A stretch of 64,000 bases of DNA from Lytechinus pictus. Lineage: Eukaryota. Every line of letters starts with the position of its first letter. Within the stretch, counting starts at the first letter, position 1. The stretch spans positions 29,638,001-29,702,000 of the forward strand of contig NC_087251.1 of NCBI RefSeq assembly GCF_037042905.1, in the 5' to 3' direction. Both the position numbers and the translations under genes were made by a program. Of the stretch, positions 1 to 64,000 are shown in pieces. The notes beneath the pieces were generated by a model, which searched no databases, was not told the origin of the DNA, and saw only the letters and a program-made list of their open reading frames with translations.

Positions 1-3000
1 TACAAATAGCATATCTTCTCACTATGGAACTCCACTCCTGTGCAGACATTTTTGGGGGGTATGTGTGGTAGGGTGTGTCAAAACCCCAGTCTTTGCAGTA
101 CTTGATTTACCCGAGTTTTATCGTTTTTTATATAATTTTTTAATCAAAATTTTTCCTTTATAATCTATAAGCAAAAAACCTTGCTGAATGTCTAAGCTTT
201 GATAGCATACAAATTAATAAATGAATGTTATATTTCAGGATAGCGTCACAGATCCATATCCAAGTTGACCTTGTCCTCCCAGTCATGAACATAGTTCCAG
301 CACAACAACCACTAAGGCGTGCCCTTCACTACCCCACCCCTCCTTCTTCTTTAAAATCCCTTGTTGCGCAACTCATGCGCAACTGCACGAATCAAAATGC
401 TGATCTTATAAATACCAAATGCGACTTTATTTTAGTGCCTTACTGGTTAAAATGTTATTGTATGAAATTCTGATGAGGACATGATTTCTCTTTCCTCATG
501 AAAGATGATATATGATACGGTATACATATAGGCCTACACAGTAACGTATGAACGAATACAAAATAATAATGACCAGACGTCGCGTAGTAGGAAAAAAAAG
601 TTGCAAGTAAGCGAAGCGTGTGAGCAAAATTGTTTGACATTCTTGGTACAACAATCGAATTTTGTGATTGAATTTGACATACTTTTCAGAATATTATATC
701 ATATTTCACCCTTTTCTTGTTCGTTTCTTTTTATTTTTCTCCCTTTTTTCTGGGTAGTAAAACTTTTGGGGGACATATGGCCCGATCGAAACCACCAATC
801 TGTACGCCAGTGGGCCTTTACATAGTGGTTTAGACTAGATCTTCCCATTCAGCGGAACTCGATTTCTTTCCCATACTATAATGTACCTTCATATCAGGAA
901 GAGCGCAGCGAGCGAGAATATAATATTGTAATTGAACTGTCGTTTCACCTTGCTTGCTGCATTCACCTGCATGCTTTTTATAAGCAGCTAGTGTAGTCTT
1001 ATTATTATTACAGTGAGTTGAAAAAAAAACGAACCCTTCTTTGTGGCAAAAATGTAATTTCTCCAATCAAAATATCCCTGAAATCCCTATCAAATTCATA
1101 TCACCTCGCTGTTCGTATGCCTTTGCCTGTGTTTGTGTCGGGAGGGGCCGGGTGATGATTGTCACATTAATCTACACAATCATGTTTTATCAGGGTAGAG
1201 ATTGGGTAGGATTATTCTTTAAGATAAAATCTAACCTGTTATCAAAATACCACATAAATTCTACCGGCAAGGAGGAAATAAATAGCAGGAACTGCACAGA
1301 CCCTGAAATTCAATCACTGAGAATAAGAAAAATAAAACTAAAGATATGCCTAAGAATTATGTCGCTTCCAAATAAATACAAATTTCCTGCTTTTATTCTT
1401 TCATAACAACTTTCGAACTCTAACAATTCTTCTCTGCTCTCTTACCAAACACATTCTTCTTTTTTTCCTTCGTATAAATTGAGAGAAGTAGCCTATAGAG
1501 ATAAGGGCATGCGTGGTGAGCCAAAAAAAATTGAGGGGGCCGCGGACATGGCGTTACATGCAAATCTTCGACATTTTATTTAAAAAACCCAATATATATA
1601 TTTCGGCATAACATCAAAAAAAAAAAAATCATATTTCACCCTTCTCTCTTTCCCTTTTTTTTTTTTTTTTTTTTTTGGGGGGGGGGGCAAGCCCCCTAAA
1701 CTGTACGCCACTGGAAGGGGGCAATGGAGTGTGTGTTTGGGAGGAGGCGCGAGGGGGAGGGGGTTATGTTTTTCTTCTATTCAATTAACAAATTGGGGTT
1801 TTCTTCCTAATACTTTGGCAATGATTGTCCTTGCTCTTACCCGATCATGTGATCATGTCACGTGATTTGGCAAAGGAAGCAACGGTAAAAGTGACATTTC
1901 CTGTAAGTGATCAATGGCTATCATTATTCAATGTCATGGAGTAATCTCTTTCATAACATTATCACCTCATATTAGCAAAATTAGTTTTTTAGTTATAGGC
2001 CTATGATGATGTTTATACGCATAAAATATGAGTAAACAGCTTGTTAATATTAACACCTTAAAATTTGATATGTTTTGTCCTAGCCAGAGGTATTTCTTAC
2101 GCCCACAAAAGAAAACATCGTGAACTCTCTGGTGATGTTTTATTTTTGAACTCTTATCTTGCAAATTTTGTTATAGGATATCAGCAAGGAGCTTCCAACA
2201 CAGCTCCTTGATATCAGACACCTATAGACAAAGATTACATCCTGAAAAATATCCAGCTCATTCGATTTATACTAAGAAATATTATTTTGTGGAAAAAAAA
2301 AGAAAACAGAAAAACACTCAGATGTTTTGTTGCGGATCAGGCACCCGAAAAAATAAATCTTCTTGTAAAATCGCAAAACTTGTCTTGTAAAACACATTTT
2401 ATTTGTTCATATCCTCCACATCAAAACTGATTTAGGCGTTCATAATTGATGGATTCGATTAGTGACCCACCCCCTACTAAATACATATCAAGTATTGATC
2501 AATACAAATCCGTTATATCCAGTATATGGCGTATAATAGATGGGGACACCCCTCCCCACGGAATGGAAAATTGGGGGAAATAAGAAAAAGGGAAAGGGTG
2601 AAAGACCATTTACCGAACATATTTTTTCAAATTCTGTAAAAAAAAATAAAAATAAGGTCAACTTTTTTCTAGCTCACGACTCAAGAAATATGCCCCATAC
2701 CTACCAAGTTCTTCCCCCTCTTCTATCAATGGCTCATTAACCCCTCTGAATCCAGTCTATAAATTCTAAAGATATCGCTTTCACTGAATATTTACGGTTG
2801 CACCAGATGCACGAGACTGTAAACAAAATAGTGATTGAGTTTAAGGAAGGAGTTACCAGTTTAAGTGTTTTGAAATCTACAAAAGAAATTCGGACTATAA
2901 ATTAAAAGGCAATTATTAGATTATGTACGTGGACACAATATTTGAAACGGAAAGTTAATGATTACTTACAGTTTAGCTTATTCGGAGCAGGAACACGGCA

Positions 3001-4407
3001 AATGAGACGGGATAATGATATGTGCAGGCCAGTGACTGACGAAATAACTCGATATGTACACGTCAAGTGCCTATATGGATCTCGGGATAGATATTTGCTC
3101 ATTTAATTTATCCGGCGTCGGAATAGTGGTGCGGGTACATAATGAGGGGCGACTCACCAGGAAAGAAAACTGGGCAAGTCATCCCATCTGAGCAAAACAT
3201 TTACGCCCTCTTTAGGCAATGTTAACCTAGGGAATTCCTGATTTTACATTTCATCGACCACTGCCTCTAATTCTGAACTTCGAAAATTATAATTGTTTCA
3301 TTTCATTACTAATCATAATCAGACTGTAGCCGATATGGATGTGAAAAGGCGTAGTCCGAGTTAGAACTTTCTCATACTGCACAGTTGTTCCGGTTGATCG
3401 ATTAATTGTTTTCGTTGATAAACCTTTCTAATAAATGCATTTGAATTGATGTATATGTGTAGATGCCATGCAACCTTTATCGTTTATTTCATTTCAGAAA
3501 TAAATTATAATCAATTTGATTGACTATTATAGTAATATTCATTATAAGTTTTCATTCTTGCGTCAAGTTTATGTAGCTTTATTATTTTTAATTTTTCTGT
3601 CCCCTTTTCCCCCAACATCTCCACCCCCTTAGTTCCGTCTGTCTATTTTTCTCCTCTAGGTCTTGTTCTCTCTGCGTCTGTCTGTCTGTCTGTCCATCTC
3701 TCCCTCTTTCTTTCTCCCCTCTCTCTTTCATTTGCTCTCGAATTTAATTAAACTAGCGAATCTGTTTTCAACATGACCATGTAGTTTGTACCGTGTAGGG
3801 GCGGTTCCTATTAAAGTATTTAAATAGAGAGGCAAGGAGACCCAGCCGTGTTAATATTGATTTATCATTTTAGCAAAAAAATATGGATATTATATTTAAT
3901 TCTTCCCTTCGTTGTTTTCATTTATCTTTCTTGTCTTGTAAAATATGTTTTCCTTTCTCTTTTCTGTACTACTAGTATGTAAAATGCTTGAAAACTAAAC
4001 AGGAGCATGCTTTGACCCATAACTTCTGCCTGTAATGTGACATCTCCCATGCTATTAGAAGCAAACCGGTGTTTGCTCTGGGGTGATCAGGCTCATTAGT
4101 CATCTATTTTACTATAATATTGTTGGATTTTTTTTTTACCAGAATGGTTCTAGTCAGTCAAATATGACCAAATGACTAGTTTTCCTTCTTTTTCACTATA
4201 GTTTCACTATTCTTCACCATGAGTTAAGTCTGCTTCCTTCACTATTTCCTGATGGTGATGTATTCACATACAATTGGAGTGTTGCTCATGACTATGCTAG
4301 TATCACCAATGAGGTCAATTTTAATGGAAAACACTTGGTAATATCCTCATTTTTTAAACTGGCAAAAGTCAAACCAAACAAAAACATAGAAGTATTTTTT
4401 ATACGTT

Positions 4408-4611
4408 CACTCTAAAAACACTAAGTAAAATTTTACCCAATATTGGGTAGAAAGGGAACATGTATGCTAGTTTGCTGGGTATTTTTTTACCCCGTATTGG
4501 GCTATTTCAACGCAACATTGCGTAAAATTTACAAAATATTGGGCATCTTTTTACCCAACCAACATGCATGTTCCCATTTTACCTAATATTGGGTAAACTT
4601 CTTTTAGAGCG
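4408..4611. mobile_element. CACTA/EnSpm-like MITE
   Basis: Termini CACTCTAAAA...TTTTAGAGCG, TT on both flanks (2-bp TSD), internal repeats of TTTACCCAATATTGGGTA. Confidence 0.6.
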
Positions 4612-5444
4612 TTTGCACATGATATTATTTCACTTTAAACAAAGATTCGTCGATGAAAGGAAGCAATATATGATGGAGGTGGTGGTAGATTTTCTTTGGA
4701 TTTCCATACACACCCATAAACTTCTAAAGAAGGAAAAGAAGAATCGCAAAGTGATAAGAAAAGAAGATAATCCATTTTGGCAGTCGATTGTCTTCAATTC
4801 ACCCCGGACCTATGCGGTAGGAGGGTAGCCAGGGTTCACACCAATAATCCTGATTGATCTTGGCAGCTAATTCTTATCTTTCCTCTTGTATACAAGAAAG
4901 GAAACCAAGGAAAGCGGGTCTTTTGTTTTTGATCTGGCCAAGACGAAAAGGAGCATCTTGGCGCCCGGACACGCTCTCGCTACACCCTTGATAGTCGGAA
5001 ATGGGGGGCTGATGCCAAGTCAGACGACCCTGAGGGTAGGTCGATCTGAAACTAAAGGCGATATCTTTCTCCATAGGTTTCATCGCAGAGGCCAATAAGA
5101 GGACACTGGTATTGATTTCATTATTCGTCATTCAATATTTTTCAATTATTATATTAGAATATTGATAAAACCTTTGTTAATCTCATAAAATACCAAAATG
5201 CACTCTAAATAACCTTTAAAATAACATTCATTGATATAGTATCAATGTATGTACCTATATTGTAACAGATTAAAATACTTTAATAGAGTATATTTAGGCA
5301 TAAGATTATCGTTTTCAAATTTCAAGTACAGTTCTTCTTCTTAATTCCCATTTGCGTGCCTTCATATTCGTTCTATTATTGTAAAAAGGGAATATAACCT
5401 GTATTTCCTTCTGAGCAATTAGGGAAAGAACATTTAAGGGTGTG

Positions 5445-5770
5445 TGGGGACGTCGCGGTCTAGTGGTTAAGACTCTCGTCTTTCGTGTTCGATTCCCAAC
5501 CATGGCGTGTTTTTCTTCAGCAAGAAATTAACCCACATTGTGCTGCACTCACCCCAAGTGAGATGAATGGGTACCCGGTCGGAAGAAATTCCTTGAATGC
5601 CAAAGCGCCTGTATAGGCACCACGGCTATAGCCGGGGTAATAATAATAATGATAAATAATAACATTATTGTAATACGCAGAAGAGTATATACATATAGAA
5701 ATTGCGCAATATAAATGTACAATTATTATTATAATTATTATTATATTTATTATAATTATTATTATATTTA
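5445..5770 (+). mobile_element. tRNA-derived SINE with Nin/Deu-like core and L2-like 3' tail
   Basis: A-box-like TAGTGGTTAA, B-box GTTCGATTCC, core ...GAATGGGTACCCGG, 3' GCGCAATATAAAT followed by (ATT)n tail. Confidence 0.7.
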
Positions 5771-7436
5771 TGTGGGTGTTAGGGTGTGTGAGTGTGAAGA
5801 GATCGCTATGTTTTTTTACGTTTTTATTATAAATATTCAAGAATCACAATCTTAACAATAAATTTACAATGATCACAGTATAAATATTAAGAACATCACA
5901 AGAATAAATATTGAGAGCGAAAAGAAAAAGAAATTCAGGCAGAGCATTATGTATATAATTTATTGAAGCTCCGAGGCTGACAAAATATGAAACAAGAGTT
6001 GTTGGAGAAACCAGCCAATCGAATTTGCCTCATGACCAGCCTACCAAAACAGAAACCAATATGAACCAATTATGTAATGTAATGTACATCTATTTATGTA
6101 TTCATAATCGACGCATATTTTTTTCTTGCTTATCTTTCTGCTTCATATCCCCGCAATTTCTTGTTTATTTCATCAAATATTTCAATATATTGGTTTTTTA
6201 TGGTGCCCCTTTCTTTAAAAAAAATCGTTCGTAATAATTCCCCATTTCAAAATAATATTGCCTCCTTTTTTTAAATAAAGAGTACATTTTTTTCGGAGTA
6301 AATAGGGACCCTTCCCCTATTTTAGCTTGTCAGATTTTTGTAGTAAAATGTTGTCCTTTTATTCCTGGTCAAAGATTTCTGCAAAACGCTATCGAACAAC
6401 TTCCTGTGCCCCCATTTATTCATAACAAGGGAATAATTCGAAAAATAATGATTAATAAGCCCTCTAGTTGTTAATGAAAAACTTTCTTCACGAGAATATT
6501 AACCCTTTTGTAAATTATAAATAGTGATCGTTATGAATATCAAACATACACCCTTTTTATATGCTTGTAGAAATATACACTAATACATAGCATCCTTGTC
6601 CATTGTCGTAAAACCTACAATGATTTTGTCTTGTATGTGTAGTCACTGTAAATTATATAAATATTATAAGCATAATGGTTGGTTTAGGGGCTGCAATTTG
6701 TACAAAGAATTTAATTTTTGCGAATCATTGTATTTCAACCTTTTCATCATTGAATTGCCTTGAACACCAAGCTGATTTGAATTTTTTTCACATTCCAAAC
6801 AAAATTACATATCCCTATTTAATAAGAATATTTTTTTACCTCATCTTTTCTACTGCTTGCTTGCAATATTTTCCAAAATGCTGCACTATATCAAATTGTC
6901 ACACCCTAAACTTTTCATTAAATCTCCTATTTTGCAATTCAAGGTATGTTCTCTTTGAAATTACTATTAGACTTTATTTTGATTTTGGTAATGATAATTA
7001 TGACCAGATGATATAAAAAAAAGCAAAAAAAAAATATTGAAGAAGATCAGTTCCAGTTCAAAGGATTTCGAATTTATTTATTTGTAATGATGATTTCATC
7101 TCCCGATTCTAATGTTTGAGGAGTAACTCGGACTCCCCTGATACGAAAACGGAAGAGCCCAATTTCTCCCCCAAAACCCACTAAACCGACATTCATGCTC
7201 CGTGAGGGGGAAGAAGGAGGGGTCGAGGGCTTTGAGGGGAGTTCCCTAATAGTCTCGCTGGTATTGCAAGATTCATGACCCATTGCAATGCTGCGTATAT
7301 AATGAGGGGGGGGGGGGTGAAATATTCCACATTTTATATAACGTGAAAATGTAGTGGTTGCCGTCTCTTGTATATAATTGTCTATTTTATACGACAGTAT
7401 GTATATACAAAGAGATAATCCGATTTTAGAGGGCTT

Positions 7437-7513
7437 ACGATGTTTCATTCCTTCTTTTGGGCGTATTCCATAATAATTATGGAATACGCCCAAAAGAAGG
7501 AATGAAACATCGT
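7437..7513. repeat. perfect palindrome, 38-bp arms with 1-nt spacer
   Basis: ACGATGTTTCATTCCTTCTTTTGGGCGTATTCCATAAT-A-ATTATGGAATACGCCCAAAAGAAGGAATGAAACATCGT. Confidence 0.9.
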
Positions 7514-8559
7514 TAGCAGTAAAATCGGGTTTTTGCACCAGACATTCTCCTAGGTCCCTGGTAGGGGTAATCTATAATTTGTTAATCCCACCACATACGT
7601 CACCAAACTGTCTAATGACTTGTCATCACACATCCAGGGATTGCATGGGGCGAAAAACCACATTTTCAATGGCTGACCCGGTAAATGTTTCACCCCAACT
7701 ACGGTATAGTGGTATATTTAGGATGGGTTGCAAGGGGCATATGGACCAAACCTTTCATAATAATGTGCAGTCGCGTAATGAGCCAACAATTTTTAGGGGG
7801 CGATATGGCGTATCAGTTTTATTTAAAAATTTGCGAGTGAGCGAAGTGAGTGAGCAAAAATTTCGACATTTTTATTACAAAAATTCAAGTTTGTCAGATT
7901 TTTATATAATGTTCAGAAAATTATATCCTTCTATCTTTCCTTTTGTCTTTTTTTCTCTTGGTCATTATTTTTTTTGGGGAGGAGGGTGGTGGGAGCGCCC
8001 CAGCGCCCCATCTGTATGCCACTTATTATGGGCACCAATGGGTCATAGTACAATGGAGTAAAGAAAATTTTGTTTGAAAATTTCAAGTTCTGATGAAAAT
8101 GAACCTTTATTTACTAATATGGAGTACAAAGTCTGAGTTGTTGAAATTATACGATTCTTCAGTGCAATTTTCTGGATACTGTGGTAGCCGATATTCATGC
8201 CAATTTACCGTACGATCGTGTCCCAAGATCCTAGGGCATACATACCAAAAACAACCGAACTAATTAGTTGCGTGTGTCAAAACTTGAGCGAGCGCAGCGA
8301 CCGAGTGGGAAAGCTCTACGTTCGTGGTGCTGATATGGTTATTTTAGAGCAATATCATTTTATGATTTGAAGTTTCTTTTTGTAGTCTTTCCAGAAAATA
8401 TAGGGGTAATACCAATTATTTTCCCTCACCCCTTTACTTCTGACGCCTGTACGAATGGTAACCCCTTGTCAAAGCTCTACTTTCCAGGGTTTTATGCGGT
8501 TGAACCTATTTTCATACAAAAAGAAGCAAAAAGAAAGCGGAAGACGGGGAGTGCATCAC

Positions 8560-8752
8560 AAAGCCTCCGCTCCGCCCCTTCCTCATCCTCCCATTGACAC
8601 CTCATCGTCTCCGCCGTACGTTCACACACGAAGATGAAAACCCGGCTTCCCGTTTCGTGTTGAAGACTTTCCTGACTCACTTGATGCTGGAGAGCAGACA
8701 CCGATACAACTTTCGAAAACCCCGGCAAACGGAAACTCGGAAACTTCTGCAG
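8560..8752 (+). promoter_or_regulatory. putative promoter and non-coding first exon of the FABP gene
   Basis: CpG-rich patch with GC box (CCGCCC ~8572), AP-1 motif TGACTCA (~8673) and strong donor CAG|GTGAGT at 8752/8753; the FABP ATG exon begins with an acceptor (ttctgcag|13921), so an upstream exon is needed. Confidence 0.4.
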
Positions 8753-11700
8753 GTGAGTCCCGACAACCTTTTATTTTTTATTTAATAGTAATCCATCGTT
8801 TCATCTTGATAGATCAGATTCCAAACCTGTTATAGAATGCAATATGGGAATGTTCTGTATTAAGATATTAACCATGATCTTCCTGTTATTGACCATGTTT
8901 AGAAACTAAACTATTTACTTGTTGGGAATCCAATTTCATGCTTAGCTGGTTGTTTTGTCAGGCAGAGGATCATAATTTTAATGTATTAAATCTGTTTGAA
9001 ATCACTGCTAATATTTCAGGTTGTAAAAAACAACATTCGAAAAAGTTGATTGATCATGGAATTGTTGGTAAACCTTTATTCATCAATCCATTTATTAATT
9101 TTACCTTTAATTCTAACATGTTCAAGAAAGCAGTAGTAATTACGCCAATAAACTATAATGACCACATCATTTCGTAGTTTGTATTCTATTTTTGTGATGT
9201 CGAGATTGCTGTTTTGGTCACTGTTTTTAGTTTTGTTTTCCTTTGGATCTCTTACAATCAACATGATCAAGGAACTTTCTTATACAATGTATGCTTGTAT
9301 AGGGGCGCCAGTCAATTTTCTTAGAAAGGGGCAAGAATTACAGGGATAATGTAAAGGGATACACGTCCCATATCCCTCTTTTTGATAGCCATAACTCTCT
9401 AATTGAATTGATAAAAAAGGTCGTCTGACAAATTATCCTGAAGCCACTCGTGCCTGCAAGTTGGGATTATACTTTGTTAAATCGTGTTCATCACTTCTTG
9501 AGGAATTAAGATTTTGGATAAATGAATCTGGTTCAACGGTAGCAAAATGTTACTTGCGATTATAAAAACAAAAGATAATAATGCCCATTTTGAGTATTTC
9601 GTGTGGTCTCTCGGCTGTTTTATTGTTGCGAAAGTGGAACTAAAATTCAAATTTGAATATTCAATGGAAATCTAAGTAATTTTACGGCCCCCATACCCTC
9701 CCGCACCGGAAATACAATTAATCATAGCCTACGATCCTTACTGATCTTGTTGTTATTATTTATTTGGGATATAAGTCTGAAATACAAATATATTTATAAA
9801 TTTTGTGATTAGGCATATTCGTTCTTTATCGTGTTTATATAACATGATTTCATGAGCACCGTGTAGAGATCAATAATCTCATCCATCTCATTTATATAAA
9901 GAGTCTATTTAATAACTCACTCCCATATTTCGCCCGGTTACCATTTTCCACATTGCTTTGGAGAAAAAAAGTATCACTCATGTATGCAATTACTTCAACC
10001 ATCAACAGGGACCTGTTTGCATAAAACTAAACTTTTTATTACATGGAATACTGGCTTTTGATTGGCTGGCTTGTTTGTCAACAGCCAATCATAAGCCAGT
10101 ATTTCATGAATTGTACCATGAGTATTGAGAGATAGATAGTTTCAAATCACTGCAGGACTTAATGGTGATCTGCAGGCTGGTCGTCTGTTAAATCACATTC
10201 AATATCTATTTGATATAATTAATTCATCATGAAAGTAAGATCATAACTGGGTTTTATCCATAGTGGACAAAGACTCTATCATAAATTTCCTATCATTCCT
10301 AAGCAATAAATGACAATATGGATGTTAGCTTATTCATATAGTCAAAATTCACTTCGTCAATTGTTTTTAGTAACATGTCTTCGTTTGCTGCCCGGAGATC
10401 CTGGGAGAAGTGACTGATCCACCGACTATCAGTTCTGAAGAGAATTAATTGTTTTATTTCCCTAAAATTAATTTCAGTTGTTGACGATCAATCCCATGTT
10501 TATGCACCTTTAAGGGCTGTTTTAGTGATTGAATGAACAGGGATTATTTCAGCAACACTCAAATAACATAGCCAGGCACATAAGTACGCATTTTAAAAGC
10601 TGTAACACAAGGGTAAAGGGTCAGTTATACCGACCATACCGCCTCCAGACCGATCAATACTGTTACTGTTATTTCCAGTAACATACAATCGTTCGGTTTG
10701 GAGTTGGGTTCACAGTTGTGACTGTGCATACGAGTTGTGTGGTTTTAGGAGTATTATGTTTCGCGTGGGAACCCAAATTTCTCCCTCCTAAATCTCCCGC
10801 TCGAGACAGCCCTGCAATTTTTCTTCTTTTTTTTCCTTGCTAAATTTAATGAAAAGGGGCAGACGCTTTTGAACGTGACCTGCCAGAGTTTGTACATGAC
10901 TGAGATGACTCAGAAAACCCATACCACAGTCAACACAGAATTTGTACCAAAGTTTGTAATGATTTATTTATTCATGCTTCCAGTCTCTCACCACCTTACG
11001 TGTTGTGTCAGTATGATTAAAGGTGAACATGCATGGTGAGCATGGTGAGTTTACCGGAATCAACTCTGTGTTATAAAACAGGTTCAAAAGTTTACAATAC
11101 TCAACGAATTATGTATAAACTTTTGAGCATTGCCCCATTTTAAACGAAATTGTAGAGTTCCAGAACAGTTAACAACCTGAAATGAAATTATTCAAACATT
11201 TTTTTCCAAAAAGAGCGTAACTTCTCACGATTATCGTCACAAAATTGACGACGAAAAAAAGTGTCAGTTTAGCCATATATAGAATAAAAGTATACCCTGT
11301 CATCAAGCAGTTACGATTATGTTAATTTTGCCCTCGTGGTAAATACCATGGTAACAAGTTCATAGACGATCAAAATCAAAGTCTCGGTGTAGGACTATTT
11401 ACAACAATGGCAAGTTATCATCATCGTAACATTTTCATGCAGGCCCAGATTGTTAACCGGATTATTTTTTTAAGTGATCATCTCAGATAATTCAATACCA
11501 GGGGAATTGATAATCAAACATGCGTTGTTTTTTTTTGAAGTAGAAAGCTTAAAACCATATATGGATCGTTCAAAGACAAAAAGGGAAAAGGGGAATTAAA
11601 CATTTATGAAGATAAAATCGCCAATAGGTAACATTGTCCTGATTATACTTCAAACGAAATTGTTTGAATTGTTAATGTTTTTTATGAGAATCTGAACGAT

Positions 11701-11819
11701 CATTATTTTCAATTCAATTTAATTTAATGCTAACACTTAAGTGTTTCAAAATTTGATTATGCTTGAGTGTAAGAAATGAATTGATGGGCATAAGATCATG
11801 ATCTGAGAAATGTTTATTA

Positions 11820-12367
11820 CCCTTTTTACACAGGATTTTCTTAGCCCCGGACTATCGCTAACCCCGTACTATCCTTAACCCCGTACTATTTTTTTTCCTT
11901 TTTACACATGCCAAATTGTTATTGCTAACCCCGGATAAGGAATCCTTGCTTTTCACACACGAAACTCGCTAACCCCGGACTAGTGGTTTTTGTCGATCAT
12001 TCGTAGTACAAGTACTTCACTCGTACCTTTTTACACACGCTACAATTTCCTTAACCCCGTACTATAGGTGGGGCCAAATTGCCATTTAGCCACACTATAG
12101 TACGGGGTTAAGCTTAGCCCACTTTCGTTTTACACTAGCGATCTTAACCCCGTACTATCGCTCTTAGCACCGCAATTGCTGGGATAACCCTGCTTTTTTG
12201 CAGGGCCAAATAATCCCGTACTAAAGGTGAGGTTAGCCCACTTTGCAAAAATGCTGTGTAAAAAGAAAGTGGGCTTAGCTTAACCCCGTACTATAGGTGG
12301 GGCTAAATTGCCATTTAGCCCCACCTATAGTACGGGGTTAAGGAAATTTTAGCGTGTGTAAAAAGGG
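11820..12367. mobile_element. MITE with TIRs and internal repeat array
   Basis: TA|CCCTTTTTACACA...TGTGTAAAAAGGG|TA; many internal TAACCCCGTACTAT motifs in both orientations. Confidence 0.75.
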
Positions 12368-13951
12368 TATAAGTGAGGTATATATTTAAATGTTCGTATT
12401 ATTCATTTGAAAGGTTAATCTAAGTACCCAAAGTACCCAACGTCATCTGACATTTTATTCAGTCTGCATGGGAAAGAACATTGCGTTGAAAAAACATTTT
12501 TTAAAAGGGTAACAAGAAAGCAACAAACAATACTAATGTGAACCAATATGATAAATGAGGAATCCATTTTGGCGCGCCATGACCTGCATGGATTTTTAAA
12601 TTCTTTCAAAGCATGATATTGGTTTGAATATAATTGTTGTTCGATCGTATGGGGATGTGATCGCCTGTTCATTATGGAATCATTATTTCTTTATTTGCTA
12701 TTTAATGCCTGTCTCACATGCACCTGGCAATTTTCATGAGCTAATTCATGGGCGGCGCAACTGGGGGAGCATGGGCGACCCCCCCCCCATGATTTTTCAA
12801 GTGTGAAAATAAAAAAACAAGAGAGCGAGAGAGAGAAGAGGGAAAAGTTAAGAAAGAAGAAAGAAAACTATATGTGCTATTCCGTTTCTTGTTTACTCTT
12901 TAATACCCCTTTTATTGAATTGATGAAAATAACGACGTCACATATTTTTGTCTTCTTGCCCCCCCCCCCCTTCATCATAGCATCCTGGCACCGCCCTGAG
13001 CCAATTAGCTGATGTACGACCGGGTTTCTCATCATTTTATTTATAAACTCGATTGAACAAAACAAAATGATTATTTCATCATCTGACTCGTATCATTAGA
13101 ATAGGGCTCATAATGAATGTCATCATGAGGTGACGTACGTATACGCAAACCATGGTTCAAGATTTTAATGACTATTATTCGTCATTCTGCCAACCACACG
13201 TGAGGGCGCCTGTTGTAGTATGGGATATCATAAGAGCTAAATTGATTTCTCATGAACATTAGCGTAGCTGGAAAGGGGTCTTGGTGTCAGTGGACCCCCA
13301 AAAGATTAAAGACTCCCCCTTCGAAAAAAAAAGGGAAATAGAAAGAAAGGAATGTAAAAGAAATGAAAAGGCGAATATCTTTCTAATATAGTTTGTTATA
13401 ATAAAGATTTTATTTTTAAAAGATCAACGTACATGTTTGTTCGCTCGCGACTTTTAAGAAATTTTAACGACATGTTGTGTCCCCTCAAATATTACCATAC
13501 CGTATATGAATAAGGCTTGTATGTAGGTCTACGATTTATTTACTGTTAACGGATTAACAATATATTTTATCAATGTTTATTGTATTTTGAATTGGACATT
13601 ATTTTGAAAGGTGCATACGAAAAAGCTAAAATGCTCCAGTTGTAGCGACGAAACAGATTACAGAATACCAATAACACGTTATTTTTTCGGGCTTGGGTGT
13701 CTTTTGCCATATATATATATATATATATATATATTTATCAATTATGATATAGCGTTGGTAGTGTAAACAGTCAAACAGCATAAGAAAATCCTATGTAATG
13801 TGGTTAAACAGCACGGCTGCACAATATGATTTTTGTGATTTTTTTTTTGTAGAGAAGCTCCACCCCCACTTCACTTCAGTATGTGTTCATGGTATATATT
13901 TGCCTTTTTTCATTCTGCAGAAAATAAGGCAATCAACTTGCTGCCACCAAA

Positions 13952-14203
13952 ATGCCTACAGACTTCAGCGGTGAGTGGTTGATGGTGAGTCACGGTGAGC
14001 TTAGTAGTGATCTGATGGATACGATGGGTATCCCTGCAGAAATCCGCCCCAGTCTACCGATAAAGACACTCACGGTCAACATCACACAGGATGGAGATCA
14101 GTTTGAGATCTGTAGCAAGACTCCAGAACGCAGTAATAGCTACAGTTTCCAGGTTGGGAAGAGCTTTGAGACCAGCTTGGTCGGCTTTCTACCCAAGATG
14201 ACG
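13952..14203 (+). CDS. fatty acid-binding protein (FABP/iLBP family), coding exon 1; join(13952..14203,14642..14785), 131 aa
   Basis: MPTDFSGEWLMVS (FxGxW motif), ITQDGDQFEI..KT..SYSFQVGKSFE; acceptor at 13920/13921; donor ACG|GTAAAC, phase 0. Confidence 0.88.
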
Positions 14204-14641
14204 GTAAACTATATTTAATGCATTAAGTAAATTAAAACTTCTTTTTGGAGAGGGACGGGTGAATTATTATCGATATTCCAGAAAGCATTCCTCTTTCAAA
14301 TTAGTATTAACCGCGAAGGTTATATTGTTTAGTCCGCGCATCAAGTAAATAAAGATTTTATTTTTAAGAGGGGCGCGTGAATTATCATCGATAGTCCAGA
14401 AAGCATTCATCTATATGTAAGCTTTAAATTAGTCCCGGGTATTTACCACGAAAGTAGTTTTGTTAAGCTCATGCATCAATTAAAGTAAATTAACATCTTC
14501 ACTTGCAGAGGAACGTGAGATTTCAAACTAACATTGTTCACACTTTATATATTCTCATCGTTTTAATAGGCCTGCATGTACGTCGTTGCTGATTATTTTG
14601 TTAGTGATGGCTTCATTTTAATTATTTTTTTCGCTTTGTAG

Positions 14642-14785
14642 GTGACTGCGTCGTGGGAGGGCGATAAACTGCTGTTCACCGCTGAGAATGATTTCAAGAT
14701 GGTTCGTGAGATCACGGAAGGGAAGATGGTAGCCATTGTATCAAAGGGTGACGTCTCGTTCGAAGTGGCCTTCGATAAAGTATAA
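14642..14785 (+). CDS. FABP coding exon 2
   Basis: Acceptor tttgtag|; translates VTASWEGDKLLFTAENDFKMVREITEGKMVAIVSKGDVSFEVAFDKV*, typical FABP C-terminal strands. Confidence 0.88.
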   Translation: MTASWEGDKLLFTAENDFKMVREITEGKMVAIVSKGDVSFEVAFDKV

Positions 14786-16781
14786 AACGTAGGCTTTCGC
14801 AAGGCGGGATGACGGGATCGAGAGAGTTAATGTAAACCGACTAGTGGTATCCGACTGCGACCCGATTCTCGTGTAATTTGAAGTAGAATTGATGAGGGTT
14901 CATTTCGTGGGGCAAAGCTGCTTAACTCTATAGTTACCCTGCGAAAGTGACTCCACAACAAATAATACTTAGCGTTATTGCAGTAACAGAGTATTGTGTG
15001 TTTTTAGGTCAGTTTGTAAGTGTGACTGCAGCATTTGATTTAAATGTGTGTAGGATTGTGAACTTTTACTTTAACAGACAGGCTATGTCCACCGTAGAGC
15101 GTGTCCCCCCCCAAAAAAAAAATGCATTGTCTTTGTATCAACAAGCATTTAAACCTATAAGCTTTTAGCGCTTAAGGATTTGGCATCTGTGTATATATTT
15201 TAATGATATTAATCAACGTTTCATCGTATTCAGAAGATAAATGAATCTGCTTAAGAGTTTGTATCATCGAATGAGAACCAGTTGTGTTTGGAGGCAGGAA
15301 GGAGGCACCGTGTCACGGGCGGCACTTGAGAGGGCGCAAAAACATGCCAAAAAGTCAGAGATAAAGATCAAAAGGAGGAAAATAAAGAAAACACAAATAT
15401 ATCAAGAAGATTGATGTCCCATTGATGCATCAAAAAAGTCTTTATAGGCTTTAAGTTTTGACAGCTCAATGATCGCCTTGCTTCCTCACATATGATTCCT
15501 CTCAGAACTATTCTCATCCATTTGTAGTTCTGAAACTACCTTCTCAAAAGCATGATCGGATTCCATTGTTTGTAAAATTGTACGGCTTAAAAATTGGTTT
15601 GAAATTAATGTTACCTCTGATCGAGGGGGGCATGCAAGGTTAAGGGTGCGCAGAAATAAGAAGAGAGGAAAAGAAATGCGCTTTGTTATTAAGCAAAATG
15701 TGCAAGAAATAGCGTTTTGCAGCTTAATAAGATTGAATTTGTCACTACACCCATAATAGAGTTATTTTAGTGCAGCTTAGATACGCCACTATAGGGATCA
15801 GTAGCCTACAATTTACATGCAATCTGAGATAGATTTTGGTTTTTGTTCTGACTGCGGTATTAAACAAAATAGAGAGTTACTTCCGTTTTGTGTTATTACC
15901 AAGACCTTAAACCATATTTGTATCTTTTTTATAATTAAACTTATCTTCTGGAAATCGGCCTGTTTAGAGTCGAACTTGTATTTTTTTCACCTCACCCTCT
16001 TCTATTAATCTATCTCTTACAGAGACATCGAGATAGAGAAAGCTTGCTAAGATGTAAGTTCTTCCACTTTCTGTAACAGTTTTTTTTTAATATTCTTGTG
16101 CAGAATTGAAATTAACCTTGAGTCGCAAGACCTCCAGGCAGGTTAGAAAATAAATCTCCATGTAAATATATTTTCTTACTGCTTGAAGCCCCAGTAAACA
16201 ATTTTTCAAAAATTATAATTTGATACGACTTATAAGACACGGGAGGATAAACATTTTATAGCATTTTAAAAGTATATGAAGTTGTTCGAAGTTTATTGTA
16301 ATTTTCGCCAATAATTAATTGTATTCAATCATTATATCTGTTTTACCTTTGGTATATTTAGAATGATAGTGTGATATACTTTCGGAGCCTGAAGACTGAA
16401 TAATTTGCTGTAAAATAGTTATCATTTTTTGACTTTCGATATAAGTAAGAGATGATGTAGAGTAGTTTATTGATTTCAAGTGATGAAGAAGAAGGAAAAG
16501 GGAAGTATATTGGGAAAGAAACAACTGAACATTGCAATTCCGTAATCAAACAGTTATCTGCACTTCTCCCTCATATACAGTATATACAGGCGTTGTGGCC
16601 GCTGCAACTATAAAAAAAAAATTCCTTACTACGCTGTATTTCCAACATTCAGTGAATAAAAAAAATGGTAATGAATTGTATTGTAAAGCGTTTTTGTCAA
16701 AGTTTATTTCTTATTTATCATAACCAAAATGAATAACTTCTTTTTCACAGATCAGTCCAATCAGGGTAGAAACAATTTTAA

Positions 16782-17600
16782 GGGGAAGTCCACCTCCTCA
16801 TAGAAAATTTATTTGAACAAAAAAAAAGAAGCTTATTACGCTAAAAACAAAAATTTAAAAATCGGATGTAAAATAAGAAAGTTATGACATTCAAAAGTTT
16901 CGTTTATTTTCACAAAACGCGCATTTTGGTCGGTATGCAAATAAGGAAATCAATGACGTCACCTATTAACTAGTTCTCTTGTCTGTTATGATATGAAATA
17001 AGTATCTTAATCTTCTCCTCAATATGATGTGAAACAAAGTTTGATTCATCCCTGAACATTTAGAACCTATATGGTTTTAACCAATTGTGATTTGACGACG
17101 AGTCTCATAATCGTAAAATCTGCAAAAAGAAAATTGATACAAATTTCATAGTAACTTGGTGACATCATCGACTCTCTCATTTGCATATGTACCGTAATTG
17201 CCCATATAACTGTTTTATTTTGCTCGAAACGGATAAGGACGATAATGGATTGGTTGTGATGATGATAATGATGATGATGATGATAATGATGATGATGATT
17301 ATGATGATGATAAAATGGGTTGTGATCATGATAATGATGCCAACAACGACGACAATGATGATGATGATGATTTTGACCATAATTATAGTGATAATGACAA
17401 CAATGACAGATGGGGGATGTAGGGAAAGCGGTAGCTTTGGCTCTGATGACAATTAGTTTACAGATGATGGCGCTACAAAAGTGGCGCTTTATACCTCCAT
17501 ACATAGCCTAAATTTTTGTGTATAAATAACTTTCTCATTTTATATCCGATTCCGATGAAATTTTCAGCGTTATATATACTCACTTGTGCTATTCAGATAA
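16782..17600. mobile_element. Kolobok-like non-autonomous element (decayed, same family as 46865-47470) containing a (GAT)n tract
   Basis: TTAA|GGGGAAGTCCACC start; shared blocks AAATCGGATGTAAAATAAGAAAGTTATGAC and GGTATGCAAAT; microsatellite at about 17255-17410. Confidence 0.55.
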
Positions 17601-19399
17601 AGAAGGAGGTGGAGAAAAATGAGGTGGAGAAGAAGAATTACTTTCAGGTTAAAAGTAATATTCAACTCGTGCTTCGCACTCCCATTGCATGTTTAATAAT
17701 TGCGTATCCTATTCATGAGGATTACATGGTACAAGAGCGTATAATGAGCAAAAACTTAAGGGGGCAGACAACGCGTATTTAAACAATTTTCTATTAAAAA
17801 AGTTAACTAGTCAATACCATGACCTTGCCAAGCGAGGGTGCTTGGGGTGAAGCACCCCTAATATTTTTTTTCTTGGGTGATGCGTATGTTTTACACCATA
17901 TATGCAGCACCTCCTGGACGTCAAGTTGGTATGTTAAAATGCAGCAATTTGACCAAAATATCCTTTACTTTAGAGAAAAAACTTGTTTTCTCACAACAGC
18001 ACCCATCAGCCCCTTTTAAATAATCGTTCCCATTTATGCCCCATGGACATAGGCCCAATTGATCTCCCAGCACATTTGTGCTTTTCAAGAGTTTATTTTA
18101 TGAGATAAATTGATCACAAAGCGTTGAAAACTACCGTCTTTAGGTCAGAAAATATATTTCAAAAAATCAGCTCACTTACGCTTCGCGCTTGCTTGATACT
18201 GTTTATAGTGAGTTACGTATCCTGTCCATGGATTTCTGAAAAAAAAGAAAATCCTGAAACGTCCCATTTTCAGGTCAGTATAGCAACTTCTCCAACTCGC
18301 ACCTTGATTATTGCACTTAACAACATATGTTATAAAGGAGATTTCATCCTGTGAGATTTTTCAAGTAAGTACAATCATTTGTACAAAATATTTCGCCTTT
18401 CTTACAAACAAATTAGGCTATAAATATTTAAAGCATACTTATGACTACCCCCAATTAATATCGGCTCTTCGAGCCGCCTATCGTGATTATGACGATTACC
18501 CCCTATTGGATAATGTTGGATCTGCACCTGCTGATGACCGGGATGATGCTGATGATGATATGATGATGATCATCATCATGGTCAATGATCGTGATATAGT
18601 TGTAGATAGATAAAGAGTTAAGAAAAAAGAAACAAATTCAAACAATTATAAACAATCATTGGTAAGGGAATGCTTCGCGCTCGCATTGCCTTTTAGGTGA
18701 TTTACATATCTTGCTCACTAAATAGGCTGATATGTAGCTTAAAATATCAAGTTTTGAAGTCAATATACAAAGTATATTTCAGCTCATGCAGACATCGAGT
18801 TTTCAATATTTTGTTTGATTTACAAATTGATTTTTCAAAGTGCTATGTAAAATGTCCGTTTTATGTTGTGAATATCATTTGCAGCTTTTTGTGCTGTGTG
18901 CTCGCATTATTTGATTTGCCAAGTAGGCCTACATATATTCATTATTTATTCCATAAGATTTTTTTATATACACAACAAAAAAAGTAAGTACCCCCTTAAA
19001 CAAACATCAATAATTTCCGAACCAATGCGAGTTTTTAATATAATTTTACATGAGCGTGTAGGTAATTTTATAAGCTATCCTCTGAGTAAATGTTAAGGAC
19101 GTATTTTACGTCATGCTTCAGTGAGCATCGTCAAAAGGCAAAAATGTCACTTTTCAAAAGTCACAAGCCAAATATCATTGCTTTGATTCCATTTTATTGG
19201 AACTAATTCCACATTCTCATCATGAAAAATAGTCAGAAGGCTTGTAAAAGGTACTTTCTAAAAGACGATACAACTTTTTTGGCTAAATTTCACGGTTGAA
19301 TAAACACAAGTCCAAATTTGCTATAATTGGATTTTTTACACATTTCCATCAATAGAAATGCTAGAATATGATGACAGTTATTTTGGGGAAGAGTATCTT

Positions 19400-21685
19400 C
19401 AACAATAAAAGCTATTATTCTGAAAAAATTGACAGAGTAAAATCAAATATGAAGTCTACATGGGGGGTTATAAATGATTTAATTGGTAAGAAAAGAAAAG
19501 AATCACCCACTGATAATTTTACATTGGATAATGTGAATATAAATTCCCAAGACAAAGCTCACTCTTTTAATTCTTTTTTTGTAAATATCGGACCTAAATT
19601 AGCAAAAAACCTTAGTAAACCAAATGAAAGCTTTACTAAGTTTCTCCCGGAACCTGCAATAGCTTCACTGTTTTTGAATCCCACAAATGATAATGAAATA
19701 ATAGAAATAACAAAAACTCTTAAGTCCAGTAAAGCACAGGGCCACGATAGAATTAGTAATTTTCTCCTTAAACAAATTATACATTTTATTGCACCCCCTC
19801 TGACTCATATTTTTAATCTCTCACTCAATACTGGGAAATGTCCAGAGTGCTTAAAAATTGCTAAAGTAAATCCTATTTTAAAGAAAGACAACCCTCATGA
19901 AATAAGTAATTATAGACCTATATCGATTCTCCCTAGTATATCTAAAATCATTGAAAAGATTATTTACAAGAGGCTATACAAGTTTTTGGAAACACATAAT
20001 TTATTAAATTCAAATCAATATGGTTTCAGAAAAAGTCATTCAACTGACCTTGCGCTGATTAGATTATATGATAAAATAACAGATTCTATAGCCAATAAAG
20101 AACATATAATAGGGGTATTTATGGATCTATCAAAGGCCTTTGATACGATTGACCACCAAATTTTACTTCAAAAACTTTACTCTTATGGAATTCGTGGTGT
20201 TGCTCTTTCCTGGTTTCAAAGCTATTTAACCAATAGAAAACAATATGTTGTATTTAATGATGTTTCTTCAACTTTTCTACCAATCCGATGCGGTGTCCCA
20301 CAAGGATCGATATTAGGCCCATTACTTTTTTTTATTATATATCAATGACTTAACTAATACAACTTCTCTTCTATCGTTTATATTATTTGCAGATGATACT
20401 AACATATTTTACTCACATTACAACCTTAACACTCTAGTTGACACACTAAATAATGAGTTACTGAAATTATCATTATGGTTTAAATGTAACAAATTGTCTC
20501 TCAATATCAACAAAACTAATTTCATGTATTTTAAACACATACAATCTCATATAAATGACGTACATTACAACATATTTATAGATAATGTTCCTCTTGATAG
20601 AAAGCATCAAACGAAGTTTTTGGGTGTCGTCATTGACGAAAATTTAAATTGGAACGAACATATACGCCATATCATAACTTCTATTTCTAGGAATGTTGGT
20701 ATACTATATAAATTAAAGAAATGTATTCCTTGCAAAACACTTGCGTTGCTTTATAATTCATTGATTTTACCGTATATAACGTATAGCAATTTAGTATGGG
20801 CCACAACAAACAAAACAAAAATAGATTCTATTCACTTATTGCAAAAGAAAGCGCTTCACATTTGTACCGGTTCACAATATTTATCTCACTCCAAACCATT
20901 ATTTTACCAATTAAAATCTCTGACAGTATTTGACATTAATACACTACAAAGTTTATTGTTCATTTTCAAGTATTTAAATGGGATGCTACCAAATTCATTT
21001 CAAAATTTTTATACTTTGAATAAAACCATTCATGATTACCCCACCCGTAATTCCTCTAATTTACATTTAGTCAATCCAAAACTACGTATTGCCCAGAGAT
21101 CCGTAAGACATCATGGTCCTGATCTTTGGAATCCTCTCCCAGACTCAATTAAATCCTCTTGCTCCCTACACTCATTCAAAGCTAAAGTTAAGGTCATGTT
21201 ACTATCGGAATATGTAAAATAAACTTTCTTGTGTCATAATCATGTTCTAATATTCCGTTTCCATCATCATTAACATTATTTCCACCACCACCACCACCGT
21301 CACCACTATCATCATCATCATCATCATCATCATCTTCATCATCTTCATTTGTCATTATCATTATTATTATTTTTTTTTTTTACTTGATTATATATATTAT
21401 AGCAAGTTTTGGCTTGTTAGATTTTGTTCTTCTCTTTTTATATTATACTTAATGGATACTTTAATAATTTGTTATTGTCCATTCTGCTCATAATATGATT
21501 ATATGGTTAAAATATGTTTCGGTTTGTCATAATTTTCAAGCATTTTTTTGCTTACTATGGCAATCCATCTTCTGCTATTAATTTTATGCTAAATGATTTA
21601 TACCTGATTTATTGTCAATGTATGTTTGTAGTAGTAATTCATTACTTTATTAACATTCAAATCGTTCAAACAAAGGAATAAAATA
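19400..21685 (+). mobile_element. 5'-truncated CR1/L2-group (Crack-like) LINE; RT ORF broken by one frameshift
   Basis: NYRPISILPSISKIIEK, QYGFR, FMDLSKAFDTIDH, GVPQGSILGPLLF; after a +1 shift in the T-run near 20330, YINDL..LFADDTN..NKLSLN..KFLGVVID to the stop at 21222; 3'UTR with (CAT)n. Confidence 0.92.
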
Positions 21686-21699
21686 TATACAAACATAGA

Positions 21700-22746
21700 A
21701 GAAAGGAACGCCCAGGACATATCTGAGTAACAGAACAAGCAGGGCATACATAAATAACATAGATTATATTAACATAATAGCGTATACAATACATTACTAT
21801 AATTACCCCGAATCAAAGTATTAAAACAAGCATGAAATTATTATAAAGAAGTACAGTATGTAGAAGAAAAACGGGAACTAAAGCAGTTGAGAAAAGAGAG
21901 GTAGAAATAAAAGAAGGGGGAGATGGTACATACAAAGGTGAAATAAAAAATAGAAGAGAAGGAATGAGAAAGGGGGAGAGTAAAAGAGAGAGGAGAGAGA
22001 GTGAGAAGGTGAGGGCTGGTGGGAGAGAGAGGGGGGGGGGGGGGTGTGAGAGAGAAAGAGAAAGAAAAACAACATGTGACTTCCAGGGCATTACATAAAT
22101 TCAAATGATTGCACATAATTATACCCCGACACAGGCAAATGACCAGATTACGTTTCTGTCTTCCTTGGATACATATAAATGGATATTTGTTTCCCTCCAC
22201 ACATCATACACTCTCAGAAAGAAGAAAGAAAAAACATTGGGCTGGTCAACACATGAATCCACCAACCGCTGGGCAAAGAAAATTGCACACGAAACGAATG
22301 CATTTTATAAATCAACAGTCGGAAGGCCCATACGCCCACCAACGGCAATACATTGAACAAAATATCCCCGAGAGTGCATGTTATGGGGGGGGGGTCACAT
22401 TTTGGAAATCCTCACAATAAGTCGTAGTATTTTTTTGTTAAAATTATTTTTTGTCTTACGGTATTTGGTTATTATTACATTATTACATTAGTGGGTTATG
22501 ACATTCCCATACGGGTTCCTCCTTGGCCGAATATATTACAAATGAAGAAGTGATGGCAAGTGACGCAAGTTTATCCCGAAAGGTCTTGAAAGGCACTGGT
22601 TTCCCACATAACGAGAGAAATTTCTTCAGCTTTTGTGAATTGTCGTTATTGATATAGCCCCTGGAACCTATTTCTATAGGAAAGAAAAGCACATCGAAAC
22701 CATTGGCTTCTATGTCCGAAATCATAGGTGCATATTTCTTTGATTT
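21700..22746 (-). mobile_element. 3' fragment of an RLE-type non-LTR retrotransposon (HERO-like); ORF end 22483-22746
   Basis: KSKKYAPMISDIEANGFDVLFFPIEIGSRGYI...LAITSSFVIYSAKEEPVW matches the K..KY..L / EvGxRG C-terminus of restriction-like endonuclease domains; 3'UTR extent is approximate. Confidence 0.65.
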
Positions 22747-23936
22747 ATGTTATATTATATTGTTATGTAGAAGAAAAATAAATTCAAATCAAATCAAAAT
22801 CAAATCAATATTCATCGTTTCACGGTTCAATGAACATTTATTGAAAACAAAAAATACGATTTTCAAATATCATAGGCATGTATTGTTTCATTTTGGTAAC
22901 TGAAAATGATCTTTTCTCAACTTTTTCTTTATTTTCATGGCCAATTAACATGCTTTAATGTTTGAAAGGCGTTTAATTAAACATTCAGGCTTGAATGAAC
23001 ATGTGGAATGTGATTAGCTCTTTTTCACGTTATTGGAAAAAAATGCAATTGGTAACTATGGATATCTGTCACAAACCTCCTTGCATAGTTCATTTGATTT
23101 GATTTTAATGAAAATCCCGATGTTTAATGCATCAGTGAGCACACAATATTCGAAAATTATGCAAATGAGATGAAAGTTCAATCCCTTGGCCCCACTCTGT
23201 GCCGTATCGAATGGTTATTTTGGTGTGCGCGCCTTTTGATAGTGTTACTCTGAAGCCATGTGCGAAGTTTCATGAAATAAATGTTGGCAGAAGTAACAAA
23301 AACCGTCCATGAAACAAACCCTCATTTCATATTTGTTAAAACTTTGACTTTCTCTCTCATAGACTTGTGTACATTATGGGTGCATATGTTTAAGAATAAG
23401 TAACCCCTTATTCAATATGGTGGAACTTTTTTTCAAGGCTGTCTTTAGCAATGTCATTTGGCAGTAATGTTTATCAATCTATAGGCAGAATTCTGTGCAA
23501 AAATGAAATCGATTTGTTTATTTATGGATGAGTGAGCACGCATCAAAGTGGGAAATTTTGTATTTTAAATGTCACAGACTCATTTTAAAGGGTAATTAAG
23601 TGAATATTGGGGGCAAATTCGGTTTCAAATGTGACTTTGATTGCTGTTGTTTTTATAATCCATCATTATCACCACACGCTTTCCGAACTTTAAACATTTT
23701 CATGGTTGAGCGAGCACATTCGAAAACTTAGGAATGGATACTCTTTATACTGCATAAATGTATTCTTTTCCCAACAATTTCTCATGATCAGTTTAATTTA
23801 TGGACAAATCAGTGGTGGATCCAGAATTTTAAAATGGGGGAGGGGCCTATAATCGGGGGAGACACCAACATTTTCAAATTTTAACATGATCTAACAAGTT
23901 GTAGAGGATAAACCCCTATGATGATACGTCACAATA

Positions 23937-24093
23937 CAGGGGCCGCGGAACGGTTTTCAAAGTGGGGGGGGGGGCTGACCATGCAAAAAATCACAATCGT
24001 ATGGTCATTTTTACATTTTTGTACATGCTTTTAGAAAAAAATGGGGGGGGGGGGGCTTCAGCCCCCCCCCCCCCCCCGCGTCCGCGGCCCCTG
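23937..24093. mobile_element. hAT-like MITE with 5-bp TSD
   Basis: CAATA|CAGGGGCCGCGGA...TCCGCGGCCCCTG|CAATA. Confidence 0.75.
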
Positions 24094-25177
24094 CAATACA
24101 TTGTGCTCACTCAACCATGAACATACGATATCAAAATTGTGTGTGGAGTGGCTAAATGATGGATAGTAAAACAGCATAACACCATAAAATTCATCTCAAA
24201 ACAAATTTTGCCCAATTTTTTATTTGCACAATCTGAAAAACGACTCTTGTGACTTTCAAAAATGGTCATTTTTTATTCAATCTTTAATAACTCATGCATG
24301 ACTCAACTGATCAATCTCATTTTTCACCAGGAGTTGCCTAATGAGTGCAGAAAACCACCTACGAAATATCATATCTCAAAATAATTCCGTTCAAAAGTTA
24401 CAGCAATTTGATTTAAGGGGGACTTACTTTTTTTGTTGTGTATATATTAATTCTATAACAAACTAGTTAAAATCCCCCTTGTTATGACAGTTTATCAAAC
24501 ATTTCGTCTCGCGATTTGCGCTCGCATTAATTTTTACAAATATATCAACTCATAAATCTTAATCATGATTACAAAAGTGCTTAAAATATCCAATTTTCAG
24601 GCCTTAATGTCAACAAATTTCACTCACACATAAGGCTTATTACATGAATAAATATGATAATAAAATTTCATGAATTTCTAATAACTAAATTGTCCCTTTT
24701 TCAGAAAGGAATATCGACAAGTTTCATATCGCATTCAGGAAGGGGAATAGGAAGATAGTCATCATTTTCATATGATGACAAAATGTCCTTAGGCCTAGAA
24801 TGTCCAGGTCCTAGGTCAAAAGAATAATAAAAATATCAGCTCGCGCTTCGCACTCGCATCATTTATTAAAGGGGAACCCAACCCAAATGAAAACTTGTTT
24901 TATAAGGAAAAGAAAAATCGGACAAGTTGATAGGTGAAAGTTTGAACAATATTGGACAAACAACAAGAAAGTTATGAATTTTTAAAAGTTGTAAATATTG
25001 GTAATCATGCATGGAGACTTCAAATTGACCGCATATGGGATGTCATAGTGGTGTAAGGCAAGGACTACTCTTTCATGTACTCCAATACATATTATGGCTA
25101 AAATGTCATTTTTCCTAAAAGTTTTATTTCAAATTATATTTTTCTTTCATGAGGACATAAAACAATATACTACCGGG

Positions 25178-28091
25178 GGGCATTTTCACCACAGATGGAC
25201 ACAGAGGCAAAAAAATAAAGTTGATATTCATGTCAAATGCTTTATGTTTTTTAATAAAACAAGACCTGAAGTTTCTGAGACAAATTTTTTTCCGACTCTG
25301 GCAGCCATTTTTTATTTCAAAATGGCTGCCAAAGTATGGATACAAATTAGTGTTGAAAATAGTATATTGATACATATTTTGTTTTGACAGATTTTTAAAG
25401 AACAGGTTTGATCATGATGTTTTCGCCTTTGATTTAGCTTGCTATTATAACACTTTTTAAAATCCCACAGAAAGAAACACCAGTAATTCATTCATCTGAT
25501 AAAAAAACATTGATGAAGTATGTGATATGGTATGTAATGTCAGTTACCGAAAACATGAACTTTTTTTTCTCATTTCCTGGAAAAGAGGATATATTATATG
25601 AAACTTGGTAGATTTCCTCTCTAGGTAACACCCCTCCATTCTACACCAAAATTAAAGATTACCAATTAACAATGAAGCAATAGGGTACCATTAAATATAT
25701 GTAATGTCAGTTACCGAGATGTAATGTCAGTTACCATGATAAAACGTTGGTTACCAATATTGAAATGCAAATATGTGGTCAATTTTATGGTGAAGAAATA
25801 TTGTATACTTGTTATTTAACCCTAAGAAGACTGGGGGGGGGCTGATTCAGCCCCCCCCCCCTCGACATTTTTCGCGATAAATCCACTGCTCGAATGTTTT
25901 TGACCGCGTCGCTAGCTGACTTTTTACCTTCAAGTCTCGAGCAACTTTTGAGACCAAAATTGTGACCCCCGGGTACACGGTTCCGAAATTACACAACATT
26001 TTGTAAGTGCATGCAGACCCAAAATTACTCAAAAACGTGAATTTGTGTACAAATCCAATGCAAATAGTGTTTTCAGCCAAAATTCATAAAATGTATCATT
26101 ATTTTTCCTTTTACTGCTAAAATCAATTAATTTTATCTTGTATAGGGCCAAAATAAAGTCCCTGACAATTTCCATTGAAAAAACAATAAAAAACAAAAAG
26201 TCCAAAAAACAAAGAAATACATAAGAAATTTAGAAAACAATAGAATACACAAGAAAATAAATGTGATGTTGAAATTTTTGAAAAATAAATTTGATCAGAT
26301 GCCTATCTAGAGTATGTGAAACAAAAATTAGCATTTTAGGGTCATTATTTTATTAATTAGATCAAACTTATGATTTTACGCATAAATTAGCATAATTAAT
26401 CAGCAATGAGATTTTCTGCAGAATTTTATTTTATACTATTGTAGATAATGCCATGGGTAAAGCGCGTGCCAATTTTCGTTGCGATCGCGCGATCGACGGC
26501 CGAGATCATAAAGGGGGGCTGAATCAGTTGCATTCCCATCGTGCAAAAAAAATTACTATGAAATTGTTTTGTACATGCACTTTACCAAGTACCTAATTGT
26601 TTGTATCAGACAATTTTTTGTTTGGTTTTCGGGGGGGGGGGGGGGTAGGGGGTACTTTTCCCAACCTATTGCCTAAATCTGCAACATTTTTTAAGCTTAA
26701 CATTGTGATGAAGGGGATTTCCAGGGTCCCTTTTTTAGTTTCTAGGATTCTTTTGAGCATTGCCTCGCTAAAAGTAAATTCCTGGATTTTATACCTGTTA
26801 GTAGTGTGGATGTGTGATACAATTTTGTTTTTGGTTTATAAGTATAGATGAAAAGTGAAATTTGACAGTTCTGATCAATGTTGCATGGATCTACTAAAAC
26901 TGTGGTGTTTTTTCTAATTTACAAATAGTTCAGTTTCAGTTTAGAAGCTGGAGTTTATTTTTTGTTGACAGCTTATAAAAGAAATTAGCAAAGAAAATGA
27001 TTTAACAAATTATGAAGAGAATTGAAATCCGACAGATATGAACAAGCATTGCTTGCACTGACCAGAATAGAAATCACTAAAACTACATGGCTGCATGAGA
27101 TTTGGGGGAGGGGTACATGTAGCCTAGGGGAGGAGACCCTTATTAATTTTGCCTTTTTTGAGGGGAGGGGGAGGTTGGAGAAGGAAAAGGTTTAAAAAGT
27201 CAATATAAAACTGATGAATATATTATGGGTGTATAGTCAGAAAAATCCATGTGTACAGTCAATGCAATATCAAATTACTATAGGAAAACATGTAGCTGCT
27301 ATGACCCCACCCCCCCCCCCCGGTAAGTAAAACATACATTTCTTATCTTTTGATAATTAAAAATGTGAAGTGTTATGAAACTCTTATGATTTTAAAAAGC
27401 CTTACATATAAGTACCAAGAAAATTATGCCTTTGAAAATCATATAGCACTGGATAATGTTAATGTGTATTGTCAGTTACCGACAAGTAATGATAAAAATG
27501 TTCAAATCAAAGAAAGGAATTAAGAAAAAGAAAAAGTTTTTTCATTGAAATGTTCCTAAAAACTCGGGTATACTTCCACATCAAGCTCACTTTCATGTGA
27601 AGCCCTGCACAGAAGATACAATGCAATGATTCCACACATTTGACTTCCATGTGTTATCTCTATGGCAAATTAAGTGTAATGTCAGTTACCGTAATGTCAG
27701 TTACCAGCATGGTTGTGGAAAAATTATCATAGTCCCCAAAAGACAAAAACGAATTGTTTAATATTTTGACACATCTTAACCTAGTAACGGAGGTATATTT
27801 ACATATTCAAATTATTTCTCTATCTACTCAGGGACATGAGATATTTCAATTTTAATGAACACCCTGAAATTGCATGTCCTTTTGCGTAATGTCAGTTACC
27901 GACACATTTTTGCTTGCTGATGCGTAAAAAAATGTGGTAACATAGGAAAACTTAGTATCAGAGTATACAGCAAGGTTCACTTTATTAACTCTATCAAAAG
28001 CAAGCTCCCATCATTTGTTGTTTTAGAGATACATGCAATGGAAGGTGTGAAAACATTGTGCCGTGTAATGTCAGTTACCGTGAAAATGCCC
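25178..28091. mobile_element. Sola2-like non-autonomous DNA transposon (4-bp TSD CGGG)
   Basis: CGGG|GGGCATTTTCAC...GTGAAAATGCCC|CGGG; GRG/CYC termini; eight TGTCAGTTACC motifs. Confidence 0.7.
25820..26527. mobile_element. piggyBac-like non-autonomous element (right end lost)
   Basis: TTAA|CCCTAAG start; subterminal inverted GGGGCTGATTCAGCCCC / GGGGGCTGAATCAG; related copies start at 37070 and 49156. Confidence 0.6.
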
Positions 28092-28399
28092 CGGGGTTAT
28101 ATTTAGATTACTGCCCCAGGGGAATGGGTACTTAGGAGAAAACCACAAATCCCTGATAATAAAGTACATGGTCTATGGGAAAGTTGTCCTTGCCCCTTGT
28201 CATAATTTACTTCCCCAGTTGCCAATTTGAAATCTTCATAGTATTAGTGATCTCAATTTCAAAACAGCTATAACTTTCTTATTGCTTGTCCGATTTCTTT
28301 CAAACTTTCGACATTCTGTTTAATTTATTTTTCTCCTTCCCAACACAACATTTTATGGCCAAGGCTGGATTCCCCTTTAAGTGCTATTCACATCCACTT

Positions 28400-29100
28400 C
28401 ACAACTCCCCTACCCAGTGCTTAAGATAGTGCTTAAATTCATCCTTTTCATATACAGGATCAAATATTTTCCGCTCGCGCTTATTGATTTTCATGATAAA
28501 AAATGAAATGTATTCAGAATGCCCAGCATCTGTCTAACTCTAAAACACACTCACACATGTTTATTAAAATACGCAGCTTGATCTTTATTCAAAACGTGCT
28601 AAAATTAGCCAGTTTCAGATCAGAACATAAAAAATTTTCTGCTCGCGCTTTGCGCTTGCATTGTTAATGTAGGAAGATACCAAATTACCCATCCTTTTTA
28701 ATGATTTACAAAAAATTAATAGGGTGTCCCATTATAAGGTCTAAAATCTCTTTTTTTATTGTTTGGTTATTTACCTATACCATTAATGATTTGAAAAAAT
28801 GCTTAGAATGTCAATTTTTTAGGTCGGAATGTCAAAAATTTTCATCTCGCGCTTCGCGCTCGCATTATTTAATAGTTGAAATATGCATCGTCTTAATGGC
28901 TAACTGCCAAACGCCCTTAACACGTCCCTTTCCGATCAAGCCAAACAATTTCTGCTCGCGCTTTGCGCTCACAGTAATGATCTAGTTGCATGCACGTCTT
29001 GTTCAGGTTTACAAACATTGCCAAGAATATGTTCAATTTTCAGGACAAAATACATGAAACTCCCAAAATTTTAGCTCGCGCTTCGCGCTCGCACTATAGG
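28400..29100. repeat. dispersed degenerate repeat units carrying GCTCGCGCTTCGCGCTCGCA
   Basis: Motif recurs near 28473, 28640, 28846, 28953, 29073; also near 17670, 18178, 18672, 24510, 24838. Confidence 0.65.
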
Positions 29101-29805
29101 GTTTATGAGATTATTACACTTTCATGTTGTTTTATAAGAATGAAACTAAGAAATTACTGTTAGGACATGGGCGTTTTGCCCCCCCCCCCCCCAAAAAAAA
29201 AAAAAAAAATTCACGACCAAGAAAAAAGGATACGGGTGAAATACAGGCCTATTTTTTTCCAAGTTTTATGTAAAAATCTATCACAAACTTTGATTTTTGA
29301 AATAAAAATGTCAATTTTGCACAATACGCCGTATATCGAGCCCCCTCAAAATTGTTGGCTCATTACGCCACTGGGACAACTTCTTATAAACAAACAAAAA
29401 TCAACTTTCAGCGGCCGATTAGGGAAAATATGGGTGAACATAAATTTCGGGCCCCCTATTGGCAGAAGCTAGATCCGCCCCTGTCTGTTGAAATGGATGG
29501 ACCCTGTGAATAGATCATGATCATCGTGAAAAGGAGGCGTGAATTTTTTGCCTGCTTATTATAGTCCCAGGCTTAAATGCCCGTCGCAAGAACGGTTCCC
29601 TGTTACATATCAATTAAGCTATTCAAGTCTTATAAAATGTTCATTTTGAATATAATTCACACAAAAATCAAATCCATAACATAGGTCAATTCAGAAGTTT
29701 TGTAAAATGAAGGCGCATGATCCCTAGCTGGAATCATATAAGATTGGGTAAGAAAAACATTTTTTTCCTTTTTATTTGTCTACTTGTTTTACCCCAAACC
29801 TGTAC

Positions 29806-29815
29806 CACACGTGTG
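29806..29815. promoter_or_regulatory. palindromic E-box (CACACGTGTG) about 50 nt upstream of the RBM34 ATG
   Basis: CACGTG at 29808-29813; Myc/Max E-boxes near the TSS are typical of ribosome-biogenesis genes. Confidence 0.45.
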
Positions 29816-29863
29816 ATCGTGACAGGTTGAAAAGCGAAGTCCAGACTAAACTTAGTCTTAGAA

Positions 29864-29919
29864 ATGGAAGGGAAACAGAAGAGAAAACGAACGAAGAAGG
29901 AGAAGAAAAAGAAGGCAGA
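29864..29919 (+). CDS. RBM34: RNA-binding protein 34 (Nop12-like) exon 1; join(29864..29919,32856..33009,33899..34195,38258..38317,40980..41023,41702..41785,42334..42394,42734..42895,44106..44210,44636..44803), 396 aa
   Basis: MEGKQKRKRTKKEKKKKA, basic N-terminus like that of RBM34; donor GA|GTAAGT in phase 2, which matches exon 2. Confidence 0.75.
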
Positions 29920-32855
29920 GTAAGTTCAAATACATTCGAGAACAAGGATGAATCCAAGACTTATTAATGAGCCGTGCGAGTTACTTCAATACCAATATTC
30001 ATTTGCCATTTTCATGCCCGTTTTTACGATGCGCATACCGGTACATCCTGCATGCCTACCGATAGGCGATACGGGCAACCAGCGGGGCAGCGACAGTGCA
30101 GTGGAGGGGGAGTGGAGCTCGAGTGTGAGCATTGTCATTGACGTCAATGACGAGTGTATGGATGGAGATTGAGATGAGAGGGTGGGACACTCACACAACA
30201 TGCGAGGTTACTAACCTCGCATAACGCATGTGATTTCATAGTGCATTTTGACGTTTTCATTCATCACACGAATGTCAGGGAATGAAACACGCCAAAATTG
30301 GCAAAAAGTTCAACATATTTCCTACTCCTAGGCTAAATTATAGTATGACCTATGTACGTAATTTAAAACAATCTCTTACTCTTACTTAGTCTTAGCTTAG
30401 TTTTTTAAATTCATTCGAAATTATTTGTAAAAATGATTTTTTAATGCTTACCTCCAAATTTCGGCCAAGATACTCCGTCTGTCCAAGTACTGCGGTGGAA
30501 ATCACGCAAACAACAATTGAAATGCGATTTTTCCTATCGAACAGTCTCGATTTAAGTCGTTGGCGCATAGGAAATTGTAGGAAAAAAATCAACAGGTTGC
30601 ATGTCATGTACCGGTATATACTTATAGGTAAAGTACGCCATCTTTTGACAGATGATGATGAAAGTGGATTGAACGAGCAAGAAAATAATGCTGAGCGCCG
30701 AGAGGCTAGAATGCAGCTAGCAGTACAAGCTGCAGACAAACGGTACAAACCGGCATATGAATAATATCGCGCGCCCTCTTTAGGCAAAAATTGATATCCA
30801 CGCTGATCAGGAGGCATCTACATGAAGATCAAGCAAAAATCCTTTTTTTTTTTTTTTTAACAAAGAGAATTCAACAAACGATCCATATGATTCGGTAAGT
30901 GTCATAGCACAATTAGAAATCTTAGCTATAATGGTATGTCATAGTTATTTGAGCAAAAAGGGTGTGAAAGATTCGCGTGCACCAGGTGCATATGAATCCT
31001 TCGCACGCGAGATGAATTGAACCCATGGGTGAGGGTGGGATGGAGTTTCACTTAATGCATGCAGCAGTAATATTAAAAAGGTGAGCAGTAGAGACTCCAG
31101 TCTGAAACATGGAAAATAAGGATCATTCTAGACCAAAAGCTTTGGTCTCTGACTGACTATTTATTTCCGCTGAACTTCGTTGGCTCCACTCACCAAATAC
31201 AGAGACCGAAGTTCTAACTCGATCTGTACAGGGACTCAACGGACAATGGCCATATGTTTATACAGTTCGGATAAACCAAGGAAGTGGGAGTTGCGCGACA
31301 GCCGAAGTAAATCACTGTTTTTGTCCTTTTCCCGTTTTGGTGCATTTCAGGCCAAAACGGAATAATAAACTTTGTCTTTATTTTGGTCCAGTTCTTTTTA
31401 TTTATTTTTATGAAATAAAGACAAAAAATTGATGAGCCCCTTGGGGGATTTTGCATTGTTAACCCCCTAATGGCGGCTGCACGATCGCGAGCCGTCTGTG
31501 TACGAGGAGAAATTTTAAAAAAATTTTAAAATGTTAAACTCCTCGAAACAGACGGCTGCCAGCTGTCAAGGATCATTCCTGATTAGACTTGAGGACTCTG
31601 TCATTTAAAAAATATTTTTACATTACATAGACTCTATACTTTTTCATCTTGGAGCCTTGAAACCCTTGCCATACATGCATAAGCGAGACCTATACACGCG
31701 AATGGATTTCCCTTGGAAATCCATATTTAGAGATTGAAGTCGGTTTGTTTTTCTTTATTTAATTTATTTATGACCCTTCATACGCCTATTGCGTATGAAG
31801 GGATTAAAATTATTTTAGTATAAATATGCAAAATGAAAGGTTTCTTACCAGACCGATCTCGTGTAGATCCCTAGATCCACTTGTAAACATCGCAAATATA
31901 ATAGGCTTGACCCTTGTGTTACAGTGTTACAGTGTTACAAAATGCTGTTTTGAAGAACAATTTATAGATGAAAATTATTATTTAACAGATAATAACATTT
32001 GAAACTTGATTATAAATAACTATTATAATAAAAATTATCAAATTGGTTGTGCCCTTTTTCAAAAGTTTTTCTGAGTGCTGTTATGGTCGACTATTATTTT
32101 AACTTCAAGTTCAAACAATTTCTAATATTTTAGTAATTGCATGGAGCTACTTAACTAGCCATAGGATAATAGTAAGACAAAATAAAGTATAGAAGTATAC
32201 ATAATGAAACAATAAGACATCAATTACATCTTTGTTTATGATACTGGGGATTTGCTCAGCGATGTTTCTTCATCATAACTTATTATCAGGTTTTTTTTTT
32301 TTTAATCCCTCAACATTCATTGTGATAACAAATTAGAGCAGTAGGAATAATCGCACATGCAAATGTACATTGGTCATTATTAGAACCAGTGAGTTGAGAG
32401 ATAATTCCCTGAATTCCCTGTTAGAACCATGTGACTGTATATGCCCGTGGATTTTCATCTCACCGGAAGCATGTACCAAATGACGTCATGTAAGCACGTT
32501 TACGATCATGGTCCTGTTTATACTTCCCCAGAAACCCTGATTCTGGTCAAAACGACGTTTTGAAACACACCTTTTTGTAAGTTTACGATCGGTGTACTGA
32601 AACGTCGTTTAAATGAAAACAAGCATGGACGCAACCGTGTTTTGGACTAATCACGTATGAAATTAAAACGCTGATTCTGCCCTAAAAAGAGGAAGCATAA
32701 ACATGCCCTTAATTTGTCTTGGAGATATCCTGGAATTTCCAATTGAAACTAATTGCAGAACTAGAAATGTTCCATAGAAGTGCTTCCACTTTCTAAGAAG
32801 ATGTAAAATTAAGTATACTTATGTGATGATTCTTTGAAATTTGTTGATTCTAAAG

Positions 32856-33009
32856 CAACCAATCTGGAGACGACTATGTACCAGGCAGCATTGCTAACTT
32901 TCTAGGATCAGACCATGATAAGATGGACCAGCATCAGTCGGGATCCAAAGCACTGTCTTCTTTCTTTCAGCCCTCTATGATGTCAAAGCAAAGTGCTTTT
33001 CCAAGCAAA
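32856..33009 (+). CDS. RBM34: RBM34 exon 2
   Basis: ctaaag| ...DDYVPGSIANFLG...KALSSFFQP...K|GTAAGT; resembles the RBM34 'DYxxGxVaxxLF...LaSLF' segment. Confidence 0.8.
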
Positions 33010-33115
33010 GTAAGTGTGGGTGTACAAACTTAGGCATAAATATAAACAGATTTACTATTCTAAGAAGACTAGGGGCCCTATTCCTAAAAATTCATATTCA
33101 GGTACTTGTCTAGTA

Positions 33116-33457
33116 CAGACCTGCCAACCAGTACGTTTTAGCCGTATTTAGTACGTTTTTGCAACCAAAATACGGCAGTACGTTTTTTCTTTGAAAATAC
33201 GTTTTTTTTTACTAAATCGTAATTTATTGAGAAAAATAATCTCTATATACCTCTATTTCATAAAACGTACACAAATATGGTTAATAGATCAATGTAATTT
33301 CAGGTAACTTTTTTTTTCAATCATTTTGTTAAAACCAGTGTGAAGATATACACATGTTTTAATGGTTTTTTTTTCATCTGCAAGAGCAGTGCCCGAAAAA
33401 TACAGTTTTTTTTTATCACAGAATACAGTTTTTCATTCCTAGAGGTTGGCAGGTCTG
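33116..33457. mobile_element. hAT-like MITE with 6-bp TSD
   Basis: CTAGTA|CAGACCTGCCAACC...GGTTGGCAGGTCTG|CTAGTA; a related short copy lies at about 41173-41301. Confidence 0.8.
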
Positions 33458-33898
33458 CTAGTAGGAATTGTTTGGTCACTGGTGTGCAATGGGGGAGGCT
33501 GGGAGGCCATGGACTCTCCAAAATTTTCTCAACCAAGAAAAAAAAATAGGAGAAAAAGGAGTGAAATATAATTCTATATGCCATTTCTGGCTCCCTCTAA
33601 ATTTTTTTGTTCATTAATGAAATGTTAAAAAATAAAAATAAAAATAGAAGTCCAGTGGATGTGAGAGATCAGCACAGGCCAAAGAACCATGAAGGCTTGT
33701 CTCCCTATTTTTTACATTTTGACAGATGTAAAACAAAAATATAGAAAAATGACAAACAACTGTAAAGTGGCTTCCCTGTATACAGTACTGATCAAGCTTT
33801 TCAAGCAGATCAAGCTGGCACCAAATCCATTCTGATATACCAAGAGGAGGGCAAACATGTGATGGTTAATGTATTCTCAATGTCTCTAACCTTCATAG

Positions 33899-34195
33899 GC
33901 AGGCAAAGATGCACCCAAAGGAAAAGTGACCAAAGATAAAACCAATATAGAATCCAAATCAGAAGAAGAGACTTTTGATGAAGGAGAAACTAAGATACTC
34001 TTGGACGAAAGTAGACTTGATGGTGAACTTTCTGAGGAAGCAGAAGTGAAGGATCTGAAACGAAAGGCACAAGATGACGATGATGAGGATGTTGGTCCTA
34101 AGAAGAAAAGGAAGCCACTGCAAGAACCAATGGATCCTGCTGTGCTTGATAGGACGGTATTCGTCGGCAATCTGCCTGTCAACATAAAAAAGAAT
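33899..34195 (+). CDS. RBM34: RBM34 exon 3 (acidic/basic region, start of RRM1)
   Basis: catag| ...PKKKRK...LDRTVFVGNLPVNIKKN|GTAAGT; RNP2 VFVGNL. Confidence 0.9.
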
Positions 34196-34401
34196 GTAAG
34201 TCACTTTGTTGCTTTCATCACTTTCGGTTCACACTTACTCTGATGTACGGACATCAGTCCTCTCTTTTGTAGCAGGACAACCTACACTGGGGATAAGTTC
34301 TATTAATCTTTGATTACTTGTCATCTACAATTCCCAAGATCCTCTTTCTTCTTGCGTACTCTTTCCAGTAAAAAGTGATTAACGTTTTTTTTCTCCAGAG
34401 T

Positions 34402-36520
34402 ATAATAATAATAATTACTTCTTATTAAGCGCTTTTTCAAAAGTTACAAAGCGCTGTACAAATGACAAAACAAATACAATCGGTGAAAACTTAAAACAAA
34501 ACTACACAAAATGAAACACTACTTGCAATATATTAAACATGTTAAAACAAATGAGATTTAAGCATCTTCTTAAACACATCAATAGAAGAACATTGTCTAA
34601 GTTTATGGGGTAATCTATTCCAATATTTGGGGGCAAACACAGAAAATGACCTATCACCTACTGATTTGAATGTTCGGGGGATTTGAAGAGGGATTTGTGA
34701 TGATGACCGAGTGTTATACATTGATTGGCGAACTGTTAGGAGGTCTGACAGGTATGATGGAGCTTGATCATTAAGACATTTGAATGTGATAGTCAGAGAC
34801 TTATGCTCAATTCGATTTTTTACTTTCAACCAGTGTAATTCTCTTATCAGGGGGGTTGTCTGTGTATATGATGGTTGACAGTAAATGACCCTAGCTGCTT
34901 TATTTTGTAATTTCTGAAGACGATCTAGGTTCTGAGAGGTGACACCATTATAAAGAGAATTACAATAATCTAATCTAGATGTAACCAGCGACCTAACAGC
35001 AGTATGACATGTATCATTATCAATAAACTTTCTGATTCTATTAATATTTCGAAGGTGGTAGTTAACTGACTTAGACACACTAGTAACTTGATCTGACATT
35101 GTCATATGTTTATCTAGAACACAACCAAGAATACGAATAGAGTCTGATGACGATCTCTTTATTAATTTTAAGACTTCTTCATCAGTTAAAGTGCAAAACT
35201 GTGATAGTTCACAAGGGGGATCTGGTCCTGATGCAAAATTGTCCAAAGGTGCCGCATTCTGATCATCAATAAGACGACGAATGTTTTTGATCTTCGAAGT
35301 GAAGTATCTGCAAAATGCATTGGCCAATTTACAAGAAGATGATGTGTCTGGTAGGACATGTTCATTCCTGTTTAGGAGCATATTAATGGATGAAAAGACT
35401 TCACGTGGAGAGTTCGAGGACAGAGACTCTTTGAGATAATCCTTTTTGGCTTCACATACAGTGGACCTGACCATATCTTGAGCCATTTCATATTGAACAA
35501 GGTCATCATTGGTTTTAGACTTTCGCCACTTCCTTTCTGAACGTCTTCGCTGACGACGAGCATCATCTACAGCAGCATTGTACCACTTTGGGCGATGACG
35601 AACACGAGATGAGCATGTAGATAATGGTGCATGCCGATCAAGCACCTCTGTTGTTACCATATCGATTTGTTGAACCAATAGATCAATGTTCCCTTCAAAA
35701 TGTACATCGGATAGCCTGTTGAGTAGATCAGCCTCAAATATGTCATGATCAAGTGTTCCAAACTTCCTGCGTTGCAATGACGTCCTAAGTGGGGGCGGTT
35801 TAGGGAGGTTTACATCTACAGATATGACTGCATGGTCAGACATACGATTGTCTATTACCCGTGTTGCGTGGACAGTTCCTTCAGATGATCTTGAGATAAC
35901 AAGATCCAATGTGTGACCCCGTCTGTGTGTTGGTCCAGATACATGCTGGGATAGTCCAGATGATGAGAGAATCCGTATGAAACTTGCTACATCCTGTTTG
36001 TCTGGGCAGTCAAAATGAACGTTAAAGTCGCCCAGTAAAACAGGCTTACCAGGATTCAAATTCAAATGGTCTACGAAATCTTCAAAATCAGACAAGAAAC
36101 CTGCTGTAGTCAAATTATTCACATTCGATGGTGGAGGCCTGTAAACGACAGCATAGTTGACAGTCCGTGACACATCTGATATAAGCGCATACTCAAATGA
36201 CTGAATGTTTAGTGTATGCTCAGAAAGGTGACGTAGTTTTAGATGTGACTTGAAGAGTACACCAAGTCCACCACCCTGCCTTCCATCAGCACGCGGGATG
36301 CTAATGAAAGAGTAACCTGGAAGTGTCAGTTCTCCAGTCACTACTGTATCATCATCACGTAGCCAGGTCTCACATAGGAAAAATATATCAACATTATGTT
36401 CAAGGGCAAAATCACAGAATAAAACAGTCTTATTTCTAATTGACTGAGCGTTCCAAATACAGACATTAAGTCTGTTCTTAAGTGATGAGGTGTTCTTCGT
36501 AGGAGAGGCAACCGCCGTGT
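34402..36520 (-). mobile_element. L2-clade LINE, APE endonuclease ORF open, RT core deleted in frame
   Basis: WNAQS, LCETW, VYRPP, GDFNVH, TLDLV, SDH; junction LIKRSSS/DSIRILGCVLD near 35145; C-terminus SRLDYCNSL, LHWLKV, GDRSFSV.APKYWN.LP; L2 3' stem-loop AGCGCTTT..AAAGCGCT and (TAT)n tail at 34402-34455. Confidence 0.9.
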
Positions 36521-36541
36521 ATGTAATGAATATGATGTATA

Positions 36542-38178
36542 GGGGAGACCGGGGTTAGTTGGAACGTGGGGTAAGTTGAAACATTGTAATTTTCTTTAAT
36601 GTCTTTAAATAAATTTCTGCAATACTGCCCTCAATTTATTGTTATTATCAACAGCCATCCACCATATTACAGACAACACATGTGCAACAAGCCTAGTGAG
36701 ATTAGAAAGGAATTTTTGTTTTTTTGACCTTCTGAGTAATTTTTTTCTCTTTCAGAAATGTTTTATTATTTCAGAGAAGTTTATAGATCAAGCTGGCCAG
36801 TTTGGGGGTATGATAGACACTTGTACCAAGCTACAAAATGAGGTTATTAATATGCCATGGTGAAGTCCCTTTTTTGTGCTCTAAGCTTATAAACATCAAA
36901 GGGGCTAGTTGGAACATGTTCCAACTTACCCCAAACATAATAATGAATAAAAATATATGAAATATTTCACACTCTTCTGAACATGTATTGTATACCATGC
37001 TTGTTTTGTTTATCGGTTAGGTCTGAGTGTGCATTTAAGGCTTATTGTAGGCCCCTAATGCAATATTAACCCTTATCAAACCGGGGGGGGGGGGGGGGTC
37101 AATTTGAGCCTTCCCTCGAGAAATTTGGTCACTTCGCCGTCGCGCGAGATATTTTTACTACACTGCTCGCTGACTTTTTACTTTCAAGTCTTGCGCATCA
37201 TTTGAGACCAAATTTGCGATGCCTGTGTGCGCGGTTTCGAAATTACGCAACATTTTGTATGTGCATGTCGGACCCAAAATTGCTCAAAAGCGTGATTCCA
37301 TGTACAAGGTCAATGCAAATTGTGTTTTTCAACCAAAATTCATAAATGTATGATTATTTTTTACTTTTGTTGGTTCAAATAGATTTATTTTATGCTATCT
37401 ACGATCGCAAAAGAGTCGAGACAAAGTTCATCGGAAAATACAAAGGTTCGAAAAAACAAAGAAATACAAATAAAAAAAACAAAAAATACATAAGAAATTT
37501 TATTTTTTGCAATTTTTGTTGGATATTCGTTTTAAAAGTGAAAATTGATACTCTCACCAAAGATTAGCATTCTACTACGTTAATGAATAGAGTTAAAGGC
37601 AAAACATTAAAAAAAAACAAATTTAGGGCAAATTTCATATGCTTATTTGCATAATTAATTAATGTAAAATATAAACAATTAATTTTTGTCTTGTAAATTT
37701 GATGCAGAAGTACACGAAATTGCTGATAGTACACTTAATTGCATATGTAAAATCAAACGCACCCAAATATGCGGAATTCTACTACACAGTCTGCTTGCGT
37801 GAGTGGCTGTATAATAGAAAACATTAAGTTCAACAAATCCACACTTCAAATATTTTGAAATAGGCTAAAACCATGTAATATTACAGTTTTAAGTAGTTTT
37901 AGTATAATTCTTAATTGACCATGCAGTGTTCCATCTTACCCCATACCATGTTCCAACTTACCCCGTATTGGGGTAAGTTGGAACGTTTGCGATGGTCTTG
38001 TTCAAGGGGGATTTTTTCAGTAACCATAATAGAGTTAAATATTTTATGGGGTACATTTGAAGCCCTTAGATATATGCTTCAAGCTGATATATTGGTTGTT
38101 TCTAGAATAAAATCTATTTGGATTTTACAGCCATTTTTGTCAAAAATGTTCCAACTACCGGTAACCCCGGTCTCCCCT
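36542..38178. mobile_element. Tc1/pogo-like non-autonomous element (TA TSD) with a nested piggyBac-like insert starting at 37070
   Basis: TA|GGGGAGACCGGGGTTA...TAACCCCGGTCTCCCC|TA; repeated GGGGTAAGTTGGAAC motifs. Confidence 0.75.
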
Positions 38179-38257
38179 ACATATTTTTTTGTTTTGTTTT
38201 TTAGATTGATTGCATTCTCTTCCTCTTTTTTCCCTTCAAATATAACCATATGAACAG

Positions 38258-38317
38258 GAGCTTAAAGGACTCTTCAAAAGCTATGGCACAATAGAAAGTG
38301 TACGTTTCAGATCCATG
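38258..38317 (+). CDS. RBM34: RBM34 exon 4
   Basis: aacag|ELKGLFKSYGTIESVRFRSM|GTAAGA; IESVRFRS is characteristic of RBM34/Nop12 RRM1. Confidence 0.92.
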
Positions 38318-39089
38318 GTAAGAATACATAAATATTTCATGCTGATATGTGATCTTCAAGCAAGATATTTTTCAAATTTTTTCAAATTTTGTATGGGATG
38401 ATTTCACAATGCTTTATTACATGTCTTTTTCACAGTCAGGGTGTAATTTCTACCTTCTCTGTCAAAATTTCAACAACAAAAAAAATAGACAAACATTTCA
38501 ACTTTAATCTTTACTAGTAATGGCCAAATTATGGATTTCTATTTGTTTTGCAGCTTAAACTATTTTGGAAACTTGGAAAAAAATAATGATAAACTGTGAC
38601 AAATGTGATAAATTTTAACAAAAACATCATTTTATTGTAATTGCTCAAATGACAACATTTGTTTAAACATATTGCAAGGGCCATTTTTCATTTGCCATTT
38701 TAAATTTCTTATAAGCTTGGAAAGCTTTTTTGGTCAAACCTGTTTGGTTAAAAGAAATTATTGAATGCATTTTTCAAATTCAATGTAAAATGTGACTTAA
38801 ATATCTTAATCTTTGAAATAAATCATCTTTCAAAAATGATGTCAAAGTGAAAGTTATACCATTTAGTTAGGTGTACTTACCAATGCAGAACGAAAAAGTT
38901 GAAAATTTTTTAGGCATGTGTCTCAAATGCTTCAGTTAACATAATTAATTGTTTCGTAGACTCTAACTCTGTTTTATTACATAAGTCCCACTATTTAGTG
39001 TAATACTTGCACAAATCTCAATTGATCTCATGAATAATGAAATAAAAAAACTTATTAAAAATGATAACATGAATATTCAAGTTATTTAT

Positions 39090-40260
39090 CAGGTAAAAAG
39101 ATTGTCATAAGGTCATATTTTTCAATTCCATGGAAGTCTTTCTTTAACAAACTCCAAAATCGGTTTAATTGGATTGTCTTTTGGTTAAGAATTTAGCTGT
39201 GGTTATGCAACACAACAAATAAAAGGAAAGTTTTGTGAATACTGCTTCAACAATGTACCAAAACTGCTCCCCAGAAAAACTTACATCAGCAAAGACTGCA
39301 GCTTTCTTGTACTTGTCTGGTTTACATAGCCATCATTTTTTTACCAGAAGTTTAACTTCTAGTCCCCTGACTGTGTTCAGAAAATTGTGTGCAATGTGCT
39401 GAAAGTGTTCAACAATGCGGTGGTCATGTGTCAGATCATCAGGAAGCATGACTTAGGAATCTCTCGTGAATTTGCCATTTGAGGGATCAACATAGTAGAC
39501 AACTATTGGATGCACTGTAACTTTTTTTCACCCAGTGGGCAGACTTTATATCATCGTGGTATTTGGCAGAGAAGTTTCTTCCAAAGTCCTGTATCATCAT
39601 GACGATTCCTGGTATCTTTTGCTCCTTGACTGCCCCCTTCAATACCTTTTCTATCTGGTAGATCTGCCAATAAGCAGTAAGCAGATTAGAGATGAACGAC
39701 ATTCCTTTTATTGGTGAAATCACATCCTGAAAAATCTCATCAGTAACCTTATTGGCAGTACCTTTTTTTTTTTGGTTGTAAGGACTTGTCGACCGGTTTC
39801 TGTCTCGACAAACTTCCCAATTTCTTTCTTTGTCAATGTCATCTTGTTCATTTCTTATTTCTCCTATGATACTGATCCTCTCCCACTGTGTCTATGAATG
39901 GGGCATAAAAGGTCTTCATGGTTCTTTCAAGGCTGTTGCTTTTACAACAAATTCCATTCACACATCTTGGTTTGTGAAACCCATTCCTATCTGGTTTCTC
40001 ACAAGTCAGCATATTGTTCAGCTCCTTTTCATCACTGATTCTGCTGTCTTTCAACTCTTCTTCCTGCTTCATCGATCCGATTTGGTAATCTATTGCTCTC
40101 AGCTTCTCCTGGATGTTCACACAGTACACACAGAAAATAACATTTTGAAAACCACTGTTCGGAATACAAAGTTTGTTAGCTATTGTTAAAGGAAAATGAA
40201 GCCTCCGAAACAAAAAATTGGAACACCCCGTTCTCAGAAATAAAGAAGCAGTCACACTAA
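39090..40260 (-). pseudogene. decayed Sola2-like DDE transposase
   Basis: MIQDFGRNFSAKYHDDIKSAHW..HPIVVY; DDLTHD; DGY..QYK; upstream Cys cluster (PRCVNGICCK); several stops and frameshifts. Confidence 0.6.
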
Positions 40261-40979
40261 AAAACCTATCTGGTATTTTTCATTGAACATCTAACTTTAC
40301 ATTCTGCATAACAAAAGTAATCCTTGACATTCCAGAAATAATACAGGGCATTATGAAAAAGTCAATGTATTTCATGTACAAAAAAGAGGTGCAATTTGGG
40401 TACTAAAGTGCCTGCCAAAATTAAACAAAGTAATGAGTGAAGATGTCTATGCTAGCCAAGGTAGCATATAAGTAGGTTACTCATATGCCAAAATATATTT
40501 GGATTCTGTGTTTTATGAGATCACTAGAGATAAAAACGTTGAAATTTCAGAGTTACATCCTTTACTGTGAAAATGACCATATAAGTTGATCCCTAGCTTC
40601 AATCTGCTTTTTAAAGCATTGGTAGTTACAATACAGGGGTGGTATTCTGATATCCATTTTATCCATTTCAGGTATTTAGCCTTGAAATCTTTCCAAATCA
40701 ATTATAAAAAAATGAAAACTTAAAAAAAAGTGTTTAAATATGCACAGTCTATGTAACAGTAGAAACGATGATCATGTGATCGGCTCTCGACCAATCATTT
40801 GATTAGGATCCATATATCCATTCTATAAGCTGTATTGGGAAATTCTGTGTTCTTCTTGAATTCCATGAACGTGATTTTCTGTTTTCTGTATTGTTGAAAA
40901 CAGACGACTTAACTATAAAAAAAAACCATACATTTGAATAATGATAATAAATAATTTTGTATGTTTTAATTACTTTCAG

Positions 40980-41023
40980 GGTGTAGCTGATCCCAGCATG
41001 TCAAAGAAAGTAGCAGCAATAAA
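40980..41023 (+). CDS. RBM34: RBM34 exon 5
   Basis: tttcag|GVADPSMSKKVAAI(K)|GTAAGT, ends in phase 2. Confidence 0.88.
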
Positions 41024-41701
41024 GTAAGTTGATAATCACCGTTGGGGCATCCATACTTTAATTATAAAATGATAGATCATAAAATAAACACCCACACAAT
41101 TTTTTTTCATCTTTTTCATCTTGTTTGAATATGATGTTAAATGACCTTTTATGAAATAATTCATAGTAGGTCCAGGCCTGCCAACTGTCCCGATTTTCAA
41201 CTTTCAACTAAAATCCAGGAGCTCTGTCCTTGAACCCCACCAGTGGGTAGTTGGACACCCGGCCATTGGTTGTCCAGATTTTCTAACTGTTGGCAGGTAT
41301 GTAGGGCTGAGTCATGTTGGGAATTGTTCTTTTTTTTAATTGAAATTTGGATGGCTTCTTACTGTCAGATTCCAGTATTTGCCTTTGCCTAGTCTGTTGT
41401 GCAAACCCTTCACGTCATCTGAATATGCAGCATAAGGTGAACAGAATCCCCTTACGTTCATTGAATTTGAAAAAGCAGGGTTGTATTTGTACTAGTCTTG
41501 TGTTAAGACCCAGTTGTTGATCAAAGTTACAATCAAAATATTCAAGTCTTCCAGCATCACAAAGTCAGGCCTAATACTTAACATCCCATTGACATGGATG
41601 TTAAATACCCATAAATGCTGACTTTTATAAGTTTGCCCCAACTTCTTTTTTTCAGATTCTAAGAAAATTTGAATTTGGTTTATCATTTACGATTTAATTA
41701 G

Positions 41702-41785
41702 ACAGGAACTGAATCCCAAGAGAACATCCTTCAATGCTTATATTGTCTTTGAGGAAGAGAAGTGTGCCCAAGCTGCTTTAGAAAG
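41702..41785 (+). CDS. RBM34: RBM34 exon 6
   Basis: attag|QELNPKRTSFNAYIVFEEEKCAQAALE|GTATTA; NAYIVF is the RNP1-like motif. Confidence 0.88.
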
Positions 41786-42333
41786 GTATTACACTTGAAG
41801 CTAGTGGTAAATACACTGAGCAGTAATTAAGAGAGGGGCTGTTAAAGGAAAAATATGCTGTAATCTGAAGTTGATTATGGAAAATAAAATAGGACAAGAT
41901 TACAAAATGAGCTGTGACCCTACAACCCCTTAAGCAATTTTCATAAAAATAGTGCCACAAGATGCACACAAAAAATTGTCTAAATGATTACATGATGTAG
42001 ATGGTCATGGATTAATCATGAATCTTGTGCCAGGGGGGGGGGCATTAACTTGAAGTTTGATTTCATGGTTTACATCATGAGAAAACCTAGCAAATTAGAA
42101 AGATGTGGTGACCCCATAGAGTCCATGATTTATCAAAGTTAAACCAGAGTTCAAAATGTCTAAAGGGGCTTTCCTGTTTGTTTTGGATTGTCACTTTACG
42201 TATAGTTTAAAGTTGTTCTTGTGTCACAAATGTAACCAAGTATTGGCAGTTTGACAGAAATTATCAAAAAGATTGACAACAATGTAAATGCTTCAATGTT
42301 TGTGTATTACAATCTCTTCTCATTCATTGACAG

Positions 42334-42394
42334 CAATGGCAGGCTAGTGAACAAACATCATATGAGAGTGGATATAGCAAGCAACAACAAGAAG
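42334..42394 (+). CDS. RBM34: RBM34 exon 7
   Basis: gacag|NGRLVNKHHMRVDIASNNKK|GTATGA. Confidence 0.88.
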
Positions 42395-42733
42395 GTATGA
42401 AAAACAGACAAATTTGGGTCACATTGGAAATATGTAAGAGGAGAATTGAAATGTTAAAATAGGGGAAAAGAGGAAGAAAGAACCAACAAATAGTTTTGAA
42501 GAGAGAGAACTATGTCATGGAACCATTCAATACCCATTATTTAATTATTTACATCATCTGTAAAGTGCTTTAATAAAGAATGTCATTGAGATGCTCTTTG
42601 ATTGTGATAATCTCTATATTTAAGCAGAGTATTAGTATTATTGTTTAGAATAAAATTAGAGTCACTTCATGTGGAATATTCTTTGCATCCCATTGATATG
42701 AATCATTTTTTTTTCATCATTTCTTTATTGTAG

Positions 42734-42895
42734 CATGACATGAAGCATTCTCTGTTTATTGGTAACCTCCCCTTCAACATTGACGATGAAGCCGTCAGAA
42801 ATCACTTTCAGGAGTTTGGAACTGTTCAAGGAGTGAGGCTCATCAGAGACAAAGCCACTGGAATGGGAAAGGGCTTCGGATACGTGCTCTTTGAG
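42734..42895 (+). CDS. RBM34: RBM34 exon 8 (RRM2)
   Basis: tgtag|HDMKHSLFIGNLPF...VRLIRDKATGMGKGFGYVLFE|GTAATC; RNP2 and RNP1 motifs. Confidence 0.93.
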
Positions 42896-43003
42896 GTAAT
42901 CTTTGTAAGCCTAGATCGATACGATGTGATAAAGCTGGGTAACATTTTTAAAAAATTGTTCAGATACTGTGGCATAAAGCTGTATGTAATACCCAATGCA
43001 TTA

Positions 43004-43422
43004 AGGCCACCCCACACCCTATGACCCGACCAGTCTACGACTAGCTTGCGACTAAGTAGGGGAGATGTGACGTCACAGCTCTTGTTAGCTTGAGAGTTGC
43101 AGACCGGTTAGAGACAAACCGCAAGGAAACTCGTTAGGATTTTACATGTTGAATCCTTACAACTGGATCACAAGCTCAATCCAATTTTCAGCCAATCAGA
43201 CTGCAGATTCGCACATAAATACTGACGCATACTCGAAGTGCAATGCGCATACGCAGTAGTAAGCGTCATTTTCTCAGTTGCGAAGGCAAAGCAAAAAGCG
43301 CATGCATGAGTTGCAGACAAAAGGGTAGTCAGACCGCAAGGTGTGCGGTGTCGAGGTTTATGACTACCTTGCGATTCATGTTCCCTCACTCGGTCGCAGA
43401 CCAGTCGGGTGTGCGGTGGCCT
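43004..43422. mobile_element. PIF/Harbinger-like MITE (TTA TSD)
   Basis: TTA|AGGCCACCCCACACC...GGTGTGCGGTGGCCT|TTA. Confidence 0.75.
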
Positions 43423-43470
43423 TTACGTGCTTCAATTCTTATGTCACTTTCCCACCAGGGAAACTGACCC

Positions 43471-43670
43471 CAGGGCCCTGTCATAAAAAGAGTTACAACT
43501 GATCCAATCAACCTCTACTGTATGGAAATCCATCAATGTTATGACTTTTTTTTCTCCTAATATATAGCATGTCTAGAATATTTTAAAAGAAACCTGCATT
43601 GCAAATGTTGATGTTGCTGGCTTTCCATAGTTGTGGTTGATCCGATTAATCACAACTTTACGGAGCCCAG
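43471..43670. mobile_element. small palindromic MITE (Harbinger-like, decayed)
   Basis: Imperfect inverted arms (ATCAACC..TATGGAAA / TTTCCATAG..GGTTGAT), GGGCCC-like ends. Confidence 0.45.
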
Positions 43671-44105
43671 ATCAACAAAATCTATTACATTATTTCTAAT
43701 GACATAGCATCAGTGGGACTGGCGTCTGTTTCGCTGGTGTGAATGTGGAGCTAAAGTTGATCCTAGAGTTGTTCAAGCAAATTCATAACACCATTATGAT
43801 TTCATTATGTTATTATTGTTACCTTTAATGTAGGAAGGAAGTCCTCTGCAAAGAAATGCTCTTCTGATACCCTTTACCTTCAAAATATGACCAAACAAGA
43901 AAAAAAGCGGAAATGTTTTGGCAAAATATTTTTGTATAATCCCATACACATATTTCATTGACATGGTTGAATGAATGAATGAATGAAATTGACGGTTTGA
44001 AAATATTGCCACAACGCTTATTGTTGGATATATTGTGATCAACATCACTGTGCTAGAGTATGAAATGCAATTTCAGTCTCTTTCTATTTTCTCAATTCAA
44101 AACAG

Positions 44106-44210
44106 GATTCTTCTTCAGTCGAGTTTGCATTGAAGATGGATGGCAGTAAACTGAAAGGAAGATCACTGAGAGTGAAAAGAGCAGTCAAGAAAGAAAAACA
44201 AAAAGAACAA
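44106..44210 (+). CDS. RBM34: RBM34 exon 9 (end of RRM2)
   Basis: aacag|DSSSVEFALKMDGSKLKGRSLRVKRAVKKEKQKEQ| followed by U12 donor ATATCCTTT. Confidence 0.88.
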
Positions 44211-44635
44211 ATATCCTTTACAATACAGTTCTCCTTCTGATTAGACCTAGTTCTGATGATTAAATGGGCTCCATAAGGATAAATGATGATGGTGATGGTA
44301 GTGATGATGATGATAAAGTTGATGGTCAGTGCCTTGGTGAGATGATCATGTGAATTTAAAGTGATGGTGGTGATGATGGTAGTGATGATGATGATTATGA
44401 TGACTGTGATGATTGTTGATGATGATGATTATGATGATGACGATGAGGATGATGGTTATGGTGATGGTGGTGGTGATAGTGATGATAGTTATGTTAATGA
44501 GTATGGTAATGATGGTGCTGATGTTGATGATCATGATTGCAGTGGTGGTGGTGATGATAGTGAGATGATGATGAAAGACGGTTATATCCAGCTCGTAAAA
44601 ATGTGCAAAGTAATTTCTTTAACAACCACCTTCAC
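44211..44635 (+). other. U12-type (minor spliceosome) AT-AC intron
   Basis: 5'ss ATATCCTTT; branch site TTTCTTTAAC at 44614-44623; 3' end TTCAC| 13 nt after the branch A; phase 0 join is in frame. Confidence 0.8.
44283..44573. repeat. (GAT/GGT)n degenerate trinucleotide microsatellite inside the U12 intron
   Basis: Long run of gatgatgat / ggtgat units. Confidence 0.9.
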
Positions 44636-44803
44636 AGAGATTCTAATACCAGGGGTAAGAGTGTTCATAGGAGGAGTAACTCCAAATCAAGAGGCGGGTC
44701 AGGATTCCAAGGAAAAGCAGGACCCCGAAGGCCACAGTCCAAGGGTAAAGTGAAAAGGAAGCAGAAGGCTGGAGGAAGCCACAAAGGCAAGCAGAAGAGG
44801 TGA
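44636..44803 (+). CDS. RBM34: RBM34 exon 10 (basic R/K/G-rich C-terminal tail)
   Basis: RDSNTRGKSVHRRSNSKSRGGSGFQGKAGPRRPQSKGKVKRKQKAGGSHKGKQKR*; FxG motif plus basic tail as in RBM34/Nop12 C-termini. Confidence 0.75.
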   Translation, partial: RDSNTRGKSVHRRSNSKSRGGSGFQGKAGPRRPQSKGKVKRKQKAGGSHKGKQKR

Positions 44804-45139
44804 TACCTTCATGGATTACTTGGAGCACAAAATACAAAAAATAAAAAACAAACTGAGAGATATAGATGAAAGTGAAGAGAATATAGAAGCCTGGATGTAG
44901 CTACAAGGACAAGCTGAAGAAACGTTTTCAAGGATTCATTAGTCTCCTTGAAACACTATGACATCCCAGGGGAAATTATGTACTATGCTCATTTCTAGTG
45001 ATAAAGAGCACACTGGAATCATGAATCAGCAAGCGATCTTGGCTTAAAAGTGGTTTGTGTGATGTGATTACCATATCTTAATTAAAAAAATAAGCCAAAT
45101 CTCAAGCAAATCCTCCTCTGACACAAATACACAGATCGA

Positions 45140-45960
45140 TCAAGCCTCTTTTTTTTATTGTTGCAAGCCTCCACGTCTCGAACACAGTTTTCCATAGACA
45201 CAATACCTTCAGAAAGATCATTCTGTTGCATAACGATGTACAACTGTGTATCATATAACATGACTAATACCCTTGTGGGCTGCAATGACATCACTCAAAG
45301 GGCCAATAACTGAGTCCTGATGTACTCTCCAGCTTAGAAGATATTCATCAGATAGAGCTCCATTAACGACGACTATTTACTTCCGGTTCTTTAGGTATGA
45401 CTTCAGCCATTTAAGAGTAGTGCATCCTATGCAATTTCTTTGACTGCAGCATTGGATCTTCATGTCATGGTCGATAGTATTGAATGCTGCTGAATAATCT
45501 AGCAACACTAAGATGGCCTCCTGTCCTTTGTCTAATGCCGGCAAAAGACCATTTGAGACCCAAATGAGTGCGGATTATTTGGAATGACCATCTTGATATG
45601 CTGACTGCCTAGGAGGAAAGGAGGTAACCTAGTACGTAGCTGTCTGACAACAATAAGTTCTCATAGAAACATCTGGTATGTGATTGGTTGATACTTTGCC
45701 ACGTTCTCTACATCCAGCCGAGGCTTTTTCAGGATTGGTTTACCATGTGAAATCTTGAATAAGGATGGGACAATTCCTGAAGTAAGTGAAGAATTCACAA
45801 GCTTTGTTATGAACGGCATGAGTACATCAAGACATTTCTTGAAGAGCCAGGTGGGGGCTGGATCAAGTTGACAAGATTTAGATGGACTCTCCTTGATAAC
45901 CTTGATGATGTCATCCTCAGACAGAAGATTGAATTTTAAGAATGAAGCATGATCAGTCTC
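45140..45960 (-). mobile_element. decayed L2/CR1 LINE RT fragment
   Basis: PSKSCQLDPAPTWLFKKC..PILKKPRLD; SAYQDGHS; LVLLDYSAAFNTIDH; YDTQLY; many stops and deletions. Confidence 0.75.
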
Positions 45961-46864
45961 ACAGAATTCAATTAGATTCTTGAAGTTTCAATAAAAAGAG
46001 ATGTGCGATAAAGTTACGTCAATTTAACTAATCTTCCTTTTTCCGAATGCATCAATAACCAAATGAAATTAATCTTTTATAGTTATACTATAATAGATTT
46101 ATGTATCTTGCTCGCAAGAAGGTAACCAGTGAAGTAACAAGTCAGCCACATATTGCGATTCCTTGGCTGAACAAGGAACCAAATCATGGTTTTAAATACA
46201 TTTCCTCAAATCGATATTATACCTAGGCATTTATAAATCGTAAGAGATTTGATCGAATAAGGTGGTATTTAGTCAGTTTTCTCCAACTTCCTGGTTCCAT
46301 AGTTTGGTATATAAAAGTTGATGCAGGATGAAGGTTTTATCAGTAGGACATAGGCAGAACCATTGTCAATGGAGTTTGATTAAGATATTAACTAAATTTT
46401 TTTTCTAATCCAAGGTTAATTTCAGCAACATAATTGGCTATTTCTATCAGTCATATGAAGTCATACCTTTCATGATAGAAAAGGCAGGCTGATCACGAGC
46501 TCTCATTTTCCACTCTTCTTGGGAACCCTTTTCTCTAACTGGAAGGCAAAGCTGCACACCAAACATTTTACTCTTGTAGCTTTATTTTGGTCCTTAGTCT
46601 AAAAGCCTCTTCTATCTCTTCTTTCATTTGTAGGGGTATTTTGGTTCACCTACACTTTAGATTTTCCTTCTCTCTTTCCCCCTGTGGAGCTAGTTGATGG
46701 ACTCACTGTTTTCTGGTTGTTAAGGTAGTGACTTTGTAACTTCCGCTGATTCTCTGGCACTAGCTGCCTCCTCAATTCTTTGCATATCTAGCAGGGATGA
46801 ACTTTGAATTTCCTTTGTTCTCACATTTTTCCACTCTGCTTGGGAACCCTTTTCTCTAACTTAA

Positions 46865-47470
46865 AGGTCAAGTCCATCCCAGAAAAATGTAGATTTGAAT
46901 AAATAGAGAAAAATCAAACTAGCATAATGCTGAAAATTTCATCAAAATCTGATGTAAAATAAGAAAGTTATGACATTTTTTAAAAGTTTCGTTTATTTTT
47001 CACAAAACAGTGATATGCACAACTCAGTGAAATGCAAATGAGACAGTCGATGATGTCCCTCACTCACTATTTCTTTTGTTTTTTTATTGTTTGAATTATA
47101 CAATATTTCATTTTTTTACAGATTAGACAATTAGGACCAACTTGACTGAACCATATAATATCAAACAACGCTAATTCCACATGTTCAGGGAAGAATTAAT
47201 TGTTGTTTCACTTGACAATGGGGAGAAAATTCGAATATTTCATATTTTACATAATAAAATACAAAAGAAATAGTGAGTGGATGACGTCATCAGTCTCCTC
47301 ATTTGCATACCGACCAGGATGTGCACATAACTATTTTGTGAAATTAAGCGAAACTTTAAAATGTCATAACTTTCTTATTTTACATCAGATTTTGACGAAA
47401 TTTTCAGTGTTATGTTTGTTGGATTTTCCTCTTTTTATTCAAATCAACTTTCTTGGGGTGGACTTGTCCT
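46865..47470. mobile_element. Kolobok-like palindromic non-autonomous element
   Basis: TTAA|AGGTCAAGTCCATCCCAGAAAA...TTGGGGTGGACTTGTCCT|TTAC; long inverted arms. Confidence 0.75.
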
Positions 47471-48636
47471 TTACAGGCAAAGTTGCACACCAAACATTCT
47501 ACTCTTGTAGCTTTATTTTGGTCCTTAGTCTAAAAGCCTATTCTATCTCTTCTTTCATTTGTAGGGGTATTTTGGTTCACCTACACTTTAGAGTTTCCTT
47601 CTCTCTTTCCCCCCTGTGGAGCTAGTTGATGGACTCTCTGTTTTCTGGTTGTTAAGGTAGTGACTTTGTAACTTCCGCTGATTCTCTGACACTAGCTGCC
47701 TCCTTAATTCTTTGCATATTTATTAGTCCAGTCAATCTAGCCAGAATAGGGGGTAACCCACTACTAATTGCAACACTGGATATTCCACTGCAATGCTTTC
47801 CAGGAAGGTCCCCTTAACAACATACTAAAAGTCCCAAAAAATCCAAGCAGTGAAAATTTATGAAATTTGCATATTATGCAAATTAGCCATAAAAAGTTAG
47901 AAAAATAAGGAAAATAGTCCAAAGATTACAAATTAAGTGTCAAAAACAATTTAATTTGAGCGAAAATTAATGATAAATAACTGTATTCAATGTTTTTATT
48001 CAAAAGCGCCAAAAAATCTACCTCAGTTGCATATTATGCAAATAAGCATCCTTATATGGAAAAAAATGTCAAGATATTGTGATTGTTCTCATCAGGGTTG
48101 GCACGTTTTAAACGGTGTGTTTTAAAACATGTTTTAAAACGCGTTTTAAAACACCCGTTTTTTTTACAAAAAAAACGTGTTTTAAAACACCTCATAGACT
48201 TGTGTGTTATAAATATGCATGGTCATGGATGTGATTTTAGATGAATATTTTTTTATACTTTTATTTCTTAAGTGGCACATTATTTTCTTCTAACTAGATC
48301 TCTTTCTCGACACCACTCTTTTTCTCTTTCCCCCCTTATCCCCCTTTCTCCATCCCTTTGTCATGTTCCTTGAAATCCTCTTGTTCAATTGTGCACATCA
48401 ATCTATATTAAGAATATTCTCATTATAACAAACATGAGTGTTGTGCTTTAAAATAAGCTCAAATATGGAACTTGAATGAAATGGAAGTGTTGCACAAGCA
48501 TAATATTTTACAAATAGACTGTAAAACTGACATTGTATTCTTGAGGTACACACAAAAGCAGGTGAAACTTTGCGCTTTGTAAATATGAAGAAAAGTACTT
48601 AAATTCAGTATAAGATAGTCAGCAAGCAAACCTTAA

Positions 48637-49151
48637 AAGACAAATCCACCACAAGAAAAATGTATGCTGAAAATTTCGTCAAAATCAGATGCAAAATAAT
48701 AAAGTTTTGCTTAATTTTGCAAAACAGTTATATGCTCATCTTGGTCGGTATGCAAATGAAGGGGACTGATGACATCACTCACTATTTATTTTGTATTTCG
48801 TTATTTTCTCATTGTCATGTGAAATAAAGTTTAATTCTTCCCTGAACATATGGAACTACCATTGTTTTAACATTTTTTGGTTCAGTCAAGTAGGTCATCT
48901 GAAAAAATTGAAATTGTATTGTTCAAACAATAAAAACAAAAGAAATAGTGAGTGAGGGACATCATCAACTCTCTCATTTGCATATCACTGAGATGTTATT
49001 ACTGTTTTGTGAATAAAAGCGAAACTTTACAATGTCATACATGTAACTTATTTTATATCTGATTTCGACGAAACTTTCAGCATTACATGTATGCTTGTTT
49101 GAATTTTCTCTACAGATTGAAATCAACATTTTTCTGGGGTGGACTTGACCT
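48637..49151. mobile_element. Kolobok-like element (family of 46865-47470)
   Basis: TTAA|AAGACAAATCCACC...GGTGGACTTGACCT|TTAA. Confidence 0.7.
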
Positions 49152-49609
49152 TTAACCCTAACAGTCCAAGGGGTCCGTAATGGCCCCCTAAAATTTCTAT
49201 GATAAATCCATAAGCACGACAGGGCCATGCCATATTGTTCAAGACTATTTTTGGGATGCATGCATGGGTATGCGATTATGATATTACACAAGTGCATGTC
49301 AGACCCCGAATTGCTCAATAACGTGTTTTCATGTATAAAGCCAATGCGAATTTTTCGCCAACATTCGTATCTGTATCAATATTTGTACGATTGGAAAAAT
49401 ATTGCCAATAATTTCCATTAAAAAACGATTGAAAAAAACCAAAACTAACCAAAAAACTGTACAAATATTTAAATTTTTTAATTCCTCAAAATTAAATTCT
49501 TTAATTCCTCAATAAAAAAAATAAGCAGTTCAGGGGGTTTATTTATCAATTTAAACCCAAACTTGTATTTCATGCACTAAAATTGGTAAATTGATTAAAA
49601 TCAAATTAA

Positions 49610-50197
49610 AAGGATGGTCCGGGCTGAAAATATTTATATCTTAATACATAGAGTAGAATTCACTGAGCAAAATGCCGAAAAATTTCATCAAATTCGGATA
49701 ACAAATAAGAAAGTTATTGAAGTTTAAAGTTTAGCAACATTTTGTGAAAACAGTCGTCATGAATATTCATTAGGTGGGCTGATGATGTCACATCCCCACT
49801 TTCCTTTTTCTTATGTTATTACATAAAGTCATATTTTTTTTCATTATTTCATACTTGTGTGAATAATATGTCTCCCTTATAATGAAATAAGTTGCAGCAA
49901 TGAATATCTAATGCACTAAATCAGTTGTCAATCCAATTTTTCTAGTTCTTGGAGGAAAAAATTTGAATAATCCTAATTTGATATAATAAATACAAAAGAA
50001 CAAGTGGGGACATGACATCATCTCCCCACCTAATCTAATGAATATTCATGACGACTGTTTTCACAAAATATTGCTAAACTTTGAAATTCAATAACTTTGT
50101 TTTTGTTATTCGATTTTGATGAAATTTTTCGGCATTTTGCTCAGTGAATTCTACTCTATTTATTAAGTTATAGATATTTTCAGCCCGGACCATCCCT
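49610..50197. mobile_element. Kolobok-like foldback element with ~210-bp near-perfect arms
   Basis: TTAA|AAGGATGGTCCGGGCTGAAAATAT...ATATTTTCAGCCCGGACCATCCCT|TTAA. Confidence 0.8.
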
Positions 50198-51029
50198 TTA
50201 AGCTTTGAAAGCACATAGTCTATAGATTATGTTATTTTCTTACATTGTGCGAATTCTTCTCACCCCCTAGATTGACGAGACCCAAAAGTATGTACATGTA
50301 TGTAAATGTATGAGGAATAAACTTATAAAATGTCAACTTACTTGTTTGCATTCAATTTCAATGATTTAGTAATTTGGGGGAAAATATGAACTTTTCTGTT
50401 GGAAATTCAGTAACAAAAAATGTAGTTATCTTTTACTTACTCTAAAAATGAATTTAAAACATCAACAGCTTAAATTGTACTGTATTAAGTGTATAGTTTA
50501 ATTTATTTACAGAAAATTTCATCGTTCGTTGGAGAAAAAAAACGTTTTAAAACGATTTAAAACGTTTTAAAACAATAAAAAACGTTTTATTTGTTTTTTT
50601 TTATAAAAAACGTTTTTTATTACAACCCTGGTTCTCATATAGACTGCTTAAAAACATTTCATTTATGTTGACATTTATATGCTACTATCACTTAGCATGA
50701 GAATTCATCCCAATGCCTGAAAATTAATATGCATATTTTGCAAATTAGCCATTAAAAATAGAAAATAAGGAAAATAATCCAAAGATTATAAATTAAATGT
50801 CAAAAGCAAGTAATTTGAACAAAATTTCATGATGAATAAATAAGTTCAAATGTTTTTATTTAAAAAAGCTAGCAAATCTGCCTCATTTGCATATTATGCA
50901 AATAAGTATCCATATATGGAAAATGTCAAGAAATTTTGATTTTCTCGCATTGACTGTTGTTCAAATCAATATGCTGCTATCACTAAGCATGCATATTTAT
51001 CCTAATATAATTTGTATTTAAGGGAAAAT

Positions 51030-52050
51030 ACTGGAAATGTGTTCTTCAAGTCCTAAAGCCATGTTGTTAGTCTGACAAGATGATGGGATTGTCAAGAACA
51101 AAGCACAGTATTTGAAATTGGTGAGTAGTTTGTTAGAGCTGACAACCCTCTCTTTTATGGATGGGAACGACATAGACTTTCTTGAAATTTCACCTTATAA
51201 AGAAGGGAGGCCAAGAAAAGCAAACTTATGGCAGGTGAGATCTGATGAGTAGTCTCATTAAGAAGTGTAGCAGAGATTCCATCTGGCCTAGTAGCTTCAT
51301 GCGGGTTGTTATCTTGACAATTTCGTCAGTAGTTAGGCTACACCCGCTTGACTAAACAATATGTTATCTGGCCATGTCTGGGTCAGGACAGGGTTCCAGG
51401 ACTTGCAGAGCAGCGTCATCATCATCATGATCAGTGGTGAATACTGAGACTAAAAATCTTTTGTGTTCGCTTTCCGCTATTCCAATGTAGTCATAGCGCA
51501 TGATATTAAGGGCTCCCAACATGCTAATTGTTACAGCCTGGATCATTGCCAATCCGGTCAACAAATTATGTATTATAGGCTTGTCTACAAACCCATCTTA
51601 TGGTCCTCTTTAATGCATTGTAGCAATATTCTGAGCTTTACCTTACTGGTGCTTTTGGAGCTCTTACATGCGCAAACCTTCCTAGCCTTCCTATAAAACT
51701 TTTTTCTCCTTCCGATACAACTTATGTCCATTAATTGTCTCATTGAGGCAACTTGTGTCGGAAGAAGACATGGGTAACGGTTTGGTTCTTGCCAAAGTCC
51801 TCTTAATTGGCATTCAATCTCCTATGCTCGACTTATTGGATTTTAGTACCGAGAGTTGTATGATTGTTCAAAGTACATCTGCATGACATTATTAAAGTCA
51901 GCATTCCTCCAGAAGAACATTCTTAGTCGTACCATAATTACTGAAAGTTTTATTCCTCTGTCATGTCTGTATACCCTCACATACCCATGAGTAACATGTG
52001 GCAAATAAATCCTGGAATGGGTACACACTGTCTACTCAATGTTGGATGGT
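51030..52050 (-). mobile_element. highly decayed LINE ORF2 fragment inside the Academ-like element
   Basis: FFWRNADFNNVM and NPHEATRPDGISATLLNE (similar to KAxGPDGI pre-RT motif); numerous stops. Confidence 0.45.
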
Positions 52051-54999
52051 ATTTGATGGTGATGTTAAGGGTGTTCCATTATTTTGTGTACTTTTGTTGG
52101 ATGGCAATAATCTGGCTTAGTCCTCCATCTGTTAAAGTTTACTTGTTTGTTCATTGTGTCACTGAGGAATTTCGGTTTACCAGAAATATCAGGAAATTGA
52201 TATTATTATTTGCATACGATTTGCTCAGAAACTATAGCTACAGCATTTGGAGATGGTTGCCATCCTTAGAAGATTTATCAAAGAGGAAAGAACAGAAAAT
52301 GGATGCTTCATCCTGAAGCAGCAACTGGATTCAGCAAGAACATCTAATCACGATTCCTGTATCTGATAAAGATGTCTATATAGACTTTAAGCCTTTATCA
52401 TGACTTTATGAATGGCTTTCATGTCGCTCGTATGGGCAAATGCTCATTGGTACTCTCATTAACCATGCCCAGAGATCTCGTGATCCAAGCAAGTAGGCCT
52501 ACTCATATTCACCACCAAGACACTGGGTGTGACATCTTGTGCTGATCACTTGACAATCGTAAGAAACGCAAAAAAAACTCTACAAAAGTCTAGAAGAGAG
52601 CAAGACTTTGATGGAAATAATGAAGCATTCAAGCAGTGGGGTTCATGTAGAATATGAGTGAGGTAACTGCTCATAAAAAAGTCAATATCAACCAAGCAAG
52701 AAGTGTAGGGAAGGTCATCATGGTTACACGTAATCTGCATGGAATTTTAGAGCAATGTATCACGTATGTGTTTCCTTGAATATTTATAACATGTCGGATG
52801 CTTATTTGCATAATATGTAAATTACACTTCAGATATTAAGCTGATTATTAATGTATTAGGCATTCTTAGTGAACACATCATATTGATCTAGACTGAAATG
52901 TTTTCATAACTGTTTGTGTAAGAAATATCAAATTTTCTGGGTTTTTACCCAATATAAGGATGCTTATATATATGGAAATGAGGTAGATTTAATTACGATT
53001 TTTTTTTTTTAAATTAAAAAAATAAATGAATTTGTAAAACTTATCATTAGCTTCCGTTCAATTTATATTGTTTTCTGCACTTGATTTCCAACATTTGGAT
53101 TATTTTCCTTATTTGCAACTTATTATGGCTAATTTGCATAAAATGCAAATTTTGTGATTGTCCTATGGTTGTATATTTTAGGACTTTTGATATGGTGTTT
53201 AGGAAACCTTCCTGTTAGGCATTGCCATGTTCCAATTTTCAATAAATAATCTACTTGAAATTTTTGAGGGATGCTACCAGTGTATTTTCTTGAATATTTA
53301 TAACATGCTAGATACTTATTTGCATAATATGCAAATTACACTACAGACACTAAGCTGAATATAAATGTGTTCAATGTCCTTAGTGATACATGTAGCAGCA
53401 TGTAAATTTCAAAATTAATGAATGAATTAATGTTTTCAAGCAGTCAATGTGAGAAAAATCACAATATCTTGAATTTTTTTCCACACAAGGATGCTTATTT
53501 GCATATTATGCAAATGAGGTAGATTTGTTGGCACTTTTGATTAAAAACATTGAATACAGTTATTTATCATGAATTTTCGCTCAAATTAAATTGTTTTGGA
53601 CTCTTGATTTCTAATCTTTGGACTATTTTCCCAATTTTTCTAACTTTTTATAGCTAATTTGCATATGCAAATTTCTTAAATTTCCACTGCTTGGATTTTT
53701 TGGGACTTTTAGTATGTTGTTTAGGGGACCTTCCTGGAAAGCATTGCAGTGGAATATCCAGTGTTGCAATTAGTGATGGTCAAACCCTATATTGACTGGA
53801 CTATATCTAGCAGAGATGAACTTTGAATTTCCTTTGTTCTCACATTTTTCCACTCTGCTTGGGAATCCTTTTCTCTAAAAGCTGTACACCAGACATTTTA
53901 CTCTGGTAGCTTTATTTTGGTCCTTAGTCTAAAAGCCTCTTCTATCTCTTCTTTCATTTGTAGGGGTTCTTTGGTTCACATACCAGTACACACAAGCCTT
54001 TCCTTATCTCTTTCCCCTGTGGTGCTTGTGGATGGACTCTCTGTTTTCTGGTTGTAATGGTAGTGACTTGTCAACTTCTTCTGCTGCTTCACTAACACTA
54101 GCTGTCTCCTTAATTTTTTGCATATCTAGCAGGGGTGAACTTTCAGTTTCCTTTGTTTCCATTCCCACAATATTGCCTTTCATTCTATCTGAAGGCTCTT
54201 ATTTTCTCTTTTTCTAGTGCGCTGTAATTCAAAGTTCCAAATTGTGAGGCTTGGAAAGTAGCTACTTTGAAACCTCCCTTATTGTTGGGCCCTTCTTGTC
54301 TTGTACTCTTGTACCCTATCTCTTATATACACATGAACTCAATAACTACTTAATGACTGAGCATGACTGCTTAGTTTGGAGTCACAATCACAACTGACTT
54401 TATTCTCCACTAAACTTCAACATACCATACACCCTACATGGTTGCATAATATTCTCTGAGTGGCATGGTGATTATGGAAGTATAAACCTGATGGAAAAAA
54501 CAACAGGTTGCTTATGATGGGGGTATTGAATACAGTATGGTCAATGTTTACATAGTAGGTCTGGAGGATGGAGACAGGCAAAACAAACTGAATAACTGAT
54601 CAAAACAATTTTTTGTAAAAAAAATAGGTGAGATTATAGGAGTATAAAGCACAAAGGTAAAAGAAAATTGAAGGAAGAGTATAAGTGAAGTATAAGAAGA
54701 CTGAATGTTGAAAGATAAAAGATTCCAAAGTCATATGGAAACAAATAGAAACTATAAACCTGTAGTTTTAAAGTTCAACTGAATTCTGAAAATATTAAGA
54801 GGCAGAGAGTTCAATTTCAGTATGAATAAGCTATAGAGATGCAAAGGTGTGATGTTAATAACAAACTCATGAACTGTTCACATCGGAGTGTGAGAATGGA
54901 ATTAGAGATATTGAAGTTTTGTTTACTCACAATAATTACTTGTCATTCAAATTAAAGGATTCCCACTGTCATAGCAACTGAGACGGCTGGGTTCTCTAT

Positions 55000-56250
55000 G
55001 AACGACGGTGTGGTTGAGGAGCTATTATCATTTAGGTGCGGTTTGAGGAGGCACATAATCGTCCTCGATGTCGCTACCTATGTCATTATCCCTTAGGCGT
55101 TCACCATGTCCGTGGAATCACTTCACCTTAGACAAGCGACACATTATTTTGGATGATTTTGACACACTTTCTCTTAATACCGACAACCTTCCATAGGTGT
55201 GAATCATATCGTGGGGTCATTTTATGTGACCTGAGTCGTAATACGATCACCTGATCTCCCATGACCTTGCTTTATCAGCATCGCTCATTTTTTGTTTGTA
55301 GACAAAATCAGCCGTCTAGCTCTTCTTTATTCTTTGCTCATTTTCGGTTTTGTCACTGATGGCATTTTGGTGCGAAAACCGCCATTGCATAGAAGGTGAG
55401 CTGGGGTCACTTTCGTAGCAGTATGGGGAATGGTTCGATACACAAGTAGGGGTCTCTTCCTTCTTGTTGAGCTCGTCAAAGAGCATGAAGAACTGTCACG
55501 TTGAATCGCTCTACTGTTTTGTTTGCTTGCGGATGATCAGTGTCACGCATCGATGTTTATACCGTTGTGACGTAAGTACTCTGCAAATTCAGCGGACACA
55601 AATTGCAGACCACTATCAGTTATGATGGTGTCGGGAAGACTGTGTGTTGCAGAAATGCATCTTAGACATGTGATAACGGACTCTGTTGTCGTCGAGGTGA
55701 GGATTTCTACCTCGAGCCATCTCAAGGCGTTGTTGATGACCACCAAGAGAAATTTCCCATTTGGAAGCAGACCGCACAAATCGATATGAACAGTATGCCA
55801 TGGCTGTGTTAACATATTGGTTGGGCTTATCGGTTCTTTTTTCGGAGGAGTGGACTTGACTTGAAAATCATGGCAATGTAGGACCACGTTTTCGGTGTCA
55901 TCAATGATGTGGGACCACCACACCTTTGTGCGGAGTGCTTGCTTGCTTGGTGAGCCTTGTTTGCTATATCCTTAATGAGTTTTTGTAATGATCGGGGCAT
56001 AACTACACGGTGATCACGCAGAAGTACCCCATTCTTCACGGTGAGCTCATGTCTGATCTTGTAAAAGGCCGACATGTTGTCATTCAACCACGTGTTCGAC
56101 TGAATGTTTGCAGTAACACGCTGAAGTTCAGTATAGGCTGATGTCACGTTTTCAATTTTGCTCTGTGTCATTGCTCGAGGAACCGTGTATGTCAATGTAG
56201 TCCTCTGCGATGTCGCATTCACGTCGCGGTGCATTGACCATGGGAAGATG
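55000..56250 (-). mobile_element. decayed Gypsy/Ty3 LTR retrotransposon integrase region
   Basis: FYKIRHELTVKNGVLLRDHRVVMPRSLQ..AHQ; PWHTVHIDLCGLLPNGKFLLVVI..WLEVEIL..LPDTIITDSGLQFVSAEFAEYL; frameshifted. Confidence 0.85.
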
Positions 56251-56269
56251 AACTAAAGGGTCAGCAGGA

Positions 56270-58760
56270 TTACCTTTCCCTGGTACATGTTTGATCTGGT
56301 TGAGGTTGATAAACTGTAGAGATGAATAGACTCAATGGGTGTTTGAATATCTTTGCCTTCCTTGGCCTTCCATCCCTGGCCCATCTCCCTATCTCTTGCC
56401 AGTTTGTCGGTACATCGCATGGCACACCCCAATGAAAAATAACATCAACATCGGGTAAATCTATTCCGAGGCCGAAGGCAACAGTTGCAATCACACAGTG
56501 AAGTTGATTTCCTTGCTGAGGATGGGCTCTTGTTATTTTGGCTTGACTGGTTTGATCAATACTGGCATTTTGCATTATATAACTCAAACGAAGATTCTTG
56601 CCATCTGATTGGTTGAAAGGTGTTCAATATTTGGTCCATTCTTTACTGCGTGCATTTTGTAATTTTCCATTGCACGGTGACCGTGCATTTTTTATTTTTC
56701 CATTGCACGGTACGCGCGCTAGCGCTCCCTCAGTATAATCATGTGTATGTCTACTTACCTTTGTGTGTATGTGTGTGTGTGTGTGTTTGTGCGCATGAAG
56801 TTAGCGCAGATCAAACTGACTGCGCACTCGACTCAGATCCATGAAGCAATGCGCGTCACAAACATGAAAGCAAAGGGCTGATGAGCTGTTGATACATTGT
56901 GTAATCCACCGACTAGCAATTATCAGAGAAAAGGAGTTGCTGGAAATAGGCCAACCTAATATTTATCTTTTTTATTCCTTTTTTACATTTTTAAAAACTT
57001 TGTAACTTATATGAGTTATATAAAACAAATAATGAATGTAAATATTTGTGCAATGGAAAGAATATTTACGTTCGATGAAATATTAAAATTTCCATTCAAC
57101 TCGGCTAACGCCTCGTTGAATGGAACTTAACATCTTTCATCTCATGAAAATATTCTTCCCATATTGCACGCATACACATTCATTATTTGTATACCATCTT
57201 TCTCCAGGAGGGTCATGCCCCATTTCAGCCTCAATTCATCTGAGCATGCTTTGAGCAACTCTTTGTTCATCCCTGCAACAAATACACCTCTTCTTAGGCA
57301 TTGTCGTGACTCCACTTCTTTGATCAGTTTCACAAACTTCTCATCAACTCTAGAGGTGAATAGACTACATGGGGGTTTAAACATTCTGGCCTACCCTACC
57401 ATCCCTGGCACATCTTGCCAGTATGTCATGACGTCACAGGGTACACCTGAATGAAATATTATATCAACATCAGACAAATCTATTCCGAGGCCGAAGGCAA
57501 CAGTTGCAATCACACAGCAAAGTTGATTTCCTTTGCTGAAAAAGGGTTCTTGTTATTTTGGCTTGACTGGTTTGATCAATACTGTTATAATACATTTCAC
57601 ACAATCTTTCTCCAAGAGGCTCATGCCCCATTTCAGCCTCAATTCATCTGAGCATGCTTTGAGCAACTCTTTGTTGGAACAAATAAGTTTTTGAGTACAC
57701 CTCTTCTTAGGCATTGTCGTGACTCCACTTCTTTGATCAGTTTCACAAACTTCTCAGCAACTCTTGAGATGAACAGACTCGATGTGTGTTTTAATATCTT
57801 TGCCTTCCTTGCCCTTCCACCCATGGCCCATCTCCCTATCTCTTGCCGGTATGTCAATACACCACATGGTTCATCCTAATAAAACACAATATCAACATCT
57901 GGTAAATCTCTTCCTAGACCAAAGGGGACAGTTGTGATGACACAGCGAAGTTGGTTTCCTGGCCGAGAAAGGCCCTTGTTATCCTTGCTTGACTGTTTTT
58001 ATCCATACTCGTATGGTACATTTCACAGAGTCGATTTCTAGGTGGATTATGCCCCAATTCTCCCTCGATCCATCCCCAGCTGTCTGTCACTTTCATCACA
58101 CTCCTGTATTAAAAAAAGAAATGGCTTGTTCAATCGAAAAATTGATTGGTTATTCTGCATGCTACACAGGTAAGAACATTCTGCACTGATCTCCTTTGAC
58201 AGACACTCATTGAAATCATTACGTAGAAGTGGTGATGATGTCACATGGTGAACGACAGTGTGGAGATCACCTCGATCCAAAGCCGTATGTAGTTCATTTA
58301 TCATTACAGAAGTTGGCAGTGTGGGTTTAAGCACTTGGTGTTTAAGTCCGAGATACTACGCACTTCTATGAGGTAAATTTAATTTAGCAAGGGGTTATGG
58401 TGATAGTCATTAAGATGATTCATTTGTCTGTAAGGAAATGGTTTCTCAATAAGCAGAAAAGAAATTAATGAACAAAAATTCTTACAGTTACACGTACCTC
58501 TTCTCTTGTTTTTTCTTTGAATTGGAGCTGCTTTCTCTTGACTGTTGGGGCACATATGCTCGGATTAATTGACAAAGGGCTTGTTGCTGCTGTTGACTTT
58601 CCACTTCCAGACCGTTTCTGCTGCCTCATCAATTTGGATGGGCTTTCAGTGATCATCCGCTTAACTCGTCTTTCCGGTAGATCTTCATCATCTTGATTTG
58701 CATAGACCACAAATCTTCTTGCATGAAAAATCTGTGTTTCTTTCAGATAACTCATTTAAC
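56270..58760 (-). pseudogene. tandemly triplicated RecQ-type SF2 helicase C-terminal fragments plus upstream ORF remnants; AcademH-like transposon relic
   Basis: CVIATVAFGLGIDLPDVDVIFHWGVP..WQEIGRWARDG (helicase motifs V-VI), ESRQCLRRGVLKNLF; ~410-bp unit repeated; stops and frameshifts present. Confidence 0.7.
56574..57190. mobile_element. non-autonomous element with subterminal hairpin (Crypton-V-like) inserted into the helicase repeat
   Basis: TTATATAACTCA / TGAGTTATATAA inverted pair; ACAAATAATGAATG / CATTCATTATTTGT; hairpin TTCCATTCAACTCGGC..GCCTCGTTGAATGGAA; flanks rejoin to match the neighbouring helicase unit. Confidence 0.55.
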
Positions 58761-60054
58761 TTTGAGGAGATTTCATCCTCAACCATGCAATATTTTTTAA
58801 ACTAAATTACGTTTCTATTGCACACACAACACACACGGTCAGTTGCTCTGGGACGTCCTCTTCCCGGCCGTATCACGACGGGTTTTGTAGGGGTAACGTT
58901 AGGTATGTTGATCTTACCAGCAAGCAGCATCATGACATGGACTCGAAACTTGTTGAAATGGAATGCGAAGATAAATCATACTGTCTGAGCTAACTAATGT
59001 CCAATAATTTATCAGATCGTCTTAGCGTGGCCCATCGAACACAAATATACATCCAAAACTTCCTATAATTCAGTGGAAAATTGATCATTCAATGCTTGTA
59101 ATTGAAACGTGAAAACTCCAACTCCATCGAAAGTGTTCACACACGTGTTCGCAAAATCAGCTGTGTTTTGGAAATAAATTTGTCTTAGTCTTTATCTCTG
59201 TACGTATTTCCGTCTAATATATGACACCCGAACAACATAGAGTACTTTTTAGCATCTAGTCCATGATTTCGCTCTGTTTTCTTCTAGAGAATGACTTTAT
59301 CAAAGACTAAACAAAACTTCGCGGGACAGAGGGAAAGATTCGTCCACAATTGAGCGAAGAGACGGGGGTGAAAATAGGGATACGTTCCATATTATTCTTC
59401 AAAATAGATATTCAATACAATACAATACAATTTCTCTAATACCAGATTTTTTACAAGAAATGTGAATACTGCTTTTGTCAGAAAATGATTTTTCAATGCA
59501 TTAAAAAAAAAAAGAATCTTCCACAATTAAATCGATCCCCTGCAAAATAGTGGACTATTCCAAACCACGGACGAAACAGCTTTGACATTTCATTGGTCAA
59601 TTTACGAGGTGACCGTTAAATATTCATGAGCTCATCTATATTCATTAGGAAGACGTGCCTCATGAATATATAACTCGGCACAGATGTCAAGAGGCCCTGG
59701 CTCGCGTCAGGCTAAGCGCTTCGCGAATTAGGATATCCCTCGCTTTGCTCGGGAAGCAACCAGGGCCTCGACAAGAGGCTAACCGTGACCCGGATGAGAC
59801 AAAGCTTTGGAGGGGCACAGTATTGTTCACAAACAATACAGTGCCCCTCAAATCATTGTCTCCTCCAGGTCACGGTCCGCCGCTGGGCCAATGTGTAACA
59901 TAATAACATTGAGTGCTTGATTCGAAAATGAAGGTAATTGCAAAATGTATCTCTTTAAAAGTTTCACTTAGCATTCATTACACACCATGCATATAGAAGC
60001 ACTAGTTTTGTGCTTATTTATTTTTCTTAGTACTTAAGCAAAACAACAATTTTC

Positions 60055-60360
60055 AATATCTGAGCATGCTTTAAGTGAATCTTTGTTCATCCCTGGAACA
60101 AATAGGTTTTCGAGCACACCTCTTCTTAGGCATTGTCGTGACTGGACTTCTTTGATCAGTTTCACAAACTTCTCATCAACTCTAGAGGTGAATTCTGGCC
60201 TTCCCTACCCTACCATTCCTGGCACATCTCCCCGCATGGTACATCTCGCATAGTCGATTTCCAGGTGGATCATGTCCCAGTTCTCCCTCGATCCATTCCT
60301 AGGTGTCTGTCACTTTCACCACACTCCTGTATTGAAAAAGGAATGGTTTGTTCAATGGAC
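60055..60360 (-). pseudogene. fourth, deleted copy of the RecQ helicase fragment
   Basis: Near-identical blocks to 57240-57420 and 58030-58135 (CTTCTTAGGCATTGTCGTGACT..TTTGATCAGTTTCACAAACTTCTC). Confidence 0.7.
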
Positions 60361-61630
60361 TCGAGATACAAAAGGAATGTAAGTGGATATGATAAAGTAT
60401 TGTATTTGATTTATATTTTCATGTTTGGTTCTTTTTAAAGGCAAATATCGTTGTAATGTCAAATTGATTTTAAAAGCAAGAAAATAAGGAAACCATATCT
60501 TTGGAGATTTAGTGAAAAACCATCAAAATGATAACTGAATTATGTTTTATTTATGTGACATCACTTGTGAGCTGCCCCATTGAGTCCTGAGTATCATGAA
60601 TGACATAAGTTGCTATTCATTTACATGGTGAATGAATTAAATGCATGTATGAAATATAGCATATCAGACTGTGTGTCTCCTGCACATTCATTTAAAGATC
60701 ATTTAAAATTCTTAATATTAATGGAATTTTTCAAAGTTTTCTTCTCATAATCTGGCTTAGCCTTGTTGGTGTTAGCCTTCTCTTGATATTTTCTTAACTT
60801 TCGGGTTTGCCATACCCAAGACAGGGCCTTCGAGATGTACCCAGAAGTTTGCATTTTAAAAAAGGGTTTGGCGGGGGCATTACGTCTGCCTCATTTCACT
60901 TTGAAAATCTCTCCATATCAGCTACTTACTTGACTCCCAAGTCCTTCCAAAAAGAATGATTTCTCTATTCCCTTCTCCATTCTTAATTCTTTCAGCACCT
61001 AAATGAGCTTCATTTTCAGAAAGTTCTGTTTCGCGGACTAACAATGCTTCTGTTTTGCAGACGCTTCTTGCATCTCTTGGTACTCTTCTTGAGCCATCGT
61101 AGCATTTCATTTGATTTCTCTTACTCTATGTTCTTTTTCCTTGCAAGAGAGTTTTGCTTGCACAGCGTCTGCCTTCTTTTTCAGCTCTAACATTTCCAGC
61201 TCGAAGGACTCTTTGGAACTGCACTTTGTTGCCTGGCTCGCAAGAGATCTGCATTCTTCCTTCTCTTTTCTCTCCATTGAAAAGCTTTTAGAACATTTAT
61301 TCAGCTTGACGCTTAAATGTATTTGAATGTATTGTGGCTGCCTCTAGTTATTCAATTAACTAGAAGAGTTTCCAAATCTAAGTCACATATAAAAATGGAT
61401 CGGAAACTCCTCATCTATGAGACAAATCTTTGGAAACTCCTCTAGATAATTACCTAAGTAGAGGCAGCCACACATTGTAGTTTTAACAAATATGTATTTG
61501 AATATGTAAGCATAGCAGCAGGACTCTCTTGTATTCTCGTTCCTAGAATTATAAAGTGAAATAGCACATGCTTGTACTTTGATATTGGGTGGGAGCATAA
61601 ATATGTGAACAGACTTCATCCCACAACTCA

Positions 61631-61786
61631 GGCCCATTTCATAAAGGACTTGCAACTGTTGTAACTTTGTCATTATGGCAACTACCATGGAAACCTTGAT
61701 TATGATTGGCTGCTGAGGCCTGTTGCCATGGTAGTTGCCATTATGACAAAGTTACAACAGTTGCAAGTCCTTTATTAAACGGGCCC
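61631..61786. mobile_element. Harbinger-like palindromic MITE
   Basis: ~58-bp near-perfect arms GGCCCATTTCATAAAGGACTTGCAACTGTTGTAACTTTGTCATTATGGCAACTACCATGG and their reverse complement. Confidence 0.8.
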
Positions 61787-64000
61787 CAGATCTCCTTTGG
61801 TTTGGATGGTATGTACATTTCTCTTTTTGTTGGTGCCTGTTTTGACAATCTAACTTTCTCTGGCATAATACAAATGCAATGAGGAGGGAATCTTTAACAT
61901 TGACAGTGTTTATTTTTTAAACATTGTTGAGCAACAATAGGTACAGTTTGGCTTGTTGAAGCCTTATGTAGTATCCGTAACACTGATCTGTAGTGTCTGT
62001 GCACATTACATTTATACCCTTGCTGTTCAAACGAACAGGTGTGATGCATTGTATTTCCGTTCTACATTGCATCTGGCTGATATTCTGAAAATAAAATAAC
62101 AGTAAGTCAACTTACGCCTCATTACAATGTATACAAAACTAGTTACCATCAACATTGTGACATTTAAAAAAATACATTTTAGATTAAAGCCAAATTATTT
62201 ATATAGCTATTCTTTCCAAAGAAGCATGACTCATGTTCCTTTTCACATAATAACCACTGTATCACAATTTGTTGGTCAAGTAAAAGGATACTTTAATAAT
62301 TGGAATTGAATAGACTATATTCTATAAGATGGCATGACAAGATATTGCGTATCCTTTGTTCTTTTCCTGTGACAACAAATCCAAAATGGCATAATTTCAG
62401 AGTGCAAATGTGTGACAGCCCAAAAGTGGTATTCTTTGCCCCATTTGACTATTCTCACACAGCCAACACACATACCCCCCCCCCCCCGAACGAGGCGCTC
62501 AGCTAGTTTGTCAATTGCGCCTTGATCAGCCACTCAGCAACCTTTTTACCGTTTTGCGCCGAGGCCGAAAGATCATGAATTGTCTCTCCTTTTTAACCGG
62601 ATTGTCTTTTTCATCCATTATAACAATATAGGTGAGGGAATGAATCCTTATTAAAGTAAAACAAGGCTAGACTATCAACGGCACATGAAGTTTCTTCTGC
62701 CCCCCAAATCGCCCCCTTCCCATCTTCGTCTACATCAGACATGGTTTAGTTGTAAGAGTCCACAGTTTTTCCCGAAGATCCTCAGGTTCAGTCGAGCATG
62801 TGATGCAACGCATGTCGCACAACATACAAAATGCAAATTAAACACACACTCATCGGAAATACAAACTATACTGTATGATGAGTGTGTGACAATTTGCATG
62901 CAGCGCGCTATTATCTACGGAAGTGCTTGAAAGGTCTCATAAGCTCCGCCCCCAAAAAAGATTTTTGGAGGTCAAGACTTTCACAAGAGTAACAGCTTAA
63001 AACTGAGGGAGTACATGTAGCTTCATTTGTAACAGATTGTCTGACCTGACTGTATGCAGTTTCACAAATTGGATTTATGTGAAAGGAGAAAAATAGATTG
63101 ATGAAAAACATAGGTGACGATTTTGTGAGAATTTTGATCACAAGTGGGGATCAACCCCCCCCCCCTCCCGGATTGCCGCTAATGGTGAAATTCATATTTT
63201 GTTTGTTTGTCATATTTTGATGACACATTTACCCGTTTACTATAAACAAATTGTCTTTTTCTTTGAATGATGTTTTAAAACGATTTTAAATGCAAGCTAT
63301 GTGAACACTTAACTATGTAGCTTCTCATGAATAAAATGTTTTTGCCATGTACATAATTCATACATTTTTTTGTTGTCTACTTTTTTATTGTCTCTTGGTA
63401 ACATAATATTATATGTAGATGTATATCCTATACAGGTAACTTGGACTGTATTCTGATGCCCAGATTGACTTTAATAGGCGATGGTCTATCCAAGCAGATT
63501 CCACTTGCCTTGGTCTTACTCTGAGGTTATGGGAAGCCAAAACTTTCAAATTTGTTGTTGTATTTTGTTTATTTTTACTGTGCTCTTTCAAGCTATAATT
63601 TTGAATAAAATTGGGGTTTTTCCCCCAGGCAGTTAAATGATTGGAGTGTCAAATACCGTAACTCAACCGCAAATTAAGTCTACATAATTTTTTTATATTG
63701 AACCCGTACTCATTACTGTATATTTGTGTCACAATTGGCTATCCATAGCTAAACTGGAAATTAAGTCTACATTAAATCTGAGTTCAGAATACCGGCCAAT
63801 GTCTTTTTTATGCATTACAAATTTTTAGTTTTTGTCCTAAGGTTTGCAGACAAATTGATCATCACTGTACTTTACAATACCATGTCAATATGTAAATGTG
63901 GACAAATATTATTTTGCACTCAACTGTAAATCTGTCCAGTCTATTGTAACAAAGTGACATTTTCATCCATGCGTCTTATACACAAATATTGTTTTGTTGT

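Follow-up and report, generated by a model that had tools for sequence, protein, structure and literature searches.

The present analysis examines the RBM34/Nop12-family gene of Lytechinus pictus in a window of 64,000 nucleotides and finds that its last coding intron is a U12-type AT-AC intron spliced in RNA. Direct observations are the splice signals, the junction in RNA, the genes of four minor snRNAs, and no retention in the runs examined. Taken together they most likely describe a U12-type AT-AC intron of an ordinary kind that was passed down from the bilaterian ancestor and is efficiently removed, such that one full-length RBM34 is made. The initial annotation had recognized the intron and had also proposed that its retention acts as a switch toward a protein without the basic tail; the first part is upheld here, whereas the switch is not, as no retained reads were seen against 27 spliced ones.

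Gene model and splice signals

The gene occupies 29864..44803 of the + strand with 10 coding exons (Table 1), and the RefSeq protein XP_063958493.1 (RBM34-like, Lytechinus pictus) is the letter-for-letter translation of this model, which bears out the numbering of exon 9 used previously. Two RRMs are present in the predicted protein, with family-level identity to named RBM34 proteins. The gene is single-copy, with one strong match to exon 8 in the 812-Mb genome; a second copy as the origin of the RNA reads was considered and rejected, the three other matches to exon 8 having only 33–37% identity. Introns 1–8 all start with GT and intron 9 is the exception. As had been described from the sequence, exon 9 has no convincing GT and runs directly into the U12 donor ATATCCTTT, a branch site lies 13 nt before the acceptor, and phase 0 splicing joins exon 9 to a last exon whose translation is rich in R, K and G. 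The window's translation also agrees with the earlier statement that read-through adds nine residues before a stop.

Table 1. Coordinates of the RBM34 coding exons and of features in and around intron 9 (window positions)
Feature	Position	Strand	Evidence or remark
Coding exons 1–5	29864-29919, 32856-33009, 33899-34195, 38258-38317, 40980-41023	+	
Coding exons 6–10	41702-41785, 42334-42394, 42734-42895, 44106-44210, 44636-44803	+	
Exon 9	44106..44210	+	End of RRM2 plus 12 residues; model and RNA
U12-type AT-AC intron, 425 nt, phase 0, last coding intron	44211..44635	+	Junction in 4/4 runs, and signals
U12 5' splice site ATATCCTTT	44211..44219	+	Directly after exon 9; pairing with U6atac and U11
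Weak GT, in-frame GT-AG bypass with AG 44636-44637	44228..44229	+	Fits L. variegatus RefSeq model
In-frame TGA if intron is retained (9 added residues)	44238..44240	+	Translation of the window
Degenerate TGA triplet repeat, 70 copies, 67% matches	44362..44574	+	Common repeat in the genome
U12 branch site TTTCTTTAAC	44614..44623	+	Branch A 44622, 13 nt from last intron base 44635
AC acceptor	44634..44635	+	RNA junction
Exon 10, coding part	44636..44803	+	55-aa basic tail; 9 R, 11 K, 10 G; net charge +19

The U12 donor consensus is RTATCCTT, and U12 branch sites usually lie 10–20 nt from the 3' end of the intron. The donor of intron 9 matches the extended consensus and is complementary to U11 and U6atac, and the branch motif has one C-to-T departure from consensus that forms a G-U pair with this genome's U12. 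On the + strand the donor 8-mer occurs four times in the window compared with 2.4 times in shuffles, and 4% of 200 whole-window shuffles contained a donor with a branch-AC combination no more than 2 kb away, the pattern having been picked after the site was seen; it is the RNA reads, and not the shuffle statistic, that establish the AT-AC intron. Other U12-like donors at 17958, 55966 and 62349 (+) and at 29233 and 62291 (-) had no supporting exon or nearby branch site and were discarded.

In the minor spliceosome, U11 and U12 recognize the donor and the branch site and U6atac catalyzes splicing, and the same particles would recognize and remove intron 9. Matches above the Rfam cut-off were found in the genome for U12 (4), U11 (3), U6atac (2) and U4atac (2), the best match of each having E <= 6e-14, and these four predicted snRNA genes indicate that the organism has a minor spliceosome. 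Paired with the genome's own snRNAs, the donor reached -6.4 kcal/mol with U6atac and -7.0 kcal/mol with U11, compared with -3.3 or weaker and -1.1 to -6.1, respectively, for the seven GT donors of RBM34, making it the strongest of the eight introns compared with both snRNAs. The duplex of U12 with the branch site did not discriminate, since its -5.6 kcal/mol falls inside the span of -3.9 to -10.0 obtained with the seven GT-AG introns at their 3' ends, so that the branch call depends on motif and position relative to the consensus.

Intron 9 also contains a candidate intronic poly(A) signal, ATTAAA, at 44259, and its TGA repeat has at least 170 look-alikes genome-wide. Highly repeated and abundantly covered sequence at 43003–43690 in intron 8 reached a contig depth of up to ~40,000, had 17-nt inverted arms at 43003–43019 and 43407–43423 and fold-back joints from ~43506 to 43641, and looks like one or two MITE-type repeats. 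A 670-aa stop-to-stop frame on the - strand of intron 3 (34542–36554) looks by eye like a non-LTR retrotransposon having the endonuclease start and reverse-transcriptase end with the middle missing. Fragments resembling the same kind of element lie on the - strand at ~45250–45990, antisense in or just after the RBM34 3' UTR, and stranded reads extend as far as 45510 or beyond.

The junction and intron coverage in RNA

The region 41611–45510 was examined in four of 23 listed runs, namely X21 and X22, which are raw stranded RNA-seq from one study chosen by species label and used at ~6% of each run, and X1 (organism A) and X6 (organism B), which are contig sets presumed to represent RNA. Joints of introns 6–9 were present. 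The three GT-AG joints upstream of intron 9 had 11/12, 6/7 and 19/8 reads, and the joint of intron 9 had 12 reads in X21, 15 in X22 and one contig in each of X1 and X6, so that the junction 44210^44636 anticipated from the sequence was indeed found, in 27 raw reads and two contigs. In all four runs it was listed as 44211->44640 with six intervening letters. This joint resolves to the splice 44210^44636 together with an additional His codon close to the start of exon 10, and this codon occurs in all four RNA runs and in the models of S. purpuratus and L. variegatus, while the window is without it. The codon missing from the window (44636–44645) is either a rare allele or an assembly slip. A micro-exon as the source of the six letters, which by eye are absent from the intron, was rejected because they are accounted for by one added codon in exon 10, as also found in the proteins of S. 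purpuratus and L. variegatus.

An alternative explanation could be that the RNA donors use an AT-AG acceptor and that the six letters belong to a longer allele rather than to an AC junction followed by a codon, given that the letters between the two sides of the joint are not placeable with certainty. This would demand a 5-nt difference that frameshifts the window's own gene, whereas the AC reading demands one in-frame codon, and would not account for read letters after exon 9 that match 44636–44641 exactly or for the AC junction in the current RefSeq model. We therefore consider an AT-AG acceptor scarcely credible. Within the window, AG dinucleotides 2 and 4 nt beyond the AC acceptor, if used, would put exon 10 out of frame and abolish the tail, as would a GT donor within exon 9 at 44172 with either AG, and none of these was among the joints listed.

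It is also possible to imagine that slow minor splicing lets the major spliceosome bypass the site, using the GT at 44228 with the AG at 44636-44637 to give a protein five residues longer with its tail kept. Such a product is in frame in the window, a matching peptide is found in the L. variegatus RefSeq model, and models from Diadema, amphioxus and Mya show similar forms that extend and then rejoin. This GT departs strongly from the U2 donor consensus, however, the joint was not among the stronger ones listed in the four runs, including the X6 contig from organism B, with 15 weaker joints lying outside the list, and models of this kind are the expected output of a predictor forced to GT-AG. 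The bypass is accordingly very unlikely, and the AC junction is taken as the one in use.

Over intron 9, no retained-intron reads were seen against the 27 spliced reads of X21 and X22, both from a single study. Raw depth was 0.15 and 0.12 in 44211–44340 and 0 in 44341–44600. In X22 the depth of the first intron bin is fully explained by a 1-base overhang of the 15 spliced reads, and in X21 ~7 bases are left over after such overhang. The repeat 44281–44489 was skipped in read placement, with the unique intron ends open to reads. The 95% upper bound on retention is 10.5% (0/27) or 16% (1/28). Neighboring GT-AG introns were likewise empty, save for the dispersed repeat in intron 8, and because these neighbors are also at zero a U12 intron removed two-fold more slowly would not show. 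In X1 a depth of 8.2 in the bin 44471–44600 is probably foreign, since part of the TGA repeat falls in this bin and the preceding one has no coverage.

Age and distribution of the intron

The occurrence of the intron in other animals was traced in protein models, where phase 0 translation across a U12 AT donor yields the residues ISF and a GT intron would begin with V. Proteins anchored at the end of RRM2 numbered 361 of 375, very long and unanchored ones being left out, and 60 residues after RRM2 were scanned. ISF was present in 8 of the 361 tails, only at +13 (the older L. pictus model, L. variegatus, the amphioxus Branchiostoma belcheri and the limpet Patella caerulea), +14 (the urchins Diadema setosum and D. 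antillarum) or +18 (two models of the clam Mya arenaria), and nowhere else in 20,495 tripeptide windows. Each of these models has an insert-free relative that diverges at or within one residue of the ISF point and continues into the tail. In Patella caerulea the protein stops 20 residues on, and its distal tail has been assigned to the following gene (P0316, P0371). The I at the start of the insert points to an AT intron start, since phase 0 read-through of a GT intron begins with V. For the beetle Dendroctonus, a partial model departs from the full-length one at +13 and continues with V, suggesting that a GT intron occupies this position through conversion or replacement. Two transcript proteins of the choanoflagellate Salpingoeca urceolata part at +12 with V (P0295, P0373), a match too loose to call, and Lineus, a nemertean, has ISL at +13.

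One transcript of the Salpingoeca urceolata pair looks intron-retaining, of GT type, and an unnamed Logan protein (P0313) ends in VSF and three residues at +15, which could reflect a GT-type U12 donor. The S. purpuratus RefSeq RBM34 models (P0002, P0014) carry 180–250 extra N-terminal residues that by eye resemble a fatty-acid-binding protein and are probably a fusion of neighboring gene models; two Logan proteins of the cluster have 399 aa.

These patterns are consistent with an AT-AC intron that was probably ancestral to bilaterians and persists in urchins, amphioxus and molluscs but no longer in human and mouse, as judged from protein models in a tail region that is poorly alignable, with the site in Mya five residues further on. 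Loss or conversion may then have removed it in the lineage leading to human and mouse, and in a beetle it perhaps turned into a GT intron. Loss and conversion of minor introns are reported to be frequent and de novo gain very rare, and 3'-biased loss mediated by reverse transcriptase is given as a main route (Larue and Roy 2023, PMC10639083); such a bias would suit a last intron such as this one. Alternatively, the intron could be a recent gain in sea urchins, with ISF in other phyla produced by independent gains or chance. Its absence from the human and mouse lists, the lack of ISF among vertebrate-named models in the 361 (which alone proves little) and the difficulty of aligning the tail would all fit such a gain. 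It would leave unexplained why urchin, amphioxus and limpet have the same +13 position and phase and why ISF occurs at no other place in the tripeptide windows, and it runs against the reported rarity of new minor introns (PMC10639083), so that recent gain is highly improbable and common ancestry of the intron is preferred.

RBM34 was not known to the initial annotation as a minor-intron gene, and this is borne out for human and mouse: eight MIDB supplement files contain no hit to RBM34 and do contain PTEN (PMC6717393). Among the best 80 of 404 metagenome loci, none had a U12 donor after RRM2, a selection that favors unbroken coding sequence and is uninformative for animals. RBM34 would join the genes that had a minor intron in early bilaterians but lack it in human and mouse, a known pattern of loss or conversion. 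Read-through of the intron also explains at least eight doubtful RBM34 models in databases that are truncated, padded or split, and ISF at model edges can serve to follow AT-type U12 donors from phylum to phylum where only protein models are at hand. The earlier remark that predictors miss AT-AC introns is therefore apt for eight database models and does not extend to the current RefSeq model, which already has the junction.

The proposed switch and comparison with known systems

Regulated retention of the intron could in principle yield an mRNA that is exported, resists NMD and encodes a two-RRM RBM34 lacking the basic tail, with changed nucleolar localization. The geometry is suitable, with a stop after nine codons and no junction downstream up to 45391, where one X1 contig is gapless from 44640 and so agrees, as far as it reaches, with the earlier claim that no exon junction follows the last coding intron. 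In several phyla the intron sits at the boundary between RRM2 and the tail, and the ATTAAA in the intron could act as a poly(A) signal. The suggestion that the basic tail is nucleolar is plausible: the human RBM34 tail is reported as a predicted NoLS with a score of 0.966, whose validation fell through when the clone failed (PMC2995072). RNA binding could persist in a tail-less form, as yeast Nop12 is reported to bind 5.8S rRNA via its two RRMs (bioRxiv 10.64898/2026.05.22.727207), and the general idea of minor introns as switches is in print (PMC3728624). An older RefSeq model, XP_054759279.1 (351 aa), lacks the AT-AC junction and has the tail-less form.

Against this, that model has a successor with the spliced junction and is read as a prediction error, and intron coverage in the two raw runs was zero beside the 27 spliced reads. 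Read-through peptides share nothing beyond the three donor-encoded residues ISF and differ after them in sequence and length; six of the eight read-through models go on into the tail, and only two stop within the intron, with 10 and 20 added residues compared with nine in the window. The peptide in the window is hydrophobic, with mean hydropathy +1.3 versus -2.1 for the native tail, and hydrophobic C-termini are reported as the kind degraded via BAG6 in human cells (bioRxiv 10.1101/2022.07.20.500724); no conserved product of the retained form was found among these models, and a stable one is doubtful. The truncated protein would moreover keep basic clusters at residues 6–9, 11–14 and 138–142, with a net charge of +12 against +31 at full length, and the minor-intron lists for human and mouse lack the intron altogether. 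Escape from NMD had been put forward for a retained transcript but would not be the deciding gate, as unspliced U12 transcripts are reported to be held in the nucleus and degraded there by the exosome (PMC4066798). On this evidence the switch is decidedly unlikely. Its operation at other stages or under stress is given a similarly small chance. A fuller version, in which eggs, early embryos or stressed cells retain the intron or cut at its poly(A) signal, and tail-less RBM34 binds 5.8S rRNA, leaves the nucleolus and ties ribosome production to minor-spliceosome activity in invertebrates, with loss in mammals, has a low probability indeed. Only the switch, which is unsupported here, would surprise specialists. 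Rather, with an ordinary and efficiently removed intron, the human-cell papers suggest that limiting minor splicing would leave unspliced RBM34 RNA held and degraded in the nucleus; the outcome would be less RBM34 mRNA rather than a tail-less protein, and any control would act on mRNA amount.

That a minor intron can limit gene output is already in print, from work on minor introns as switches set by the level of U6atac (Younis et al. 2013, PMC3728624) and on the decay of unspliced U12 RNA by the exosome (Niemela et al. 2014, PMC4066798), and by default the idea holds for this intron too. In human cells those two papers report decay or a different spliced isoform and do not report a stable protein without its tail; in comparison with these systems, nothing in the sea-urchin gene shows regulation. 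No literature linking RBM34 to minor introns was found, the 15 top-ranked papers on the minor spliceosome do not name the gene, two papers that mention it together with U12 seem to be unrelated, and the supplements of PMC11347168, whose gene-level tables list only responsive introns, had no hit to RBM34; IAOD, MIDB and WtMTA may already list the intron. With yeast Nop12, an early pre-60S factor, RBM34 has in common two RRMs and a basic tail that is poorly conserved in sequence, and by analogy with the reported binding of 5.8S rRNA by the RRMs of Nop12 (bioRxiv 10.64898/2026.05.22.727207) a similar function may be predicted in the sea urchin. The closest likeness is to the U12-type AT-AC introns reported for animals (MIDB, PMC6717393; Larue and Roy 2023, PMC10639083). 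Unlike the MIDB entries, RBM34 as host gene is missing from the lists for human and mouse (PMC6717393), and minor introns are less often in phase 0, reportedly ~22% on average (PMC10639083). Like the catalogued introns, that of sea-urchin RBM34 has AT-AC ends, an extended donor and a branch site 13 nt from its end, stands alone among GT-AG introns, and occurs in a genome with minor snRNAs.
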